Source: Euprymna scolopes (lineage: Eukaryota). Taken from it: DNA of 64,000 nt. Shown one piece after another: positions 1-64,000 of the stretch. Every line of letters begins with the position of its first letter. Positions within the stretch are counted from its first letter, which is position 1. The translations under genes and the position numbers were made by a program. The stretch lies in assembly GCA_053919585.1 (NCBI GenBank), contig CM132800.1; one strand, given 5' to 3'. The notes under the pieces are model-generated. The model did not search any database, was not told the origin of the DNA, and saw only the letters and a list, made by a program, of their open reading frames with translations.

Positions 1-29
1 ATATATATATATATATATATATATATATA

Positions 30-478
30 CTAGCCGGTAGTCCGGCGTTGCTCGGCCGTACCTTATGTTTTAATGTATGTAGACTGTGTACGTAATATTA
101 TAGAATCAATCCTTATTATCGTAAATTGAACTCATTAATCAGAAAAATAATAATAAAATAAAATGGTGCGGTACACCCGGGCTTGACGTCAATGCTCTAC
201 CATAAAGCTAAATCAAATTATAATATATTTTTTTAATTTTTATATCTCACTTAACGTATGTAATGCAAAGTATGTCATGTAAAAATTATTATTTTCTATC
301 TATAAGAGAGAAAAGTTCTTTTAAAGTGGGACTTTTAAGATTTTCGATGAATTTCTGAAAAAAATATATACGTAAGAACAATACTAAATATGAATTAGTT
401 TTCTGTAGAATTTGCTATAGATAGGATCAACCGTTTCGGAATTTGTGAGGAAGGAACTCTCAGACACACACAAAGTGA

Positions 479-490
<12 letters not shown>
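30..490 (-). mobile_element. Non-autonomous Helitron-like element
   Basis: Minus-strand 3' hairpin (rc of ccggcgttgctcgg) followed by CTAG at 30-33; its 5' part (380-490) recurs at ~35450-35560 (+) and ~54600-54690 (-); flanked by (TA)n. Confidence 0.65.
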
Positions 491-519
<29 letters not shown>

Positions 520-523
<4 letters not shown>

Positions 524-912
524 CAGTGGTGCCTGGTGTTGCTCGGGTGTTTTGTCGTGTGTTGAGCAAAAAAATAAATACTAGTAGGAAGGCAGGCTCG
601 AACCCGTACAACGAAGGAGGCAAAGAACGGGAACAAACGTGACGTCTTTGCTGCTACGGCCACCGCCAAATCGGAAGTGACATAGGCTTTAATTAAGACT
701 AGACAATCGAAAAAAAGGGAAGACTGTCGAAAATATCGGCGAAAAAAGTGACTTCTGCCTGTAAAAAAGTGCCCAGATAAGGGTGATTGTTTTTAGCCAA
801 TTTTTCGGTATTTGCCGCCTGAAGGGGCGAGCTGCAAAACGGTACTGATCTTGTGAAAATCCGTCGCCTCTGTCGAAAGTTTTAGGTATACATACATACA
901 TACATTTATATA
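520..912 (-). mobile_element. Non-autonomous Helitron-like element
   Basis: Hairpin cctggtgttgctcggg with TTAG (degenerate CTAG) at 520; body similar to 32035-32455; (TACA)n near the 5' end. Confidence 0.65.
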
Positions 913-1029
913 TTGGGTGCTCATATTTTCGATCCCAACCGATTAAAAAGCTTTCCCTATCCCTGAATATCCTTTATGTAAAATTTCAAATGTTTAGGCC
1001 AGAAACTGTCTGAGTAATTTGGTAGAGAC

Positions 1030-1375
1030 CGCAGAGGTCAATTTTTTAAAACTTTTACCCATATTATGCCAATTTAACATTTATTGTTTTGGGATCAAAT
1101 CAAGTTATTAAGTTAGATCCATGTCCAAAAACCTATATCTAAAATTTCAAGTGTTTATAGCCAAAATTTCGGAGGAGTTTGGTAGAGTTCTTAAAGGTCA
1201 AATCGTTGAACTTTGACCCCTTAACATCCAAATTTCTGGCCGAAAACGAATTACAAAGATTTTCCCAAATCTCCATACCCTGTATATCAAATTTCAAATC
1301 CTTAGACTGAAAATTGACAGAGTTACTGTATAGGGAAATGTACACAGACAGACACACACACAGACAGATAGTTTC
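1030..1375 (-). mobile_element. Fragment of the Helitron-like family seen complete at 42694-43150
   Basis: Reverse complement aligns by eye with 42710-43025 (shared ttaaggggtcaaagttcaacgattt, gaactctaccaaactcct). Confidence 0.7.
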
Positions 1376-1409
1376 ACTGAATTTCAGTATAATTCTCATT
1401 TAACCAATC

Positions 1410-1850
1410 CTGTATGAGCGGCTGAAGCGCGATATTCGGAAGGGGAGGGTGAAATGGACCGTGGATGGTAGGGGGCGCCAAATTGGTCTGGAGTGTGCGG
1501 AAGTATATGTCTGAGCAGAGCTGGGCTGATGAGCACCAGTCTACTCATCGGCGCAGTGGGTCACAGAGCAGTCTTGAGTTGCCAAAGTTAACCTGTGTCA
1601 ACTGCGGGCGGGAGTACAAAACGGTAGGGGGTTTGAAACGGCATTTGATCCTGCATAAAAAAGAACATCAAGAACGTGCTGTTAATGGTGCACATGTCTG
1701 TGCAATGTTTGCTAAGGAATGCCAGAGTTTAGCAGGGCTTAAAAGCCACATTCGTGCGGCGCATCACTGAATGTTTTCGGGTTTCTATATACTTTTTTAT
1801 GTGCTATATCGAGTGATGGGAATGTTCGAAAGAGAATTTGCTGCCATCAT
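1410..1850 (+). mobile_element. 3' end of an RTE-clade LINE with C-terminal C2H2 zinc fingers
   Basis: ORF 1465-1770 has CVNC-x12-HLILH and a degenerate second finger (..SLAGLKSHIRAAHH); upstream frame RLKRDIRK..W resembles the RTE C-terminal helix; short 3' UTR ending gctgccatcatatata. Confidence 0.6.
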
Positions 1851-1863
1851 ATATAGATATATA

Positions 1864-2148
1864 AGATACGTTGGTGAAACCCAGCGTAAGTTCGAAGAAA
1901 GGCTCACTGAGCATAAAAAAGCTATAAAAAACAATAATTCTCTAAGTGCATTATTCTCTCATTCATTGCAGCATAATCATACCTTTTACTTGAAACAAGC
2001 AAAAATAGTTCAATTTATCTCAAATAAATCGCGCCGGGGACTTCTTGAATTAGCGCGTATCGCAAATTCAAGAACGATTAAACAGCGTGTAGGTTTCTAT
2101 AATGTTACACTATTAATAAGTAAACTTTTATTGAAAGAACATAATTAG
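1864..2148 (+). mobile_element. Penelope-like element GIY-YIG endonuclease C-terminal fragment
   Basis: YVGETQRKFEERLTEHKKAIKNNNSLSALFSHSLQHNHTF...RRGLLE matches the PLE YIGET-R-EH-SAL-H-H pattern. Confidence 0.8.
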
Positions 2149-2319
2149 ACACAGGTAAACCTTCTTACACCATAGAAACATCCCCTGCAATAATTGATGC
2201 ATATAATCTCAATCAATAAATTACATAACAAAACTACACTAATTTCATTTCTATTCCAGACCTTTATTTGAATTTTAACAGATATATTTTTCCAGAAAGA
2301 TTATTAACTACGATTTTTT

Positions 2320-2906
2320 TTGCGGTCAATGAAAAAAATAAAGAAATGTACGTGCAGAATTTGAGCCTACAGACAATTTCATGCAAAAAAAAAAAAAAAA
2401 AAAAAAAAAAAACACGTAAATTTTCAAGTCTAATAAAATACATATTACAAAATTCTTTGCAGTCGTTGAAAAAAATAAAGAAATTTACGTGCAGAATCTG
2501 AAACTACTGACCAGAGCATGCAAAAAAAACCCGTAAATTTTCAAGTCTTATAAAATACATATAAAATTCTTTGCAATAAATGAAAAAAATAAAGAAACGT
2601 ACGTGCAGAATTTGAGCCTACAGACCACGTCATGCAAAAAAAGTAGAGTGATCCACCGTCGAATTTTTACGGCCCGTAATTCTATCATTCTTACTAAGCG
2701 ACAACATGGAAACATAGCATTACCGATGATAGATAAATTAAATATACGTTTTGTATTATCGATTATATTGTTAATTATCGGGGTATTCTGCGACAAATCT
2801 TATTAAGATTACTCCCAGATCTATGCACTAAATTTCTGTAAATTTTAAAGAAAATCTGCCTAGATGTTTTGAAGTCTATAATGGACGAAATGACACACAG
2901 ACAATG

Positions 2907-2910
<4 letters not shown>
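2320..2910. repeat. Interspersed repeat with ~125-bp degenerate internal tandem units
   Basis: cgtgcagaat(t/c)tga repeated near 2351, 2488, 2602; cgtaaattttcaagtct at 2415 and 2532. Confidence 0.55.
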
Positions 2911-2946
<36 letters not shown>

Positions 2947-3211
2947 TAACTATATATTACAACTTGCAACACTCATCCGAATTGTACATAAAGATTTTGG
3001 GTTTCGCTCATATAAAGGATTCATCATCTTTAATCTCTTACCGATTAGCACATAATAATAGATCGCCAAAATACTTAACTTTGATGGTGTATTGCCTTAA
3101 CATGAATCAATTTTGCCCTACACTTATTGTTCAACTAAATTCTTATAATATCTATATTTTTCATTCGAAAGTAGATTAATCAAAATGGGCTGATATCTGC
3201 ATATGCATATA

Positions 3212-4135
3212 CAGTGTATCACAAAATGATTACAGCCCTCACATTTCTTCAAATATTTAAGTATGTCTCTTCATGGAAAAACACTGAGCAAATGATTTTT
3301 TGACACAATGAAAAGTTATCTATCTGCAGCATACACAACATAGTTAGTTTATTTTCTCCTCAAAATAACTAAAAATAGCGCCATTAAAAGCTAAATCCCT
3401 GGTAACAAAAGTGAGTACACCCCTTACGAAAAGTTGTCAGTATTAATATACAACATGTCAACTCTCAATATTTTGTGTGACTACCATCATTATCTAAAAC
3501 TCTCCTTAATCTCCTGGGCATGGAGTTTACTAAAACTTAATATCTAACAACTAGAATGCTCTTCCAATCTTCAATTACGATGTCGCAGGGCTGGCGGATA
3601 TTTAAGACTTTGCGCATTTCCGCCTTCTGCTTGAGAATGCCCCAAAAGATGTTCTATTGTGTTCAAGTCTGGAGACACGGTAGGCCAGTCCATCACCTTT
3701 ATCCACCGCCTCTTCAGTAATGTAGTGGTTGTCTTGGATGTGTTTTTGTGCCATTGTCATGATGGAACATCGCTCTGCGAGCCAGTTTCTGAAGGGAAGA
3801 GATCATACTCTGTTGCAGTATTTGACAGTACATGTTGGAGTTCATGTTTCCCGCAATGAAATGTAACTCTTCAATATCTACAACACCCATGCAGCCCTAG
3901 ACCATGACATTCCCACCACCATGCTTGACTGTAGGCATGAGACACTTATCTTTGTACTCCTCGCTTGGTTGCGGCCACACGTGCGTACGGCCATCAGAAT
4001 CTAACAAACTTCGTCTCATTAGATCATAGGACATGGTTCCAGTGATATAAGGGCTTTGTTGACATGTCTTCAGCAAACTGCGGACTTTTTTGTGTATTAC
4101 CTTCAGAAAAGTCTTCTTCCTGGGCTGACTTACGT
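3212..4135 (-). mobile_element. Truncated, decayed Tc1 (IR/DR type) transposon, 3' half
   Basis: TA|CAGTGTATCACAAAA terminus at 3212, inner DR aaaagtgagtacacccc near 3407; minus-strand transposase remnants (PTVKHGGGNVMV*GCM, ending HTKY* near 3465). Confidence 0.9.
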
Positions 4136-4450
4136 AATATTTGCGTAAAATGGTTGTAATAAACATAGACCTCTTTCTATATATATGTATGTATGCGTAT
4201 ATATTTATGCAAGCGTATATATATATTTGTTTAATAAATGTTGCTTACCAAATTTCTCTGTCAGTTTTAAGTCTATAGACATGAGCCTCAATGTGCAGGG
4301 TATTCCAACCCATGCGAAACTATATATTTGAGTTTTAGCCAGGGAAAATCGATGCAAAAGTTTGAAAATTTAAAAAAATGGAATTTTCCAGGTCATGGTC
4401 GAAGGACGGCATTACGAGTATGCATGCGTAACGTAATAGCTATTTTTTCG
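4136..4450 (+). repeat. Unclassified interspersed repeat; other copies ~21596-22140 and ~60880-61100
   Basis: Shared blocks taatatttgcgtaaaa, agggtatt..catgc..aactatatattt, gcattacga..gtaatagctatt. Confidence 0.7.
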
Positions 4451-4649
4451 TCTTTTAATTTTCGTTTGCAGAAAATATCGCTTCATAGCTCCGGCATTAA
4501 GATCAAAGGAAAAAGTAAATTATAAGCTAAATGTTTTGGTTTCGATTCTTGGTGCTGGTGCACGATTCATATTTTTTTTACACTTTTTAAATCATTACTA
4601 TATATTTGATCCAATATAATCTGTTATATAAATCTCACGTGGCTGTTTA

Positions 4650-4777
4650 TATGCATGTATGTATGTATGTATGCATGTATGTATGCATGTATGCATGCAT
4701 GTACGTATGTATGCATGCCTGTACGTATGTATACATGCCTGTATGCATGTATGTATGCATGTATGCATGTATGCATG

Positions 4778-4810
<33 letters not shown>
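4650..4810. repeat. (ATGT/ATGC)n tetranucleotide microsatellite
   Basis: Seen directly; follows a Helitron-type 5' motif (ttatataaatctcac at ~4624). Confidence 0.95.
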
Positions 4811-4813
<3 letters not shown>

Positions 4814-4959
4814 CTGGTTCCCCCCACCAGACTTGTTTGGTGAGGAGGGCGGCTTGTCTCTCTGAAGGATTAAAAACAAGACCTTCCAAAGGGCGAATTA
4901 ACTCTTTTTCTTGGTCAACGGCCAACTAGCACCGTGTATATTTGTGTGTGTGTATATGT

Positions 4960-5045
4960 GTATTGGGGTGGAGAGGGCTCCCGTAAGCCGTGGCGAAGGC
5001 AACCTTTCTAGAAGAAGCAAATCTCTGATTTAAAAAGCCATAAAG
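4960..5045 (+). mobile_element. Possible RTE-clade LINE 5' UTR fragment
   Basis: ggcaacctttctagaagaagcaaatctctgatttaaa resembles the GGCAACCAGTCTAGGAGAAGGAAAACTCTG motif recalled from RTE 5' UTRs. Confidence 0.4.
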
Positions 5046-5262
5046 CGGAAGACCATTACCCGCATTAAGCTGGTCTGCAGTTTAATTTGTCGCTGGCTAT
5101 CTTGCTCTTGCTTGTTGCTGGATCTCAACATTTTGAACCGAGAGAGAGACTTAGCTGTCGTACAAAGCTAAGACTCTGTAACATCATATTTGTATAGATA
5201 CTCCCTCAGGCATTTGGGCTCATGGATTTTAAATGTCTGAGGGAGTGGCACTCGTCTGACAA

Positions 5263-5479
5263 NNNNNNNNNNNNNNNNNNNNNNNNNNNNNNNNNNNNNN
5301 NNNNNNNNNNNNNNNNNNNNNNNNNNNNNNNNNNNNNNNNNNNNNNNNNNNNNNNNNNNNNNNNNNNNNNNNNNNNNNNNNNNNNNNNNNNNNNNNNNNN
5401 NNNNNNNNNNNNNNNNNNNNNNNNNNNNNNNNNNNNNNNNNNNNNNNNNNNNNNNNNNNNNNNNNNNNNNNNNNNNNNN
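5263..5479. other. Assembly gap (others: 6102-6240, 46388-46543, 51279-51418, 52078-52229, 57133-57299, 61185-61327)
   Basis: Runs of N. Confidence 0.99.
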
Positions 5480-5900
5480 GCTGTTTTTCACTTTCGCTGT
5501 TGTTTTTGTTTTTCCGATTTTTTTAAAAAAGAAGTTTAATATTTTAACAGGGTTATTTATGCTATTTCTTCTCGTTCGCTTATTCTTTATTTTCCATCAC
5601 GTTCGTTTTATTTTGTTTTTGTTTTTCCGATCTTATTTTCCATTTTATTATTGCTTTGATTTACCCCTCCCCACACCTCAATACACCCGGGCAACGCCGG
5701 GTACCCCCGCTAATCTATTATATAAATATAACCTGTCAGTTTAAATATATGTATGGTGGGTGTATGTATGTATGTCTGCCAAAAACTTTTCTCATCGGTA
5801 TCGACCGGTCGAGTCGGTACCATCTAAAAGGGCGATTTTTTGGTCGAATAATATGTGAAAATCAGAAAAAAAAAAACTGTTATTTTAAATAGAAATAGAT
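5480..5900 (+). mobile_element. Helitron-like 3' end (to 5713) joined head-to-tail to a new 5' end (from 5714)
   Basis: cccgggcaacgccggg hairpin 5686-5701, CTAA at 5710-5713, then TCTATTATATAAAT; body matches rc of 31386-31720. Confidence 0.7.
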
Positions 5901-6391
5901 GGTCGCAATGTGGTAGGGTAACAAAAAATCGTTCCTTCATGACAATTTAGCAAAACACGCGTGTGCGAAAAATGTTCTATGAAGAAATAGTTTAAATAGA
6001 AAAAGAAAACGACGTTAACACGCTGGCGCGATCCTAGAGTAATCGTTATAGTGACAGCGTCGTTGTTGTAACGTTGCATTTAAGTGTATTTCACACCAGG
6101 GNNNNNNNNNNNNNNNNNNNNNNNNNNNNNNNNNNNNNNNNNNNNNNNNNNNNNNNNNNNNNNNNNNNNNNNNNNNNNNNNNNNNNNNNNNNNNNNNNNN
6201 NNNNNNNNNNNNNNNNNNNNNNNNNNNNNNNNNNNNNNNNAAATTAGTAATTTAGAAAAAAACATACATCTCTTTCCCTGGTAACATTTATATAAAAATA
6301 CACTTGTAGATTAGCTACATATAATCAAAATTTTCGGTCTAGTAGAATCGCAAGCACATCCTAATTACATACATACACACACATTGCTTTA

Positions 6392-7445
6392 ATTTTTTAA
6401 AAAAATACAAAGGAGTCACCACTTATTAAGGCCCAGAGTCCACTCGAGAAGAAAGGTTAAGGAGTATACAGAAGTAAATAGGAAAATGTCGTAGTAATCG
6501 TTAGTAGTGGAAATTTGATAAATTGGATTACTTAAGGTATGGCCCATCCATAACGTTTTCACGTTGTATTGAGGACGGCCATACTGTAGTCAGTTGGAAA
6601 GTCTGCAAACGGAACAGATCACTACCGGCGTGAAGTTCTATTAAAGAAGATATGTTCATGGAATCTACGTTTATGTTTAGGCACAGATAAAGAGTGGGTG
6701 GAAATATTGATAGTGGTTTTAGGTAAACGAATGTTTTACGTGAAAGTCTGGTCAGAGGGGACCATGGATTGGATCTCTGACGAGCACTTGCCATGAAACT
6801 AGCGATAAAACAGAGAAGGCTCCCAACGTCCTCTCTGGACAAGAGATTGCAGGGAAAAGAAAAGGTCATTCCCTTCCTAGTTTTTTTTAACTCAAAGCAG
6901 GGAAAGGTGATTCTACCAGCTACTGCCCAAATATGGCAACAGAACTCCATCCATTGACGTACTTCGCTCTCATACTGATAGAGAATTTTATCAGCAGTGA
7001 GATACTTACTGGGGCGGTAAAACGATCCAACCATTTTTCCAGCAGCCTGTGAAACGGATTTGATGTAAATGTTCCATCTCAAATCAGGGGTAAACATCAG
7101 ACGCAGAAGCTTGTCGAAACATGAAGCCTCCCCAAGATTAGAGCTATTCATTTCAGTTGATGCCAGACGGGGATCAGCGTTGATAATGTAAAGATAGAAG
7201 CTTGGTTTTAGGTGCATCAAAAGTAATCAGCCACCCGTTTGCCTAATAGTACCACGTGATCCAGATCAGAGGAGAGAGAATCAGAGAGAACTTGGTCGTT
7301 TAGGGCATTTGAAGTGTTGCCATAGATGGTAGTGTCGTAAGCATAAAAGTCTATTAATGATCTTAGGATATGATTTGGGAGGTCATTGATATAGGTCAGC
7401 AACAGAGTTGGGCCCAGAATGGACTTCTGGGGGACTCTAGCGACA
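6392..7445 (-). mobile_element. 5'-truncated CR1/L2-group LINE (RT 3' half + 3' UTR), decayed
   Basis: VPQKSILGPTL..YINDLP..YAYDTTIY (degenerate YADD), MEFCCHIWA; 3' UTR similar to 40945-41013. Confidence 0.9.
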
Positions 7446-8277
7446 TCTTAGTTGAAAAGTAACTTTTTTTAAACGTATGTCTTGTCGACTGACGGAAATA
7501 CTATGAAAGAGAATATATAGCAGATAAGACGACAAAAACAAATCACAGAGATTCTTTGTCGTAAACTTGATCATCGGACTAAGTTTGTTACAGAATGTTC
7601 GGGCGTGTCTTCAAAAGAACGATTCATTTAACATACAGATCGACGTAAATGTAAAATCGATCATTGTCTTCGTAAAATAATGCATTTCTTGTCTCACCTA
7701 ATTAACCACCAACCTTTGCACAGTTTACCTTTGTACGTGACGAGAACTTTTTTTTACCCTTCATTTTAAAGATCTCACATAAAGCACGGTAAACATTTGT
7801 AAATGAATCCACTTGTAGGTGTAATGGACGGGTCAATCATTCATCGGTGTCTGATTCCCATCATACTCATTACTCATTCCTTCTGTTATGAAAAATTGAT
7901 ACATGCTGAGCGCAGAATTTAGTGCAATTTGAAACACTAGTGTCTGTAGGTATAAAAAATATTTTTTACTTATAATTATCGAACCCTTTTTAGAATACTC
8001 AAGGATGGGCACTGTCTGTGAAATATAAACAAAGAGGTAATCAACTAGCGCTTATGCAACGTTCACGACTTCTGTCGTTCGAACACTATGGATTATCTAA
8101 TGTCTGTGTCCGAATTGTGCGTTTATTAGTTTATAATTTCCTACATTCTCCTGACAACTGTTTAGTAACACGGAGGTTAAAGCTTGGTCAAAGGTCGCTT
8201 CGTTAGTTTGAAACTTCCGAACTGCAGGAATTGTTACCTCCTGCACTGATAATTTAGTAAGTATGAAATTTAATTAC

Positions 8278-8331
<54 letters not shown>

Positions 8332-8699
8332 TAATTATTGGTTCGTTAGTTATTCATAAAACGATATTTCTACATTACCAATTTAATTGACATTTTCAGA
8401 CAGTCTATCTTTGAGTCGAGGAATGTTTTCATGCTATTAAAATAAATTAAAATTGCAAATTAAAAAATTAAATAAAATAAGAATATTTTTCATAAGTCGA
8501 TTCTGCGAGACTTTCTCGGTTTTACTTCCTGTAGTTATACAATTTCAATTCATACACCACGATGTGACGACACTAATCTATGAGTAAAAATCAAATCCCC
8601 TATTTTTAAAATTTTAATTCGTTTGTTTATCTTCCCATTTTTTTAAATTTAAAACATGCTCGCCAGAAAGTGCGTTTTGAGTTGAAACATAAAACTCCA

Positions 8700-9950
8700 A
8701 GAACCTTAACAAAACAATCTTGGTTGTAAAAATCATTTTTTTAACAAAATTGACAGAACACGTTTTTTGTTTCTTTTTGTTTTTTTAAACAGTTTTTTTT
8801 CTATATAAAATAAAATATGAACTATTTTTATTATTAAAACTATAATCTGTTAGGTGAAAGTACAGTTTTTTCCAAAGAAAATTTACATTACATATGCATT
8901 TTGGTAACGTGCTTAAATAATAGCTTTTATTTTTTTGCACTCATTAGTACCATGGAGAGGGGAGGAGGTTTTGTAACTATTCCATGCTTTCAATTAGCAA
9001 TTTATTATCAAAAAGTAAGATATCGTGAAATTATATATAAAAAAGATATTGTGAAAGTTTAACTTGAAAAAAACAAAAGATATTGTGAAAAAAACAAAGA
9101 TATTGTGAAAGTTTTACTTGAAAAAAACAAAAACAAAATTATATATAAAAAGATATTGTGAAAGTTTAACTTGTGAAGATATTGTGAAAGTTTAACTTGA
9201 AAAAAACAAAAACAAAAACAACGTGGACAGCGCGTTCAATATTGTAGCCGGAGCCTATTTGGCAATAAGGTCCGATTCGTATACGTCAGTCGTTTTGGAT
9301 TTTTTTTTTACCGCAAATTGTTAGTTTAAGTTTTTTTTTTGTTTTTTGTTTTTCTTTTTCAAGAAAACGTTTTTAAAACAAAATTGAAAGTACACTTTTT
9401 TACAGAAGTTGTTTTTATATAAGAAAATGTATATGCTTTTTCTTTATTAAAGAAATAGTTAGGTGAAATACAGAAAAGTTTCTACCAAGAAAACCGTTAT
9501 TTGTTTCAGCCATTCTTACCACTGGGAGGAATGGTGTTTTGTAACTATTCTGTGATTTCAACTAAGAATTTATTAAAAAAAAAAAAGGTAAATTTTCACA
9601 TTAAGTCCACCTCCAAAATTTTTAACATGGGTAGGCTGAGGTGTTTATTCTGAAAGTCGTCCTTATTAGGGGGAGGTTGAGAGTGTTTATTTATGGCCGT
9701 CAGTGCATTATAGTGCATAGTAAGGTGTTTATATCTCGAAAACTATTTGACTCTGCAAAATTAAAATGAGATTTTCTTATTCGGTATAGTCGAAAACCTT
9801 TAAAACTAGTCATTTTAAAGAAAATTGTGGACGTGGACCTAATGTAAAAAAAAAAACAAAAAACAAAACAAAAGCAAGATATCGTGAAATTTAAATTTAA
9901 CTTGAAAAAACTATTTTAAAATAGCGCGGTACCAAAAATAAAAATATACA
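8700..9950. repeat. Large repeat with internal duplications; related sequence inverted at ~45060-46380
   Basis: gttaggtgaaa..ttttgtaactattc duplicated (~8850/~9460); aagatattgtgaaa tandem units 9015-9220; rc motif tactttcacctaacaa at ~45559. Confidence 0.6.
9593..9850. mobile_element. MITE with ~28-bp imperfect TIRs
   Basis: ttttcacattaagtccacctccaaaattt ... aaaattgtggacgtggacctaatgtaaaaa; the paralogous unit near 9000 lacks the insert (empty site). Confidence 0.7.
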
Positions 9951-9964
9951 GATAAATACCCCGC

Positions 9965-11035
9965 TGGGTTTGTACTTTTGCAAAAAGATTTGAAAAAGTT
10001 GTCAACCAAAACAAATATATAATAAATAAATGTTTTCAAATGGAAGATTGATTACTTTTCTACCTAACTGGATAATTTTTAGTGTTTTTAGTGGTTTGTA
10101 TTACTGCACACATAGATTCGAAAAAGTTGTCAAAAAAGAAATGCATAACAAATATCATCAAAGGCATGATAAGCTACTTTTCTATAAACTGATTACTTTT
10201 TTAGTGTTTTTATTTCATGTAACATGTTTATTCGTCTAAAACACCGCGTTTACAGCAATATTTGAAAATTACAAATGGCGACAGACTCTGTGTTAAACAT
10301 GTTAAGTTTGGGGAAATGAGTTAAAACTAAGAAACTATACAAAATACAGTTAAAACCCACCGAATATATGTCAGTCTATGCCACAGTGACATATATTGGG
10401 TGAGTTCCTAACAATGTTTTGTATAGTTTTTAGTTTAAACTCATTTTCCCAAACTGTACGTGTTCAACATAGTCTGCCGCCATTTGTGTTTTTCAAATAT
10501 ACCGATAAACACTGCATGTTTTCGAACCGATTAAACATTGTACATTATATAAAAACACTCAAATCTTATCCAGTTAGGTAGAAAATTAAATTATGTTGAC
10601 TTTTATATTATTTATTTGTTATATATTTATTTTTCGAGAACTTTCTCGTATCTGTGTTTAGTAATACAAACCCCTTTTATTTACTGTAAGTTTAGTCAGC
10701 TCGAAAAACAGCGCTTATCGGTGTATTTGAAAAATACACATGGTGGCGGATACTGTTGATTACGTAAAGTTTGGTAAAATGAGATAAAACTAAGAAACTA
10801 TACAAATACTGTCAAAAACCCGCCGAATATGTTAGCCTATGTCACGGTAACATGTATTCGGTAGGTTTCTGATACTGTTTTGTATATTTTTTTAGTTTAT
10901 AACCTATTTTCTCAAACTTAACGCATTCAACAATGTCTGCGACTATTTGTCTTTTTCAAATACATCGATAAACACTGTGTGTTTTACGAGCCGATATAAC
11001 ATTTTACATTAAATAAAAACACAAAAAATTAGGTA
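9965..11035. repeat. Two tandem long imperfect palindromes (foldback-like)
   Basis: Symmetry centres at 10374-10386 and 10835-10847 with homologous arms and homologous 13-nt loops. Confidence 0.85.
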
Positions 11036-11124
11036 AAAACGTAGGGTCAGGGGCATTACTTATTGCACGTATATATATATATATATATATACAGAGAGAG
11101 AGAGAGTATACATATGTATATATA

Positions 11125-12402
11125 CGAGGGGCGTGCAATAAGTAATGTCCCTGACCCACTTCCAGTCTGATCTAGCTGAAATTTTGCATGTGCAATGATT
11201 TATATCTCTACGATTTATGTGGCAAATTACAGCTCTGAACTAATTGTGGTTTCTGTTTTACAGGTGTTTGAACTGAGTCAGGTGTGAAATGGAGCCTGTT
11301 GAATGTCGAGCAGTGATCCGGTTTTTGTATTTGAAAGGGCACACACCACAGGAGACTTTTGATGAAATGAAAGAAACTTATGGTGATAATGCCCCATTAT
11401 ATGACCTTATAAAACGCTGGCATCGTGAATTCAAACATAGCCGGCAGTCTGTGGAAACAGCTCCCAGACCTGGTCACCCCCCTTTTGCCATTGATGAAAC
11501 ATCTGTCCGTCAAGTTGAGGCTGCCATTTTGGAAGATCGGCGCATTACTATTCGCCAAATAGCCCAAGATATCAAGTTTAGTACAGGGTTTTGGAAACTA
11601 TAATTCATGACCATTTGCATATGCATAAGGTGTTTGCCAGATGGATTCCCAGGTTGCTCACACTATTGCAGAAGCGAGAATGCTCGATTATGAATGTGGA
11701 GATGTGCCAAGAAGATGAGTCAAACTTTTTCAAAAGACTGATTACACAGGATACAACCTGCGTCCATCACTATGATCCAGAGACCCAAGCTCAGTCAATG
11801 CAGTGGAAGCACTTGGACTCACCACCTCCAAAGAAGGCAAAGTTACAGCCCTTCACTGGCAAGGTCATGCTCACAGTCTTCTGGGACCAGGATGGAGTAG
11901 TGATAATAGATTGCTTGGCAAAGGGTACCAAAATTACAGGAGCCTAATATGCTTCACTTTTGAGGAAATTAAGGGAAGCTATCAAAATAAATAAGCGGGG
12001 TAAGATCAGCAAGGGTACCCCCCTCCATCAGGAGAACGCTCCGATCCACGACTCGCATGTCGCCAGATCAGAAGAACTGGTGTGTTGTTATTAAATATAC
12101 CCCATCCTCTCTACTCTTCTGACCTTTCACCATGTGATTTTCACCTCTTCCCAGCCATGAATTTGTTTTTGAAAAGGAAAGTGTTTACCAGAGGATGCAG
12201 CGTTAATTTCTGAAGTAATGTCGTGGTTGGAGGACCAACCAGGGGGGTTCTACACAAACGGTCTCCAGAGCTGCATCAAACCATAGGAGAAATACATACC
12301 TCTGTATAGTTCCTATGTAGATAAAGACTAATAACTGTGCCAAGTTTCGTTGCTCTACTGCTATGGGAAGTGGGTCAGGGGCATTACTTATTGCACGCCT
12401 CT

Positions 12403-12404
<2 letters not shown>
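11125..12404 (+). mobile_element. Full-length mariner (DD34D, irritans-like), decayed
   Basis: TA|CGAGGGGCGTGCAATAAGTAATG..CCCACTTCC TIR and its inverse at ~12366-12404. Confidence 0.92.
11289..12331 (+). pseudogene. mariner transposase with frameshifts and stops
   Basis: RAVIRFL, WIPRLL, ITQDTTCVHHYDPET, GKVMLTVFWD, HQENAPIH, YSSDLSPCDFHLF motifs across frames. Confidence 0.92.
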
Positions 12405-12443
<39 letters not shown>

Positions 12444-12596
12444 GGGGGGTAGGTAGGTGGGTAGGTATATAGGTCGGTATGTGCGTATGTTAATGCTTAA
12501 AAGTTGAATTAAAAAGATTTTGGAAAATATAAATATTTCAAAAATCTTTTAAATTCAACTTTAATTTATTACTTTGAACAATTACAATTTCACCAC

Positions 12597-12661
<65 letters not shown>

Positions 12662-12714
12662 CGCACATGATACACAATATATCATATAATGAAATGCCCT
12701 GTAAATAGTATATA

Positions 12715-13296
12715 TGTGACTTTTGGACGTGACCTTTACACGTCCTCGACCCTTTGATCGCAGCCCAGTTATGATCTGCACCCTGGTCGGTACAGTTATG
12801 ATATGTCGACTGGGCAACCAGGTCTGCCAACCGTTAGTACGTCGCGTCACCCAGTGAGTTCTTCGTTAAGGCGTTGGGGATTCTTCTCGGATGCTCGGTC
12901 CTCAAGGCCTATTCTCCGTGGATCGTCTAGTTATCCTGGGTGTTCGTTGACGGATACGGTGTCACAAATGGCAAATAACGAAATATCCACAGATGTGTCC
13001 TTGCACGTGTGACCTTTACCGTGGTCACATTTGGCAAATAAAGAATGTACATATATACGGATCAACGCACATCAGCAACAAAACTCCGGAGGTTAGTTAA
13101 TATAATATATATTTCGGAAATTCATAAAAGAAGTATTTACAGCATATACATAGAGTTGACAATTAATTCAAGCAAGCAGTTAGTTTTACAACTGAGCTTC
13201 TGTTGTTAAAATACCTGGTCGGTATTGCGGACTTTGCGTAATTCTCATTAAGTAATCTATACGTATAAACGTTGAGTTATCAGGCAACAAGCGAGG

Positions 13297-13329
<33 letters not shown>

Positions 13330-14392
13330 GATTCTGCCGAGACTTATCTCTCTTTGACTCTTACTGCTCTTCACTGACTACTCTGTTCTACTGACTGACT
13401 TAATCTTTGATTTTTCACTTCTTTTATAATACAATTATGGAACGACTGATTATAATTCGACGGGGCCTTTTCTCATTGGTTGATTATACTTCGACAGGGC
13501 CCTTTCTCATTGGTCCATTTCCAACATTGGATTGACTCCTCCCTTAATTAACGCCCAACTTACACGGTGTATTAATTTACTCCTCCCTGGCTTACTAATG
13601 GAATTTTTCATATACAGGAAAATTATTTTTCCTTTTACTTAAAGCAAATCACGCGATTTTATTTGTTTTAAAATTATCTATTAATCTCACCTTTCGCTTT
13701 GATAATTCAAAGGAATTTTAGTTTATCTTTGAATTAAGTTCTGGTTGTCGGCCATTTTATTATATCAGACATTTTGTTTACGTCAAAAGACCAAGAATGC
13801 ATTTGTCGCTTTGAACTTATCGGCAACACACTTTCCCATCCGAGCAAAAATATTTCATAAATTCCCTTTTTTCGTTCGACCTGAATCACCAAATGACAAT
13901 TCTCGATACGTTATCTCATTGTTTTGAAATTTCGGACAATTCATTTTTTTTCCTCTTCTTTGTTCTAAACACAATGCCGAGTCACTGCGTGTGTTTCAAA
14001 AACAACCCGACTTTTCAACTTGTCAAATTCCCAGGTCAACTTTTGGCTCATAGTTTTTCCAATTGCGGGTGTGAAATCCCCACCCCTCCGGCTACTGTAC
14101 ACTATGATTTCGGCCATTGGAGATCAAACGCCTGTGTATTTTGGCTAACATATTTTATGCATTCTTTTTCGCTTTTGAAGTCTAGAATTTGATTCAACTT
14201 TTTGCTACAAAGGCACTCTTGCCGCCGCTATTTCAACAACAGACTTAGCTCAGAATTTATTCACATATAAAAATTAATAATAATTTTTATTCCTTCAACC
14301 CGATTATCGTCCGGGAACAAAAAATCACTTTTAACCAAAATAAACGTCACATCAACCCTACAGATCTGATGTGGCCTCTCTTTAGTCTTACA
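12715..14392 (-). repeat. 3' LTR (1678 bp)
   Basis: Direct repeat of 18058-19769; starts TGTAAG right after the PPT on the minus strand, ends ..GTCACA. Confidence 0.93.
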
Positions 14393-14402
14393 TTCGCCCC
14401 CC
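14393..14402 (-). promoter_or_regulatory. Polypurine tract
   Basis: GGGGGGCGAA immediately before the TG of the 3' LTR. Confidence 0.75.
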
Positions 14403-14899
14403 ATGGGGCGACGCTCTCCACAGGATACCGGCGCCCCATGTCCGTTAACACTCAAAGAGATTCTCTCATCTCATAACACAATTCTGGCCTACTCTGAAAG
14501 CGAGAAATTACTGAATTACATACAAAACAAATAATCATGCAGAAATTGAAAGTTCATATAAATGGCTACTGCCTTAACTCAGAGTGTTCAATAACAGTTC
14601 GTAGTGGTGGTTTCATAAGCAAAAATTTCATGTAACAAAATCGGTAATAGTGAAAAGTGTCTCTTTTTTTTTCTTCGTTTTGGAACATTAAGCATGCAAT
14701 TAGTCCTACATTAACATCACTTAATAGTGTTTAAAAATATTCTGTAGGTTCAGGTTCTTGTCGTAGGGGTGGATTTGGGGCGGGTTCCTCGTCGCTCGTC
14801 TGTAGCTTCGCCAGGTTAATGCGGACCCTTTTGTGATTCCTGACCAGGGTCGCTCCCCGCAGCGCCATAGGTCGCCAAGAGGCATTTCGAACACTCAAT

Positions 14900-15945
14900 T
14901 CCATACATCCACTTCTTCAAATAACACATCACCACCATTAATAGCCCTGCTATAACCCCTATTCAACCCGTCAGACCCCCACCATCACCAAGTTAGGAGG
15001 GTCGCACGTTGACTCCTGCTTAATTATGTGGTCCAACTGACGTTGTAAGCTGTCTAATCATAACCAGGCGATTCCGATAGACTACTCTAGTCTTAACTGT
15101 CCCTTTTCGACTATTCTAAGAAGCACCTTCTTTCGGATTCACCTCAGCTCTAACCCCTATAGGCTAATCTCGTAATCTTTCTCTTTTAGTTCGTGGTTCG
15201 TAGGGTTCAAATCATGCACTGCGGACCGTCAGACAACATACTTCAATCACTTGAGGATGTTTGTGGCATTCAACCCTAGAATGCCCATGCCCATCCGTGG
15301 CATTTTGGGAAGGGGCACACCCTGTGTCCCCTCAGATTGTATAGTCAGCCTTTATGACTGATATACCTCCCGGCTTTTCTGCCGAATTTTTAACACTTCC
15401 TCCTGCAGGTGTGCAAAACGCCCAGTAAGGGTGATTAAGTGTTGCTCTATTTTCATATTAAGTATGTAGAGACCGCTTCATTTACATAGGCTAATATCTT
15501 CTGTCCGTTTTTCACGGCTCTCAATCTTCGTCGGATACTTTCGACATTTTCCTCAGCAACCACACCAAACAGAGCTCCCCGGGCCCTACTTATGATAGGT
15601 ATTACCGCCCGTCTATGTCGACCTCCAAGTCTATTTATTCTCCAGTCAACCATTCTTGACCGAGACCTCCCGGCTTTTCTGCCGAATTTTATTCACTTCC
15701 TTCTTTCAGGACCTACCTGTCATAGGTATTATCGCCCACTCTATCGACCTCCAAGTCTACTTATTCTCCAGTCAACCATTCTTGACTGAGACCTCCCGGC
15801 TTTTCTGCCGAATTTTATTCACTTCCTTTTTCAGGACCTACATGTCATAGGTATTATCGCCCACTCTATCGACCTCCAAGTCTACTTATTCTCCAGTCAA
15901 CCATTCTTGACTGAGACCTCCCGGCTTTTCTGCCGAATTTTATAG
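14900..15945 (-). pseudogene. Internally deleted env-like gene (F-protein/errantivirus-type fusion motif)
   Basis: RHRR|AVIPIISRARGALFGVVAEENVESIRRRL at ~15520-15620, followed by heptad-like segments; hydrophobic LVMVGGLTG*IGVIAGLLMVV near 14930-14995. Confidence 0.65.
15594..15942. repeat. ~125-bp tandem repeat x ~2.8 within the env remnant
   Basis: Units start at 15594, 15721, 15846; partial extra copy near 15365-15410. Confidence 0.9.
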
Positions 15946-16610
15946 TTTCTCCCGTCAACAATTATGACGGCTACAGAAGGTTGTCTCCGCCCGTGCACAC
16001 CACTACCGTTTGCGTCCTTCGAATTAACGAGAAGACATCCTGAAGGATTCTTCCTTCTTGCGCTTTTCTTCTGAAACATTAAGGGTGCTTATCTTCTTCC
16101 TAACATGCGATCTCTGTTAGATTTTCCTTTCCACTAATGCGTATTCCAGACAACTAGCATTTAACTAAGCGGCCGATACTCGTGCTTTCGGTCGACTTAT
16201 TCTCGTATCTCTCATAATAGATTTAGTCCTAGAGCTTACCCTAGTGTTCTATTCCTAGTTCCCACTAATCTGTCTTCATCGTGACCTAGGGCGCTCTCTC
16301 TCTATCCATCTCTTCGTGCTTATAGAGTTGGCGGGTCGCAACTTCCTGTCGCCCCAACTCTCCTCCGGACACAGGCCTCGTGCCGCCCTGCCAGGGGTAT
16401 TCTCGGTACTAGGGTGCTTATCTTCTTCCTAACATGCGATCCCTGTCAGATTTTCCTTTCAACTAATGCGTATTCCAGACAACTAGCATTTAACTAAGCC
16501 ACCGCTACAGAGTTGGCGGGTCGAAACTTCCCCTTGCCCCCAACTCCCTTCCCGACACTGGCTTCGTGATGCACTGCCAGTAGTGCCCTCAGCCAGTGGG
16601 CACCCTCTTA

Positions 16611-17393
16611 TCAGAGGTCCTCCCTGTATCCTGCCACCGCCGCGGACATAGGGACCGGCAACAATAGGCCTCCTTGGGATCCGTCCGTACTCGGCACATT
16701 TTCTCTGGGGTCCGCCCCGGGCGGCTCCCCCTTCCTGGTGAGACATCCTTTCGTTATGTGCCCATCAGGGTTGTACGTGAAACAATAGCACTCACCTTCA
16801 TCAGGGGTCGGTTGACAGCGGCCGGATTGGGGCCCCTTGTTGGCCCTCGTACCTCTTTCCTGGGGCTGCAGTGACACATCCCCTGCAGCGCTCCCCAACT
16901 CTCTTATGTTGGGATCAGCTTCCGCCTCTGTCTCCCAATCCTCCTCGATCCCCCAAAGTTGGACATCCGAGACCTTCCTCTCTCGAACTTCCTCGACTTC
17001 GGGCTGGGGCGGGGTTTGTCGGGTCCGCTTGGCCGAGCGCCCCCTCCTCCGAGGTGGTCCTTGTGTGCCCGCCTCTCCCGATAATGTGGCGTGGATCAGT
17101 GTCCATTCTCGGCCGTTTGATAGGGCTCTGTCTGCCCTTATCTTCCCTTCTGTGCTACCCTTCTCTAGCACCTTGGCCGGCCTAGCCTGGATGGTCCCTT
17201 TTTCTTTCAGGATACCCTCCGACAACACCTTAGTTGCCCTCTCAGCCAGTTCCGCCACTTCCTCAGCTGCCTCCTGTAGCAGTCTGAGTAACTCCCTCGC
17301 CCAATCTCTCTCAGTACCAGTCTCCGTCACCACCCTCTCTACTCCCCCTAAAGCCTTGCTCTTATGTTCCACCGGCTCCGTCATTCTTGTCAA
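16611..17393 (-). CDS. gag-like ORF (260 aa) with degenerate zinc knuckle
   Basis: First long ORF after the PBS; coiled-coil-like N-terminus; CFTYNPDGHITKGC fits CX2CX4HX4C with one Cys replaced by Tyr. Confidence 0.6.
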   Translation of the reverse strand: MTRMTEPVEHKSKALGGVERVVTETGTERDWARELLRLLQEAAEEVAELAERATKVLSEGILKEKGTIQARPAKVLEKGSTEGKIRADRALSNGREWTLIHATLSGEAGTQGPPRRRGRSAKRTRQTPPQPEVEEVRERKVSDVQLWGIEEDWETEAEADPNIRELGSAAGDVSLQPQERGTRANKGPQSGRCQPTPDEGECYCFTYNPDGHITKGCLTRKGEPPGADPRENVPSTDGSQGGLLLPVPMSAAVAGYREDL

Positions 17394-18036
17394 ACGGGGA
17401 TTCGCCTGTCTATCCCTTTCTCACTATTTCCACAAGTAATGCCTCCAGGCGCCCCCAAACCACTGCGGAAAAAAAATACCCAAGTCAAAAAAATCACAAA
17501 AAAATAAGAGGGTCTCACTTATATCTCGCTTCGCTTCAGGTTCCGAGAGTCGAGTTCCCGTAGTTTGGGGTAGCACGCTCACTCACAGAGCGCAAGGAAA
17601 AAGTCTATACTGTTCAGTTTGTGATTTATTTTTCTTCTTTCTTCTTTAACTTCCAAATGACGCGTTGTCGTAGTTTCTTGTTGTTGGTTTGTCTCCTCAA
17701 TGACGTTGTGCCGTGGTAGTGTTTGTTGTCGATTGGTTCTTCAATGCAAGCAGCCGTTTCAGTTTTTGGTGGCTGGTTGGTTTTCTCCTTCAATTCAATA
17801 ATGCTGCGCTGTAGTTTATGATTTCCTTCAAAAACGTCGTGCCGTGGTAGTGTTTGTTGTCGATTGGTTCTTCAATGCAAGCAGCCGTTTCAGTTTTTGG
17901 TGGCTGGTTGGTTTTCTCTTTCAACTCAATAACGCTGCGCTGTAGTTTATGATTTCCTTCAAAAACGTTGTGCCGTGGTTTTTCTGCTGAGTTTTTCCTC
18001 CCGGTTGATGTGCCGTAGAAGCCCTTCAGGGTCCAA

Positions 18037-18055
18037 ATCCTGGTCGCCGTCACCA
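18037..18055 (-). promoter_or_regulatory. Primer binding site
   Basis: TGGTGACGGCGACCAGGAT 2 nt after the LTR CA end; resembles a tRNA-His-type PBS with mismatches. Confidence 0.7.
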
Positions 18056-18057
18056 GA

Positions 18058-19769
18058 TGTGACCTTTCGACGTGTGCCTTACACACGTCCTCGACCCTTT
18101 GATCGCAGCCCAGTTATGATCTGCACCCTGGTCGGTACAGTTATGATATGTCGACTGGGCAACCAGGTCTGCCAACCGTTAGTACGTCGCGTCACCCAGT
18201 GAGTTCTTCGTTAAGGCGTTGGGGATTCTTCTCGGATGCTCGGTCCTCAAGGCCTATTCTCCGTGGATCGTCTAGTTATCCTGGGTGTTCGTTGACGGAT
18301 ACGGTGTCACAAATGGCAAATAACGAAATATCCACAGATGTGTCCTTGCACGTGTGACCTTTACCGTGGTCACATTTGGCAAATAAAGAATGTACATATA
18401 TACGGATCAACGCACATCAGCAACAAAACTCCGGAGGTTAGTTAATATAATATATATTTCGGAAATTCATAAAAGAAGTATTTACAGCATATACATAGAG
18501 TTGACAATTAATTCAAGCAAGCAGTTAGTTTTACAACTGAGCTTCTGTTGTTGAAATACCTGGTCGGTATTGCGGACTTTGCGTAATTCTCATTAAGTAA
18601 TCTATACGTATAAACGTTGAGTTATCAGGCAACAAGCGAGGGGGCGAGAGAGAGAGAGAGAGAGAGGTGATTCTGCCGAGACTTATCTCTCTTTGACTCT
18701 TACTGCTCTTCACTGACTACTCTGTTCTACTGACTGACTTAATCTTTGATTTTTCACTTCTTTTATAATACAATTATGGAACGATGACGACACCCATGTT
18801 CGTCATCGAACAATCAAATTGCTTGATTATAATTCGACGGGGCCTTTTCTCATTGGTTGATTATACTTCGACAGGGCCCTTTCTCATTGGTCCATTTCCA
18901 ACATTGGATTGACTTCTCCCTTAATTAACGCCCAACTTACACGTTGTATTAATTAACTCCTCCCTGGCTTACTAATGGAATTTTTCATATACAGGAAAAT
19001 TATTTTTCCTTTTACTTAAAGCAAATCACGCGATTTTATTTGTTTTAAAATTATCTATTAATCTCACCTTTCGCTTTGATAATTCAAAGGAATTTTAGTT
19101 TATCTTTGAATTAAGTTCAGGTTGTCGGCCATTTTATTATATCAGACATTTTGTTTACGTCAAAAGACCAAGAATGCATTTGTCGCTTTGAACTTATCGG
19201 CAACACACTTTCTTATCCGAGCAAAAATATTTCATAAATTCCCTTTTTTCGTTCGACCTGAATCACCAAATGACAATTCTCGATACGTTATCTCATTGTT
19301 TTGAAATTTCGGACAATTCATTTTTTTTCCTCTTCTTTGTTCTAAACACAATGCCGAGTCACTGCGTGTGTTTCAAAAACAACCCGACTTTTCAACTTGT
19401 CAAATTCCCAGGTCAACTTTTGGCTCATAGTTTTTCCAATTGCGGGTGTGAAATCCCCACCCCTCCGGCTACTGTACACTATGATTTCGGCCATTGGAGA
19501 TCAAACGTCTGTGTATTTTGGCTAACATATTTTATGCATTCTTTTTCGCTTTTGAAGTCTAGAATTTGATTCAACTTTTTGCTACAAAGGCACTCTTTCC
19601 GCCGCTATTTCAACAACAGACTTAGCTCAGAATTTATTCACAAAGAAAAATTAATAATAATTTTTATTCCTTCAACCCGATTATCGTCCGGGAACAAAAA
19701 ATCACTTATAACCAAAATAAACGTCACATCAACCCTACAGGTCTGATGTGGCCTCTCTTTAGTGTTACA
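18058..19769 (-). repeat. 5' LTR (1712 bp)
   Basis: Direct repeat of 12715-14392 with an extra ~36-bp segment near 18785-18822. Confidence 0.93.
18728..18910 (-). promoter_or_regulatory. LTR core promoter: CCAAT boxes, TATA box, TCAGT initiator
   Basis: Minus strand has three CCAAT (~18850-18910), TATAAAAG (~18760-18767) and TCAGT about 30 nt downstream; same arrangement in the 3' LTR. Confidence 0.6.
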
Positions 19770-19784
19770 TATATGGAGAAGGCT

Positions 19785-20478
19785 AAACGAGAAACAAAGA
19801 CATGCGTATAATTCTCACATGTGAATAAACCTTCATTAGCCCCCAAAATTTTCAGTAGATGTCAAATCCTGGTGAACATGAACAAACGGTACAGGTGAAG
19901 GCCTTAACATATGTAAATTTGGGTTGTACACCATGCAAAAAAGAGAAATGACGACGTCCATTTTTTGCCCTCTCCCATTTAGACCCAAAAGACCCCAAGG
20001 CCTTAACATATTTAAATTTGAGTTTAGCACCATATAAAACTGCTAAATTTACATACACAGAAAACATTGGATACATATGGTAAAATAGTCTCAAAAATGG
20101 AGCGCTTTTATTAGCCTTAAAAGAGCCCCTGGGGCACACCCAAGAGTTATCGCGAAGTATAGGCAAACAAAATTACATCGAAATCAGTTAGTTAGAACTT
20201 TTCAGAAAGTTTTATAAAATCCAAAGCATCAAGTTTTTTTTTAATAAGCACAAAAGTATCAATTTTAACCATTTTTACCCGAAAACCTCCTAGGGGAGCA
20301 ACCGGAGTTTTCCTGGAAAATCCGCTCTGTTATTTTTACTCATATCATGTTTAATGTTTGTGCAAAATTAAAAAAAAATTCCAAGACGTAGTTATTGAGA
20401 AAAGTGCGCACAGACAAAAAGACGGGCGAACAAGGGTGAATTTACAGGTGCAGATTCCTTTTTGCGGGGGACCAATAA
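19785..20478 (+). mobile_element. Possible Helentron-associated (HINE/DINE-1-like) non-autonomous element
   Basis: A-rich start, internal duplication (aggccttaacatat x2), gaca/gacg-like motif, short terminal hairpin ttcct-ttttgc-gggga then A-rich end. Confidence 0.4.
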
Positions 20479-20528
20479 TATGAATAATATAAAATATAAA
20501 TGTAATTTTTCATTTATCTTATGTTGTT

Positions 20529-20574
<46 letters not shown>

Positions 20575-21628
20575 ATGTGTATGTGTATGTGTGTGTGTGT
20601 AAAATAAAATAAGAATCACGGTTAAGTTTATCAAACTAATAATAATGTGTGTGCATGTGCGTGTGTGTGTTTAAGAAATGGAGAGGGCGTGTAGGCGTAG
20701 ATATTTTGCTAAGTATTAAAAGTTTCATTCATACTTGTGCATTACATGCGTGTCCTTATTACATTGAAATCCACACTTTGGGGCGAGCTAGAGATGAAGA
20801 CATAATTCCGACAGAGTTTGCGCATTGTCCCGTGAGGACAGGCACATTGACGATGCGTACGCCGATGAAAGCGTTGACAGCACAAATGCGTCGCGTAAAT
20901 GGAATTAAAACGTCTCTTCCTGTTGCCAACACCGACTACGTTGAAATTACTCGAATCTCTTTCGCTTAATAACATCTGTAAATGAAGGTTGTTAAATATC
21001 TTCGCGGAGCATGGCGATATTGAATATTGCATAGTAAGGCCGGCGTTATTATAAGTTCCTGGCTTGTAATTGATTGCGCTCAGTACAGATATAGAAATCT
21101 TAGCCAAATCATTTCGATCTAACTTTATCACTCTTTGTGTCTTCATATAAATGTATTTATTTTTATATCAATATTATATACATATACATACATATATATA
21201 TATAATTTCAAAATAGTTTATATATACATACATATATCTATATATTTATATATATAAAATTCAAAATGGCGTAGCAGAAACATATAAGGTATTTACAGTT
21301 TCTCTTCCAATTTTCGGATATATATATACCCCTATGATATTTTTTGTGCGTATTGATATTTATATTATAAACCATTTTTTTCTATTTTTTCATTTACTTA
21401 CCTCTCCATGAGGGCAGAGTTAGACACAAGGTCGATTTTTAATGTGGGGAGAAATCAGCTCTCTAAAAAGGGGCACTGGTTATTAATAAAAATATGGATG
21501 GAGTTCTTCTTCACCAACCGAGACCAAAAAAGTGAAGTGCAACATTAGAGCAGATACTACACTTTGATCCTACCCGAAGGTCAAGTACCCTTTTTTCTGT
21601 TTTTATTTAAAAAGAAAATACAACTTTG

Positions 21629-21673
<45 letters not shown>

Positions 21674-22169
21674 TCCTGGAATTGTATTCATCTGCAAAAA
21701 ATCTAGCTAATTTGCATATTCTTGTAAACATTAATTTTAGTTAATTCCCTAATAATCATTTCAGTTTTCTCATCGGATGGTCATCTTTAGTTTACCATTA
21801 CGTGTAATTATATTCATGCATATATTCTACATGATTTATACTTGCATAATATTTGCGTAAAAGATGTTATACTAAACACAAACATCTTTCTACATATATT
21901 TATGTATGCGTATATATATTTATTTAAATAAAAATGCCTACCAAGCTCCTCTTACAGTTTTTAGCTTACCGACATGAAACTTAATATATAGGGTATTCGC
22001 ACTCATGCAGAACTATATATTTAGGGTTTAGCCTGGGAGCATCCGTGCAAACGTGTGAAAATTGAAAAAATAGATATTATCCAGGTGAAGTTGAAGGGCA
22101 GCATTACGAATACGCATGTTGAATGTAATAGCTATTTGTTCATGTTTGCGGTAAGCACCGTCAGATGCG

Positions 22170-22845
22170 TGAAGAATAGGTATCAACCTGTCCTTTAGAT
22201 TTCATTTGACGGTGTCACGAAACCTGAGCTTTGGTCTGCCTATGCCTCGTACCCCATCCTCCAGTTGTGAAAACAGTAGCTGTTTTGGTAGTCGGGAGTG
22301 CTCCATTCTGTTTACGTGCCCGGTCTATCTCAGGTTTTTCCGGATGAGCAGGTCATACATGCTTGGGAGGTTGGCTTGTGATAGGATCTCCCTGTTGCTG
22401 ACAAAGTCATACCACTAGACATTTAAAATCTGCCGGAGGTGTCTCATCATATAGGTGTTGAGCTTGCGGGCTACCAGTTTGTACACTGGCAAAGTTTCTG
22501 CACCGTATAAGAGTGACGAGAGGGCGATGGCGCGGTACACCAAGCATTTAGTTCTGAAAGTCATGTCTTTATTTTGCCAGACCTTCTGTTTGAGTTTTCC
22601 ATAGGATATGGAGGTTAGCCATTCTTGTAGAAATCTCCTCGTCCATTTTGTTGTTGTTCATTACCGTAGTCCCTAGGTATTTGAATTTGCTGACATTGTA
22701 AAGCTCCTGGTCTTGAATCCTAATTGGCTGGCTTGTTGCTGGTGATCAAGGGGGGTGTTGGTCCATAATTTCGGTTTTCCTGATGTTAAACTTCAATCCG
22801 AATGCCTTGGCTGATCCTGAGAAGCGAGTTATTATGTCCTGAGCA
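22170..22845 (-). mobile_element. RTE (BovB-like) LINE RT 3' fragment, decayed
   Basis: FGLKFNIRKTEIM, FKYLGT, VYRAIALSSLLYGAET, GHVNRMEHSRLPKQLLFSQL..GRPKLRFRD. Confidence 0.9.
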
Positions 22846-23089
22846 TGCATGCATATGTGTGTATATATATATATATATATGTATGTCTGTTTGTGTATGC
22901 GTGGGTGGATGTATGTACAAAATCCACGATATTCCGTTATTTACTTACTGTGATCATTTGCTGGTTAACTTTTGACATCTCTGGTTTAATCACATGATGA
23001 AACCCTTGAGTAAGGTTAAGTTATAATAATATCTAAGAAGTAATTAAGTTATAATAATATCTGAAAATTCTTATTTTAACCACCCATTT

Positions 23090-23765
23090 CTTTTTTGTTC
23101 TACTGCTTCTATTTCGTCTTCTTCTCCTTCTTCTTATTCTCCTTCTTCTTCTCCTTCTTATTCTTATTCTTCTCCGTATTCTTTTTCTTTGTATTCTTCT
23201 TCTTTCCAGTTTCTTATTCTTTTTGTGCTTCTTACTAATGTCTATTTTTGTTGTTGCTTTTGTTGTCCATCTCCTTCTTATTCGTCTTTTTCTTCTTTTC
23301 TCTCTTCTTCTATCTTTAATTCTTTCAATTTATTATTTCTTTCTCTCCCTTTTCATACTCATTCTCCTAATTCACCTCTTGTACATTTTTCTACAATACT
23401 ACTGCTACGACTACTACTACTTCTACTACTACTACTTCCTTTCCTACCACCGTTTTTGTTTAATTCTGTCCATTGCATGTTTATTCTTCTTTATTTTCTT
23501 ACTCATTCCTGTATTACTTCTTATTTTTTTACGCCTTCACGTCGATATTATTCCATCATCCTAATAAACTGATTCTTCTTTCTCTTCTTTTTCAGTTTTT
23601 TCTTCCTTTTCCTTCTCTTTCTCCTTCTTCTTTTTCTTTTCTTTTTCTTCTTTTCTTCTTGTTCTTGTCTTCGCACTTATTATTCTCTCCATATTGTCCT
23701 TTTCACTTTTTTTCTCTTATTTCCTCATCCTATTTCTTCTTTTCCTCCCTTTTCAGTCTTTCTCG
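23090..23765. repeat. Pyrimidine-rich low-complexity tract, degenerate (TTC)n/(CTA)n
   Basis: Seen directly. Confidence 0.9.
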
Positions 23766-25757
23766 AAGCATAATTTCCCATGTGTTTTTATCACAAATAA
23801 ATCTACTCATTAAAATCATCCATTTGTTTCGTTTTTCGTTTTCCATTTCATTTTCTACCGAATGATTGATTGGCACATTTTCATACCAATAGTATTTTAC
23901 GCTTTCCCCATATCCATTAACTGGTTACCGATTTACGTTAATTCACACAGCCCGCCCACACATCATGTTCTAGTCGACGGAAATTGAGCAAGTGTAATCC
24001 AAGACAGTCTATGAAATAATATTGTTTTAGACGTTTCTTTTTTTATTCCAATGTCGCTGGAGTATAACATGAAAATGACTCAAATATTTTTTGAAAAAAA
24101 AAATCAATCTATCTTTTATTATCTGAAGCTAAGTTAATAAATATTTGTATCCCTAAAGCGTTTTCTCATATAATCGTAAAATACATTTTTCAGATGTCTC
24201 AAAGGAGGGGTTCAGCGATGTACCGTATTTATTGCCGATTTCGGGGTTCACATTATATCGGCTAGGACAACAACCACAAAATTATTTGCATCAGATTATC
24301 TCATTATTATATTATGGTCGGGCAATGTCGGATGTCTTTGATAGAGAGGTGAGTGACCGGTATTTGAAGTGGTAAAAATATTATAGAAATAACAAAGTGT
24401 TTTGATAACGAAAGAATGTTTAGAAACAGCACGTGAATGTAGAAATAATTATGCCAGAAATATGTAAATCAATAAATTTTTTAGAAGGTTGTTTCACAAA
24501 TAGGGCTGTTTAGTTTTAATAAACAAAGATACGTGACAAAGAACCAGGCCAATATTTGTGATTACCTAGATACATGACGTAACAAGATTAGAGACACTTT
24601 CGTTTTTAGAGTCTTTAACGGACGGCTGAGAGAGACTGTCGACAGATGAGATGGAACCCAGCAAGGACTAGATCGATGATCAAGATATAGACAGGAATGT
24701 ATCAACGTTCCCCCTGTCCTAGATGGAAACAATATTCTGAAATAAAGCTTGCCGAAATGAAACCCAAGTTCTGTTGGTCCTGGTAGAATGCTTGTTGCAG
24801 GTTTCCGTCAAACAAGCTCAAAGATGGGCGAAGTGTCTTTCCTAACTGGCCGTCTGTTGTAACCCCATAGAATAGTACCCATCCTTATCAAGAGACAAGG
24901 ATGTTTATTCGTCCGCTATTTTTCGTTTTATACGGACATACACCAGTAAGTTTTTGTGACATTTTGGAAACTAGGCGATCACACGTAAATACATCTAAGA
25001 AGGGCAGACGCACAATCATTAAGGCACTCGTTACATACACGTTTGTATATGTACAGAATATATACACACTCACACGGGAATACAACATATCGCCGTTTTG
25101 ATACCCCGCTATACTGCAGGTATAACCGTTTGGTGCCGTTTTAAAACTTCTTTATATTACATCATTAAATACTATCAACTACGTGTGTCGATATTGCAAA
25201 AGAAAATCGTGTCCTGAAAATTGTCTTTTTAACGACGTGAAATCAGACATCAGCCAATGAGCCAAATTTAACATGTAGTGTAAAAAATACACAAAACTCT
25301 AAATTACTTTTCAATCCGTCTTTAGATTTTCATCACTAAAAGCACATGTTTAAATATTCCCCAACGTTTGAGAAAACTTCTATTTCAATTGTTCTAATGA
25401 GACGTAATTCGAAACTAACTCCTTAATTGACCCATCTCTTATCCATCAGTCTCACTTTCTTTCTCACTGACTGTATTTTAATCAATTTTAATCAATTTTC
25501 CCAACGCTATTAATTTATACGTCATCTTTTACTTTCGCTTTCAACAAATTTCGGTTCTATGTTTATAAAAGCCGACGGAAGAAAAGAGAGATTAGAAGAG
25601 ATGACGTATATTATATATCTGTTGTATTATAAAGAGAATCGTGTATGATTGTTTTATCAGACTTAATGTCGTGTATGATCGTCTAACTGTTCTTTCTATT
25701 AAATATGTTCATATGCTTTTAAGTGTGAATGTGCGATACATGCATTTTCAGACATAC

Positions 25758-25842
25758 CGCTGCTTCTTCGATGTTGGTCCATCTGGAATCTCTCGTCCTG
25801 GAGGGAAGACTTGGTACCTCTTTTGGACGAAGATTTATGTTT
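25758..25842 (-). CDS. Candidate coding exon (85 nt), unknown gene
   Basis: ..tatccag| acceptor, |gtatgt donor, GC-richer than flanks, open frame NINLRPKEVPSLPSRTRDSRWTNIEEAA phase-compatible with 26792-26866. Confidence 0.35.
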
Positions 25843-25904
25843 CTGGATATTTGAGATGAGGATTGAGAATGTGTAATATTTCGATTATTCGAACTACTGT
25901 TCTA

Positions 25905-26480
25905 ATCTTGAGTGTTATTCTCACAATATTTTTGTCGGTATAATCTATGAGCTTGTTCAATAAATTAATATACAATAAATATTAGCTTATTGTATTAAGT
26001 AGTGATCGATTGTAATAAATAGTAGTCTATTGTAATAACTTGTAAGATTGTAATACAATAACAAGAATGGGTTTAAAGATCATAAACTGCATAAGAGAAG
26101 TCAACACAAAGGTTCACAACATAATAGAACTCAACACAATGGTTCACAATATAATAGAACTCAACACAATGGTTCACAACATAATAGAACTCAACACAAT
26201 GGTTCACAACATAATAGAACTCAACACAATGGTTCACAACATAATACAACTCAACACAAAGGTTCACAACATAATAAAACTCAACACAATGGTTCACAAC
26301 ATAATAAAACTCAACACAATGGTTCACAACATAATAAAACTCAACACAATGGTTCACAACATAATAAAATTCAACACAATGGTTCAGAACACGAATAAAG
26401 CACTGCATAATCTTCAGTTCTAAGTAACAAATGAGCATGGTCGAAAGTACCAATCCGCAGATGCTTAGAATACAAATGTG
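25905..26480. repeat. Interspersed repeat; second copy ~28645-28950
   Basis: Shared ctcacaatattt..gagcttgt.caataaatt..taaatagta..ctattgta..aagattgtaa. Confidence 0.8.
26091..26390. repeat. 30-bp minisatellite x10
   Basis: (ataatagaactcaacacaatggttcacaac)n. Confidence 0.97.
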
Positions 26481-26791
26481 AATTACTTAAAATTTTTCAC
26501 CGGTCATATCTAACGAAATTTGAGCATGCTGCCCCAGTGGATTAACTAAAGGGTTCCGTTCGAATTTCCGTCCCGATTTTCTCGTTCGACAGAAAAAAAC
26601 TGTACCCCCATCTGACGGTGCTTACCGCAACATTATAATCGTTTCAACTGTTGTTTTAAAATAGTGCGATGCTTACTATTGTTCTAATTGTATGATAATT
26701 GTGCTATATATTATATAAGATGTTGATTGATGTTAACAAGAGCGCACTATTAAAAATCTAGTAAAAAAAACAATAATTAATACATACTTAC

Positions 26792-26866
26792 TTAATCAAG
26801 TCTGCATTCTTAAGATTGCCTTTGAGTTTGTAGTAGAACCATCTTCCTGACGTAGATTTCTTTTTC
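26792..26866 (-). CDS. Candidate coding exon (75 nt), unknown gene
   Basis: tttttttatag| acceptor, |gtaagt donor; only one open frame, KKKSTSGRWFYYKLKGNLKNADLI. Confidence 0.35.
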
Positions 26867-27569
26867 CTATAAAAAAATATACGTGATATAAATGAGAATT
26901 GTTTAATTAAAATTATAAATGATTAAGAAATAAATTATAAATCAAATTTTTAATTTGTAACCCATTGGTTCTAAACTACTATTCCACGGTATATTAGTGT
27001 AATATGTACCGCTGCATTATTACTTGTGCACATTGAGGATATAATAGTTACGAGCTATAGTATTGCTTTTCGATATTTCAAAGATGATTTATTTCTTAAT
27101 CATGATGATATCTTGGTAGATTTTGTAAACACATCTTAATGAATGCTTTTTCTTTATTAAAGAAATTATTAGGTTAAATACAGAAAAGTTTCGACAGATC
27201 TGCCGTTTAGTTGTAAAAGCGAGTTCTTGAGTGAGATAGTTAAACATCCTTGTAGTCGAACCAGCTATACGCAAAGCAGAAATGAAAAGATCTTAGGGCA
27301 GCATATAAATTAATTATATTTAAGATGAAAGTAACAATATGTAAGGAAAGAAAGATATTTTTATTAGCGAGCATTTTACATTATTAGAAAATAAAACTGA
27401 AGAGCGTTTTCCATTATCCACATTGAACAATTTGATTATAATCGCAATCTATTCTTAGATTTAAAACTTTTCAATTTTCTACTTTGCAGTTACCATTTAT
27501 CAAGGCTCGAACGTTATTCGAGGATATGTAAGGTAGTAATAATCACTAATGGTTTAGATTGGGTTAAAT

Positions 27570-28050
27570 TTGATTATTTATGAGGACGGCTTAACAGGAA
27601 CTTGTTTACATTAGATTTGAAGGCTACCATGTTGTATTCAACCGAAAAGTATTCTGTCGAACGATAATCCAAAGGCAGAAAGTACTGTGAAAGAACGTTT
27701 GTTCATGGAACCTATATACACATTAAGGCACAGAAAAAGAGTGCGGAAAATCATATATATTGATTGTAACTAGTCGAGTGTTTTTCTGAAATTTTGGCTT
27801 TGGGATCATAGATTAGAGTTCACTTTAAGGTTGTGTGAAGATGAAGGTCAGTAAGCCTTTACAGTGATCGTGATTTTATATTGAAGCCATCAAACCTACA
27901 ATTGGATGCATTTGTGAACTGAGGCTTTCTTCCTTCAACAGCATCACTCGTCAAAACGTAAATATCTAAATATATTGAATAAGAGTAAAGAGTCTGTTTC
28001 TCTTGCATTTGCCCACATATTACAGCAGTAGTAAAAAATAACAAAGTACA
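27570..28050 (-). mobile_element. Heavily decayed CR1/L2-group LINE 3' fragment
   Basis: YCCNMWA (cf. YCCHIWA), FPHSFSVP, FKSNVNK remnants matching 40432-40901. Confidence 0.65.
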
Positions 28051-28234
28051 GCTGTCCCACTGAAATTCACCATTATTATTATTTGATGGCAAATTTTGAA
28101 TTCAGGAAAAGTTGATTTATCTAAATTAAAATTATTCTTGTATACTCGTCAGTGTTATTATTTTATTGCAGAATAAAAGCCTTACGAATAGAAAATAGTG
28201 AACGAATGGTTATATGGGCAAATGTTGAGTATTT

Positions 28235-28620
28235 CAAACGACAGTTTAACAACAGGTTTGAGTATTTAACAAATAGGTTTGGGTATTTAACAAATAGGTT
28301 TGGATATTAACAAATAGGTTTGGGTATTTTACTAACAGGTTTGGGTATTTGAAAATAGATTTTGGTATTTAAAAAATAAGTTTGGGTGTTTAACGAATAA
28401 GTTTGGGTATTTGACAAATTGGTTTGAGTATTTGACAAATTGGTTTGGGTATTTAAAAGTAGGTTTGGGTATTTTACAAATAAGTTTGGGTATTAACAAA
28501 TAGGTTTGGATATTTAACAAATAGGTTTGGATATTTAACAAATAGGTTTGGATATTTAACAAATAGGTTTGGATATTTAACAAATAGGTTTGGATATTAA
28601 GCACATAGGTTTTGCTATTT
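28235..28620. repeat. 21-bp minisatellite (~18 units)
   Basis: (aacaaataggtttgg(g/a)tattt)n. Confidence 0.95.
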
Positions 28621-29307
28621 AGATTACTCCTACTTCTGTTTTACCCTTGGATCTTATACTCACAATATTTCTGTCGATGTAACCACTGAGCTTGTCCAAT
28701 AAATTTATATGCTGTAATATGTAGTAGTTTATTGTAATCAGTAGTGGTGTATTGCAATAAATAGTACTCTATTGTAGTAACTTTTAAGATTGTAACACAA
28801 AAACAACAATCTTAAAGTGCATAATAGAATTGAACACAAAAATTCAGTACACAAAGAAAGCTTCAGTTATGCGTAACAATTCATTGTGGTCTAAAATACA
28901 ATCCTCAGTGATGATCATACTAAGAAGACAAATGACAATTATTTAAGATTTCTTACTAGTAATGTCTGTTATTATTTTTCTTTTTTGGCAAGAAAACACT
29001 TTCTGAGAAAAAGAAAACTATGTATTTTGCGATAGGTGTGTTGCAAATATTTACATAACTTCAATAGTCGTCTCCATGGTAAAAGGGTTATAATTACTTG
29101 TGTAACCATTTAATAATTCCAGAATCTAACCAAGGATCAGTATTGATGGAATTGTCAATAAAATTATTCACACTCGCGAGCCATGTGGAAATTCTACGGG
29201 GAACTCATTCATCAGGAATATTTTAATGTTGGCATTCGGTAGATGTTCAGCATAAATGGAAACGCTCTGATAGCTCTTTGGTTAAACTGCAAAAGTATTT
29301 ATCTAAG

Positions 29308-29527
29308 CTAGCAAGGACGCCCGGCACAGCCAGGTTGTTAAAGACGCTTAAATATGATGTTTTAATTCTTGCAGATTTTGAATATTACTATAGAGTTAAT
29401 GTTCTAGCGATTTATAAAGTTGCGATTTCCAAAATAAAAAAAAATTATCCGTATGACTTTGAGGCATCAACTTGAATCGAAACCGAAACTTATATACGGT
29501 TTCGATTATAGCTGAAGGATCTCAAGT

Positions 29528-29587
<60 letters not shown>

Positions 29588-29750
29588 ACTTGAGATCCTT
29601 CAGCTATAATCGAAACCGAAGCACAAAACTTATGAAGAATTCTTGATAAAATTATTCATAAAAAATAGATTACTGGAGTGCCATCAGTTTTAATCGAAAC
29701 GGAAACCAAATCTTATAAAGAATTTTTGGTAAAATTATTTATTACAAGAA
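29308..29750 (-). mobile_element. Helitron-like family; related copies at ~51054-51250 and ~59525-60500 (latter split by a LINE)
   Basis: CTAG + hairpin, shared cttaaatatgat and catca...aatcgaaa blocks. Confidence 0.6.
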
Positions 29751-31331
29751 ATGGAAGTCCATGACAATTAAACGACAGATGTAAGCGTGATATAACGAAT
29801 AAATAAATGACACCCTCGCTATCCTATTTATATATAGATACGATGAAACAACGGTATATCGGCCAAATTTTGATTATTTAAACCGACAGCTTAACAAATA
29901 TGTTTTGGCATTGAACTCGTATCTTATATCATTCGTACTACTGTTCTCATCTTGATTGAAAATTCAGGGATAATCGACAATGATATTGAGTTTTGCCCCT
30001 CATGCTCCCATGGTCATGGAAAGAATCAGACGATAAATATGAAAGACATTGTGATCAGTTTAAAAAATGTTTTAAAGAAACGAAACATTTTTTTTTTACT
30101 ACTGCCTTTTTATATCATAGAATGGCATGCTGATCAATTATTTGAAAGTCAATTATCCGGTAGACAATTCCATTTGTATTCTGACAAAATACACTTCACG
30201 CGACAGCTCTGATTGATAACACTTTTTGCTGGAAGCCATATTAGAAAATGGCGAATAGCTATTGACGTTACCATGATTTTTCTTATTTCGTTTCGATCGG
30301 TGTACTTTTTGTCTCGTAATTTTTCTTTCGAAATACATTTCTTTACTTATATTTCAATAGAAAATGACATTTCAATGAGATTAGACTGATATTCATTCGG
30401 TGTCTCATTCCATACAAACGACATATATGCGTTATGTCTGTCACGAGAGGCAATCACTTTTTTTCTATTCAACCGAGCAAACACTATTTCTCATTGGTTC
30501 ATTTAAGTATTTTCCTTTCATTTTTTTTGTTTTTGTTTTTGTGATATCAACATTGTAAACTATTTCATTTGCAAATACACGAATCATCAATTGATATTTT
30601 TTATTTGCCAATCTACTTTGTACTTGTGTCTATTATCGATGTACGATCCAACGCCACTCACGAATGAAAAGCACACTTTTCTAAAATACCACAGAGCTAA
30701 TGGCACTGAACTATTTATTTAGTGTCACTTATATGATGATGTTTATAAAGATTTTCTCGATCTGTAGATTTCAATTGAAGTAGAATAAACTGAATCGAGT
30801 GAAATGCATTATCTTTTCTGCTAGTTATTTTGGATGTACACTGTTTCAAGTATTAGTTGCCCTACATATATCCGTTTTGTATTGCGTTTCTATATTCTTA
30901 TTTGCTTATTAGTTAGTGTAGTTTGGCTTGAATAGAAGTAAAATAAAAGACTATTGGACAGCACACACAACCATATATATATATATATATATATTATTAT
31001 GAAAGTCTTTTCGTGGGTATGTTTCACGTTTTTTTTTTTTAATTATGAAAGTCTTTTCGTGGATTCATCTGCCTTACTTTTAATGCTAGGTTTATTTATG
31101 GTGTCTTTTAAATTCAATAAAAACCCTTCAAAATTTGCTGACGAGGAGACCTTGCTTATTAAAAAACTATATGTAATTATTGTACGTAACTTGATGCATA
31201 CCACAATAAAAAGCATTGTTTTCCGAAACGATCGTACAGATAATTTATTTTGTTGCTGTTCCTTCTTATGAAACGGATTTTTAATTTGATTATAATTTCA
31301 CTTTTAAATTTTAAATTATCAATCACATTAC

Positions 31332-31385
<54 letters not shown>

Positions 31386-31386
<1 letters not shown>

Positions 31387-32034
31387 TAGCGGGGGGTACC
31401 CGGTGTTGTCCGGGTGTGGTGAGATGTGGGGAGGTAAATTAAAACAAAATTGAAATTGAAGAATAAGCGATCGTAATAACCTGGTTTAAATATTATAACC
31501 TTTTGTTTTTTAAATCGGGAAAACGAAGACAAAAATAAACAGCGAACGTGATGCAAAATAAAACACAAGCAGATGAAAACGAAATGGCATAAAAACACTG
31601 TTTAAATTTTTAAACTTCTTTAAAAAAATCGGAAAAACAAAAACAAAAAACAGCGAACGTGAAAAAAAAAAGAACATGTTAATTGCATAAATAACCCCGT
31701 TTTAATATTAAAACATAAAAATCCGAAAAAAATATATCTGATATTTAGGCTCGAACGTGTAATATTAAAATAGGTACGGCGCCACTATAACGACTGGTCT
31801 AGCATCACGTGAGCGTAGGTAGATCGGCCTTTTTATGTTTAAACTAATTCAAGAAAGAACATTTTTTTGCGCATGCGTGATTTGCTAAATTGTCATTAAG
31901 GATATATGTCGTCCGAAGGGGTGAGCTTCAGAACGATACCGATTTGGTTAAAATCTGTCGCTTCTGTGGGAAGTTTTCGACAGACACATAAACATACAGG
32001 CATTTAAACAGATGCTTGCCGTTTATATTATAGA
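31386..32034 (-). mobile_element. Non-autonomous Helitron-like element
   Basis: 5' TCTATAATATAAA starting 32034; 3' hairpin 31399-31414 and CTAG 31386-31389 abutting (TA)n. Confidence 0.75.
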
Positions 32035-32455
32035 CTAGCCTGGGTAACCGGCGTTGCCTGGGTGTTTGATTGTTTGTTGAGCAAAGAAAAAAAAGAAGTG
32101 GTAGTAGAAAGGCAGGCACGAACCCGTACTGCGAAGAAGGAAAAGTGTGTGAAAAAAGTGACGTCTTTGCCGTTTCGTCCCTCGTCAAATCGAAGGTGGC
32201 GGAGGTTTAAATTAAGAAAATATCAGCGAAAAACGCGACCCCTCCTTGTAGAAAACAGCCCAGTTGAGGGTGAAGAAATTAATGCTTTTAGCCAAGTTTC
32301 GATATTTATCGTCTGAAGGATGGAGCTTCAAAACGATATAGATCTCGTGACAATCCGTGGCCTCTCTCGAAATTTTTGGGCAGACATACAAATATACATA
32401 TATGCATACATGCATACATACATTTAAATAGACAGGTGAGATTTATATTATAAAT
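32035..32455 (-). mobile_element. Non-autonomous Helitron-like element, head-to-tail with 31386-32034
   Basis: Hairpin ccggcgttgcctggg and CTAG 32035-32038; same family as 520-912. Confidence 0.75.
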
Positions 32456-33689
32456 GTGATGTATCCAGTGACAATACAAATGTAGTTGTTTAGTCGTTTA
32501 ATTTTACGGACTATCCACTCTATAAAAATTATTTAATTTAAAAGCCAGTCATTTTCGTAAATATTTTCATGCTTCAAGTTTTATATGCCTTCAAATATTT
32601 ATACTGTGTGTTTAGTTACAATGCTTCATTTTACAGCGTGTCAACCCTGATCGAATTATTAAGTTCGAAATCCGGAATTCTTTTTTTAATGCTTTATCTC
32701 CCAAAGTTACTTATATTGTCATATTTTTTTTATTTTATTTTATAATTTACTTTTACGGTAGATTAATTGTTTTCGGTTTATTAATGCCAGAATTGATTGG
32801 TTTGGTAAACATTGGTTACAATTCTTGCATCTGTAAATATTTATTCATGGTGTTTAGTTAGGACTGGTCGTTTAGTTTTAAAGCATATCAACCCTGTCAG
32901 GTTTGTTAATGCCAAATACGGTCAGTTTCTTTAAGGTTTTCATTCCTCTTGGTTTTGTTGTTTTGTAAAAAATATTGTTTTATGTTTGGATTTGAAATCA
33001 TGATTGAGTCTTACTAAAAGAACACGGCGAAACAATAACAGCGATGTTTAATGTAGTAAGAGCAAGAGTCCTATATCTTTAGACAGTCTGATCTGGTATT
33101 ATCCGTTCAAATTTAGGAGTTTCAACATGAAGTTTAGCATACTTTAGTAGCCAGATGACCTGACCTGATCTTGGGATACCTCTTAAGATCTCCTCTATTG
33201 AGAAATATAATCATGTATGTATATTGTTGTTTAAAGTTAGCAGAAGGAAAGGAGAAAACGAAAGGTTAAAACAGATCAAACGAACAGAGGTATTAACGCA
33301 TGTGTGTCGAGTGAGGTTTAGCGAAAGAGAGAGAGAAAGAGAAATCAAGATGGCGCCCATAGTTTTAAAATGTGTGCTCTGGTGGAAGTCACGCAAAATC
33401 ACGCGAAATCACGCGGAAGCCAGGTCGAGGAAAAAGGGCAGACAGACGAAGGTTGGTGACAGTGGTGATCTAAAACTCGGCGGTCGTTGGCTTGCAAAGA
33501 CGAATATTTTTTAATTTTTTAATTTTGTTGTTCTAAACCAGGAACACTTCATATATCATCAAAATTCAAACTGTTGAACACTAGTATTTACATAGTTCAA
33601 TGTCTTGAAATAATATGCAATGAATATCTGAAAGCATAGAATTAATTAACAAAATTACTGATTTCGATAACAAATAAGTTCATATGCTC

Positions 33690-34570
33690 TTCCAAATAAC
33701 AAGTATCTTTTTTTGCTCTTAATTGCTTAATCTATTTCATTAATCATTTTTATTCTCGTGTTCGTCTATTTTTCTCTTCAAAAATGTGTCTTAATTTTTA
33801 TCTAAGTAAGTAGATTTAATATTTACGAACTATCGAGATTATCAGTGCATTTTTAGCATTATAGACAGGACCCGCGTGGGACATAGTTGACTATAAGATA
33901 TATTTTATGTTCATTAAATATTCCCACGTTCGATAGAAGCATTTCTGATTTTGACAAGATACAGCTAAAACAGGTTGGACGTTGGCTTGAGTAGAAGGTT
34001 GTGAAAATATCACTGAAGATGAGCGCAATAGTGAATACGATCCAAATAATATACATTTTTAATCCTCTGCTGAATAATTAAGACGCAGTACTCCATTTTT
34101 TTGGTTTTGCTTACCATTAGAATTTCCAGCATCTAATTTACAACAAAAAAGTAGATGTGCCGTCCAAACTAACAAGTATCCTTTTTTGATATTAAGTCTC
34201 TTAATTTATTTCATTAAATAATTTTGTTATCTTGTTCGTCTGTTTTTCTCCCTAAAGAATGTGTTATAAGTTTATCTAAGTAAGTCTAGATGTAACATTT
34301 ACAAATGTACCGAAATCATCAGTTCATTTTTAGTATTAGAGACAAGACCTGCGTGGAGTAGAGAGGACTATAAGATATAGTTTATGTTCATTGAATACAA
34401 ATGATATTCTCTGTCAAAAGTGAACCTTTGAATAAGTTAACGTTGTTCATTTGTAATAGTTCGATTATATAGACGATGTTCTCATCTTCAGTTTTATTTT
34501 CACAACCTTTTAGTCGATGTGACTTCTGCGGGTGCATCTTGTTGAACGCAGAAACCTTTCTGTAAAACTC
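33690..34570. repeat. Diverged ~230-bp direct duplication plus an inverted segment
   Basis: 33690-33920 vs 34163-34398; aaggttgtgaaaatatcactgaagatgag (~33995) inverted at ~34480-34510. Confidence 0.7.
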
Positions 34571-36053
34571 GGAAATTTACATGTTATTTCGAACCCTTTA
34601 TTTAATCAACACAGAATAACGATACTTACTAAAGAAAATAATTATAAATTACGCTTGTCTTGTAAGTAAAGGTTCAATCTCCTACTGTGTGCGATATTAC
34701 GAATACAAATTCCAACAAGTTTAGAATACCAGTGCGAAATACTTAAGATTTTTACATGAACTGCGAACATGCTACCGCAGTCGATTAAATAAAGAGTCCC
34801 GTTAGTAATTCCGTGCTGTTACCATTAGAATTTCTAGCATCTACTTCAAAATAAAAAAAACACAATCCACTTTTATACGAAAAATAGCTCACTTACGATT
34901 AATGATTAATTATAACTAGCGGGACCTGTGGAAATTCCACAAGAGACTGATTCATATGTAATATATTGATATTGGCATTCTGTAGATATTAATGATCAAT
35001 TTCGTATCTTAAATATAAGTTTTAAACTTTATGTCCAACACTTTATGCAAGAGTTAATAGTCTTATTATCGAAACGAATTATACAAAAATTTGAAAGTAT
35101 AAATTGGTCTTTCTTAACGAGATCTATGCTATTTGGCTGTTAACTTTCAGAATATTAATTATTACTTATGAAAATTGTGATGATATTACAGTCAGATCAC
35201 CTGTTGATCTTGCAAGATCAAATGCATATTCTTTGTCAAAAAGAAGATTGTTTTAACTTATGTGTTGGGCTTTCTGACTTATTACTCAAACACACACACA
35301 GGCGCATATATCTGTTATATTCTCCATGAATTTGCACGTTGTGTGTGACTGACGTTTTTACTAAATTAAAAGCTTTTTCTTTCAAAGCGCCAAATTTGTC
35401 AAAGAGGAGAACACGTGATATTTGAACATATATCTATATCTCTATCTGTCTACCATTATATAAAAGTCACGTTGTGCGTGTGTGAGTTCCTTCCTCGTAG
35501 GTTCCGAAACGGCTGAGCCTATCTTTTGCAAATTCCATACAAAGCTAATTTATATGCCTGGCAGTGTGTTTTAGATATGTTTTCTACAGAAATTCATCCG
35601 ATAAATATCGAAAATCGAAAAAAAAAATCCCGTCTTAAAAATAGTCGTTCATTCTTCTACTTAAAAAGTAATATTTACAATAGAATATTATACGTTACAC
35701 TGCCCAAGAAAAATAATAAAATCTTTGCAACAAATGGAGTTATTGTTATCTGGAGATTTAGCTAAGTAGTAGAGGATTTGACTACGGATCGAATGATCTC
35801 TTGTTAAAACCCGGATGTACCTCATCATTTTATTGAAATTTTTTCTAATCGATTAGTTCAATTTACAATAATAGAAGATATATCATTTAAAATAATTTCC
35901 TCCTTTGCAAATCATTTCTTCTTTGGCATATTTTAAAATTAAACATAAGAATTGACTTATCCAGGGTATTCGTCTTCAGGCAAAACTATCAGCTGATGTG
36001 ATATTGTAAACAAAAACAGACATAATTCGATGAACGACATTATCATCATTATT

Positions 36054-36084
<31 letters not shown>

Positions 36085-37259
36085 TTGCAAATTAGTTCAC
36101 CGGGAAATTATTCCTCGTTATATATAATAATCCATAGAGGATTGATTCTATAATAACAAATATGCAATCTGAATAAATTAAAATATCATGTTTAAGCATA
36201 TTGTACAACCGTAAAGCTACTATATAATATATAATATATAAATTATATATTATACGTTTCTATGGAAATATTTTTTTAAATTATATTGCACCTTTTTATA
36301 GCAATCCTTAATTTATAAATCTCAATGTTATTGCGGATCATATTACAGAGCAGAATAGATTCAGTAATTGATATAATAATAAAATGAATAATTTTGCGCT
36401 ACGAAACAAGTGCTGTCAAGAATTGTGAATGTCAACGTACGTAAGAGAATAACTTGTAAGATCGTCAACATGGTGGAATTGGGAATATAGATTTTTGTCA
36501 TTTATTTTTTATTTGTTTAAATATACATTATTTATATATAACAGTATAACTACACATCTAAAACAAGAATAGGTTTAAACCTTCTGAAAGTCACACTAGA
36601 ATTGTTTGTGGATAAAATAATTAAAAAGAAAAATGCTAAGTAATAACCAGTAAGTGACTGTCTTCTATAGACGCAAAGTTTGATCTTCAGTGAAGACAAT
36701 GCCGAGAGCACAATTACAAATTAAAATTTTTCTAAAAGATCATGGCTGACGGAACGAGATTAGAGATTCAACAGTTCAATTAGACACACCTGAAGATGTT
36801 AGGGGTTATATCAGCCAGTACACTATGATATAAACGTCCGAGTAATTCAAATACTACAGAATTTGAATTTATTACTATTTTTTTCTTGTTTTCGGTTGTA
36901 TTTTATTCAAAAATCTATAGTATATTATTCTTCATCTCTCTGTTCGTTTGACTTATGTTTCGAGAACTACTACGCCGATCCGTCTAAATCTTTGTATGAA
37001 TACTTTGTTATGATTAGGTGAACCCAACTATGTATCATAGTATCTGTTCGCTGCAGACTTAGGATTAAATTAGTATTTAATGCAAATCTGAGTACAAATT
37101 AAAACAAAAGCCATACATAAAAATGAAATTAATCACCGATTCTAAGTAAACACACTAGTCATTTTTCACGTTTTAACGGCCAAAAATGTCTGGCATATAA
37201 ATATTTATTATTGCATTTTCGCTCCAAACAAAGCACAGCGATATTATAATATAGAATAC

Positions 37260-39180
37260 TTCTATCTGGGACATAATTGCCGGGATATTATGAAAGGAGT
37301 TGAACGCAGGATGTCTGTTTACATTACACTTGAACTTCTACATATCACTATCGTCGGAGAAGCATGAATGCGGAAGAGTAATCCCAGGTTCAGTAGTTCT
37401 GGGGAAAGAACTATTAGAGTAGAAGGCCTTCTAGCATCTGGGGATCTCTACTACGTAGGTGGGGGACTTTGCTGCTTCACAGATTTGTCGGGGATATTTA
37501 CGTTCAGGGGATACAAGGACTAATTAAATAATTAAATTAAATACTTGTAAATCAGACGGGGATGCAACATTTCGTCGGTGGGAGAAAGGGTGAAGGATAG
37601 CTGACAGTTCGGGACCTATTCGGTTGGCGACTCTCTTCTGAACGATCTGCAGGAGTGAGAGACTAGTAGCAGATGCATCAGCCCCAAATGTGACAACAAT
37701 ACTCCATACATGGGCCAATAGTGGCCTTGTAGAAATACAGGATACAGGCGTAAGTAATTTTCTAGCATGGTAGAGATAGCCAATCTTCTTTGCAGCAGCC
37801 GTAGCAATGCTCTTGATGTATCTGTTCCAGCTCATATTTTCCTCATATGAACGTAAAACCGAAAAGTTTGAACGAAGTACTTTTAAGTAATGTATAATTA
37901 GCAATAGCTATTGCTGGTTCAGAAGGTTTCTTGTAAATATTACAGGAAATAAGCTTCATTGAATGTTAATATCCATTTCTGTCCCCGAACGACAGATTGG
38001 ACGAGTTCCTCTATTGCATTAGATATGTATCCATTTGTTTTCTCCTTCTGCCTACCATAGAGCGTGGTGTCATCCGAAAATATACCAATCCAGAGACAAT
38101 TTTATCAGGAGGTAATTTATGAATATTAGGAATAATAAAGGTCCAAAGATCGATCCCTGAGACATACCCTCATTTATATCATATTGTCTTTTGACGAACG
38201 TCCATCGAGGACAACCTGGATTCTTCTTTAACCAAAAACGAATTTAATGTTAAGCATACGTCCAGTATTACCATATGATCTGAGTTTCATGAGAAGCCCT
38301 TGGTGCCACACCCTGTCAAAAGCCTTAGGTATATCTAGGGTTACTAACCAACCTTTCCTTGCTTAATCCAGTGCATGATAAATACGTTCACAGATTACAG
38401 TTAGGATATCTGCAGTAGGAGAAGCTTGCCCAAATAAATATTGTTGCTCGGACAGAAGTTTAGCCGTTGTAGTGGACGAGCTTTGTTGATTATTGACTCA
38501 AGTATTTTGTCGAAAAGAGGGAGTCGGCTAATAGGGCGATAATTCAATGCGTTAGTTCTTTCGCTAGAAATATTGTGAACTGGTACCACAGAAGCAGTGT
38601 ACTCGCAGCCAGAAAATCAAGATTCGTTAAGGTATTTACTGAAGAGTTTCGAGAGCACTGGAGCAACCTCAACGAAACATTTTTTTTTTAATATTACAGC
38701 CGGGATTAGATCAGATCCACATGCTTTTGAGGTGTCTACGTTTTTTTATGATATCATGCACTTGGAAGGAGTAATTTTAAGATCATCTAATGTGGTTTCC
38801 GTCCGCAAAGGAAAATCAAGGAGGGATGGTTTGGTAGGTCCAATGTAGCGTTTAAGGCAAGACTTCTCAGTTCCCATGCAAGAAATTTCATGATTGTTGA
38901 TAGCGGGGGAAGTGTTTATTGACCATTATTTACTACACTGTTGCAGATTTCCAAAAATCTCGAGTTCCTAATTTCTGTGCTTCAATACGTTTTCTGCCTG
39001 TTTCGGTGTATTCATTTTTAGTTGTTGCTATTTCTTTCTTGTAATTACTTCTAGCTTCTATAAACCTTCGTCTGTTTGTACTGGACTTATATCGGATAAA
39101 CCTACGGTATGCATGCTGCCTTTGAGCAATATCAGCTGCGCAAGTAGGAATAAACCATTGGGGAGAGGGAGATATGCTAT
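37260..39180 (-). mobile_element. Decayed CR1/L2-group LINE ORF2 (RT)
   Basis: NYRPISRLPLFDKILE, LDIPKAFDRVWHQGLL, SQGSIFGPLLFLIFIN, FSDDTTL, LHPFSHRRNVAS. Confidence 0.9.
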
Positions 39181-39275
39181 GGAACTTCTGTATCTAGATT
39201 TAAAACTTAATCATCTTAAGAGTATGGAAAAAGTATATATATATATGTATACTTTTTCCATATATGTATGTGGAT

Positions 39276-39317
<42 letters not shown>

Positions 39318-39574
39318 CTGTATATGTATATATATTAAATAAGAATAAGGATTATTATAATATAGCTTTGACTAGATCAGGATATCAAGGAAAGATCAAA
39401 TACATAAAAGAGATAGATACATAAAAAAGATAAAGATAGTAGAAAAAACTACACAATATCATATAACATGAAAGGAGGAAGAAATGTAAAGAACAGAAAA
39501 TGGTCTGAAAAATAAGAGGAAGAAAAAAATTAAATAAAAATAGTGAAGAAGCATATAATACTAATAATACTATA

Positions 39575-39950
39575 AAGAATAAGAGCAATAGACGCAAGAA
39601 ACTGAATCTGGTTTATCCACCTTTCAGTGAACATATACAACATGATAGCTCTCAAGAAATTTACAAAATAGTTGATAATAACTTCTCCACGGAAATAGAT
39701 TAACTAAAATAATTAAAAATAACACAGTTAAACTTTCATTTTCAGCCGCTGTGAATCTAAGTAAAACTATAATAAGTTCTAATAATAGTAAAATAGACAA
39801 AATAAGAATGAATCAGGTGAATTAAATATTGAGAATATATGTTACTGTAGAATATCTAATAAATGTCCATTGGAGGGAAATTGCTTATTTTCTGAAATTG
39901 TATACAAATTTGAAGTTAAGGTAGATAAGAGTAAAAAGATATAGGAGGAA
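39575..39950 (+). mobile_element. Penelope-like (Neptune/Naiad-type) ORF fragment, RT-EN linker
   Basis: VYPPFS..IVDNNF..NNTVKLSFS..CYCRISNKCPLEGNCLFSEIVYKFEV fits the PPFS/NTIKVSYS/CNCR-CPL-GNC pattern. Confidence 0.75.
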
Positions 39951-40431
39951 ATAAATGTAATTCGCTATAAAGTTTTTATTTTATTTTTAACTTGTATCTA
40001 TGATGTAAATAACTTTACTTGGCCATATAGGCCTGCATGTCTTTCCACTTTCTTTACTTTCTTCTTGCTTCCAGATAAGTAGGAAGAGAGTTACATAGGA
40101 ATCGAGTGCTCCACGCAAGCGAACACACAAACGCAGTAAGTGATTTTAAGGCAATTACGATAATCTTTGTCACAAAGGGGCATAACATCTCACTTTCATA
40201 TCCGCTTCTTTCTCTGTCTCTTTTCGCTGGGCCTCTAAACAATGCAGATGTGACTAAAAACACTTCCCGGTTCTGGCGAACGATCAGCCCGCCATTTGAA
40301 CTGTCATCAAAAAATCTCGAGGCCTAAACTCAAGCAGCGTTAACCCATTCATCGTTCGCTATTAACTTTTGCAATTTTTAATTTGTATCTATGATTTAAA
40401 TAAATTTACTTGGGTGTAATAACAATATCGG

Positions 40432-41013
40432 CATATAAAAGCCAAGTACGGCCAAGGATGGAATACTGTTGCCATATCTGGGCAGGAGCTGCTAAAAACA
40501 GCCTATCATGCCTTGACAGAGTACAAAATAGACTTCGTGGTTTAGTGGGGGATGCCCTTTTCTCTACCCTGCAACCTGTCTCCCACAGAAGAGACGTTGC
40601 GAGCCTATCCTTGTTTTATCGTTATTTTCATGGCAGGTGCTCGTCTGAACTCCAATCCCTGGTCCCCCCTCGCCAAACTTTCACGAAAAACACCCGTCTA
40701 GCTGAATCCACTGTGAAAAATTTCCCCCACTCTATATCTGTGCCTAAATCAAAACGCGGATTTCATGAGCAAAGCTTCTTTCTTAGAACTGCACGCCTGT
40801 GGAACTCTGTTCCGTCTGCCTGCTTCCCTCCGGACTACAACTTGGATGTCTTCAAGTCTAATGTTAACAAATTCCTAATGAACCGCCCCCCCCCTAATTA
40901 AACACTTCATAAAATCTCCTCACTAACGTGATGTACTTGCAATAACCCTTATCCCTGAGTGGCTTCCGGGCCTTGATAAGTGGTGATCACTGTGTAAAAA
41001 AAAAAAAAAAAAA
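40432..41013 (+). mobile_element. Well-preserved 5'-truncated CR1/L2-group LINE 3' end with poly(A)
   Basis: Open frame YKSQVRPRMEYCCHIWAGA..SHRRDVASLSLFYRYFHG..RTARLWNS..FKSNVNK, 3' UTR and A tail. Confidence 0.93.
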
Positions 41014-42075
41014 TTTCGTGTCTTCATGGAAAAGGGTGATCATGTGACTTTTCTTCAATCTCCTACATAAACGATAGAGGACACCGTTGGTTAAGAGTAA
41101 CATGTTAGTCGTACAATAACTAAATTAATAGATCATCAATTTATACATAGAAACTAAATTAATTAACAAAAAACAAATTAAGGTAAATAGAAATATATTT
41201 AAATATAATCGTTATTGGGAATAAACTAACACCTGTGTAATTCCAATAAATACAAATAGAGGAAATAAAAAATGGAACATTAAGTAACTGTAAGCTATGG
41301 AGATAAACAGATTATGATTGATTAAAATAGATTAAATCAAAATATAAATTCGAAGCAAACTAAAGAGGAAATTGGAAGTAAATTAATAAACTGTGATTTG
41401 GTTAGAACTACAATTTAAAAATTAAGCAAGAAATACTAAACTTAAAATATTAAAGTAAGAATACATGTAATTTCGATAATTAATGGATAGGTATATATTG
41501 CGAAAAGGGAATTGGCTCACTTACAACGTAACGGTATTAAGAAAAGTAAACAAGATTTAATAATAAAGGTATAATATTAGATAACAATAAGATAGGTAAA
41601 ATTTTTACTTTAAATATTGTCGTAAACAGTATGGGATGAAAATAAATGTTAATAAATATATTATTTTAATAAAAGTTTTAATTACATTACTTTCTTAAAA
41701 AATAACGTATGAAGATAAATATATACTAATAGATCGTAACATATAAATAAAATTTATACGAAACAACAGCGGATTGAGAAAATAACAGTTATACATATAA
41801 ATGGAAACTAGAATTTTAAGGTGTAGATTACTATGTGGGGAATAAAAAAAAATACAGAATTAAATTGTAAAAAAAGTATAAACATTTTGTAAAAAGCATT
41901 AAAAGATTTATTGAATATAAAAATAGGGAATTAGTGAAGTTTCATGTAAAAATAGAAATACGAAAGTGGATTAATTACTCAATTCGAAGGAAAAATTAAA
42001 AGCAAAAATAAAATATAAAAATGGTACGCATAGTGGTGAGTCAAACTGCTTAATTCCTTAAAATAAAGATAATGA

Positions 42076-42124
<49 letters not shown>

Positions 42125-42146
42125 TACATATATATATGTATTTCAT

Positions 42147-42229
42147 CATCTGAAGAGTAGCTATATTAGAATATTTTTAAATGATATAATACTAGAATTT
42201 GTCCAAATTTTTACGAAACAATCGTAATG
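42147..42229 (+). ncRNA. Putative type I hammerhead ribozyme (PLE-associated)
   Basis: cat-CTGAAGA-gtag..ttac-GAAA-c-aatc-GTA-atg; long stem II loop; downstream of the PLE fragment at 39575. Confidence 0.5.
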
Positions 42230-42275
42230 CATAATCGGAATATAGTGTTTTTGTTTTATATTCTTGCGATAATAT

Positions 42276-42316
<41 letters not shown>

Positions 42317-42693
42317 ATGTGTGCGTGTATGTGTGTGTGCGCGCGCACGTATGTATAATACATCCTATTAAATCAGCGGCGGAATGTTATAAAAATATGT
42401 CAAGTAATAAGAATTCATATATATATATTGATTTTTTTAAAAAAGCGCCTTTATTAAATAATATTTTCTGTTACTTAGCACAATGCAAAATTTATTTTTG
42501 TTTATAAGCAAAACAATGGAACACTTTAACAGTGGCAGTGAACGTTCATATATGTGTTTAGTTCCCAGTTTGCCTTTAGCCGCTATGACGAGCTATCATA
42601 CAGGGAAATACTTCATCTTTGCATGACCATATATATATTTATACACACACACACGCACACACACACACGCGTGCACACACACATATTTATATC

Positions 42694-43149
42694 TCTATAA
42701 AAGTGAACGTGTCTGTGTACATTTCCCTACGCAATAACTCTCGCAATTTTTACTTTACAGACTCGAAATTTGATATACAGGGTACTGAGATTTGGGAAAG
42801 TCGATGTGATCTGTTTTCGGCTAGAAATGTGTCTGTTAAGGGGTCAAAGTTCAACGATTTCACCTTTGAGAACTCTACCAAACTCCTTCGACAATTTTGG
42901 CTTTAAACACTTGAACTTTTAGATATAGGTTCCTTGGACATGGGTCTAACTTAATACCTTAATTTGAGCCCCAAACAATAAATTTTAAGGGGTCATAATA
43001 GGGGTCAAAGTTTTAAAAAATTGACCGTTTTTTGTTTTTTGTTTTTTTCTGTTTTTTTTTTGTTTTGTTTTTTTGCTCAGCATACATCTCCAAACATCCG
43101 GGCAACGCCGGGATGAAATGCCAGTATATCTATAAAAGTGAACGTGCTA

Positions 43150-43150
<1 letters not shown>
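42694..43150 (+). mobile_element. Complete non-autonomous Helitron-like element with re-initiated 5' end
   Basis: 5' TCTATAAAAGTGAACGTG at 42694; hairpin 43098-43112, CCAG; the same 18-mer again at 43129-43146 then CTAG. Confidence 0.75.
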
Positions 43151-43202
<52 letters not shown>

Positions 43203-43205
<3 letters not shown>

Positions 43206-44522
43206 TCGTGAACAAAATAATGGGCCATGATTAAAATTGGAACAAAAAAAATGGGCCATGATTGAAATTGGAAAGAAAACAATTTTTAAAATTTTTATCG
43301 CTTGTTTGCTAATAATTAGCTGTTATTTAGTATTTTTCAGATTATTAGTATTAAAGATGAGTCCAAGAAAAGTAAGACGACATCTTGACGAAAAAATTAA
43401 AAACCGAATTGCAGGATTACGACAGGCAAATTTGACTTACAAGCAGATTTTCGACATTTTGAAAGAAGAAAAGGTGGCAAAATTTCTTTCAGCTGTGAAG
43501 AAAATTGGGCAAAGGTTCGAAATTGAAGGCACAGTGAGCAGGAAAGTTGGTCTTGGTCGCCCCAGAGCATCCACAATGAAGGACGATCACAGGCTTAAAA
43601 TGACCGTTTTGAAGGATCGCAAAAAAACTTATGTTGACCATAGCAAACAATTCGAAACAGCAATAGGAAATTCTCTTTCTAGAGTGACAATATCCAGAAG
43701 GATGAAGGAAATGGGATTTTCATCAAAAAGATGTGCAAAAAAGCCTTTGTTAACTAAGAAGAACATCAGTGACAGAAAGACATTTGCATCATGTTATGGT
43801 ACGAAAGATGCAGATTGGTTTAGAAATGTTTTCTGGTCGGACGAGTCAAGATTTTGCCTTGCCAGTGATGCCCCTGAACGTTGCATCCGAAGATCCGGAA
43901 AAAAGATTTTCACCGAATTGCATAAAAACCACAGTAAAACATGGAAACGGAGGAATAATAGTATGGGGGACCTTTTCTGCTGCAGGAGTTGGGGAAATTA
44001 TCAGATGTGATGCGTCAATTAATGCCAAAGAATACATTCAAATATTAGAAAGAGGTCTATTACCAAGCATCCAGAAGTTAGAAATGAACAATGACATTAT
44101 TTTTCAACATGATAATGCCCCTGCACACACAGCAAAAGTCACAAAGAAGTGGCTTACTGATAATTCAATTGATGTGATGCTTTGGCCTGGCCAAACCCCA
44201 GATTTAAACCCAATGGAAAATATTTGGGCTATAATATCTCGTGCATTAGTTAGAAAAACTTTTTCCAACAAAGAAAAATTATGGGAAGCAGTACAAGGAG
44301 AATGGAATAACATCTCCTTTTCACAGTGCTCCAAGTTGGTTGCGAGCATGATAAAAAGAATTGATCTTTTAAAAAGATCTAAGGGCAATTCAATTCCATA
44401 CTAAGTTTTTATTAAAGTAAATATCTTGCTCTTTATAGTTTTACTCATTTTCGTTTATTATTTAATTGCATTTTGTGTAATAAATTGTAAATTTCTTTCC
44501 TGGCCCATTTTTTTTTGTTCAT

Positions 44523-44527
<5 letters not shown>
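43203..44527 (+). mobile_element. Full-length Tc1 (DD34E), short TIRs
   Basis: TA|cactcgtgaacaaaataatgggcca ... tggcccatttttttttgttcatgacta|TA, inserted in (TA)n. Confidence 0.93.
43357..44404 (+). pseudogene. Tc1 transposase, single frameshift near 43900
   Basis: GRPR, WSDES, TVKHGNG, FQHDNAPAH, PDLNPMENIW; 34 residues between second D and E. Confidence 0.93.
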
Positions 44528-44574
<47 letters not shown>

Positions 44575-47154
44575 AAAACATCGCAGTTTTTCCCCTCTGT
44601 ACCGAAGTACCATAAGTCTACAACCAGAGATGCCACATTCAAATTTATTATGTCTATACTATTTGCCACAATCTTTTGTAACCATGGAACGACATTTTGG
44701 TCACAATAAAATCCTAGATTTTATGCTATAAGTGATATCATCACGACCGCAAAAATATACACTGGAAGTTCCTGTTATTTGTCCCACTAAATAAAAAGTA
44801 CTATACCCGCTCTCAGTCGACATCGGTGGGGGAGGGTTCTGCATTTGAATCATATGTAGATTATCATTTGCACACATACCATAACCTTTTCTGTTGCCGA
44901 TTCCCAAATTAATGATCCCTCCCTGCTCAAATTTAACCAATTCTCATTGTTTGACGACGAAAATATTATTCCATTCCAGAATGGCAATTCTAATTCTATA
45001 TCAAACGCATCAGCGATTAAAAATCATGGCTTCCCTCACACCGACGTCGTCTTACAAATAATTACATTAGAAGAATTTGATGTAAACACCTTATAAAATA
45101 GGCTAAACGAACATAATTAACTTTTTGTGGAGGGGGAACATTTATTTTTCGAAATCCGATATGTGTTAAATGGGGGGGTGCAGTGTACACATGGTATTAC
45201 CAAATATATCCTACGAATTTGATGTAAACACTTGATTTTTAAACTCAACGACCACAATATTGTTTTTTCTTGGGGGGTGGATGGGTAATACAGCTTCTTC
45301 TTGGGATAAACGACATGTGTTTTCTTATAGTTTCCCCGTTCTTCACGTAAATTAAACTATACGAACATATAGTTTTCTTCTTTTTTCTATTTATTGATAA
45401 GACATACGACAGATTTTTTTTATTTATAACTATTTCTCTACAAGAACTACGAAAAACTTGGTTAACTAAACTACACGTCAATAATATAGTTGTTTTTTTT
45501 TCATTTATAACGACTTTTTGAACAAACTAAAACATTTTCCTGAAATAATAGCATCTAGTACTTTCACCTAACAATTTACGCTTAAAACATGTCACCAGAA
45601 AAAAAAGCTGATTTCCAATTATAATGTTCTATAAAAAAGTATACAAATAAATAAATACTGTCAGATTAGAACTAAAACATAAATCAACATAGTCTTACAA
45701 TTAATTATATTAGTCAATCTTGACGGAAATTTAGTTTTTTATATACTATTTTTATATAAGAAATACAACAGTTTTCTTTTTTGCCTTAAAAGAACTACGA
45801 AAATCCAAACACTGTTACGTTAAAAACTTGTTTCTTTTTTTACTATAAAAAAAAACGTTCAATGCCCCTAACACTTTTATCGAGATTAAATACTGTAATT
45901 ACACGTAACAATATGCGATTATCAATAAAACGTAAAGCACGTGTTATTATTTAGTGTCTTTCTTAACGTGGTATATGCGAATTTCATCTTACACAACATT
46001 GTATTTAACGAATTTGATGTAAACGGTTTATTACATACACTTTACAAACATAATATACTTTTTTCTCTTTAGAAATTACCAAATTGTAATTTTTTCTTCA
46101 TTAAAAAAATCACGGTACTTTCACTTAGACATTAACGCTTAAACCATGTTTACTCCCGAAAATATTTACTGCCGATTATCATTTTTTCGATAATAAGTAC
46201 ACTTATTACACGTAAATAAAACAAGAGTCATGTGTTTTTCGATCTATTGATAACGTGGTACATGCGAATGTCATCGAACGAACAATTATATTTATTTTAC
46301 ATAAACAATTTTCTTAAATTAACAAAAGGAAAACAACAGTTTTGTAAAAACAAAATTTAGTTTTTTAAAAAAGGGAAAATTGAGTAGNNNNNNNNNNNNN
46401 NNNNNNNNNNNNNNNNNNNNNNNNNNNNNNNNNNNNNNNNNNNNNNNNNNNNNNNNNNNNNNNNNNNNNNNNNNNNNNNNNNNNNNNNNNNNNNNNNNNN
46501 NNNNNNNNNNNNNNNNNNNNNNNNNNNNNNNNNNNNNNNNNNNCGAGAGAGTGTGAGAGAGATACAGAGAAGGAGAGAGACATCAGCCGTGTGACACTTT
46601 CATTACGTTCACTAATTCATTCACCCTTTACGATCGTCACCGTTTTTACTTTTTCTTCGCCCCTTCTCCAACTTAGCGTTCCACGTTCGAACCTTGGCAC
46701 TGCCGGTAACATTTTTTTTTTGTTTTCCTTTTTTTGTTTACTCAACACGGTTATAGATGCTATTTGCACTTTTCCATAGAGGGTTGTTTTAAGATTTAAC
46801 TGTTTGTTTTTCAACCTGCGGGCTTGCAAGAGTAATAACTAATATAAAATATTTTGCTTCTACTCATAAACCCACGTAGGTCACAAACCAAAGTACAATT
46901 GTAGTTTGCTTTTATGTATATATGAAAGATACGTGAACCTAATTAGATACTTTTTAATTATGTTTAAACTCAAATACGTCACAAACGTAATTATTAAGCT
47001 GTGGAATATATTTCTGTCAAAAATACATAAAATCACCAACCACTGCCCTACCTACAAAGAGGGGTGTTTATTCTGACAGCCGTTCTTAACATAGGAACTT
47101 GCCGGTGCCCATTTTGAAAGCCCTTCTTTACGGAAAAATGTTGGTGGTTGGGCT

Positions 47155-47187
<33 letters not shown>

Positions 47188-47258
47188 GATGTATTGAAGT
47201 TTTACCCCGGGGTGGTACTATACTAGCAGTGGGCAACGCCGGTAAACAGGTCCTGCTA

Positions 47259-47325
<67 letters not shown>

Positions 47326-47510
47326 ATAGTAAAACTTTATAAACTAATTAAATAGGCTAAATTGATTTAGAAAATGGTAGCAAATACGATGGTAAGATGT
47401 ATCTAAATTAATATATAATATGAACAAGGAAGTTAAGTATGATTATAAATGTCACATAGTATAATACTTAATTGTAGAGTAATAAATAAGAGCATGCATC
47501 TACATATATA

Positions 47511-49141
47511 CAGTGATGATCATATTTATTGGCACGGTAAAATAAAAGTTAAATTTTGTCTAATAAATTCTAAAAAAGGGATTAAATTAAAGAAAATAAC
47601 AAAGTATATTATGTATTTTTAACTGGCCTTTCCGATGCAGCAATCGGATTTTAGAAAAAATAAATAACAAAGGAACAACAAACATAATTGCAAAAAACCC
47701 TTGTTCAAAATTATTGGCACGATTTATTTAATAATCAATTGTATAGCCTTTGGCCTTGATTACCTTCCTCAGTCGCTTTTCATAGTTTACAACCAAGTTG
47801 TTGCACTCTTCAGTAGTAATTTTAGCCCACTCTTCCTGACAATAATCTTCCAATTGAATAAGATTCTTAGGCTTCCTTTGCATTACCCTCAATTTTAATG
47901 TTCTCCATAAATTTTCAATTGGATTAAGTCTGGGCTTTGTGATGGCCACTCCAAAACATTAATATGATTGTCCTCAAGCCATTTCTTAGTCAGTTTAGCC
48001 GAATGCTTTGGGTCATTATCTTGCATGAACCACCAACGACGACCAAGTGAGAGCTCTTTAGCAGAGTCTTTCAGGTTTTCATCCAATATTTTAACATAAT
48101 CTTCCTTTTTTATGCTACCTGTGACCTTAACAAGTCGCCCTGGTCCAGAGGCAGCAAAGAATCCCCAAAACATCAAACTGCCTCCACCGTGCTTCACTGT
48201 GGGTATGGTGTTCTTAGGCAGGAAAGCTTCGCCAGATTTTCGGTAGATATAAGACACTTTATTATGGCCAAATAACTCTATTTTCGTTTCGTCAGTCCAT
48301 ATAACATGTTTCCAGAATGCAACATCTTTATCAATATGACGTTTTGCAAAGGCTAGCCTTGCTTTCAGGTGCATAGGCTTCAATAAGGGAGTCTTTCTCG
48401 GACGACATGCTTTTAAACCAGCTCTCTTCAAAACTCTACCAACTGTATGTCGAGATACATTCACTCCAGAGGTGCTCTGTTCATCAACAATCTCTCCAAC
48501 AGAGATCCTTGGGTTTTGTTTTACTTGTCGAACAATTTTCCGTTCATCTCTTGGGGAAAGAATCCTTTTTCTCCCTCTACCCTCTAAACTCATAACGTGG
48601 CCTTGCGATTTGAACTTGTTTATTATGGCTCTAACAGTGGATTTGGGAAGGTTTAGCTTCTTTGAAATCTTATCATAGCCCTCCCCATTGGTATGGCATG
48701 CAACAACAAGCTTCCTGACGTCTTCGCTGTGTTCCTTAGTTTTAACCATGGCGATTGAAATTATAATTTAGTCACTTATAATAGTTTAAATAAATCGCTA
48801 TCTAAAAATTATCTGAAAAAAATTATTCACTGAATTAGCGTTAAACAAGCATAATATGGCTATAAAAAAGTTCAGAAAGCACGTAAACCGGAAATTGATT
48901 GATATTATACTGATACTAAAAGAAAAACAAAGCCGTGCCAATAATTTTGAACAAGGGCTTTTTGCAATTATGTTTGTTGTTCCTTTGTTATTTATTTTTT
49001 CTAAAATCCGATTGCTGCATCGGAAAGGCCAGTTAAAAATACATAATATACTTTGTTATTTTCTTTAATTTAATCCCTTTTTTAGAATTTATTAGACAAA
49101 ATTTAACTTTTATTTTACCGTGCCAATAAATATGATCATCA

Positions 49142-49144
<3 letters not shown>
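47511..49144 (-). mobile_element. Very young full-length IR/DR Tc1 (1634 bp, 211-bp TIRs)
   Basis: TIRs 47511-47721 and 48934-49144 differ at one position I could find; attggcacg DRs; TA flanks. Confidence 0.97.
47728..48749 (-). pseudogene. Tc1 transposase, apparent 1-bp deletion near 47925
   Basis: [50 protein letters not shown]. Confidence 0.95.
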
Positions 49145-49223
<79 letters not shown>

Positions 49224-49346
49224 CCTTAATTGGAATTCATTTTTGGAGATGAGCATTATATATAGTAATTTATTTTTTATTTCGGACTATTATTCTAATC
49301 TTTATTAGTTGTTGTTTTTCATCTTTTTTATTGGCTGTTGTTTTTT

Positions 49347-49388
49347 CACGACGTTTCGGTCAACTATTCCTCTGGCCTTCGTCAGGTG
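49347..49388 (-). ncRNA. Minimal type I hammerhead ribozyme
   Basis: cac-CTGACGA-a-ggcca-gaggaatagt-tgacc-GAAA-c-GTC-gtg; complete core and GUC cleavage triplet. Confidence 0.8.
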
Positions 49389-49610
49389 GTAACCGCGACG
49401 GATAGGAACTTCGCATCTTCTAACTGCATTCTCACCAACCACTGCCATCTGTAATTGGAATTACTATATATACTCCTCATCTCAAAAATGAATTCCAATT
49501 AAGGAATAATATATATATATACCAATCGGTACGGACCCGACTATGAAAGATCAGATAATAAATAAATGTGGATTTATAAGATCAAAGAATCCAACCTTGA
49601 TCGCCCTTCG

Positions 49611-49701
49611 GGGCCCGTGGCGCAGTTTATAGAGACGTCGAATCTCTACGGTTCCAGGTGGACATTGTTTGAAGACAGCGGTTTCAATCCTACCCAAAGC
49701 C
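49611..49701 (+). ncRNA. tRNA-derived SINE head (Pol III A/B boxes), not a functional tRNA
   Basis: GGGCCCG-TGGCGCAGTTT (A box-like) ... GGTTTCAATCC (B box-like, 49680-49690). Confidence 0.6.
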
Positions 49702-49810
49702 AGCCAGAGGTTTACTTGGCCAAAACGTGGTAAGACGACAACAACTACAGATGGCAGTGATTGCTGAGAATGCAGTTAGGAGATTCGAGGTCCCTATCCG
49801 TCGCGGTTAC

Positions 49811-49852
49811 CACCTGACGAAGACCAGAGGAATAGTTGGCCAAAACGTTGTG
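49811..49852 (+). ncRNA. Degenerate hammerhead ribozyme (second arm)
   Basis: cac-CTGACGA-a-gacca..tggcc-AAAA-c-GTT-gtg; GAAA>AAAA and GTC>GTT are CpG transitions. Confidence 0.7.
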
Positions 49853-50260
49853 AAAAAACAACAACCAATAAAAAAGATGAAAAACAACAACTAATAAAAA
49901 TGAAAATAATAAAAATAAATTACTATAGCATGCGTCTATATTATATACTTATGCACGCAGGAAAAATTATGCATGCAGGAAAAATTTAATACAAAATTAG
50001 ATTAGGGAATAGCAGTGGACAATGGCATAATAGATTATTTTATTGCTATACTAATTAAGTGATTTATTTTGCGCTACGAAGCAGATACTTTCAAGAATTG
50101 TAAATGTCAACTGAACTAAAGGAATAAATAATAAGACGGTCAATATCATGAATTTTTGGAATATAGTTTTAGTCATTTATTCACTATATTGCTTCGTAAT
50201 TACATTGAGCTTCTTAAATAAGTATTCGTATATATTATAAGAAAATATATTTCTACAGAA

Positions 50261-50340
<80 letters not shown>

Positions 50341-50439
50341 AAAATTAACACAAGTGCCAAAATACGCAGGTGCGTAGTAGCACAGAAAATTATTCTATTT
50401 ATTACAATGTGACGTTCTCCATGAAAAAAATAAAATCAT

Positions 50440-50715
50440 TATTGATTTTTCTGATTTGAGAAACCCTAATTTTTCACTTGGAATATTAATACTTTTTCTT
50501 CGCTGGCAATGGGTGCATCGGGACGCCTGCAGTAAAATTTGCAGTAATTAAATGCACTCGTTTCGTAGGGATTCCTTGAAATTTTTGCAGGAGCAAAGGC
50601 TTCTGACAAACAGAACAGTTTCCCTAAATACTCAAATTGACATCACATTATAAAACAGCATTATTGGACTTGGCGTGATTGAATAATGAAAAGCGAAACG
50701 AGTGCATAATCTCCG
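50440..50715. repeat. Diverged repeat; second copy ~61395-61675
   Basis: Shared gctggca.tgggtgcatc, aatgcactcg, ttattggacttggc. Confidence 0.75.
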
Positions 50716-52229
50716 TTATTTTAAATTTGTCTTTCGATCTAGATGTGTACTTGTATCGATTATTATGAACTCAAACTGAGGTTTATGTATGTCTCAGAAT
50801 CGAGGAATTCAGATTCGAACTAAAAAATCTAATTGGAAAATAACATTTTGTTTTTTCTCATTGTTTGGAGGTTTCAATTATTGATTCAATTTTTTTTTCT
50901 CTCATAATAACGTATTGTAAAACACTTAATAAAATTCATGGAAAATATTACAAAATATATATTTCTATGATAAAAATATTCATAAATTTGTCCTAATTAA
51001 TAAAATAATTCTCAGAGACTGTATCTTTTTATGTAACAGGCGTTTATATTAAACTAGCATACCTCCCGGTGTTGACCAGTCAGAAGATACGCTTAAATAT
51101 GATATATTATATCATGCAGATTACGTATTTATTATTATAGACAATTCGGTATTGATTATTATATTGTACCCAATCTATAGTAGTGAGATGAAACTAAAAT
51201 ACATGTATATGACTTGGGCGGCATCAGCTAGAATCAGAACCAAAACAAGCAACTCTCCACTTTCATCCCTTAACCCCTNNNNNNNNNNNNNNNNNNNNNN
51301 NNNNNNNNNNNNNNNNNNNNNNNNNNNNNNNNNNNNNNNNNNNNNNNNNNNNNNNNNNNNNNNNNNNNNNNNNNNNNNNNNNNNNNNNNNNNNNNNNNNN
51401 NNNNNNNNNNNNNNNNNNGGGTTTAGGGATGAAAGTGGAGAGTATATATATGCACTAGACTACTCGTGACCCGTTGAGTCAGTATATTATATTAGCTATA
51501 GAATTGATGTATGAGCGTGCCGCTTGTGACGTAAAGAAAATAGTTTTTTTTTTACATAACAGAAACATTTCTATGAAAGTATATTAAAATGAAAAGAGAA
51601 TATAGATAGATTTCTATGAGTCGTTCTGTTTTCTATTAATGCTTATTTTTGAAAAGATTTTTTTACAGTTACTGAATTATAAGTGGTTGGCCATAATTAT
51701 AGGTAAATGTACACTAAACAGATACCATAATACTTAATATAGTTAAATTCAAATTTTGAAATATCTGCTTTTTTTTTTACATCGTTCATTGCTGTATTAC
51801 GTTTAAGCTATTTTAAACCTCACTCTTTCTATGCTAAATAATAATATCAAAATAATAACGTTAAGGTTTCAGCGTCCTAATTGTTATTTTTTCGCGTTTA
51901 AATTATCCCAATAAACAATTGTTAATACTGTATGTTTCTTTTACATCATTCATTTCTGTATTACGTTTAAGGTATTTTAGACCGCACTCTTCCCATGTTA
52001 AATAATAATTTCGAAATAATAAGTTCATATTTCAGTGCGCATTTCATGTCGTAAACCGGAAAGTGGGTTACATACATNNNNNNNNNNNNNNNNNNNNNNN
52101 NNNNNNNNNNNNNNNNNNNNNNNNNNNNNNNNNNNNNNNNNNNNNNNNNNNNNNNNNNNNNNNNNNNNNNNNNNNNNNNNNNNNNNNNNNNNNNNNNNNN
52201 NNNNNNNNNNNNNNNNNNNNNNNNNNNNN

Positions 52230-52710
52230 ATTTTCATAAGCTACAAATCAGTACGCCCTACCCTATAAAAATAGGCTATGCTACAAATGAAACAAACCGC
52301 ATGATCACCTCCGTTAGGAAATTTCAACAAGTCCTCAAACAAAATTAATACCCTTCACAAACGCTACAGCGCATTAATACATCGAACAGAAAACAACCAC
52401 ACACACTATCCAACACATGCTTTCTCAAAAATACCGTATATATTCAGTGTATCCAGTCCAATGCACCATATGCAATGAGTCATACATGAGAAGTTCAATC
52501 AGACCGTTGCATATATTGATCAAAGAACGCATTACCAAAAAGACTTTGTCTTTTTACAAAAACCTTTCTCACAACCCTATAATAAAAATATAATTGCAAC
52601 TGAAATAGATCAAGGAAACCTCAGATTAAAAGAACCGATATTGATCAAAAATTTAAAACCAAAAATTTATAATAAAACCGAAAAATCTAACATCTTCCTA
52701 ATAAAGACAC
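52230..52710 (+). mobile_element. Decayed Penelope-like GIY-YIG fragment
   Basis: QCTICNESYMRSSIRPLHILIKE ... LRLKEPILIKNLKPKIYNK. Confidence 0.7.
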
Positions 52711-53342
52711 AGGCAGATAAATTACTCGCCTTCGAAGACTTATAGTATTAATTTCCATAGTTTAAGTAAAGTACTAAAAAAAGTACAAAAAATACCAAAT
52801 TAACGTAATTTTAAAAATAATTGCCTTATAAGATCTAAGCAGATTAATTACTTTCTTTACACTGAGTCGCGGAAAGATTTCCATTTAGATTAAAAAATTT
52901 GGACAGAACTACAAAATTATTTCTCTTAGATTGGAAAAAAAATACTAAAAACGAAATTAAAAAGGATAACAGAATTACCTTCCATTGACAATTAACGTAA
53001 TCTTTAAACTTAAACAAATAACGTTAAAAAAATTTAAAACATAACTGCCTCTTAAATTAATCCTAAAGGGGCAGCATAAAGAGTCTATAAACATTTTCTA
53101 CTTTTTGAAAATCGAAGTTGCTCCCGAAAATATTTGAGGAATATACCATCTATGGTCAAGAATATACTATCTATAATCAAGTAAATAAGTATTTAATTTA
53201 AACTATTGAATAGTTAATATTATATATTTATTTATCTGTTTTCAACGACTGAATAATTCCTGCATTGACAAGCCTTCAAACACACCTTTTATCGGATAAG
53301 CAATGCTTCAAGCTAAATACGACACACTTCTTATATATACAC

Positions 53343-53422
<80 letters not shown>

Positions 53423-54691
53423 TGATTCTTTGAGGGATAAAAAATTTATATAACGCAATCATGAAGGGATAATTTACATTCATGACTAAAACTTTTAAAA
53501 TACAGTCAACATATGCAATAAAGTTAACGGGGTGAGGAGAAGAGCAGAAATAAATTGGGGAAGTTAGCTGACCGGTTTCGCCCTCGTTTATCAAAGCTGT
53601 ATCGAGGGATTTGTTTTGGAGAAAACAAAACACGAATGGGAATAGAAAATATGTACATATAAACATTTATTAGTACATATTTTCGATTCTCATTCGTGTT
53701 TTTTTTTCTGAAAACAAATTCCTCGATATATATTGTCATAATATTTGGCAAAAAAATGTTTATCTTGTGAATGTCAGAATAATTATGCCAGAAATTTGCT
53801 CACAACTTAATGTTTATCAAATATTTCGACTTCATAGATCCGTTACCCAAATAAATAGCTCGACGTTGTTCGGGATTGGATGAGGATAAACGAATGTTTA
53901 CCCTCCTATACTTTCATTATAATCGAAATCTATAAAATTGCACATTTTTAATTAAATCGATTGATTATATGCACTACTTGAGGATGTCCCATCTCCATGT
54001 ACCGGAAGAAAGCTTCATATGCTTCTCCATAGTGACATAGTTTACAATAAATTATAGTCTTCATTGCACTGTAAGGGATCTACTGTTAATTTTATGAAAT
54101 CATTTTTTATATATCATGGTTGATTAAATATATCATTTTTAATATATCATGGCTGACTGGTTTAAAATGCAAAAGTCAAGTATCAAACTTCAATCGCGCT
54201 CTAAACAGAAACATTCATTTTGCACGCACCTCCGTCTTATCAGAGAATAAACTGTTTATTTTATTAAATTACTTTTACATAATCACCGGAAGTAAAGTTA
54301 AACATCAAAAGTAAAGTATCATGGTTCAGTTGTACTCTAAAAAGAAACACCAATTTCGAACAAGTCCTTCTTATAAAAAATCTACAGTTTATTATATCTG
54401 AGCCTTTCTGCTTGTGAGGTGATAAAACTTCTCACGTACATTTGTTATGTTAGGTTGTATACAAGTGTTAACCTTGGTCAAAATCGGACTTCTTTCTCTA
54501 TTAGATTTGTTCGATTATCGATCTTTGATACTTGTATGACGCATTCCAATACAAATCCTACGTAATAACACCCACGTACAAATAAAGACTGTTCGTGCAG
54601 AATTTCTACAAAATGGGCTCAGCCGTTAATGAGTTTATAGGGAACGAACTCACAAGTACACACACAGACCAAGTACCATTTTATATAATAG

Positions 54692-54754
<63 letters not shown>

Positions 54755-56357
54755 ACGTATTTTAGTTCTGTCGTTTTTCGTAAACTATAAATATTTTCTG
54801 GATGCATCCTTTTCACTGATCGGATGCGAACGTTTTCCGCAATTATAAGCAGAATCGGAAAGGTCGCACTACATATTATTCACTGATCATCATCGTTTTT
54901 CGTTTTATAACCTTTCCACGCAGATGGTCGATAAAAGGAGAATTATTTCCCGTTTTTGATTCCACTATCTCGCATAAATTTTAAAAAAAAAAAAAAAGTA
55001 AAACAAATTTGGCCTTTTGAGAATCGCGGACTAAAAGTTAGGAGTGTTCAACTTAAACATGGGATTTGTTAGAACTCTCAAACGCAATGGTCGATCCCTT
55101 TTCCCCCAATATATTTTTATTTTTTGTTTTTGCTATTCATGGATAGATTTTTATTAGAATGGTCACTGCTCTATTAATGACTTTTTAGATGAATCCATTG
55201 TCGTCCATACAAAAGTTTCTAATTAAAAATGCTATAAGATACAGTCCGTCTTCTACATTGGTACCATAATTTATATTAATCGGGGTATTGGAGCTACTGT
55301 TCTTATCTTGGTCGTTCTCATAACAAAGTTTCGGTCGAGGTAACCTCCTACCTTCTGCAAAATGAAAGGAGTCGTAGTGTAACAAATAAAATACGAAGTA
55401 AAATGTGAGTTCTTATATAGAGTTTCTGGAGGTGGCAGATCAAATCTTCAGTGCAGACGATCCTAAGAATAATTTTACGAATTCTATCCGTTCATGGGTG
55501 ATGGAACAATGATATACTAGACTGTTGGGTTTATGAAGAGTAACCGTCGATATTATGTAATTCACCCAACATTAAAGCCGATATAATCCCCAACCTTATC
55601 CAGGTGCAAGGAATTCGCGACGTAAACGATTAAGTTCTAAGTTTAAATTCAAGACTAAGTGACACTCTTCTAGGGTTTGAAAGTTCAACTCGCAATGAGG
55701 GTGATATTAAAAATGAATCTGTTATTTTTTGTCGGTCATGGCGCGTGAAAAGAAAACACGTTACCCCGTGTATTAAATAAATAGTTCTTGACGAAATTCC
55801 GTACAGATTCCCTTGTTCGACAGGAAGATTCCCGAGTTGGACAAGATGCACCAGACAAAATGTTACAATGTTACAAAATGGGAGAAATAGCCTGATTAAT
55901 TTAAATGAGATAGATAAGATTTGTAAGAAGCTATTTCCCTTGTAAACTTTGTTGGGTTATAATGCTTAAGTTTGAAATAAAATTTTAACATTCGTACAAT
56001 AATCTTTAAAAAAAGTTGTCTCAATCAATCGTCCAGTTTTAGGTTCGAAATACTTTTTAGAAGTTAATGCCACAATTTAAATCAACGAATCTTAAAATAT
56101 CTCCTTGGTCTCTGCTCATATAATTGATGACTGTGTACTTCCTTAATATTTCTGAATTATTTTTAAATAACTACAAAACATACCCGTCCTATACCTGTAA
56201 ATTTAGCCAAATCAAAGTGTTTAAATTATTACGAAGGGTTTTAGGCACTTTTTAATCTTTTCACGTAAAACTAATTTAAATGCAGCCCGAGATTTTTTTA
56301 TCGCTCACACCTAACAGCTGCTGCCAAAATGCATACTCCTCATGAAATTAGTAACGG

Positions 56358-56423
<66 letters not shown>

Positions 56424-56425
56424 TA

Positions 56426-57070
56426 CTAGCAAAAGTACCCGTCGTTGACTGGGTTCAAAAACAGCCTACAGAAAATGGACACTGATTTATGAAAGTATGA
56501 TAGGTTATGAAAAGGAAGGGTCGTAAAGAGATAGCTTCCAATTTGGGGGTATCAAAACCAAATCAAAATATGATGACAGTAAAAATAAAATAGATAAACC
56601 CCATCATTTATTATACCATACCTGTTCACACTCAAACACTTATCATAATATTCTGTGGATATATATTAAAAAATCTTGTTAAACTTTGTGATATATTTCC
56701 ATTCTATGGAGGTCAGGCGCGAACATACACCCATAATTTTATTATACCATATTTCTTCAAACTGAAACATAATTATCAAATTATACTTGCGCAGATAGAT
56801 ATGAAAAGGCTTTATTAAAGTTTGTGCCTATTTCCATTCTATGGAAGCCAGGCGCGAACGCAGACCCCACAATTGTATTATACTATCCCTATTTAAGTTA
56901 AAACATACTTATACAAGTATTATTATGTACATATATATCAAAAACACTTGTAAACGTTTTTTTTTTTTTCATTTTAATTTTTTTATTGCCATACTTTGTG
57001 GATCAGGCCCGAACGCTGACCCCACAATTTTAATGACCCACCGTTCTGCCAGATCAAACATACCCATTCC
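56426..57070 (-). mobile_element. Helitron-like 3' end with ~135-bp degenerate internal tandem repeats
   Basis: CTAG 56426 + cccgtcgttgactggg hairpin; cca.t.....gg...caggc.cgaac units near 56700, 56835, 56990. Confidence 0.6.
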
Positions 57071-57887
57071 TGTGTCTCGATACATCTTCTATCATTATAT
57101 GTGATCAGTTTTCTATAATAGTCAACCATATANNNNNNNNNNNNNNNNNNNNNNNNNNNNNNNNNNNNNNNNNNNNNNNNNNNNNNNNNNNNNNNNNNNN
57201 NNNNNNNNNNNNNNNNNNNNNNNNNNNNNNNNNNNNNNNNNNNNNNNNNNNNNNNNNNNNNNNNNNNNNNNNNNNNNNNNNNNNNNNNNNNNNNNNNNNT
57301 CTTTACTATAATAATTGTTAAATACCTACAGATACTAGTATTTGGTGTCAGGGATTTCTTTAGTAGAAATGGTAGCTTTGTAAACAACTGAGGTTATTAA
57401 GCAATTTCCTTTCATGGGGCATTCAGACTTTCTTCTACATTTGCATATTATATTATAGCATATTATATTATATCATATTATCACTATCTAAATACTTTAA
57501 TGAGTTAATAAGAGAGCTTACACCTCTTCGTCTAAATATTCACCTTGCTTCCTATGCCTTTATGAGAAACTATTTATTATAACGTTTCGGGAAATAGATA
57601 AGTTCCTAAACAAAAAACAAGAAAGTTCTATTAATTGCAAACACTATAAGAAATACCTCCTTTCTAACCTCAATGTAATCTGAAGACTTAAACACTCCTT
57701 AAATACATACATAATATATAGCCGCACTTACCTTGCTGTCACCTATATATCCCTTTCATTTCATTCTTGATTCGCCTATATTTAGTATCTAGCCCTCCAT
57801 ACACCCTTATATAATCATAAACAACTACATATCGTTATTTCAGAGACTCATCTATCTTTTATGACATACGCACAGACACACACACAC

Positions 57888-57937
<50 letters not shown>

Positions 57938-58694
57938 AGTCTACATTAGTTTTTTGCCAACACGTCTGGACTTCTGTTCCTACCTATATTGTAAACGTAG
58001 TTATTGCCATACCCATCGCCCACAACCTAATCCTAATAACTTTCATGTTACATATGGATATATACTTATATGTAGCCTGAGTTCTTCTCCTCCTCGTTAG
58101 TATATGTTTCTATTCTTGTATAACAAAAATTAACTTTAAATATAGTTTGGATGTAGAAAATGGTCTTGGGACCGACAACGTTTTGCTGTTTACCACTGTA
58201 TTATATATCTGTGTATGCATAAATGCGTATTCGTATGTGTAAGTACTTTATGTATGTGTCTATTTGTATTTGCGTGTGTATATATGTTCTTATCTCTTAA
58301 TACTATCTTACAATTCTGAAATGATTTTCAAATCCATGAAGTAAACCCAGAACCACTCAACTCCAATCTATACTTAAATAAAAAAAAAACAAATATATTA
58401 TAAACTTTAATTAATAACAAGTATAATGAATAATTTACATAACACATATAACAATGTGATAAAATTTACACCTTTTATAACTCATTATGATGTGATAATA
58501 CTAATTATTGCTTACTAAAAAATAATATGCGCGCATATTCACATTTGTATATCCATATAGATCTGCATACGTTTTGATATACCCGATTAAATTTTAAATT
58601 CTCTTAATAATTCCATAATCGCTTTTGATCGCAAATTTTAAATTTAAATATGATTAATTTTTATTAATTTTAATATACTTATATTATTTACTTC

Positions 58695-58744
<50 letters not shown>

Positions 58745-58827
58745 TGTATAATAGTATCTCTGTACGTATGTTTATTTTTGTAGCTATCCGTCTGTGTATA
58801 CTTACTGTGTGCATAGGTACATGTATC

Positions 58828-58867
<40 letters not shown>

Positions 58868-59212
58868 CATATAAATTTATATATATATATACTTGTGATT
58901 GTTTGTGTATGTATACATATAGATGTGTATTCGTGTGTGTATTTATTCTTGTATGTATGTATATATATATATATATATATGTGTGTTTCAGTGTGTGCGT
59001 GCGTATGTATGCATATGTATATTTTGTGCATATATATGTATATGGATGTAATTCTCTATATAAATATATCTGCATTAGTAATCTTTTCATTCTCTATTAT
59101 AGTGACAACCCTCTAGTTGGCACTTTTTTTTTACAGCCATAAAATGTTTCAATCATAGTCCTTTATTTTCCTTGTTTGATATATGAATTATAAAATATCT
59201 GATATTTTTACA

Positions 59213-59528
59213 AAACCTCTGGCCTTTATGGAAACAAACACTTGCTTCTATGGTTTAAAATCTGAAATAATAGCAAGGGGAGGCTTGATTCCAAATATTT
59301 CTCACATTATAACATATGATCAATCTTTGGTTTTTATATATAAAGTAATTTCGAAGTGTATGAGTATCAATTTATACTAAGGATATTCAGAATCGTGCCA
59401 TATTTTCAGAAGAGGGAGAATAACGGCTGAGAAGTATTTGGAATCAAGTCTTCACGTGCTGTTATTTCAGATCATTTGAAACCATTGCATCAAGATTTAG
59501 TCTTTCCCTCCATCAAGGCCAGAGGTTT
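59213..59528. mobile_element. MITE-like element with ~95-bp imperfect TIRs
   Basis: aaacctctggcc..tctgaaataa..cttgattccaaata vs tatttggaatcaag..ttatttcaga..ggccagaggttt. Confidence 0.75.
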
Positions 59529-59574
59529 GTCCAGGCGTTAATACTCTTAAATATGATATTTTGATTTGTCCAGA

Positions 59575-60410
59575 TTTTTTTTTTACATGGAAGTCACCGC
59601 TTATCACGGCTAAGGGTTATTGCGTGTACAGTAATCAACGGGATAGTATCGTAGTAATTATTAGTATTGGAGATTTGATAAAGTGTCTTACTTAAGGGGG
59701 CGGTTCGTCAGGAATTTGTTTATGCGGGACTTGAAGACATCCAAGTTGTAATTAGATGGGAAACAGGCAGACGGATGAGAGTTCCACTGGCGTGCATTTC
59801 TAAGAAAGAAGCTTTGTTCATAGAACCTATGTTTTGGCTTTGGCACGAGTGGTGAAAATATTTGGCAGTGGTTGTTTAGACGGGTGTTTATCGTGAAAGT
59901 TTGGTGAGAGGGGACCAGGGATTGGAGTTCAGACGAGCACTTGCCATTTAAATAACGATAAAACGACAGGCTCGCAACGTCTCTTCTGTGGGAGAGAGAT
60001 TGCAGGGAAGAGGTTGCAGGGAAGCGAAAAGGGCATCCCCCACTAAGTCACGAAATCTATTTTGTACTCTGTCAAGGCAGGATACGTTGTTTTTAGCAGC
60101 TCCTGTCCAGATGTGGCAGCACTACTCCATTCATGGGCGTACTTGGCTTTTATATATAGAGAGAATAGAATCGGCAGTGAGATAGCTTCTGGAGCGGTAG
60201 AAGGATCCTACTATTTTTCCAGCGATCTTGGCAAGGAACTGGATGTACGTGTTCCATTTCCGGTCAGGAGTAAAGGTCAAACCTAGAAGCTTGTCAAAAC
60301 ATGGAGCCTCCTCTAGACGACCGCCATCCATTTCAATTGACGCCAGATGGGTCTCAGAGCGTTGATGATGTAAAGATAGGAGCTTGGTTTGTGATGCATT
60401 AAAGGTAACT
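59575..60410 (-). mobile_element. 5'-truncated CR1/L2-group LINE, same family as 40432-41013
   Basis: FDKLLGLTFTPDRKWN..YKSQVRP, 3' UTR and T run at ~59576. Confidence 0.92.
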
Positions 60411-60579
60411 TTTATATATATTATTGAAGAATCGCGATTTTAAAAGTAAACAAAAAAAATCTGAATGCCATCAGTTAGAATCGAAATCGAAACATTCAAA
60501 TTTTGTGGTGTCGTAAGTGTACCAAAATGACACGGTTAAGAATAGACAAAAAAAAACATTAAAAATTAAAAGTAAACTG

Positions 60580-60632
<53 letters not shown>

Positions 60633-61103
60633 AAATGTATAACTATTTTTTTTAAATTTTAACCCATTTTTAAAAACTATGACCTTTAAAAGCTGTTTTA
60701 ACCGGCTAACGGGTTGAACGGGTTGTAAAAAATCAGATCATTTGAGACCCCTAGTGCCGTTCTGTGATTTTTAGTTTCGGATAGAGTTTGAAAATATGGA
60801 AACCGACAGATAGCTGTTTATATATTATATATACTCCTATAATTTTGTGTATTAAAATTCATATTAAAAAAAAACTCCTTTTGTATTTATTTAAAAAGAA
60901 AATACAACTTTCTTATATATAAGTCGTAGAATTGCAGTCATTAGCAAAAGATCTAGTTAATGGACATATTCTTTTAAACATTCATTTACGTGTAATTATA
61001 TGGATGCAGATGTTTTATATGATTTATACTGGTGTAATATTTGCGTAAAAAAGCTTCTAGCAAACACAAAACTTCTTCTATATATGTATGCATATATATT
61101 TTT

Positions 61104-61149
<46 letters not shown>

Positions 61150-62381
61150 AACATGTATATAATATATATGTATATCAGTATATANNNNNNNNNNNNNNNN
61201 NNNNNNNNNNNNNNNNNNNNNNNNNNNNNNNNNNNNNNNNNNNNNNNNNNNNNNNNNNNNNNNNNNNNNNNNNNNNNNNNNNNNNNNNNNNNNNNNNNNN
61301 NNNNNNNNNNNNNNNNNNNNNNNNNNNGAATGTATAAATGCGGAATTGCACAGTAAAAATGTCCGTTTATTGCAACAGAACTTTCTGCACGAAAATAATT
61401 ATTGATCTATTTGATTTGAGAAGCCTTTATCTTGCATTTTTATATTCATACATTTCTTTGCTGGCATTGGGTGCATCATGCTGCTTGCAGTAGAATTAGA
61501 AGTGATTGAATGCACTCGCTTTGTGGCACTTTCTTGCGAATTTTGGCTAGTAACAAGAGTTTCTGGCAAGCAGAATACTATACCCAAATAATACAACGAA
61601 TCTCACTGTACTCAAACTAGCTTTATTGGACTTGGCACAATTTAATTATGAAATGTAAACAAGGGCATGATCCCAATCTATTTCTATTTGTTTTAAAGCA
61701 CATATATATCTTTTTATCTATTATTATTAACTAACATTTAGGTTCCTGGACGTCTCTGAACTTGAATAATTAATACGGTAAAGGCCAATTCGCTTAAATA
61801 TCCCCTTTTGGGAAAAGTACTGATAATACGGACAGGAAACGTTTTAGCGAATTGCACCGGAAGTTACTACAATAGATTTTAATTCTTCGAATTCTTTTCA
61901 TTTCGCTAATCGATGATTAAAACGTTTCTATTAGCATTTTCTAAAAGGAAAAAGTTCATCCCTGTTCAGTGCAACCATGACACGTCTATGAAATATATAA
62001 TATAGTTGTGATACAGCATAACAATATTCCTGAGGATTACTATACAATCTCCAACTTCACGGGTTGCGAACTCTTGATGATGATTTCGTCTGCAACAATT
62101 ATTAGTGTAACGGAACAGCTGATTATCAAATAGACCACGGTAATAATTACGATTAATAATTGTATAAAACCTCGTTAGATGCAACTACTTGCGGCGATTA
62201 TTCCGGTAGGGTGTTGGTTATAGCTTTTTATTATCGACTCGATAGTTGTTGCTTTGATTTCGACCTTGAAATCGTTACTGATCTAGGCACACTGAAGAGA
62301 GGAGATGCAGCAAAAAATTATGTATGTGGATTACTCTCACTCCTTCTGTCTCTCTCTCTTTTACACACACTCTCTCTCTCT

Positions 62382-62427
<46 letters not shown>

Positions 62428-62553
62428 GCGCGCTAAGTTGCACTTAAAGTCTTTTAATTAAGATCGCAGGCACAGATTAGGATATTATACTCACAAGACC
62501 ACTCTAGTGATGTAGATATTTATGTATATGTTAATTTCAACTGTATATCTCAA

Positions 62554-62690
62554 GGTTACCGTTAGCCGTGTGGTTTGTTCCTTGCTAATAAAGTCAGAGA
62601 CGGCTTTGTGGCGGGTTCGAATTTTCTGACCGGCTACAATCGTAACTCCTAGCACTGATGATGCCCTAACTGATTAAATACTAGTGTATG
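62554..62690 (+). ncRNA. Possible tRNA-derived SINE head followed by half a hammerhead core
   Basis: TAGCCGTGTGG (A box-like), GGTTCGAATTT (B box-like, 62614-62624), then caCTGATGAtgccc; GAAA half is missing. Confidence 0.4.
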
Positions 62691-62733
62691 TAGTAGTAGT
62701 ATAGTGTAGGTATTAAAAAAAATTATTGTAATA

Positions 62734-62770
<37 letters not shown>

Positions 62771-64000
62771 CCTCTTTACAGTTTTTTAAATTTGTAAGGA
62801 AACATCGATAGCATTTTATGTCTATTTCTATAAACAAAATACAATTTGCCAAATCCCTATGTCTATTATCCTTTTTTTTATCTAGATCAAACTCTATGAA
62901 GTACGTTTAATTCTAGATACTATCTAAAACTTATAGTCTATGCATCAGACATTTCGATAAGTAACTGTAATTCCAACACCATTGCTTTTTTGGCGTGAAA
63001 TGTCTGTTGTTACAACTTCACTATAAATTTCAAATATCTAACTTTAAAATACGAAAAAGAAACCAAAATATACAGAATATTTATTCATATCCAATGCATA
63101 TTACTCAAATTTAGTAAAGGTCAGAGTTATTTAAATTCTTACGAAAAGTGTACATCCGACGTATGTCAATATATCATTTATGTATACATTGAACAAGAGA
63201 GAAGTAACTTGGACAAAATCTTTCATTATTCTTGCTGTCAATAATATGACTTTTATTATTATTAATATGTTGCCAATCAAAGACTTGAACGTAGAATGTA
63301 AACAAAAATTAGTTTGCAGTTTTCTTGTTATTCATTGCTGTCATTGTGTTATTATTTTCGCGTCACCTCATTGAACTTATACATGTCTATATTGGATATG
63401 ATTCAGACGGTCGAAAGACTATTGGCCACAAGGATTTAATTAGTTTTCAATATCATCCATGTGAACTGTTAATACAACTATAGTAAGCTGAATAATTGAA
63501 AAACACACCAGAAATAAGCAATGTTAATTCATTGTTGTGGACCGGAAATTGTGTTCATATTCGTGACTATAATGAACCTCATCTCCATATTTTCTGATGA
63601 CTTATTTAGGCGCGCCTTATAATATAGCACTTGAGAGAGTCAGTGTAATTTTAAAAAAATATGCTTATAGAAAAAAACATTAACTTCAACATAGGTGTAA
63701 AATGTTATTATAAATTACAAAGCTCACACAACAATGTAAGAGCGATAGAGTAAAATTAGTTAAGAATTAGGGCTTCGTTTAGATTACAAGTTAATGAAGA
63801 CGTACTTTGTTTTATATTCATTATACTGCATTTATAGTGAAATTCGAAAACTGATATCAATTACGGCTTGCAAACTTATCACATAAATATGACACAATAT
63901 CCATAACCAACGATTACATGTGTCGTGTCTATTACAAAACTTTTTTAGCGGGACAATACTTTCACCAGCATTGGTATCATTAAGTTTTGCATCCGATCCT

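Follow-up and report, generated by a model that had tools for sequence, protein, structure and literature searches.

A recently inserted, pol-less LTR element of Euprymna scolopes, probably a helper-dependent derivative of an errantivirus-like Ty3/gypsy element

The element at positions 12,715 to 19,769 of a 64,000-nucleotide stretch of the Euprymna scolopes genome (contig CM132800.1, assembly GCA_053919585.1; the whole stretch is here called the window) raises the question of how an LTR element with a gutted gag, no pol and a dead env can have been inserted recently. An initial annotation had described it as a young, env-bearing but pol-less element that is mobilised in trans. It is probably a multi-copy, non-autonomous derivative of an F-type env-carrying (errantivirus-like) Ty3/gypsy element, and its movement would rely on Gag-Pol from a helper. 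Its features are the following.

12711..12714: left copy of the target-site duplication, TATA, with A before it
12715..14392, minus strand: 3' LTR, 1678 bp, with a TATA-box-like hexamer at 13423-13428
14393..14402, minus strand: polypurine tract (PPT), 9/10 purines, adjoining the 3' LTR
14816..14962, minus strand: candidate membrane anchor (anchor 14918-14962), followed by KK and a short tail with Cys up to the stop; putative role
14963..15477, minus strand: degenerate env-like central part, every frame interrupted by stops, without a HMMER match
15456..15692, minus strand: stop-free env piece, 79 codons, with a furin-like RHRR (15609-15620) ahead of a hydrophobic fusion-peptide-like stretch
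15595..15943, no strand assigned: 125-bp tandem repeat, 2.8 copies, 95% alike, at the position expected for the signal peptide/F2
15944..16610, no strand assigned: spacer at the position expected for pol, 667 bp, without a Pfam match
16611..17384, minus strand: gag-derived ORF, 257 aa, with an N-terminal helix, a disordered body and one degenerate knuckle
17385..18037, minus strand: 5' leader, with a 131-bp tandem repeat of 2.1 copies (17703-17979)
18038..18055, minus strand: degenerate primer-binding site (PBS) starting with TGG, 2 nt after the 5' LTR
18058..19769, minus strand: 5' LTR, 1712 bp, with a 38-bp extra stretch relative to the 3' LTR
19770..19773: right copy of the target-site duplication, TATA, with T after it

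This is a real, recently inserted LTR element. The two direct LTRs have TG..CA termini and are 98.8% alike (1652/1672 aligned columns identical, 20 substitutions, 4 gaps, K2P 0.012), which bears out the near-identity that had been claimed for them, and the target-site duplication is indeed intact, with TATA on both flanks in an A-TATA-T context. Such a target is known from the Drosophila gypsy clade, and duplications of 4 bp are assigned to the Gypsy group and those of 5 bp to Pao (PMC3276498, accessible part). The flanking 4-mers match whereas the 5-mers differ, and the element thus lacks the 5-bp duplication of BEL/Pao elements (roo-like, with an F env). Also PBS and PPT had been called intact. 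The PPT is 10 nt long with 9 purines, and the PBS is degenerate: its first 12 nt have 2 mismatches to the end of tRNA-Trp and likewise 2 to that of tRNA-Leu(UAG/AAG), the comparison set being the tRNA ends in the accessible table of Chary & Hayashi (PMC13524379). There are no tRNA genes within the window and no Rfam match across 12500-20000. In the 3' LTR, no AATAAA or ATTAAA follows the TATA-box-like hexamer on the minus strand, and R can therefore not be placed in the LTR. An assembly chimera, in which LTRs of different copies were joined around the interior, is highly improbable: the assembly is gapped (1114 N in scaffold gaps of the window), TATA makes up 2.1% of the 4-mers in the window, and the LTRs differ by the 38-bp stretch (18785-18822) and by 4 substitutions and two indels concentrated in the terminal 25 bp, but the element itself contains no N, its target-site duplication matches, PBS, ORF, env remnant and PPT follow in the correct order and sense, and all 30 bins are covered in X3, a run from another sample.

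The missing enzymes are the first part of the problem. Pfam gave no RT, RNase H, integrase or protease family in any of the six frames of the interior (stops read as X) and no pol domain in the three minus frames of the spacer, so that the earlier failure to see RT, RNase H or integrase motifs holds; the six-frame HMMER check that had been proposed stayed blank for RVT_1- and rve-type families, as predicted, but also for the env family. The 3.67-kb interior is too short to house pol, and its only unexplained stretch is the spacer, which is made of internal duplications (16082-16179 and 16411-16508, 94% alike; 16321-16394 and 16506-16580, 81%). Metaviridae are defined by a pol with the order PR-RT-RH-IN and an RT that groups with Ty3/gypsy; as this pol is absent, the element is called a Ty3/gypsy derivative and not a member. 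With the copying enzymes lost, it must borrow the proteins of a relative.

The second part of the problem is the gag. The ORF at 16611-17384 is the sole long minus-strand ORF of the element, and its translation, P0001 (which misses the first Met), has no Pfam match of its own and neither a recognisable capsid nor an intact zinc knuckle, whereas Gag of the Metaviridae comprises capsid and nucleocapsid. An AF2 model from a two-sequence alignment reaches a pLDDT of only 46.6 and is confident at helix 24-62 only. The only relative found, P0002, is 67% identical and has two CCHC knuckles that Pfam recognises as zf-CCHC (E 1.3e-7), and it is because of this relative that the ORF can be called gag-like, as the initial annotation had it, although this gag is crippled and its knuckles are deleted. 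Further hints are of the same kind: the ESM Atlas places P0001 near zf-CCHC clusters (0.86-0.87; a lead only), and a PDB profile search with A1 returned retroviral nucleocapsids (E 0.29 or worse) via the knuckles of P0002. The cluster of P0002 has 2 Logan members; no longer relatives of it were seen among 7998 scored candidates, which is weak evidence, and none of 160 pattern matches to P0001 in metagenome contigs was confirmed. Without a recognisable capsid, and with the knuckles lost in frame, the ORF is not a working gag.

Downstream of it, the order of elements resembles that of an env, with a cleavage site, a hydrophobic stretch, a helix, an anchor and a short tail, followed by the PPT. 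The helix-like stop-free stretch (15355-15477, 41 codons) does not share the frame of the fusion-peptide piece, and the 125-bp repeat duplicates the region of the cleavage site together with a 40-68-bp piece that recurs inside env (15343-15409). From the cut to the anchor, the shortened env spans about 215 codons, and none of the best hydrophobic windows that precede the cut looks like a signal peptide. A splice-acceptor-like site at 15971 was discounted, as it is one match in about 1 kb. The motif that had been proposed, RxxR followed by G-x5-FG-xx-D/E, has no literal match in the interior; the furin-like site is RHRR instead, with FG 13 residues on (14-15 after the cut) and then EE. For the corresponding pattern R-x-[RK]-R-x13-FG, which was picked after the sequence had been seen, the whole window has a single match, and 8 of 1000 Markov nulls of the interior contain it; the looser R-x-x-R-x12-14-FG has 3 matches in the window and is present in 183 of 1000 nulls. 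Compared with the insect fusion-peptide consensus GxxxxxGxxxKxxxGxxDxxD (PMC6085415), only one of six fixed residues is literally present, but the stretch is hydrophobic and its spacing to the G at +15 is as in the consensus.

It is probable that this env is of the F type, because of its anatomy and because of the Baculo_F clusters in the ESM Atlas, even though HMMER is blank. The top three Atlas matches of the env piece (0.92-0.94; 202-210 of 256 features shared) and 14 of 30 matches in total are clusters carrying Baculo_F, with a recognition value of 1877, which is under the 2300 level, and with Baculo_F in 17-21% of the members of those clusters. That the element is non-autonomous but its "env" a chance look-alike or a fragment of some other captured membrane protein is unlikely. 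Every HMMER-type search was blank, the Atlas recognition is weak and the motif was chosen post hoc: Pfam gave no env match except Rota_NS6 (E 0.16), the PDB only uS12 (E 0.06 or worse), both due to chance, and there was nothing among 131 word-sharing candidates in a 5.8-billion set, for the middle part nothing among 1.84 billion representatives, and for the env piece none of nine in viral contigs. On the other hand, a chance look-alike would hardly share more than 200 features with Baculo_F clusters in the top three ranks, lie just upstream of the PPT in the sense of gag, and have the best hydrophobic segment of the interior at the position expected for an env anchor (14918-14962 is the most hydrophobic stop-free 15-mer in the three minus frames, mean hydropathy 2.6). 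The label "env-bearing" is thus probably right for an F-type remnant, but this env is dead and shortened.

The decay is older than the insertion, as the initial annotation had argued. The env region has 15-19 stops per frame, while only about 0.2 new stops are expected since insertion. The related copy that is commonest in run X3 has breaks in common with it: within the 344 bp of env under the deepest X3 contig, 5/7, 12/13 and 3/4 stops of the three frames lie at unchanged positions, so that the env of that copy is broken as well. Many related copies exist in this other sample. The best-matching runs share only 0.33 of the words, so that the sampled organism may be another population or species; a run labelled mollusc metagenome contains 0.20 of the words and others contain small shares, which is no more than a hint at the host. 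Interior depths in X3 are 213-442 at 12 places hand-picked from tables (contig depth is not copy number), and points in the LTRs are about ninefold deeper. A 20-nt LTR pattern had no match in metagenome contigs.

It is quite unlikely that there is no replicating family and that a deletion private to a single env-dead autonomous gypsy copy removed its pol when it inserted or later. Env-dead autonomous lineages of insect endogenous retroviruses (iERVs) are common according to the accessible part of Senti et al. (PMC12992720), the env side in X3 is deeper (about 300-410) than the gag side (about 215-270), so that some env-bearing copies may have another interior, and no contig crosses the whole spacer; the contigs are at most 430 bp long and thus cannot prove the absence of pol in other copies. 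However, the spacer itself is covered in X3 at a depth of 219-267, its duplicated segments are 6-19% apart and thus far older than the 1.2% divergence of the LTRs, and P0002, which likewise has only about 65 residues ahead of its disordered part and terminates at the same residue, shows the same short build as the ORF that is itself not a working gag. The joints 16186-16507 and 16418-16578 were set aside as proof of a pol-less linkage, since they lie inside the duplicated segments. As to expression, RNA from the interior was nearly absent from two poly(A) runs (X21 with a depth of zero in 11 of 12 bins, X24 with a depth below 2; about 12% of each run), and run X1 ("RNA?") was rejected as evidence, because its profile tracks the DNA profile.

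Helper dependence is an already known lifestyle for LTR elements. LARD, TRIM, mouse VL30 and MaLR-type elements depend on helpers; their cis signals are intact while their coding interior is defective or missing, as in the element described here, but we know of no F-type env remnant in any of them. The pol-less interior, the dead env and the gutted gag agree with the non-autonomy that had been proposed. In the likely scenario, the host would transcribe the element from the 5' LTR, and the Gag-Pol of a related autonomous element would recognise LTR ends, PBS, PPT and leader, package and reverse-transcribe the RNA, and integrate it at the TATA site; env would be a dead passenger, pol and most of the capsid having presumably been lost long before this insertion. 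Such a helper would need Gag-Pol only and need not be enveloped. An enveloped ancestor is probable, but env may since have been lost from the present helper, by analogy with Drosophila iERVs, among which env was lost at least eight times (PMC12992720, accessible part).

F-type errantiviruses are one of the closest known systems, and they have been described in non-insect metazoans including bivalves, gastropods and decapods, with all mollusc errantiviruses in 25 of about 46 table rows being F-type and LTRs reaching about 1.85 kb (Chary & Hayashi, eLife 2026, PMC13524379). Long LTRs, an upstream gag and a downstream env-like region with furin-like site, hydrophobic peptide and candidate anchor are shared with these, whereas the element has no pol, no continuous set of gag, pol and env ORFs, a dead and shortened env and no recognisable capsid. 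The definition in the accessible text of that study requires continuous gag, pol and env, and its pipeline excludes pol-less derivatives by design. Plant TR-GAG elements also have two LTRs, a single gag ORF and no pol, and are moved by an autonomous relative, but the TR-GAG described has a full 562-aa Gag and no env remnant, unlike the animal element with its 257-aa gutted remnant (PMC8704663, accessible part). The env-dead iERVs of Drosophila (rover LTR-367/376, McClintock, burdock) are similar in that an env-inactivated lineage is still inserting, but keep gag and pol and are autonomous (PMC12992720, accessible part). Our literature search, the reach of which ended short of Repbase and most subscription papers, found no description of a pol-less errantivirus derivative with an env remnant. 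As a single locus, the element is ordinary retroelement biology without a working envelope, but it marks a likely active gypsy-type helper in the host genome, now or recently, and one end point of errantivirus decay in which env is dead, pol lost and gag gutted while insertion goes on; surveys of intact elements would miss such derivatives.

One oddity of the element is that the frame of the shortened gag gene is still open. P0001 and P0002 have 64 differences over 203 aligned residues, 19 of which are conservative, while a neutral single-base model predicts a conservative share of 28-29%, a mild-selection model 39-40% (p 0.06-0.07) and a strong-selection model 51% (p about 4e-4). The residue differences thus look neutral, though about five indels, every one in frame, have not closed the reading frame, and drift should have produced about 4.7 stops (probability of none 0.009); these statistics come from a single pair of sequences, each of which came to light because its frame is open, and disordered linkers are prone to drift in functional proteins too. 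Judged from the sequences, translation of the small ORF probably continues, and there is probably pressure on its frame not to close, with its amino acids little constrained. A rather doubtful but possible extension would be that a long-lived helper-dependent lineage of errantivirus derivatives in animals keeps a capsid-less gag-derived frame open, either because selection favours translating the RNA in cis and not the protein itself (for stability or for the hand-over to the helper's Gag), or because the short protein, helical and disordered, has a role in the helper particle as adaptor or competitor; if the effect were true across many copies, it would provide a natural test of cis translation in parasitic retroelement RNAs. 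In the 5' UTR, finally, the tandem expansion of 131 bp has a counterpart of 151 bp in rover (PMC12992720, accessible part).

The LTR retroelement has kept its cis signals, enzymes are absent from it, and its probable env is dead. It consists of the following parts:

12715-19769, minus strand: the element
12715-14392: 3' LTR
14393-18057: interior
interior: leader with a 131-bp tandem repeat
16611-17384: 774-bp ORF, gag-derived
15944-16610: 667-bp spacer
interior: 125-bp triplication
interior: env-like remnant, decayed
interior: 3' stretch
18058-19769: 5' LTR

The LTRs (1678 and 1712 bp, TG..CA ends) are indeed near-identical, as they match at 1652 aligned positions and differ by 4 gaps and by 20 substitutions, of which 10 are transitions and 10 transversions (K2P 0.012). 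A cluster of 4 substitutions and 2 indels lies in the terminal 25 bp, and a further 38 bp is present in the 5' LTR only. If 2e-9 to 1e-8 changes per site per year are assumed, the insertion would be about 0.6-3 million years old. Both ends are bordered by TATA in the context A-TATA-T, and the TSD is thus intact; the same motif and a 4-bp TSD are described for the Drosophila gypsy clade, and a 5-bp TSD for Pao elements (PMC3276498). Since TATA makes up 2.1% of the 4-mers in the window, the TSD alone is modest evidence. The PBS, which starts with TGG 2 nt past the 5' LTR, had also been called intact in the initial annotation, but it is degenerate, with 2 mismatches in 12 to the Trp tRNA end and likewise to the Leu(UAG/AAG) ends, going by the table of PMC13524379. 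The PPT has purines at 9 of 10 positions; it makes up one half of a short inverted repeat (14394-14411) that may fold into a hairpin immediately before the 3' LTR.

That the interior has no RT, RNase H or integrase was confirmed, as none of its six frames (stops read as X) matched any Pfam family. The spacer, which is partly made up of two internal duplications, likewise gave no family in any of its three minus frames, in a search that did recover a Tc1 transposase from another part of the window (E 1e-24). The interior is accounted for by the parts listed, and a several-kb pol cannot fit.

The env-like remnant is probably of F-type env origin. In the ESM Atlas, clusters bearing Baculo_F rank first (0.94, 0.94, 0.92; 14/30 matches; recognition 1877, Pfam share 17-21%), which agrees with the proposed likeness to errantivirus Env and baculovirus F, but sequence searches with the remnant, Pfam on the interior frames included, gave no match, and the literal motif that had been proposed (RxxR, then G-x5-FG-xx-D/E) does not occur. 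What is found is a 79-codon stop-free piece in which RHRR precedes a hydrophobic stretch, with FG at +14/+15 and EE at +19/+20; of the six residues fixed in the insect fusion-peptide consensus (PMC6085415) it keeps one, at the right spacing. A single match to R-x-[RK]-R-x13-FG is present in the window, and 8/1000 nulls contain this pattern; a looser cleavage/FG pattern is seen in 183/1000, both patterns having been chosen after the fact. A 41-codon helix-like piece follows downstream in a different frame, and about 215 codons past the cut lies a 15-mer more hydrophobic than any other stop-free one in the interior; KK and a short tail come after it. As F1 ectodomains are nearer 350-400 residues, the remnant is missing a part, and the triplication occupies the place where a signal peptide and an F2 part would be expected.

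The three frames of the remnant contain 19, 18 and 15 stops, versus about 0.2 expected in 750 bases from the 0.6% change per lineage since insertion, which upholds the view that the decay is older than the insertion. In X3, a DNA sequencing run of another sample with related copies, the deepest contig over 15022-15364 differs from the element by 8 letters and one indel, and on both sides of the indel every frame has at least one stop where the contig does not differ, so that the commonest related form is also broken. X3 covers 30/30 bins, with an interior depth of 213 to 442 (median 322 at 12 hand-picked points, spacer included) and a median LTR depth of 2870 at nine points, three short peaks above 11000 being left out; such depth does not equal copy number, and the contigs are at most 430 bp. 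The flat interior depth suggests many copies with this interior, and the greater depth over the LTRs points to solo LTRs or to copies with a different interior, among which there may be a helper. In two poly(A) runs, interior RNA was almost nil. The host genome is that of an invertebrate, rich in AT and microsatellites. Both flanks (12000-12567 and 19770-20500) are very high-copy repeats with X3 depths of 1e5 and more, and the element thus sits among other repeats.

Of 4107 candidates, just one, P0002 (290 aa, E 1e-56, found in Logan only), is related to the protein of the gag-derived ORF (P0001, 257 aa), with 67% identity in a global alignment. The two CCHC knuckles of P0002 (zf-CCHC E 1.3e-7) were lost in frame from P0001; a third, degenerate knuckle is common to both, as is the residue at which they stop. 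In each, the disordered sequence is preceded by no more than a short helical N-terminal part, and an AF2 model (weak evidence from a two-sequence alignment, mean pLDDT 46.6) is confident for helix 24-62 only; we infer that neither could assemble a capsid. A stop-free run of this length arose in 6/1000 interior and 12/1000 local-composition nulls. In 203 aligned columns, the poorly aligned first 31 being left out, there are 64 differences, 52 of them one base away and 19 conservative, a share that agrees with the neutral expectation (28-29%), lies under the 51% of a strong-selection model (p about 4e-4) and is not clearly lower than the 39-40% of a mild one (p 0.06-0.07). About 4.7 stops would be expected from this drift (probability of none 0.009), and all of the about five indels keep the frame. 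Of the differences listed inside the ORF in other copies, 4/5 fall at first or second codon positions. The comparison, which is of two sequences both found because they are open, suggests pressure on the open frame more than on residues, and this open but drifting frame is the one point of the element worth pursuing across copies.

Mobilization in trans would start with a transcript driven by the 5' LTR and packaged by the Gag of a helper, whose RT would copy it after priming at the PBS and whose integrase would insert it at TATA. Contrary to what had been assumed, the putative helper need not be enveloped, because Drosophila iERVs have lost env at least eight times with activity continuing (PMC12992720). 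Tests of membership that require pol, capsid or intact env are negative, and the element thus works like TR-GAG/LARD-type parasites and probably descends from errantivirus-like elements, yet is a member of neither. Descriptions of the parent class, the Ty3/gypsy elements with an F-type env, extend over the invertebrates, molluscs and decapods among them (PMC13524379), and gag-only non-autonomous elements are described in plants (PMC8704663).

The window contains further elements. A young Tc1/Sleeping-Beauty-like transposon (47498-49157, minus) has 224-nt inverted repeats that are 99% alike, TA-rich ends, and a 290-codon transposase frame (47895-48767; HTH_Tnp_Tc3_2, HTH_SB, DDE_3) that seems short of a full transposase. 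A second Tc1-like transposase, at 43231-44404, is broken up between two frames (HTH_Tnp_Tc3_2 and DDE_3), and a mariner-type fragment at 11582-11947 (Transposase_1, E 1.6e-13). Related fragments at 6528-7226, 37524-37907, 40404-40901 and about 59696-60155, several of which pair as inverted repeats, look like the last (3') part of a LINE reverse-transcriptase ORF, with no Pfam match for the three of the four that were searched; the fragment at 1771-2148, which we take to resemble a Penelope-type GIY-YIG endonuclease, had no Pfam match either. Minisatellite arrays occupy 26030-26449 (15/30-bp units) and 28210-28643 (20/21-bp units), and loopless perfect or near-perfect palindromes are found at 29497-29618 and at 51252-51443, the latter, over an N gap, probably being an assembly artefact.

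What the first reader, a model, noticed from the sequence alone, without database searches (positions are those of the whole stretch)
49218..49940. tRNA-headed SINE carrying hammerhead ribozymes, inserted with a Penelope-style inverted arm
Seen: tRNA-like head (49611-49701), a partial hammerhead unit (49702-49745), a full unit (49811-49852), and an inverted copy of the 3' ~190 bp upstream whose hammerhead core is intact (49347-49388, minus). A 12/14 direct repeat (47491 / 49927) brackets the insert plus a Tc1 that probably entered its TA run later. Known: minimal type I hammerheads and inverted 5' arms are Penelope-like element hallmarks; Pol III hammerhead repeats exist (schistosome Sm-alpha). 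Inference: a Pol III-transcribed, self-cleaving non-coding element mobilised by a PLE, possibly an undescribed family. PLE ORF remnants occur at 1864, 39575 and 52230.
Basis: partly seen in the sequence, partly recalled or inferred. Interest (0 to 1): 0.85.

Follow-up and report, generated by a model that had tools for sequence, protein, structure and literature searches.

The report
Penelope-type hammerhead retroelement, dead copy
This is an old, inactive copy of a very abundant short non-coding jumping element of a mollusc; it carries a Penelope-type mini hammerhead ribozyme motif and the mirror-image insertion scar that Penelope-like retrotransposons leave, but its supposed tRNA-like promoter head is only weakly supported.

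Summary
The repeats are real. A 170-nt inverted repeat (91%; 197 nt with gaps) joins 49261-49457(-) to 49742-49927(+), and a ~15-bp target duplication (47491/49927) brackets the insert. The Tc1, with 100% identical 217-nt ends, entered later.

Each arm holds a minimal hammerhead: CUGACGA, one extra A, a 5-bp helix II, GAAA, an ACGU palindrome, H17 and a 3-bp helix I. The minus-arm copy keeps the whole core. The plus copy has G12>A.

This matches the published Penelope (PLE) min-HHR, including features outside its descriptor. Rfam hammerhead models do not match it.

New here: a ~50-bp end block "E" lies at the outer end of the inverted arm and again, in plus orientation, before the plus copy, each time next to (TA)n. 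The plus copy's own 3' end keeps only E's first 10 nt. That matches the PLE "tail extension".

Reads from other copies link head to tail, and family-majority letters repair both helix II mismatches.

The "tRNA head" is two box-like motifs only. tRNA models fail, and the family extends ~90 nt further 5'.

PolyA RNA reads show no cleavage ends.

The scan found this family before on other DNA of this genome. Verdict: a variant of known kinds; Pol III drive and self-cleavage are unproven.

The parts
47491..47505 (.). left copy of the target-site duplication (AGCATGCATCTACAT)
47511..49146 (-). Tc1/mariner element inserted later into the TA run; not part of the element
   Evidence: 217-nt 100% terminal inverted repeats; 284-aa transposase ORF, 94% identical to P0001
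49147..49219 (.). (TA)~37 run adjoining the outer end of the inverted arm
49220..49270 (-). end block E (about 50 bp), the 3'-terminal extension of the inverted copy
   Evidence: 39-nt perfect inverted repeat 49207-49245/49483-49521; 94.5% over 55 nt
49261..49457 (-). inverted 5'-truncated copy: body 3' part, min-HHR and A-rich tail
49347..49388 (-). minimal hammerhead with intact core; C17 at 49350, CUGACGA at 49385-49379; one helix II mismatch (49360), which is C in the family majority
49459..49508 (+). second copy of end block E, in plus orientation, between the inverted arm and the plus copy
49509..49522 (.). short (TA)n after E(+)
49523..49610 (+). 5' leader shared with other family copies
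   Evidence: contigs of other copies reach 49516-49533; homologous loose end at 49569
49611..49701 (+). head with A-box-like (49618-49628) and B-box-like (49680-49690) motifs; not recognisable as a tRNA
49702..49745 (+). partial repeat of the hammerhead's 3' half (helix II 3' strand, AAAAC, GUG); no CUGANGA, and G at position 17
   Evidence: D2
49746..49810 (+). body; 49780-49797 is an inverted copy of head 49628-49645 (16/18)
49811..49852 (+). decayed minimal hammerhead: G12>A at 49842, helix II mismatch at 49823 (G in the family majority), U17 at 49849
49853..49927 (+). A-rich tail with a 26-bp internal duplication, ending in the first 10 nt of E (AATTACTATA)
   Evidence: (D4)
49927..49941 (.). 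right copy of the target-site duplication (AGCATGCGTCTATAT)

Best explanation
This is one old, dead insertion of a very abundant short non-coding retroelement of a mollusc. The 3' part of the element is a Penelope-like-element (PLE) type end: a minimal hammerhead motif, an A-rich tail, a ~50-bp terminal block E and (TA)n.

Inferred mechanism: an RNA of the element was copied in trans by a PLE reverse transcriptase/GIY-YIG endonuclease at a TA-rich target. As is usual for PLEs, the event left:
- a more-than-unit-length plus copy, running E-(TA)n-leader-head-body-HHR-tail-E' (E' = only the first 10 nt of E);
- a 5'-truncated inverted copy directly upstream;
- the full terminal extension E on one side only;
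- a ~15-bp target duplication.

The hammerhead is of the kind thought to act only as a dimer. Here the plus copy is inactivated (G12>A, a CpG-type change), while the inverted arm keeps the core.

The head has A-box-like and B-box-like motifs that could drive RNA polymerase III, but this is unproven. A Tc1 transposon later landed in the flanking TA run.

Shown: the repeats, the motif architecture, the TSD, family abundance, head-tail linkage, and the later Tc1 entry. Inferred: PLE mobilisation, a single insertion event, and any ribozyme or Pol III activity.
For: Anatomy and insertion scars:
- Inverted arms, 91-92% identical.
- Both arms share a 26-bp tail duplication that many family copies lack (loose ends at 49317; D4/D5), so they are sister copies.
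- E stands at 49220-49270(-) and 49459-49508(+), while the plus 3' end stops 10 nt into E. This fits 'an inverted 5'-truncated copy adjacent at the 5' end' and 'a 30-40-bp extension at one end' in PMC8557442 section 6, which also reports (TA)n as a target.
- The TSD brackets the whole composite.

Hammerhead motif:
[quoted passage not shown] That paper also reports dual motifs 100-700 bp apart on opposite strands.
- It is the only hit in the window; 0.025 are expected by chance.
- The same descriptor finds a hammerhead ~300 nt downstream of a real PLE-type ORF in L002, and L003 shows the same CUGAUGA-A-5-bp-helix II-GAAA build.

Family evidence:
- The family-majority letters 49360 T>C and 49823 A>G restore a perfect GGCCA/UGGCC helix II, and loose-end consensus reads GGCCGAAACGTCGTG.
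- Tens of thousands of contigs and thousands of reads lay on the stretch.
- Contigs of other copies bridge head to tail (table 8).
- Exact words of the element occur in DNA runs of six organism labels and in 'mollusc metagenome' RNA runs.
Against: - No Rfam hammerhead hit, even on a 66-nt slice.
- No autonomous PLE with this tail was found. The window's PLE remnants share no DNA with it.
- No start or end pile-ups at the predicted cleavage sites in two polyA RNA runs.
- Thermodynamic folding does not favour the active fold.
- Only this locus could be read as DNA. Family statements rest on read pile-ups at 80% likeness.
- The arm is flanked by TA runs on both sides, so a second, separate insertion next to the first cannot be excluded.
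Confidence: 0.7

Rival explanations
1. The family is not an independent SINE. It is simply the 3' end (pLTR/3' UTR) of an autonomous PLE, left as heavily 5'-truncated or solo copies, and the A/B-box-like motifs are incidental.
For: PLE insertions are strongly 5'-truncated (PMC8557442). Read depth falls stepwise towards the 5' end, about 1170, 808, 460, 275 and 194 over 49696 to 49512. The box motifs are weak and tRNA models fail.
Against: Contigs of other copies end or branch at 49516-49526. E-(TA)n, not an ORF, precedes the leader here. Depth also falls towards the 3' end, which plain 5' truncation would not give. A related copy read in RNA starts within 1-2 nt of a perfect A-box head (TGGCGCAGTGG) directly after an inverted arm (table 5c).
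Confidence: 0.2
2. The family is a true Pol III-transcribed, tRNA-derived SINE that parasitises a PLE and is processed by its own hammerhead.
For: A-box-like and B-box-like motifs lie 51 bp apart, and the family-majority letter at 49628 improves the A box to one mismatch. A relative has a perfect A box at the very 5' end. There is no TTTT on the plus strand 49523-49927. The Sm-alpha elements of schistosomes are a precedent (PMC6765202, PMC2770079).
Against: There is no cloverleaf or tRNA-model match. The absence of TTTT is expected for this T-poor strand. The ~88-nt leader upstream of the boxes is copied in the family, which an internal promoter would not transcribe. Strand depth over the head is equal, and no cleavage ends were seen.
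Confidence: 0.3
3. There were two separate events. A plus copy inserted first, and a second 5'-truncated copy with its own 50-bp inverted end later landed in the (TA)n beside it.
For: The arm 49220-49508 is flanked by TA runs on both sides within a perfect 39-nt inverted repeat. The family appears to favour (TA)n.
Against: The TSD encloses both parts. Both arms share a subfamily-specific 26-bp duplication and a rare variant (49450/49749). Earlier notes say the inverted pairing is the rule for this family (s1-280695, untested here).
Confidence: 0.15
4. It is a DNA-level foldback or MITE element with terminal inverted repeats, unrelated to retrotransposition.
For: 50-bp inverted ends and TA flanks of 49220-49508.
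Against: The A-rich tail, the asymmetry (the head is present on one side only), a 15-bp TSD that is not at the inverted-repeat ends, and the hammerhead of PLE build.
Confidence: 0.04

Closest known systems
Minimal hammerheads (min-HHR) of Penelope-like elements, in pLTRs and dispersed truncated copies (Cervera & de la Pena 2014, PMC4209133)
   Same: [quoted passage not shown]
   Different: Here the motif sits in a ~405-460-bp non-coding unit that also carries Pol III box-like motifs. Helix II is 5-6 bp, against 7-8 bp in schistosomes. No PLE ORF is attached.
Sm-alpha / Sj-alpha SINE-like retroposons of schistosomes (Ferbeyre 1998, as reviewed in PMC6765202; PMC2770079)
   Same: A short, abundant non-coding retroelement that combines a Pol III-type head with a type I hammerhead.
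   Different: The Sm-alpha head is recognised as tRNA-Gln-like by tRNAscan, and its hammerhead is canonical and matches Rfam. Here tRNA and Rfam hammerhead models both fail, the hammerhead is the helix-III-less PLE type, and the insertion has PLE-type inverted scars. The host is a mollusc, not a flatworm.
Metazoan non-LTR retrozymes, e.g. the 350-390-bp repeats of Mytilus (PMC7229834; bioRxiv 10.64898/2026.07.22.740005)
   Same: Small AT-rich non-coding units with a type I hammerhead, thought to depend on PLEs. The unit here appears circularly continuous, because E-(TA)n is followed by a constant sequence in other copies.
   Different: Retrozymes occur as tandem arrays with a full ribozyme per unit and give abundant circular RNA. 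This locus has one full plus-strand motif, no tandem array, and no back-joined reads that I could assign to a circle.
Structural scars of PLE insertions: pLTR, inverted 5'-truncated copy, 30-40-bp tail (Craig et al. 2021, PMC8557442)
   Same: All three scars are present, together with a (TA)n association.
   Different: That description concerns 3-4-kb autonomous elements. The (TA)n preference was described for Naiads, which lack canonical hammerheads.

Membership tests
Hammerhead ribozyme (Rfam Hammerhead_1/3/HH9/HH10/II) | Match to a curated covariance model (three helices around the core) | tested here: not met
   No hit at gathering score or at E<=10, even on a 66-nt slice
Hammerhead ribozyme (Rfam Hammerhead_1/3/HH9/HH10/II) | Conserved core C3 U4 G5 A6 N7 G8 A9 ... 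G12 A13 A14 ... H17 | tested here: met
   Complete in the minus arm, 49385-49350. The plus copy has A at position 12 (49842)
Hammerhead ribozyme (Rfam Hammerhead_1/3/HH9/HH10/II) | Self-cleavage after H17 | tested here: inconclusive
   No read start or end pile-ups in two polyA RNA runs, but such libraries are poorly suited to the test.
PLE minimal hammerhead (Cervera & de la Pena 2014) | No helix III hairpin; palindromic 15.x-16.x that allows a dimeric helix III | tested here: met
   GAA-ACGU-C with no loop (PMC4209133)
PLE minimal hammerhead (Cervera & de la Pena 2014) | [quoted passage not shown] | tested here: met
   CUGACGA-A-GGCCA...UGGCC-GAAA. Family-majority letters restore all 5 pairs
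PLE minimal hammerhead (Cervera & de la Pena 2014) | Location in the terminal repeat of an element that encodes PLE RT and GIY-YIG | tested here: not met
   No ORF in or next to the unit. The window's PLE remnants share no DNA with it
PLE minimal hammerhead (Cervera & de la Pena 2014) | Compensatory changes in the helices across family members | not testable with these tools
   No other copies could be fetched as DNA
PLE-type insertion | Inverted 5'-truncated copy adjoining the 5' end | tested here: met
   49261-49457(-) against 49742-49927(+)
PLE-type insertion | 30-40-bp tail extension at one end only | tested here: met
   E is complete at the arm's outer end, while only 10 nt of it stand at the plus 3' end. 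It is somewhat longer than described (43-50 bp) and is also present internally
PLE-type insertion | Target-site duplication of variable, longer-than-LTR length | tested here: met
   12/14 to ~18/20 direct repeat; beats 300/300 shuffles
tRNA-derived SINE | Head recognisable as tRNA-derived | tested here: not met
   ARAGORN and the Rfam tRNA model give nothing. Only inconsistent calls appear at 70-80% ARAGORN thresholds
tRNA-derived SINE | Internal A and B boxes at functional spacing | tested here: inconclusive
   9/11 and 9/11 matches, 51 bp apart. Eleven such pairs occur in the window against 3.9 by chance. The family-majority letter gives a 10/11 A box
tRNA-derived SINE | Head at the 5' terminus of the unit | tested here: not met
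   Other copies share ~88 nt upstream of the head, with contigs reaching 49516-49533. A related copy does start at the head (table 5c)
tRNA-derived SINE | 3' tail shared with an autonomous partner | tested here: inconclusive
   No partner was found in the window or in the fetched PLE loci L002 and L003. The genome itself could not be searched
Metazoan non-LTR retrozyme | Tandem units, each with a full hammerhead, and circular RNA | tested here: not met
   The plus strand has one full and one partial unit. No assignable circular junction was seen

The most novel reading that the evidence does not exclude
The family is a genuine Pol III-driven SINE that borrows Penelope machinery. It would be the first such partnership outside flatworms. 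It would also replicate through more-than-unit-length or circular RNA trimmed by a dimer-only minimal hammerhead. This would explain why E-(TA)n is followed by a constant sequence in other copies and why inverted pairs are the rule.
Probability: 0.25. Interest if true: 0.7.

Novelty: new variant of a known kind. Interest (0 to 1): 0.42.

Why it matters
The function of PLE minimal hammerheads is still unknown, and they cleave poorly in vitro. An abundant, short, non-coding mollusc family that keeps the motif, the terminal block and the insertion scars gives a compact system for asking what PLE enzymes recognise and what the ribozyme does. The family is also a major repeat in these genomes and can confuse assembly and annotation. 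This particular copy is dead and has no evident effect on its surroundings.

Tried and rejected
- Rfam at gathering score and at E<=10 on 901-, 113- and 66-nt slices gave no hammerhead or tRNA hit.
- ARAGORN on the window and on the head with family-majority letters gave nothing credible.
- Self-BLAST found no other copy in the window.
- Fetching more copies failed by every route. A metagenome pattern scan gave one chance bacterial hit, L001. Three viral-contig scans gave none. The Tc1 transposase route led only to short contigs or was not on record. Using an element ORF as a 'protein' query found no candidates.
- The partner search found no partner. The GIY-YIG remnant at 1771-2148 finds PLE-type proteins at no more than 43% identity. 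Their contigs L002 and L003 carry their own min-HHRs but share no DNA with this element, so they served only as positive controls for the descriptor.
- Pfam on ten nearby ORFs gave only a zinc finger.
- RNA folding was not informative for the ribozyme. The unit folds with z = -2.5 through a head-body inverted repeat, and a homodimer cofold prefers an inactive pairing of the core.
- 'No TTTT' on the plus strand was rejected as evidence, because the strand is only 20% T.

Full report
OBSERVATION

- The repeat finder gives an inverted repeat 49288-49457 / 49742-49911 (170 nt, 91%) and a direct repeat 49704-49745 / 49824-49865 (42 nt, 81%).
- blastn extends the arms to 49261-49457 and 49742-49927.
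- MAFFT gives 92% identity with one 11-nt indel in the tail.
- The window holds no other copy.
- The flanks share AGCATGC[A/G]TCTA[C/T]AT at 47491 and 49927. This alignment beats 300 of 300 shuffles.
- The Tc1 at 47511-49146 lies between the left duplication and the TA run. Its terminal inverted repeats are 100% identical over 217 nt, whereas the element's arms differ by 8-9%. The Tc1 is therefore clearly the later arrival.

1. The end block E.
- A ~50-bp block, which I call E, begins AATTACTATATATA and ends GAATTCCAATTAAGGAATA.
- It stands at the outer end of the inverted arm (49220-49270, minus sense).
- It stands again in plus sense at 49459-49508, between the arm and the plus copy.
- The two copies form a perfect 39-nt inverted repeat and are 94.5% identical over 55 nt.
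- Each copy is followed by (TA)n: about 37 repeats outside, 6-7 inside.
- The plus copy's own 3' end stops after the first 10 nt of E and runs straight into the target duplication.

2. The leader. The family does not begin at the 'head'. Contigs from other copies reach 49516-49533, and a loose-end consensus upstream of 49569 is homologous to this copy's 49539-49568. An ~88-nt leader (49523-49610) therefore belongs to the unit.

3. An internal inverted repeat. The body contains an inverted copy of part of the head (49628-49645 against 49780-49797, 16/18; 0 of 300 shuffles reach this score). This gives the unit RNA a long stem (MFE z = -2.5).

4. A shared duplication. Both arms carry a 26-bp tail duplication (D4/D5) that many other copies lack (loose ends at 49317). 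The two arms are therefore sister copies.

THE HAMMERHEAD

On the minus arm the motif reads as follows:
- helix I, 5' strand: CAC;
- core: CUGACGA;
- one extra A;
- helix II: GGCCA, a 10-nt loop, UGACC;
- GAA;
- the palindrome ACGU;
- C17;
- helix I, 3' strand: GUG.

C17 is at 49350.

Rfam's hammerhead models do not match it, even when given only 66 nt. This is expected, because there is no helix III hairpin.

It does match the minimal hammerhead that Cervera and de la Pena defined for Penelope-like elements, including the features they stress were not in their search descriptor:
- a G10.1-C11.1 pair;
- palindromic 15.x-16.x;
- a short helix I;
- frequent pairs of motifs 100-700 bp apart on opposite strands (PMC4209133).

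I wrote a relaxed descriptor for this architecture. It hits only this site in 64 kb on both strands, against 0.025 hits per shuffled window.

As positive controls:
- The descriptor finds a hammerhead about 300 nt downstream of a PLE-type ORF in L002.
- L003 shows the same CUGAUGA-A-5-bp-helix II-GAAA build ahead of the next ORF.

The plus copy (49811-49852) has three changes:
- A at position 12;
- U at position 17 (both are CpG-type changes);
- a helix II mismatch.

It is dead as a ribozyme.

The 'partial unit' has no CUGANGA and has G at position 17.

THE HEAD

ARAGORN and the Rfam tRNA model find nothing, including with the five family-majority letters put in.

What remains is an A-box-like motif at 49618-49628 and a B-box-like motif at 49680-49690, each matching 9 of 11 positions and lying 51 bp apart. 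Pairs of this quality occur 11 times in the window against 3.9 in shuffles, so this copy alone proves little.

Two things help somewhat:
- The family-majority letter at 49628 makes the A box 10/11.
- One related copy seen in RNA reads has a perfect TGGCGCAGTGG within 8-9 nt of a junction with an inverted arm (table 5c).

There is no TTTT on the plus strand of the unit, but that strand is only 20% T, so the absence is expected.

FAMILY EVIDENCE FROM PUBLIC READS

The element's exact 31-mers occur in RNA runs of 'organism A', in 'mollusc metagenome' runs, and in DNA runs under six organism labels.

I laid two Logan contig sets and two raw polyA RNA runs on 49216-50300 at 80% likeness. This placed 23,000-27,000 contigs and about 8,500 reads per run. 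The results were:

- Linkage. Contigs of other copies bridge 49526-49698, 49636-49797, 49681-49835 and 49719-49852. Head and hammerhead tail are therefore linked elsewhere.
- Helix II. The majority letters 49360 T>C and 49823 A>G repair the single helix II mismatch in each arm, giving GGCCA/UGGCC. Loose-end consensus reads GGCCGAAACGTCGTG.
- What follows E. Reads that end in E continue, after a short TA run, with a fairly constant sequence (279 and 284 reads, agreement 0.70-0.74). E-(TA)n is therefore usually followed by element sequence, not random flank. This suggests that more-than-unit-length or tandem-like copies are the norm.
- No cleavage ends. No place shows many molecules beginning or ending, so these libraries give no evidence for cleavage in vivo.
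- Strand depth. Depth is equal on both strands over head and body. Over the leader it is 2-2.7 times higher for first mates on the minus strand in both runs. If the libraries are conventionally stranded, this means a sense-strand excess upstream of any internal Pol III start.

HOW IT MOST LIKELY AROSE

The composite lies inside one target duplication. It consists of an inverted 5'-truncated copy ending in E-(TA)n, then E-(TA)n, then a full plus copy that keeps only the start of E.

This matches the published picture of PLE insertions: partial tandems, an inverted 5'-truncated copy at the 5' end, a 30-40-bp tail at one end, and (TA)n as a frequent target (PMC8557442).

I infer trans-mobilisation by a PLE reverse transcriptase/GIY-YIG endonuclease, with a template switch producing the inverted arm. 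I give the 'PLE-type non-autonomous element' reading about 0.7.

Within that reading I give roughly 0.3 to a real Pol III SINE and 0.2 to the alternative that the family is merely the truncated 3' end of an autonomous PLE. An earlier, untested note (s1-295599) reports a GIY-YIG remnant directly followed by such a head and hammerhead.

A two-step origin, with a second copy landing in the TA run, is possible. It is disfavoured by the enclosing duplication and by the variants the two arms share.

COMPARISON AND NOVELTY

- The ribozyme works like, and by sequence criteria belongs with, the PLE minimal hammerheads.
- The closest whole-element analogue is Sm-alpha of schistosomes, which joins a Pol III head to a hammerhead (PMC6765202, PMC2770079). 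It differs in having a canonical ribozyme and a head that tRNA finders recognise.
- Metazoan retrozymes are tandem and circular (PMC7229834). This locus is neither.
- Five literature searches found no description of a mollusc element that combines these parts.
- The scan itself has already reported the same family from other windows of this genome (s1-279844, s1-280695 and others), with follow-ups reaching a similar verdict.

I rate it a new variant of known kinds, of moderate interest. This copy is an inactive fossil.

SIDE CLAIM: PLE REMNANTS IN THE WINDOW

- 1771-2148(+) encodes a GIY-YIG domain. Its homologues are 750-870-aa proteins with a reverse transcriptase domain.
- 52440-52540(+) looks like a decayed GIY-YIG with the CC motif.
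- I saw nothing at 39575.
- None of these shares DNA with the element.

Noticed in passing
window 47511-49146: A young Tc1/mariner copy with 217-nt, 100% identical terminal inverted repeats. Its 284-aa transposase ORF is 94% identical to P0001, but homologues are 340 aa, so the N-terminus is probably broken here.
   Followed up: partly
window 1465-2148 (+): A C-terminal piece of a Penelope-like ORF: a C2H2/C2HC-like zinc finger (1465-1770) followed by a GIY-YIG domain (1771-2148). The best homologues (<=43% identity) are 750-870-aa proteins carrying a reverse transcriptase domain. No hammerhead was seen downstream; instead there are ~125-bp tandem repeats at about 2290-2640.
   Followed up: partly
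window 52440-52540 (+), beside the gap 52079-52229: A decayed GIY-YIG-like stretch with the two cysteines typical of canonical PLE endonucleases. The downstream 700 bp shows no hammerhead.
   Followed up: partly
window 50030-50250: Another abundant repeat family just downstream of the element. Read depth is 100-350 in both polyA RNA runs, with many family-majority differences. It is unrelated in sequence to the element.
   Followed up: no
window 49628-49645 vs 49780-49797: The element's body contains an inverted copy of part of its own head (16/18). This gives the unit RNA a long internal stem. It may be a fossil of an earlier head-to-head insertion fixed in the master copy.
   Followed up: partly
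window 49769 -> 49638 (table 5c): Logan contigs in both X1 and X2 (word depth ~200) join 49769 back to 49638 with one T between. Some relative therefore has a ~132-nt tandem or circular form of the head-core region.
   Followed up: no
window 49512-49622: Over the leader only, first mates on the minus strand outnumber those on the plus strand 2-2.7 fold in both polyA RNA runs. The head and body are 1:1. No explanation was tested.
   Followed up: no
L002 1546-1574 (+) and its repeat near 1676; L003 ~1640-1680 (+): Two metagenome contigs encoding PLE-type proteins carry minimal hammerheads in their 3' regions. L002 has CUGAAGA-U-GCUU..AAGC-GAAA-ACAUGU-A in a repeated pLTR. L003 has CUGAUGA-A-AGCUU..AAGCU-GAAA just ahead of the next ORF.
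   Followed up: partly
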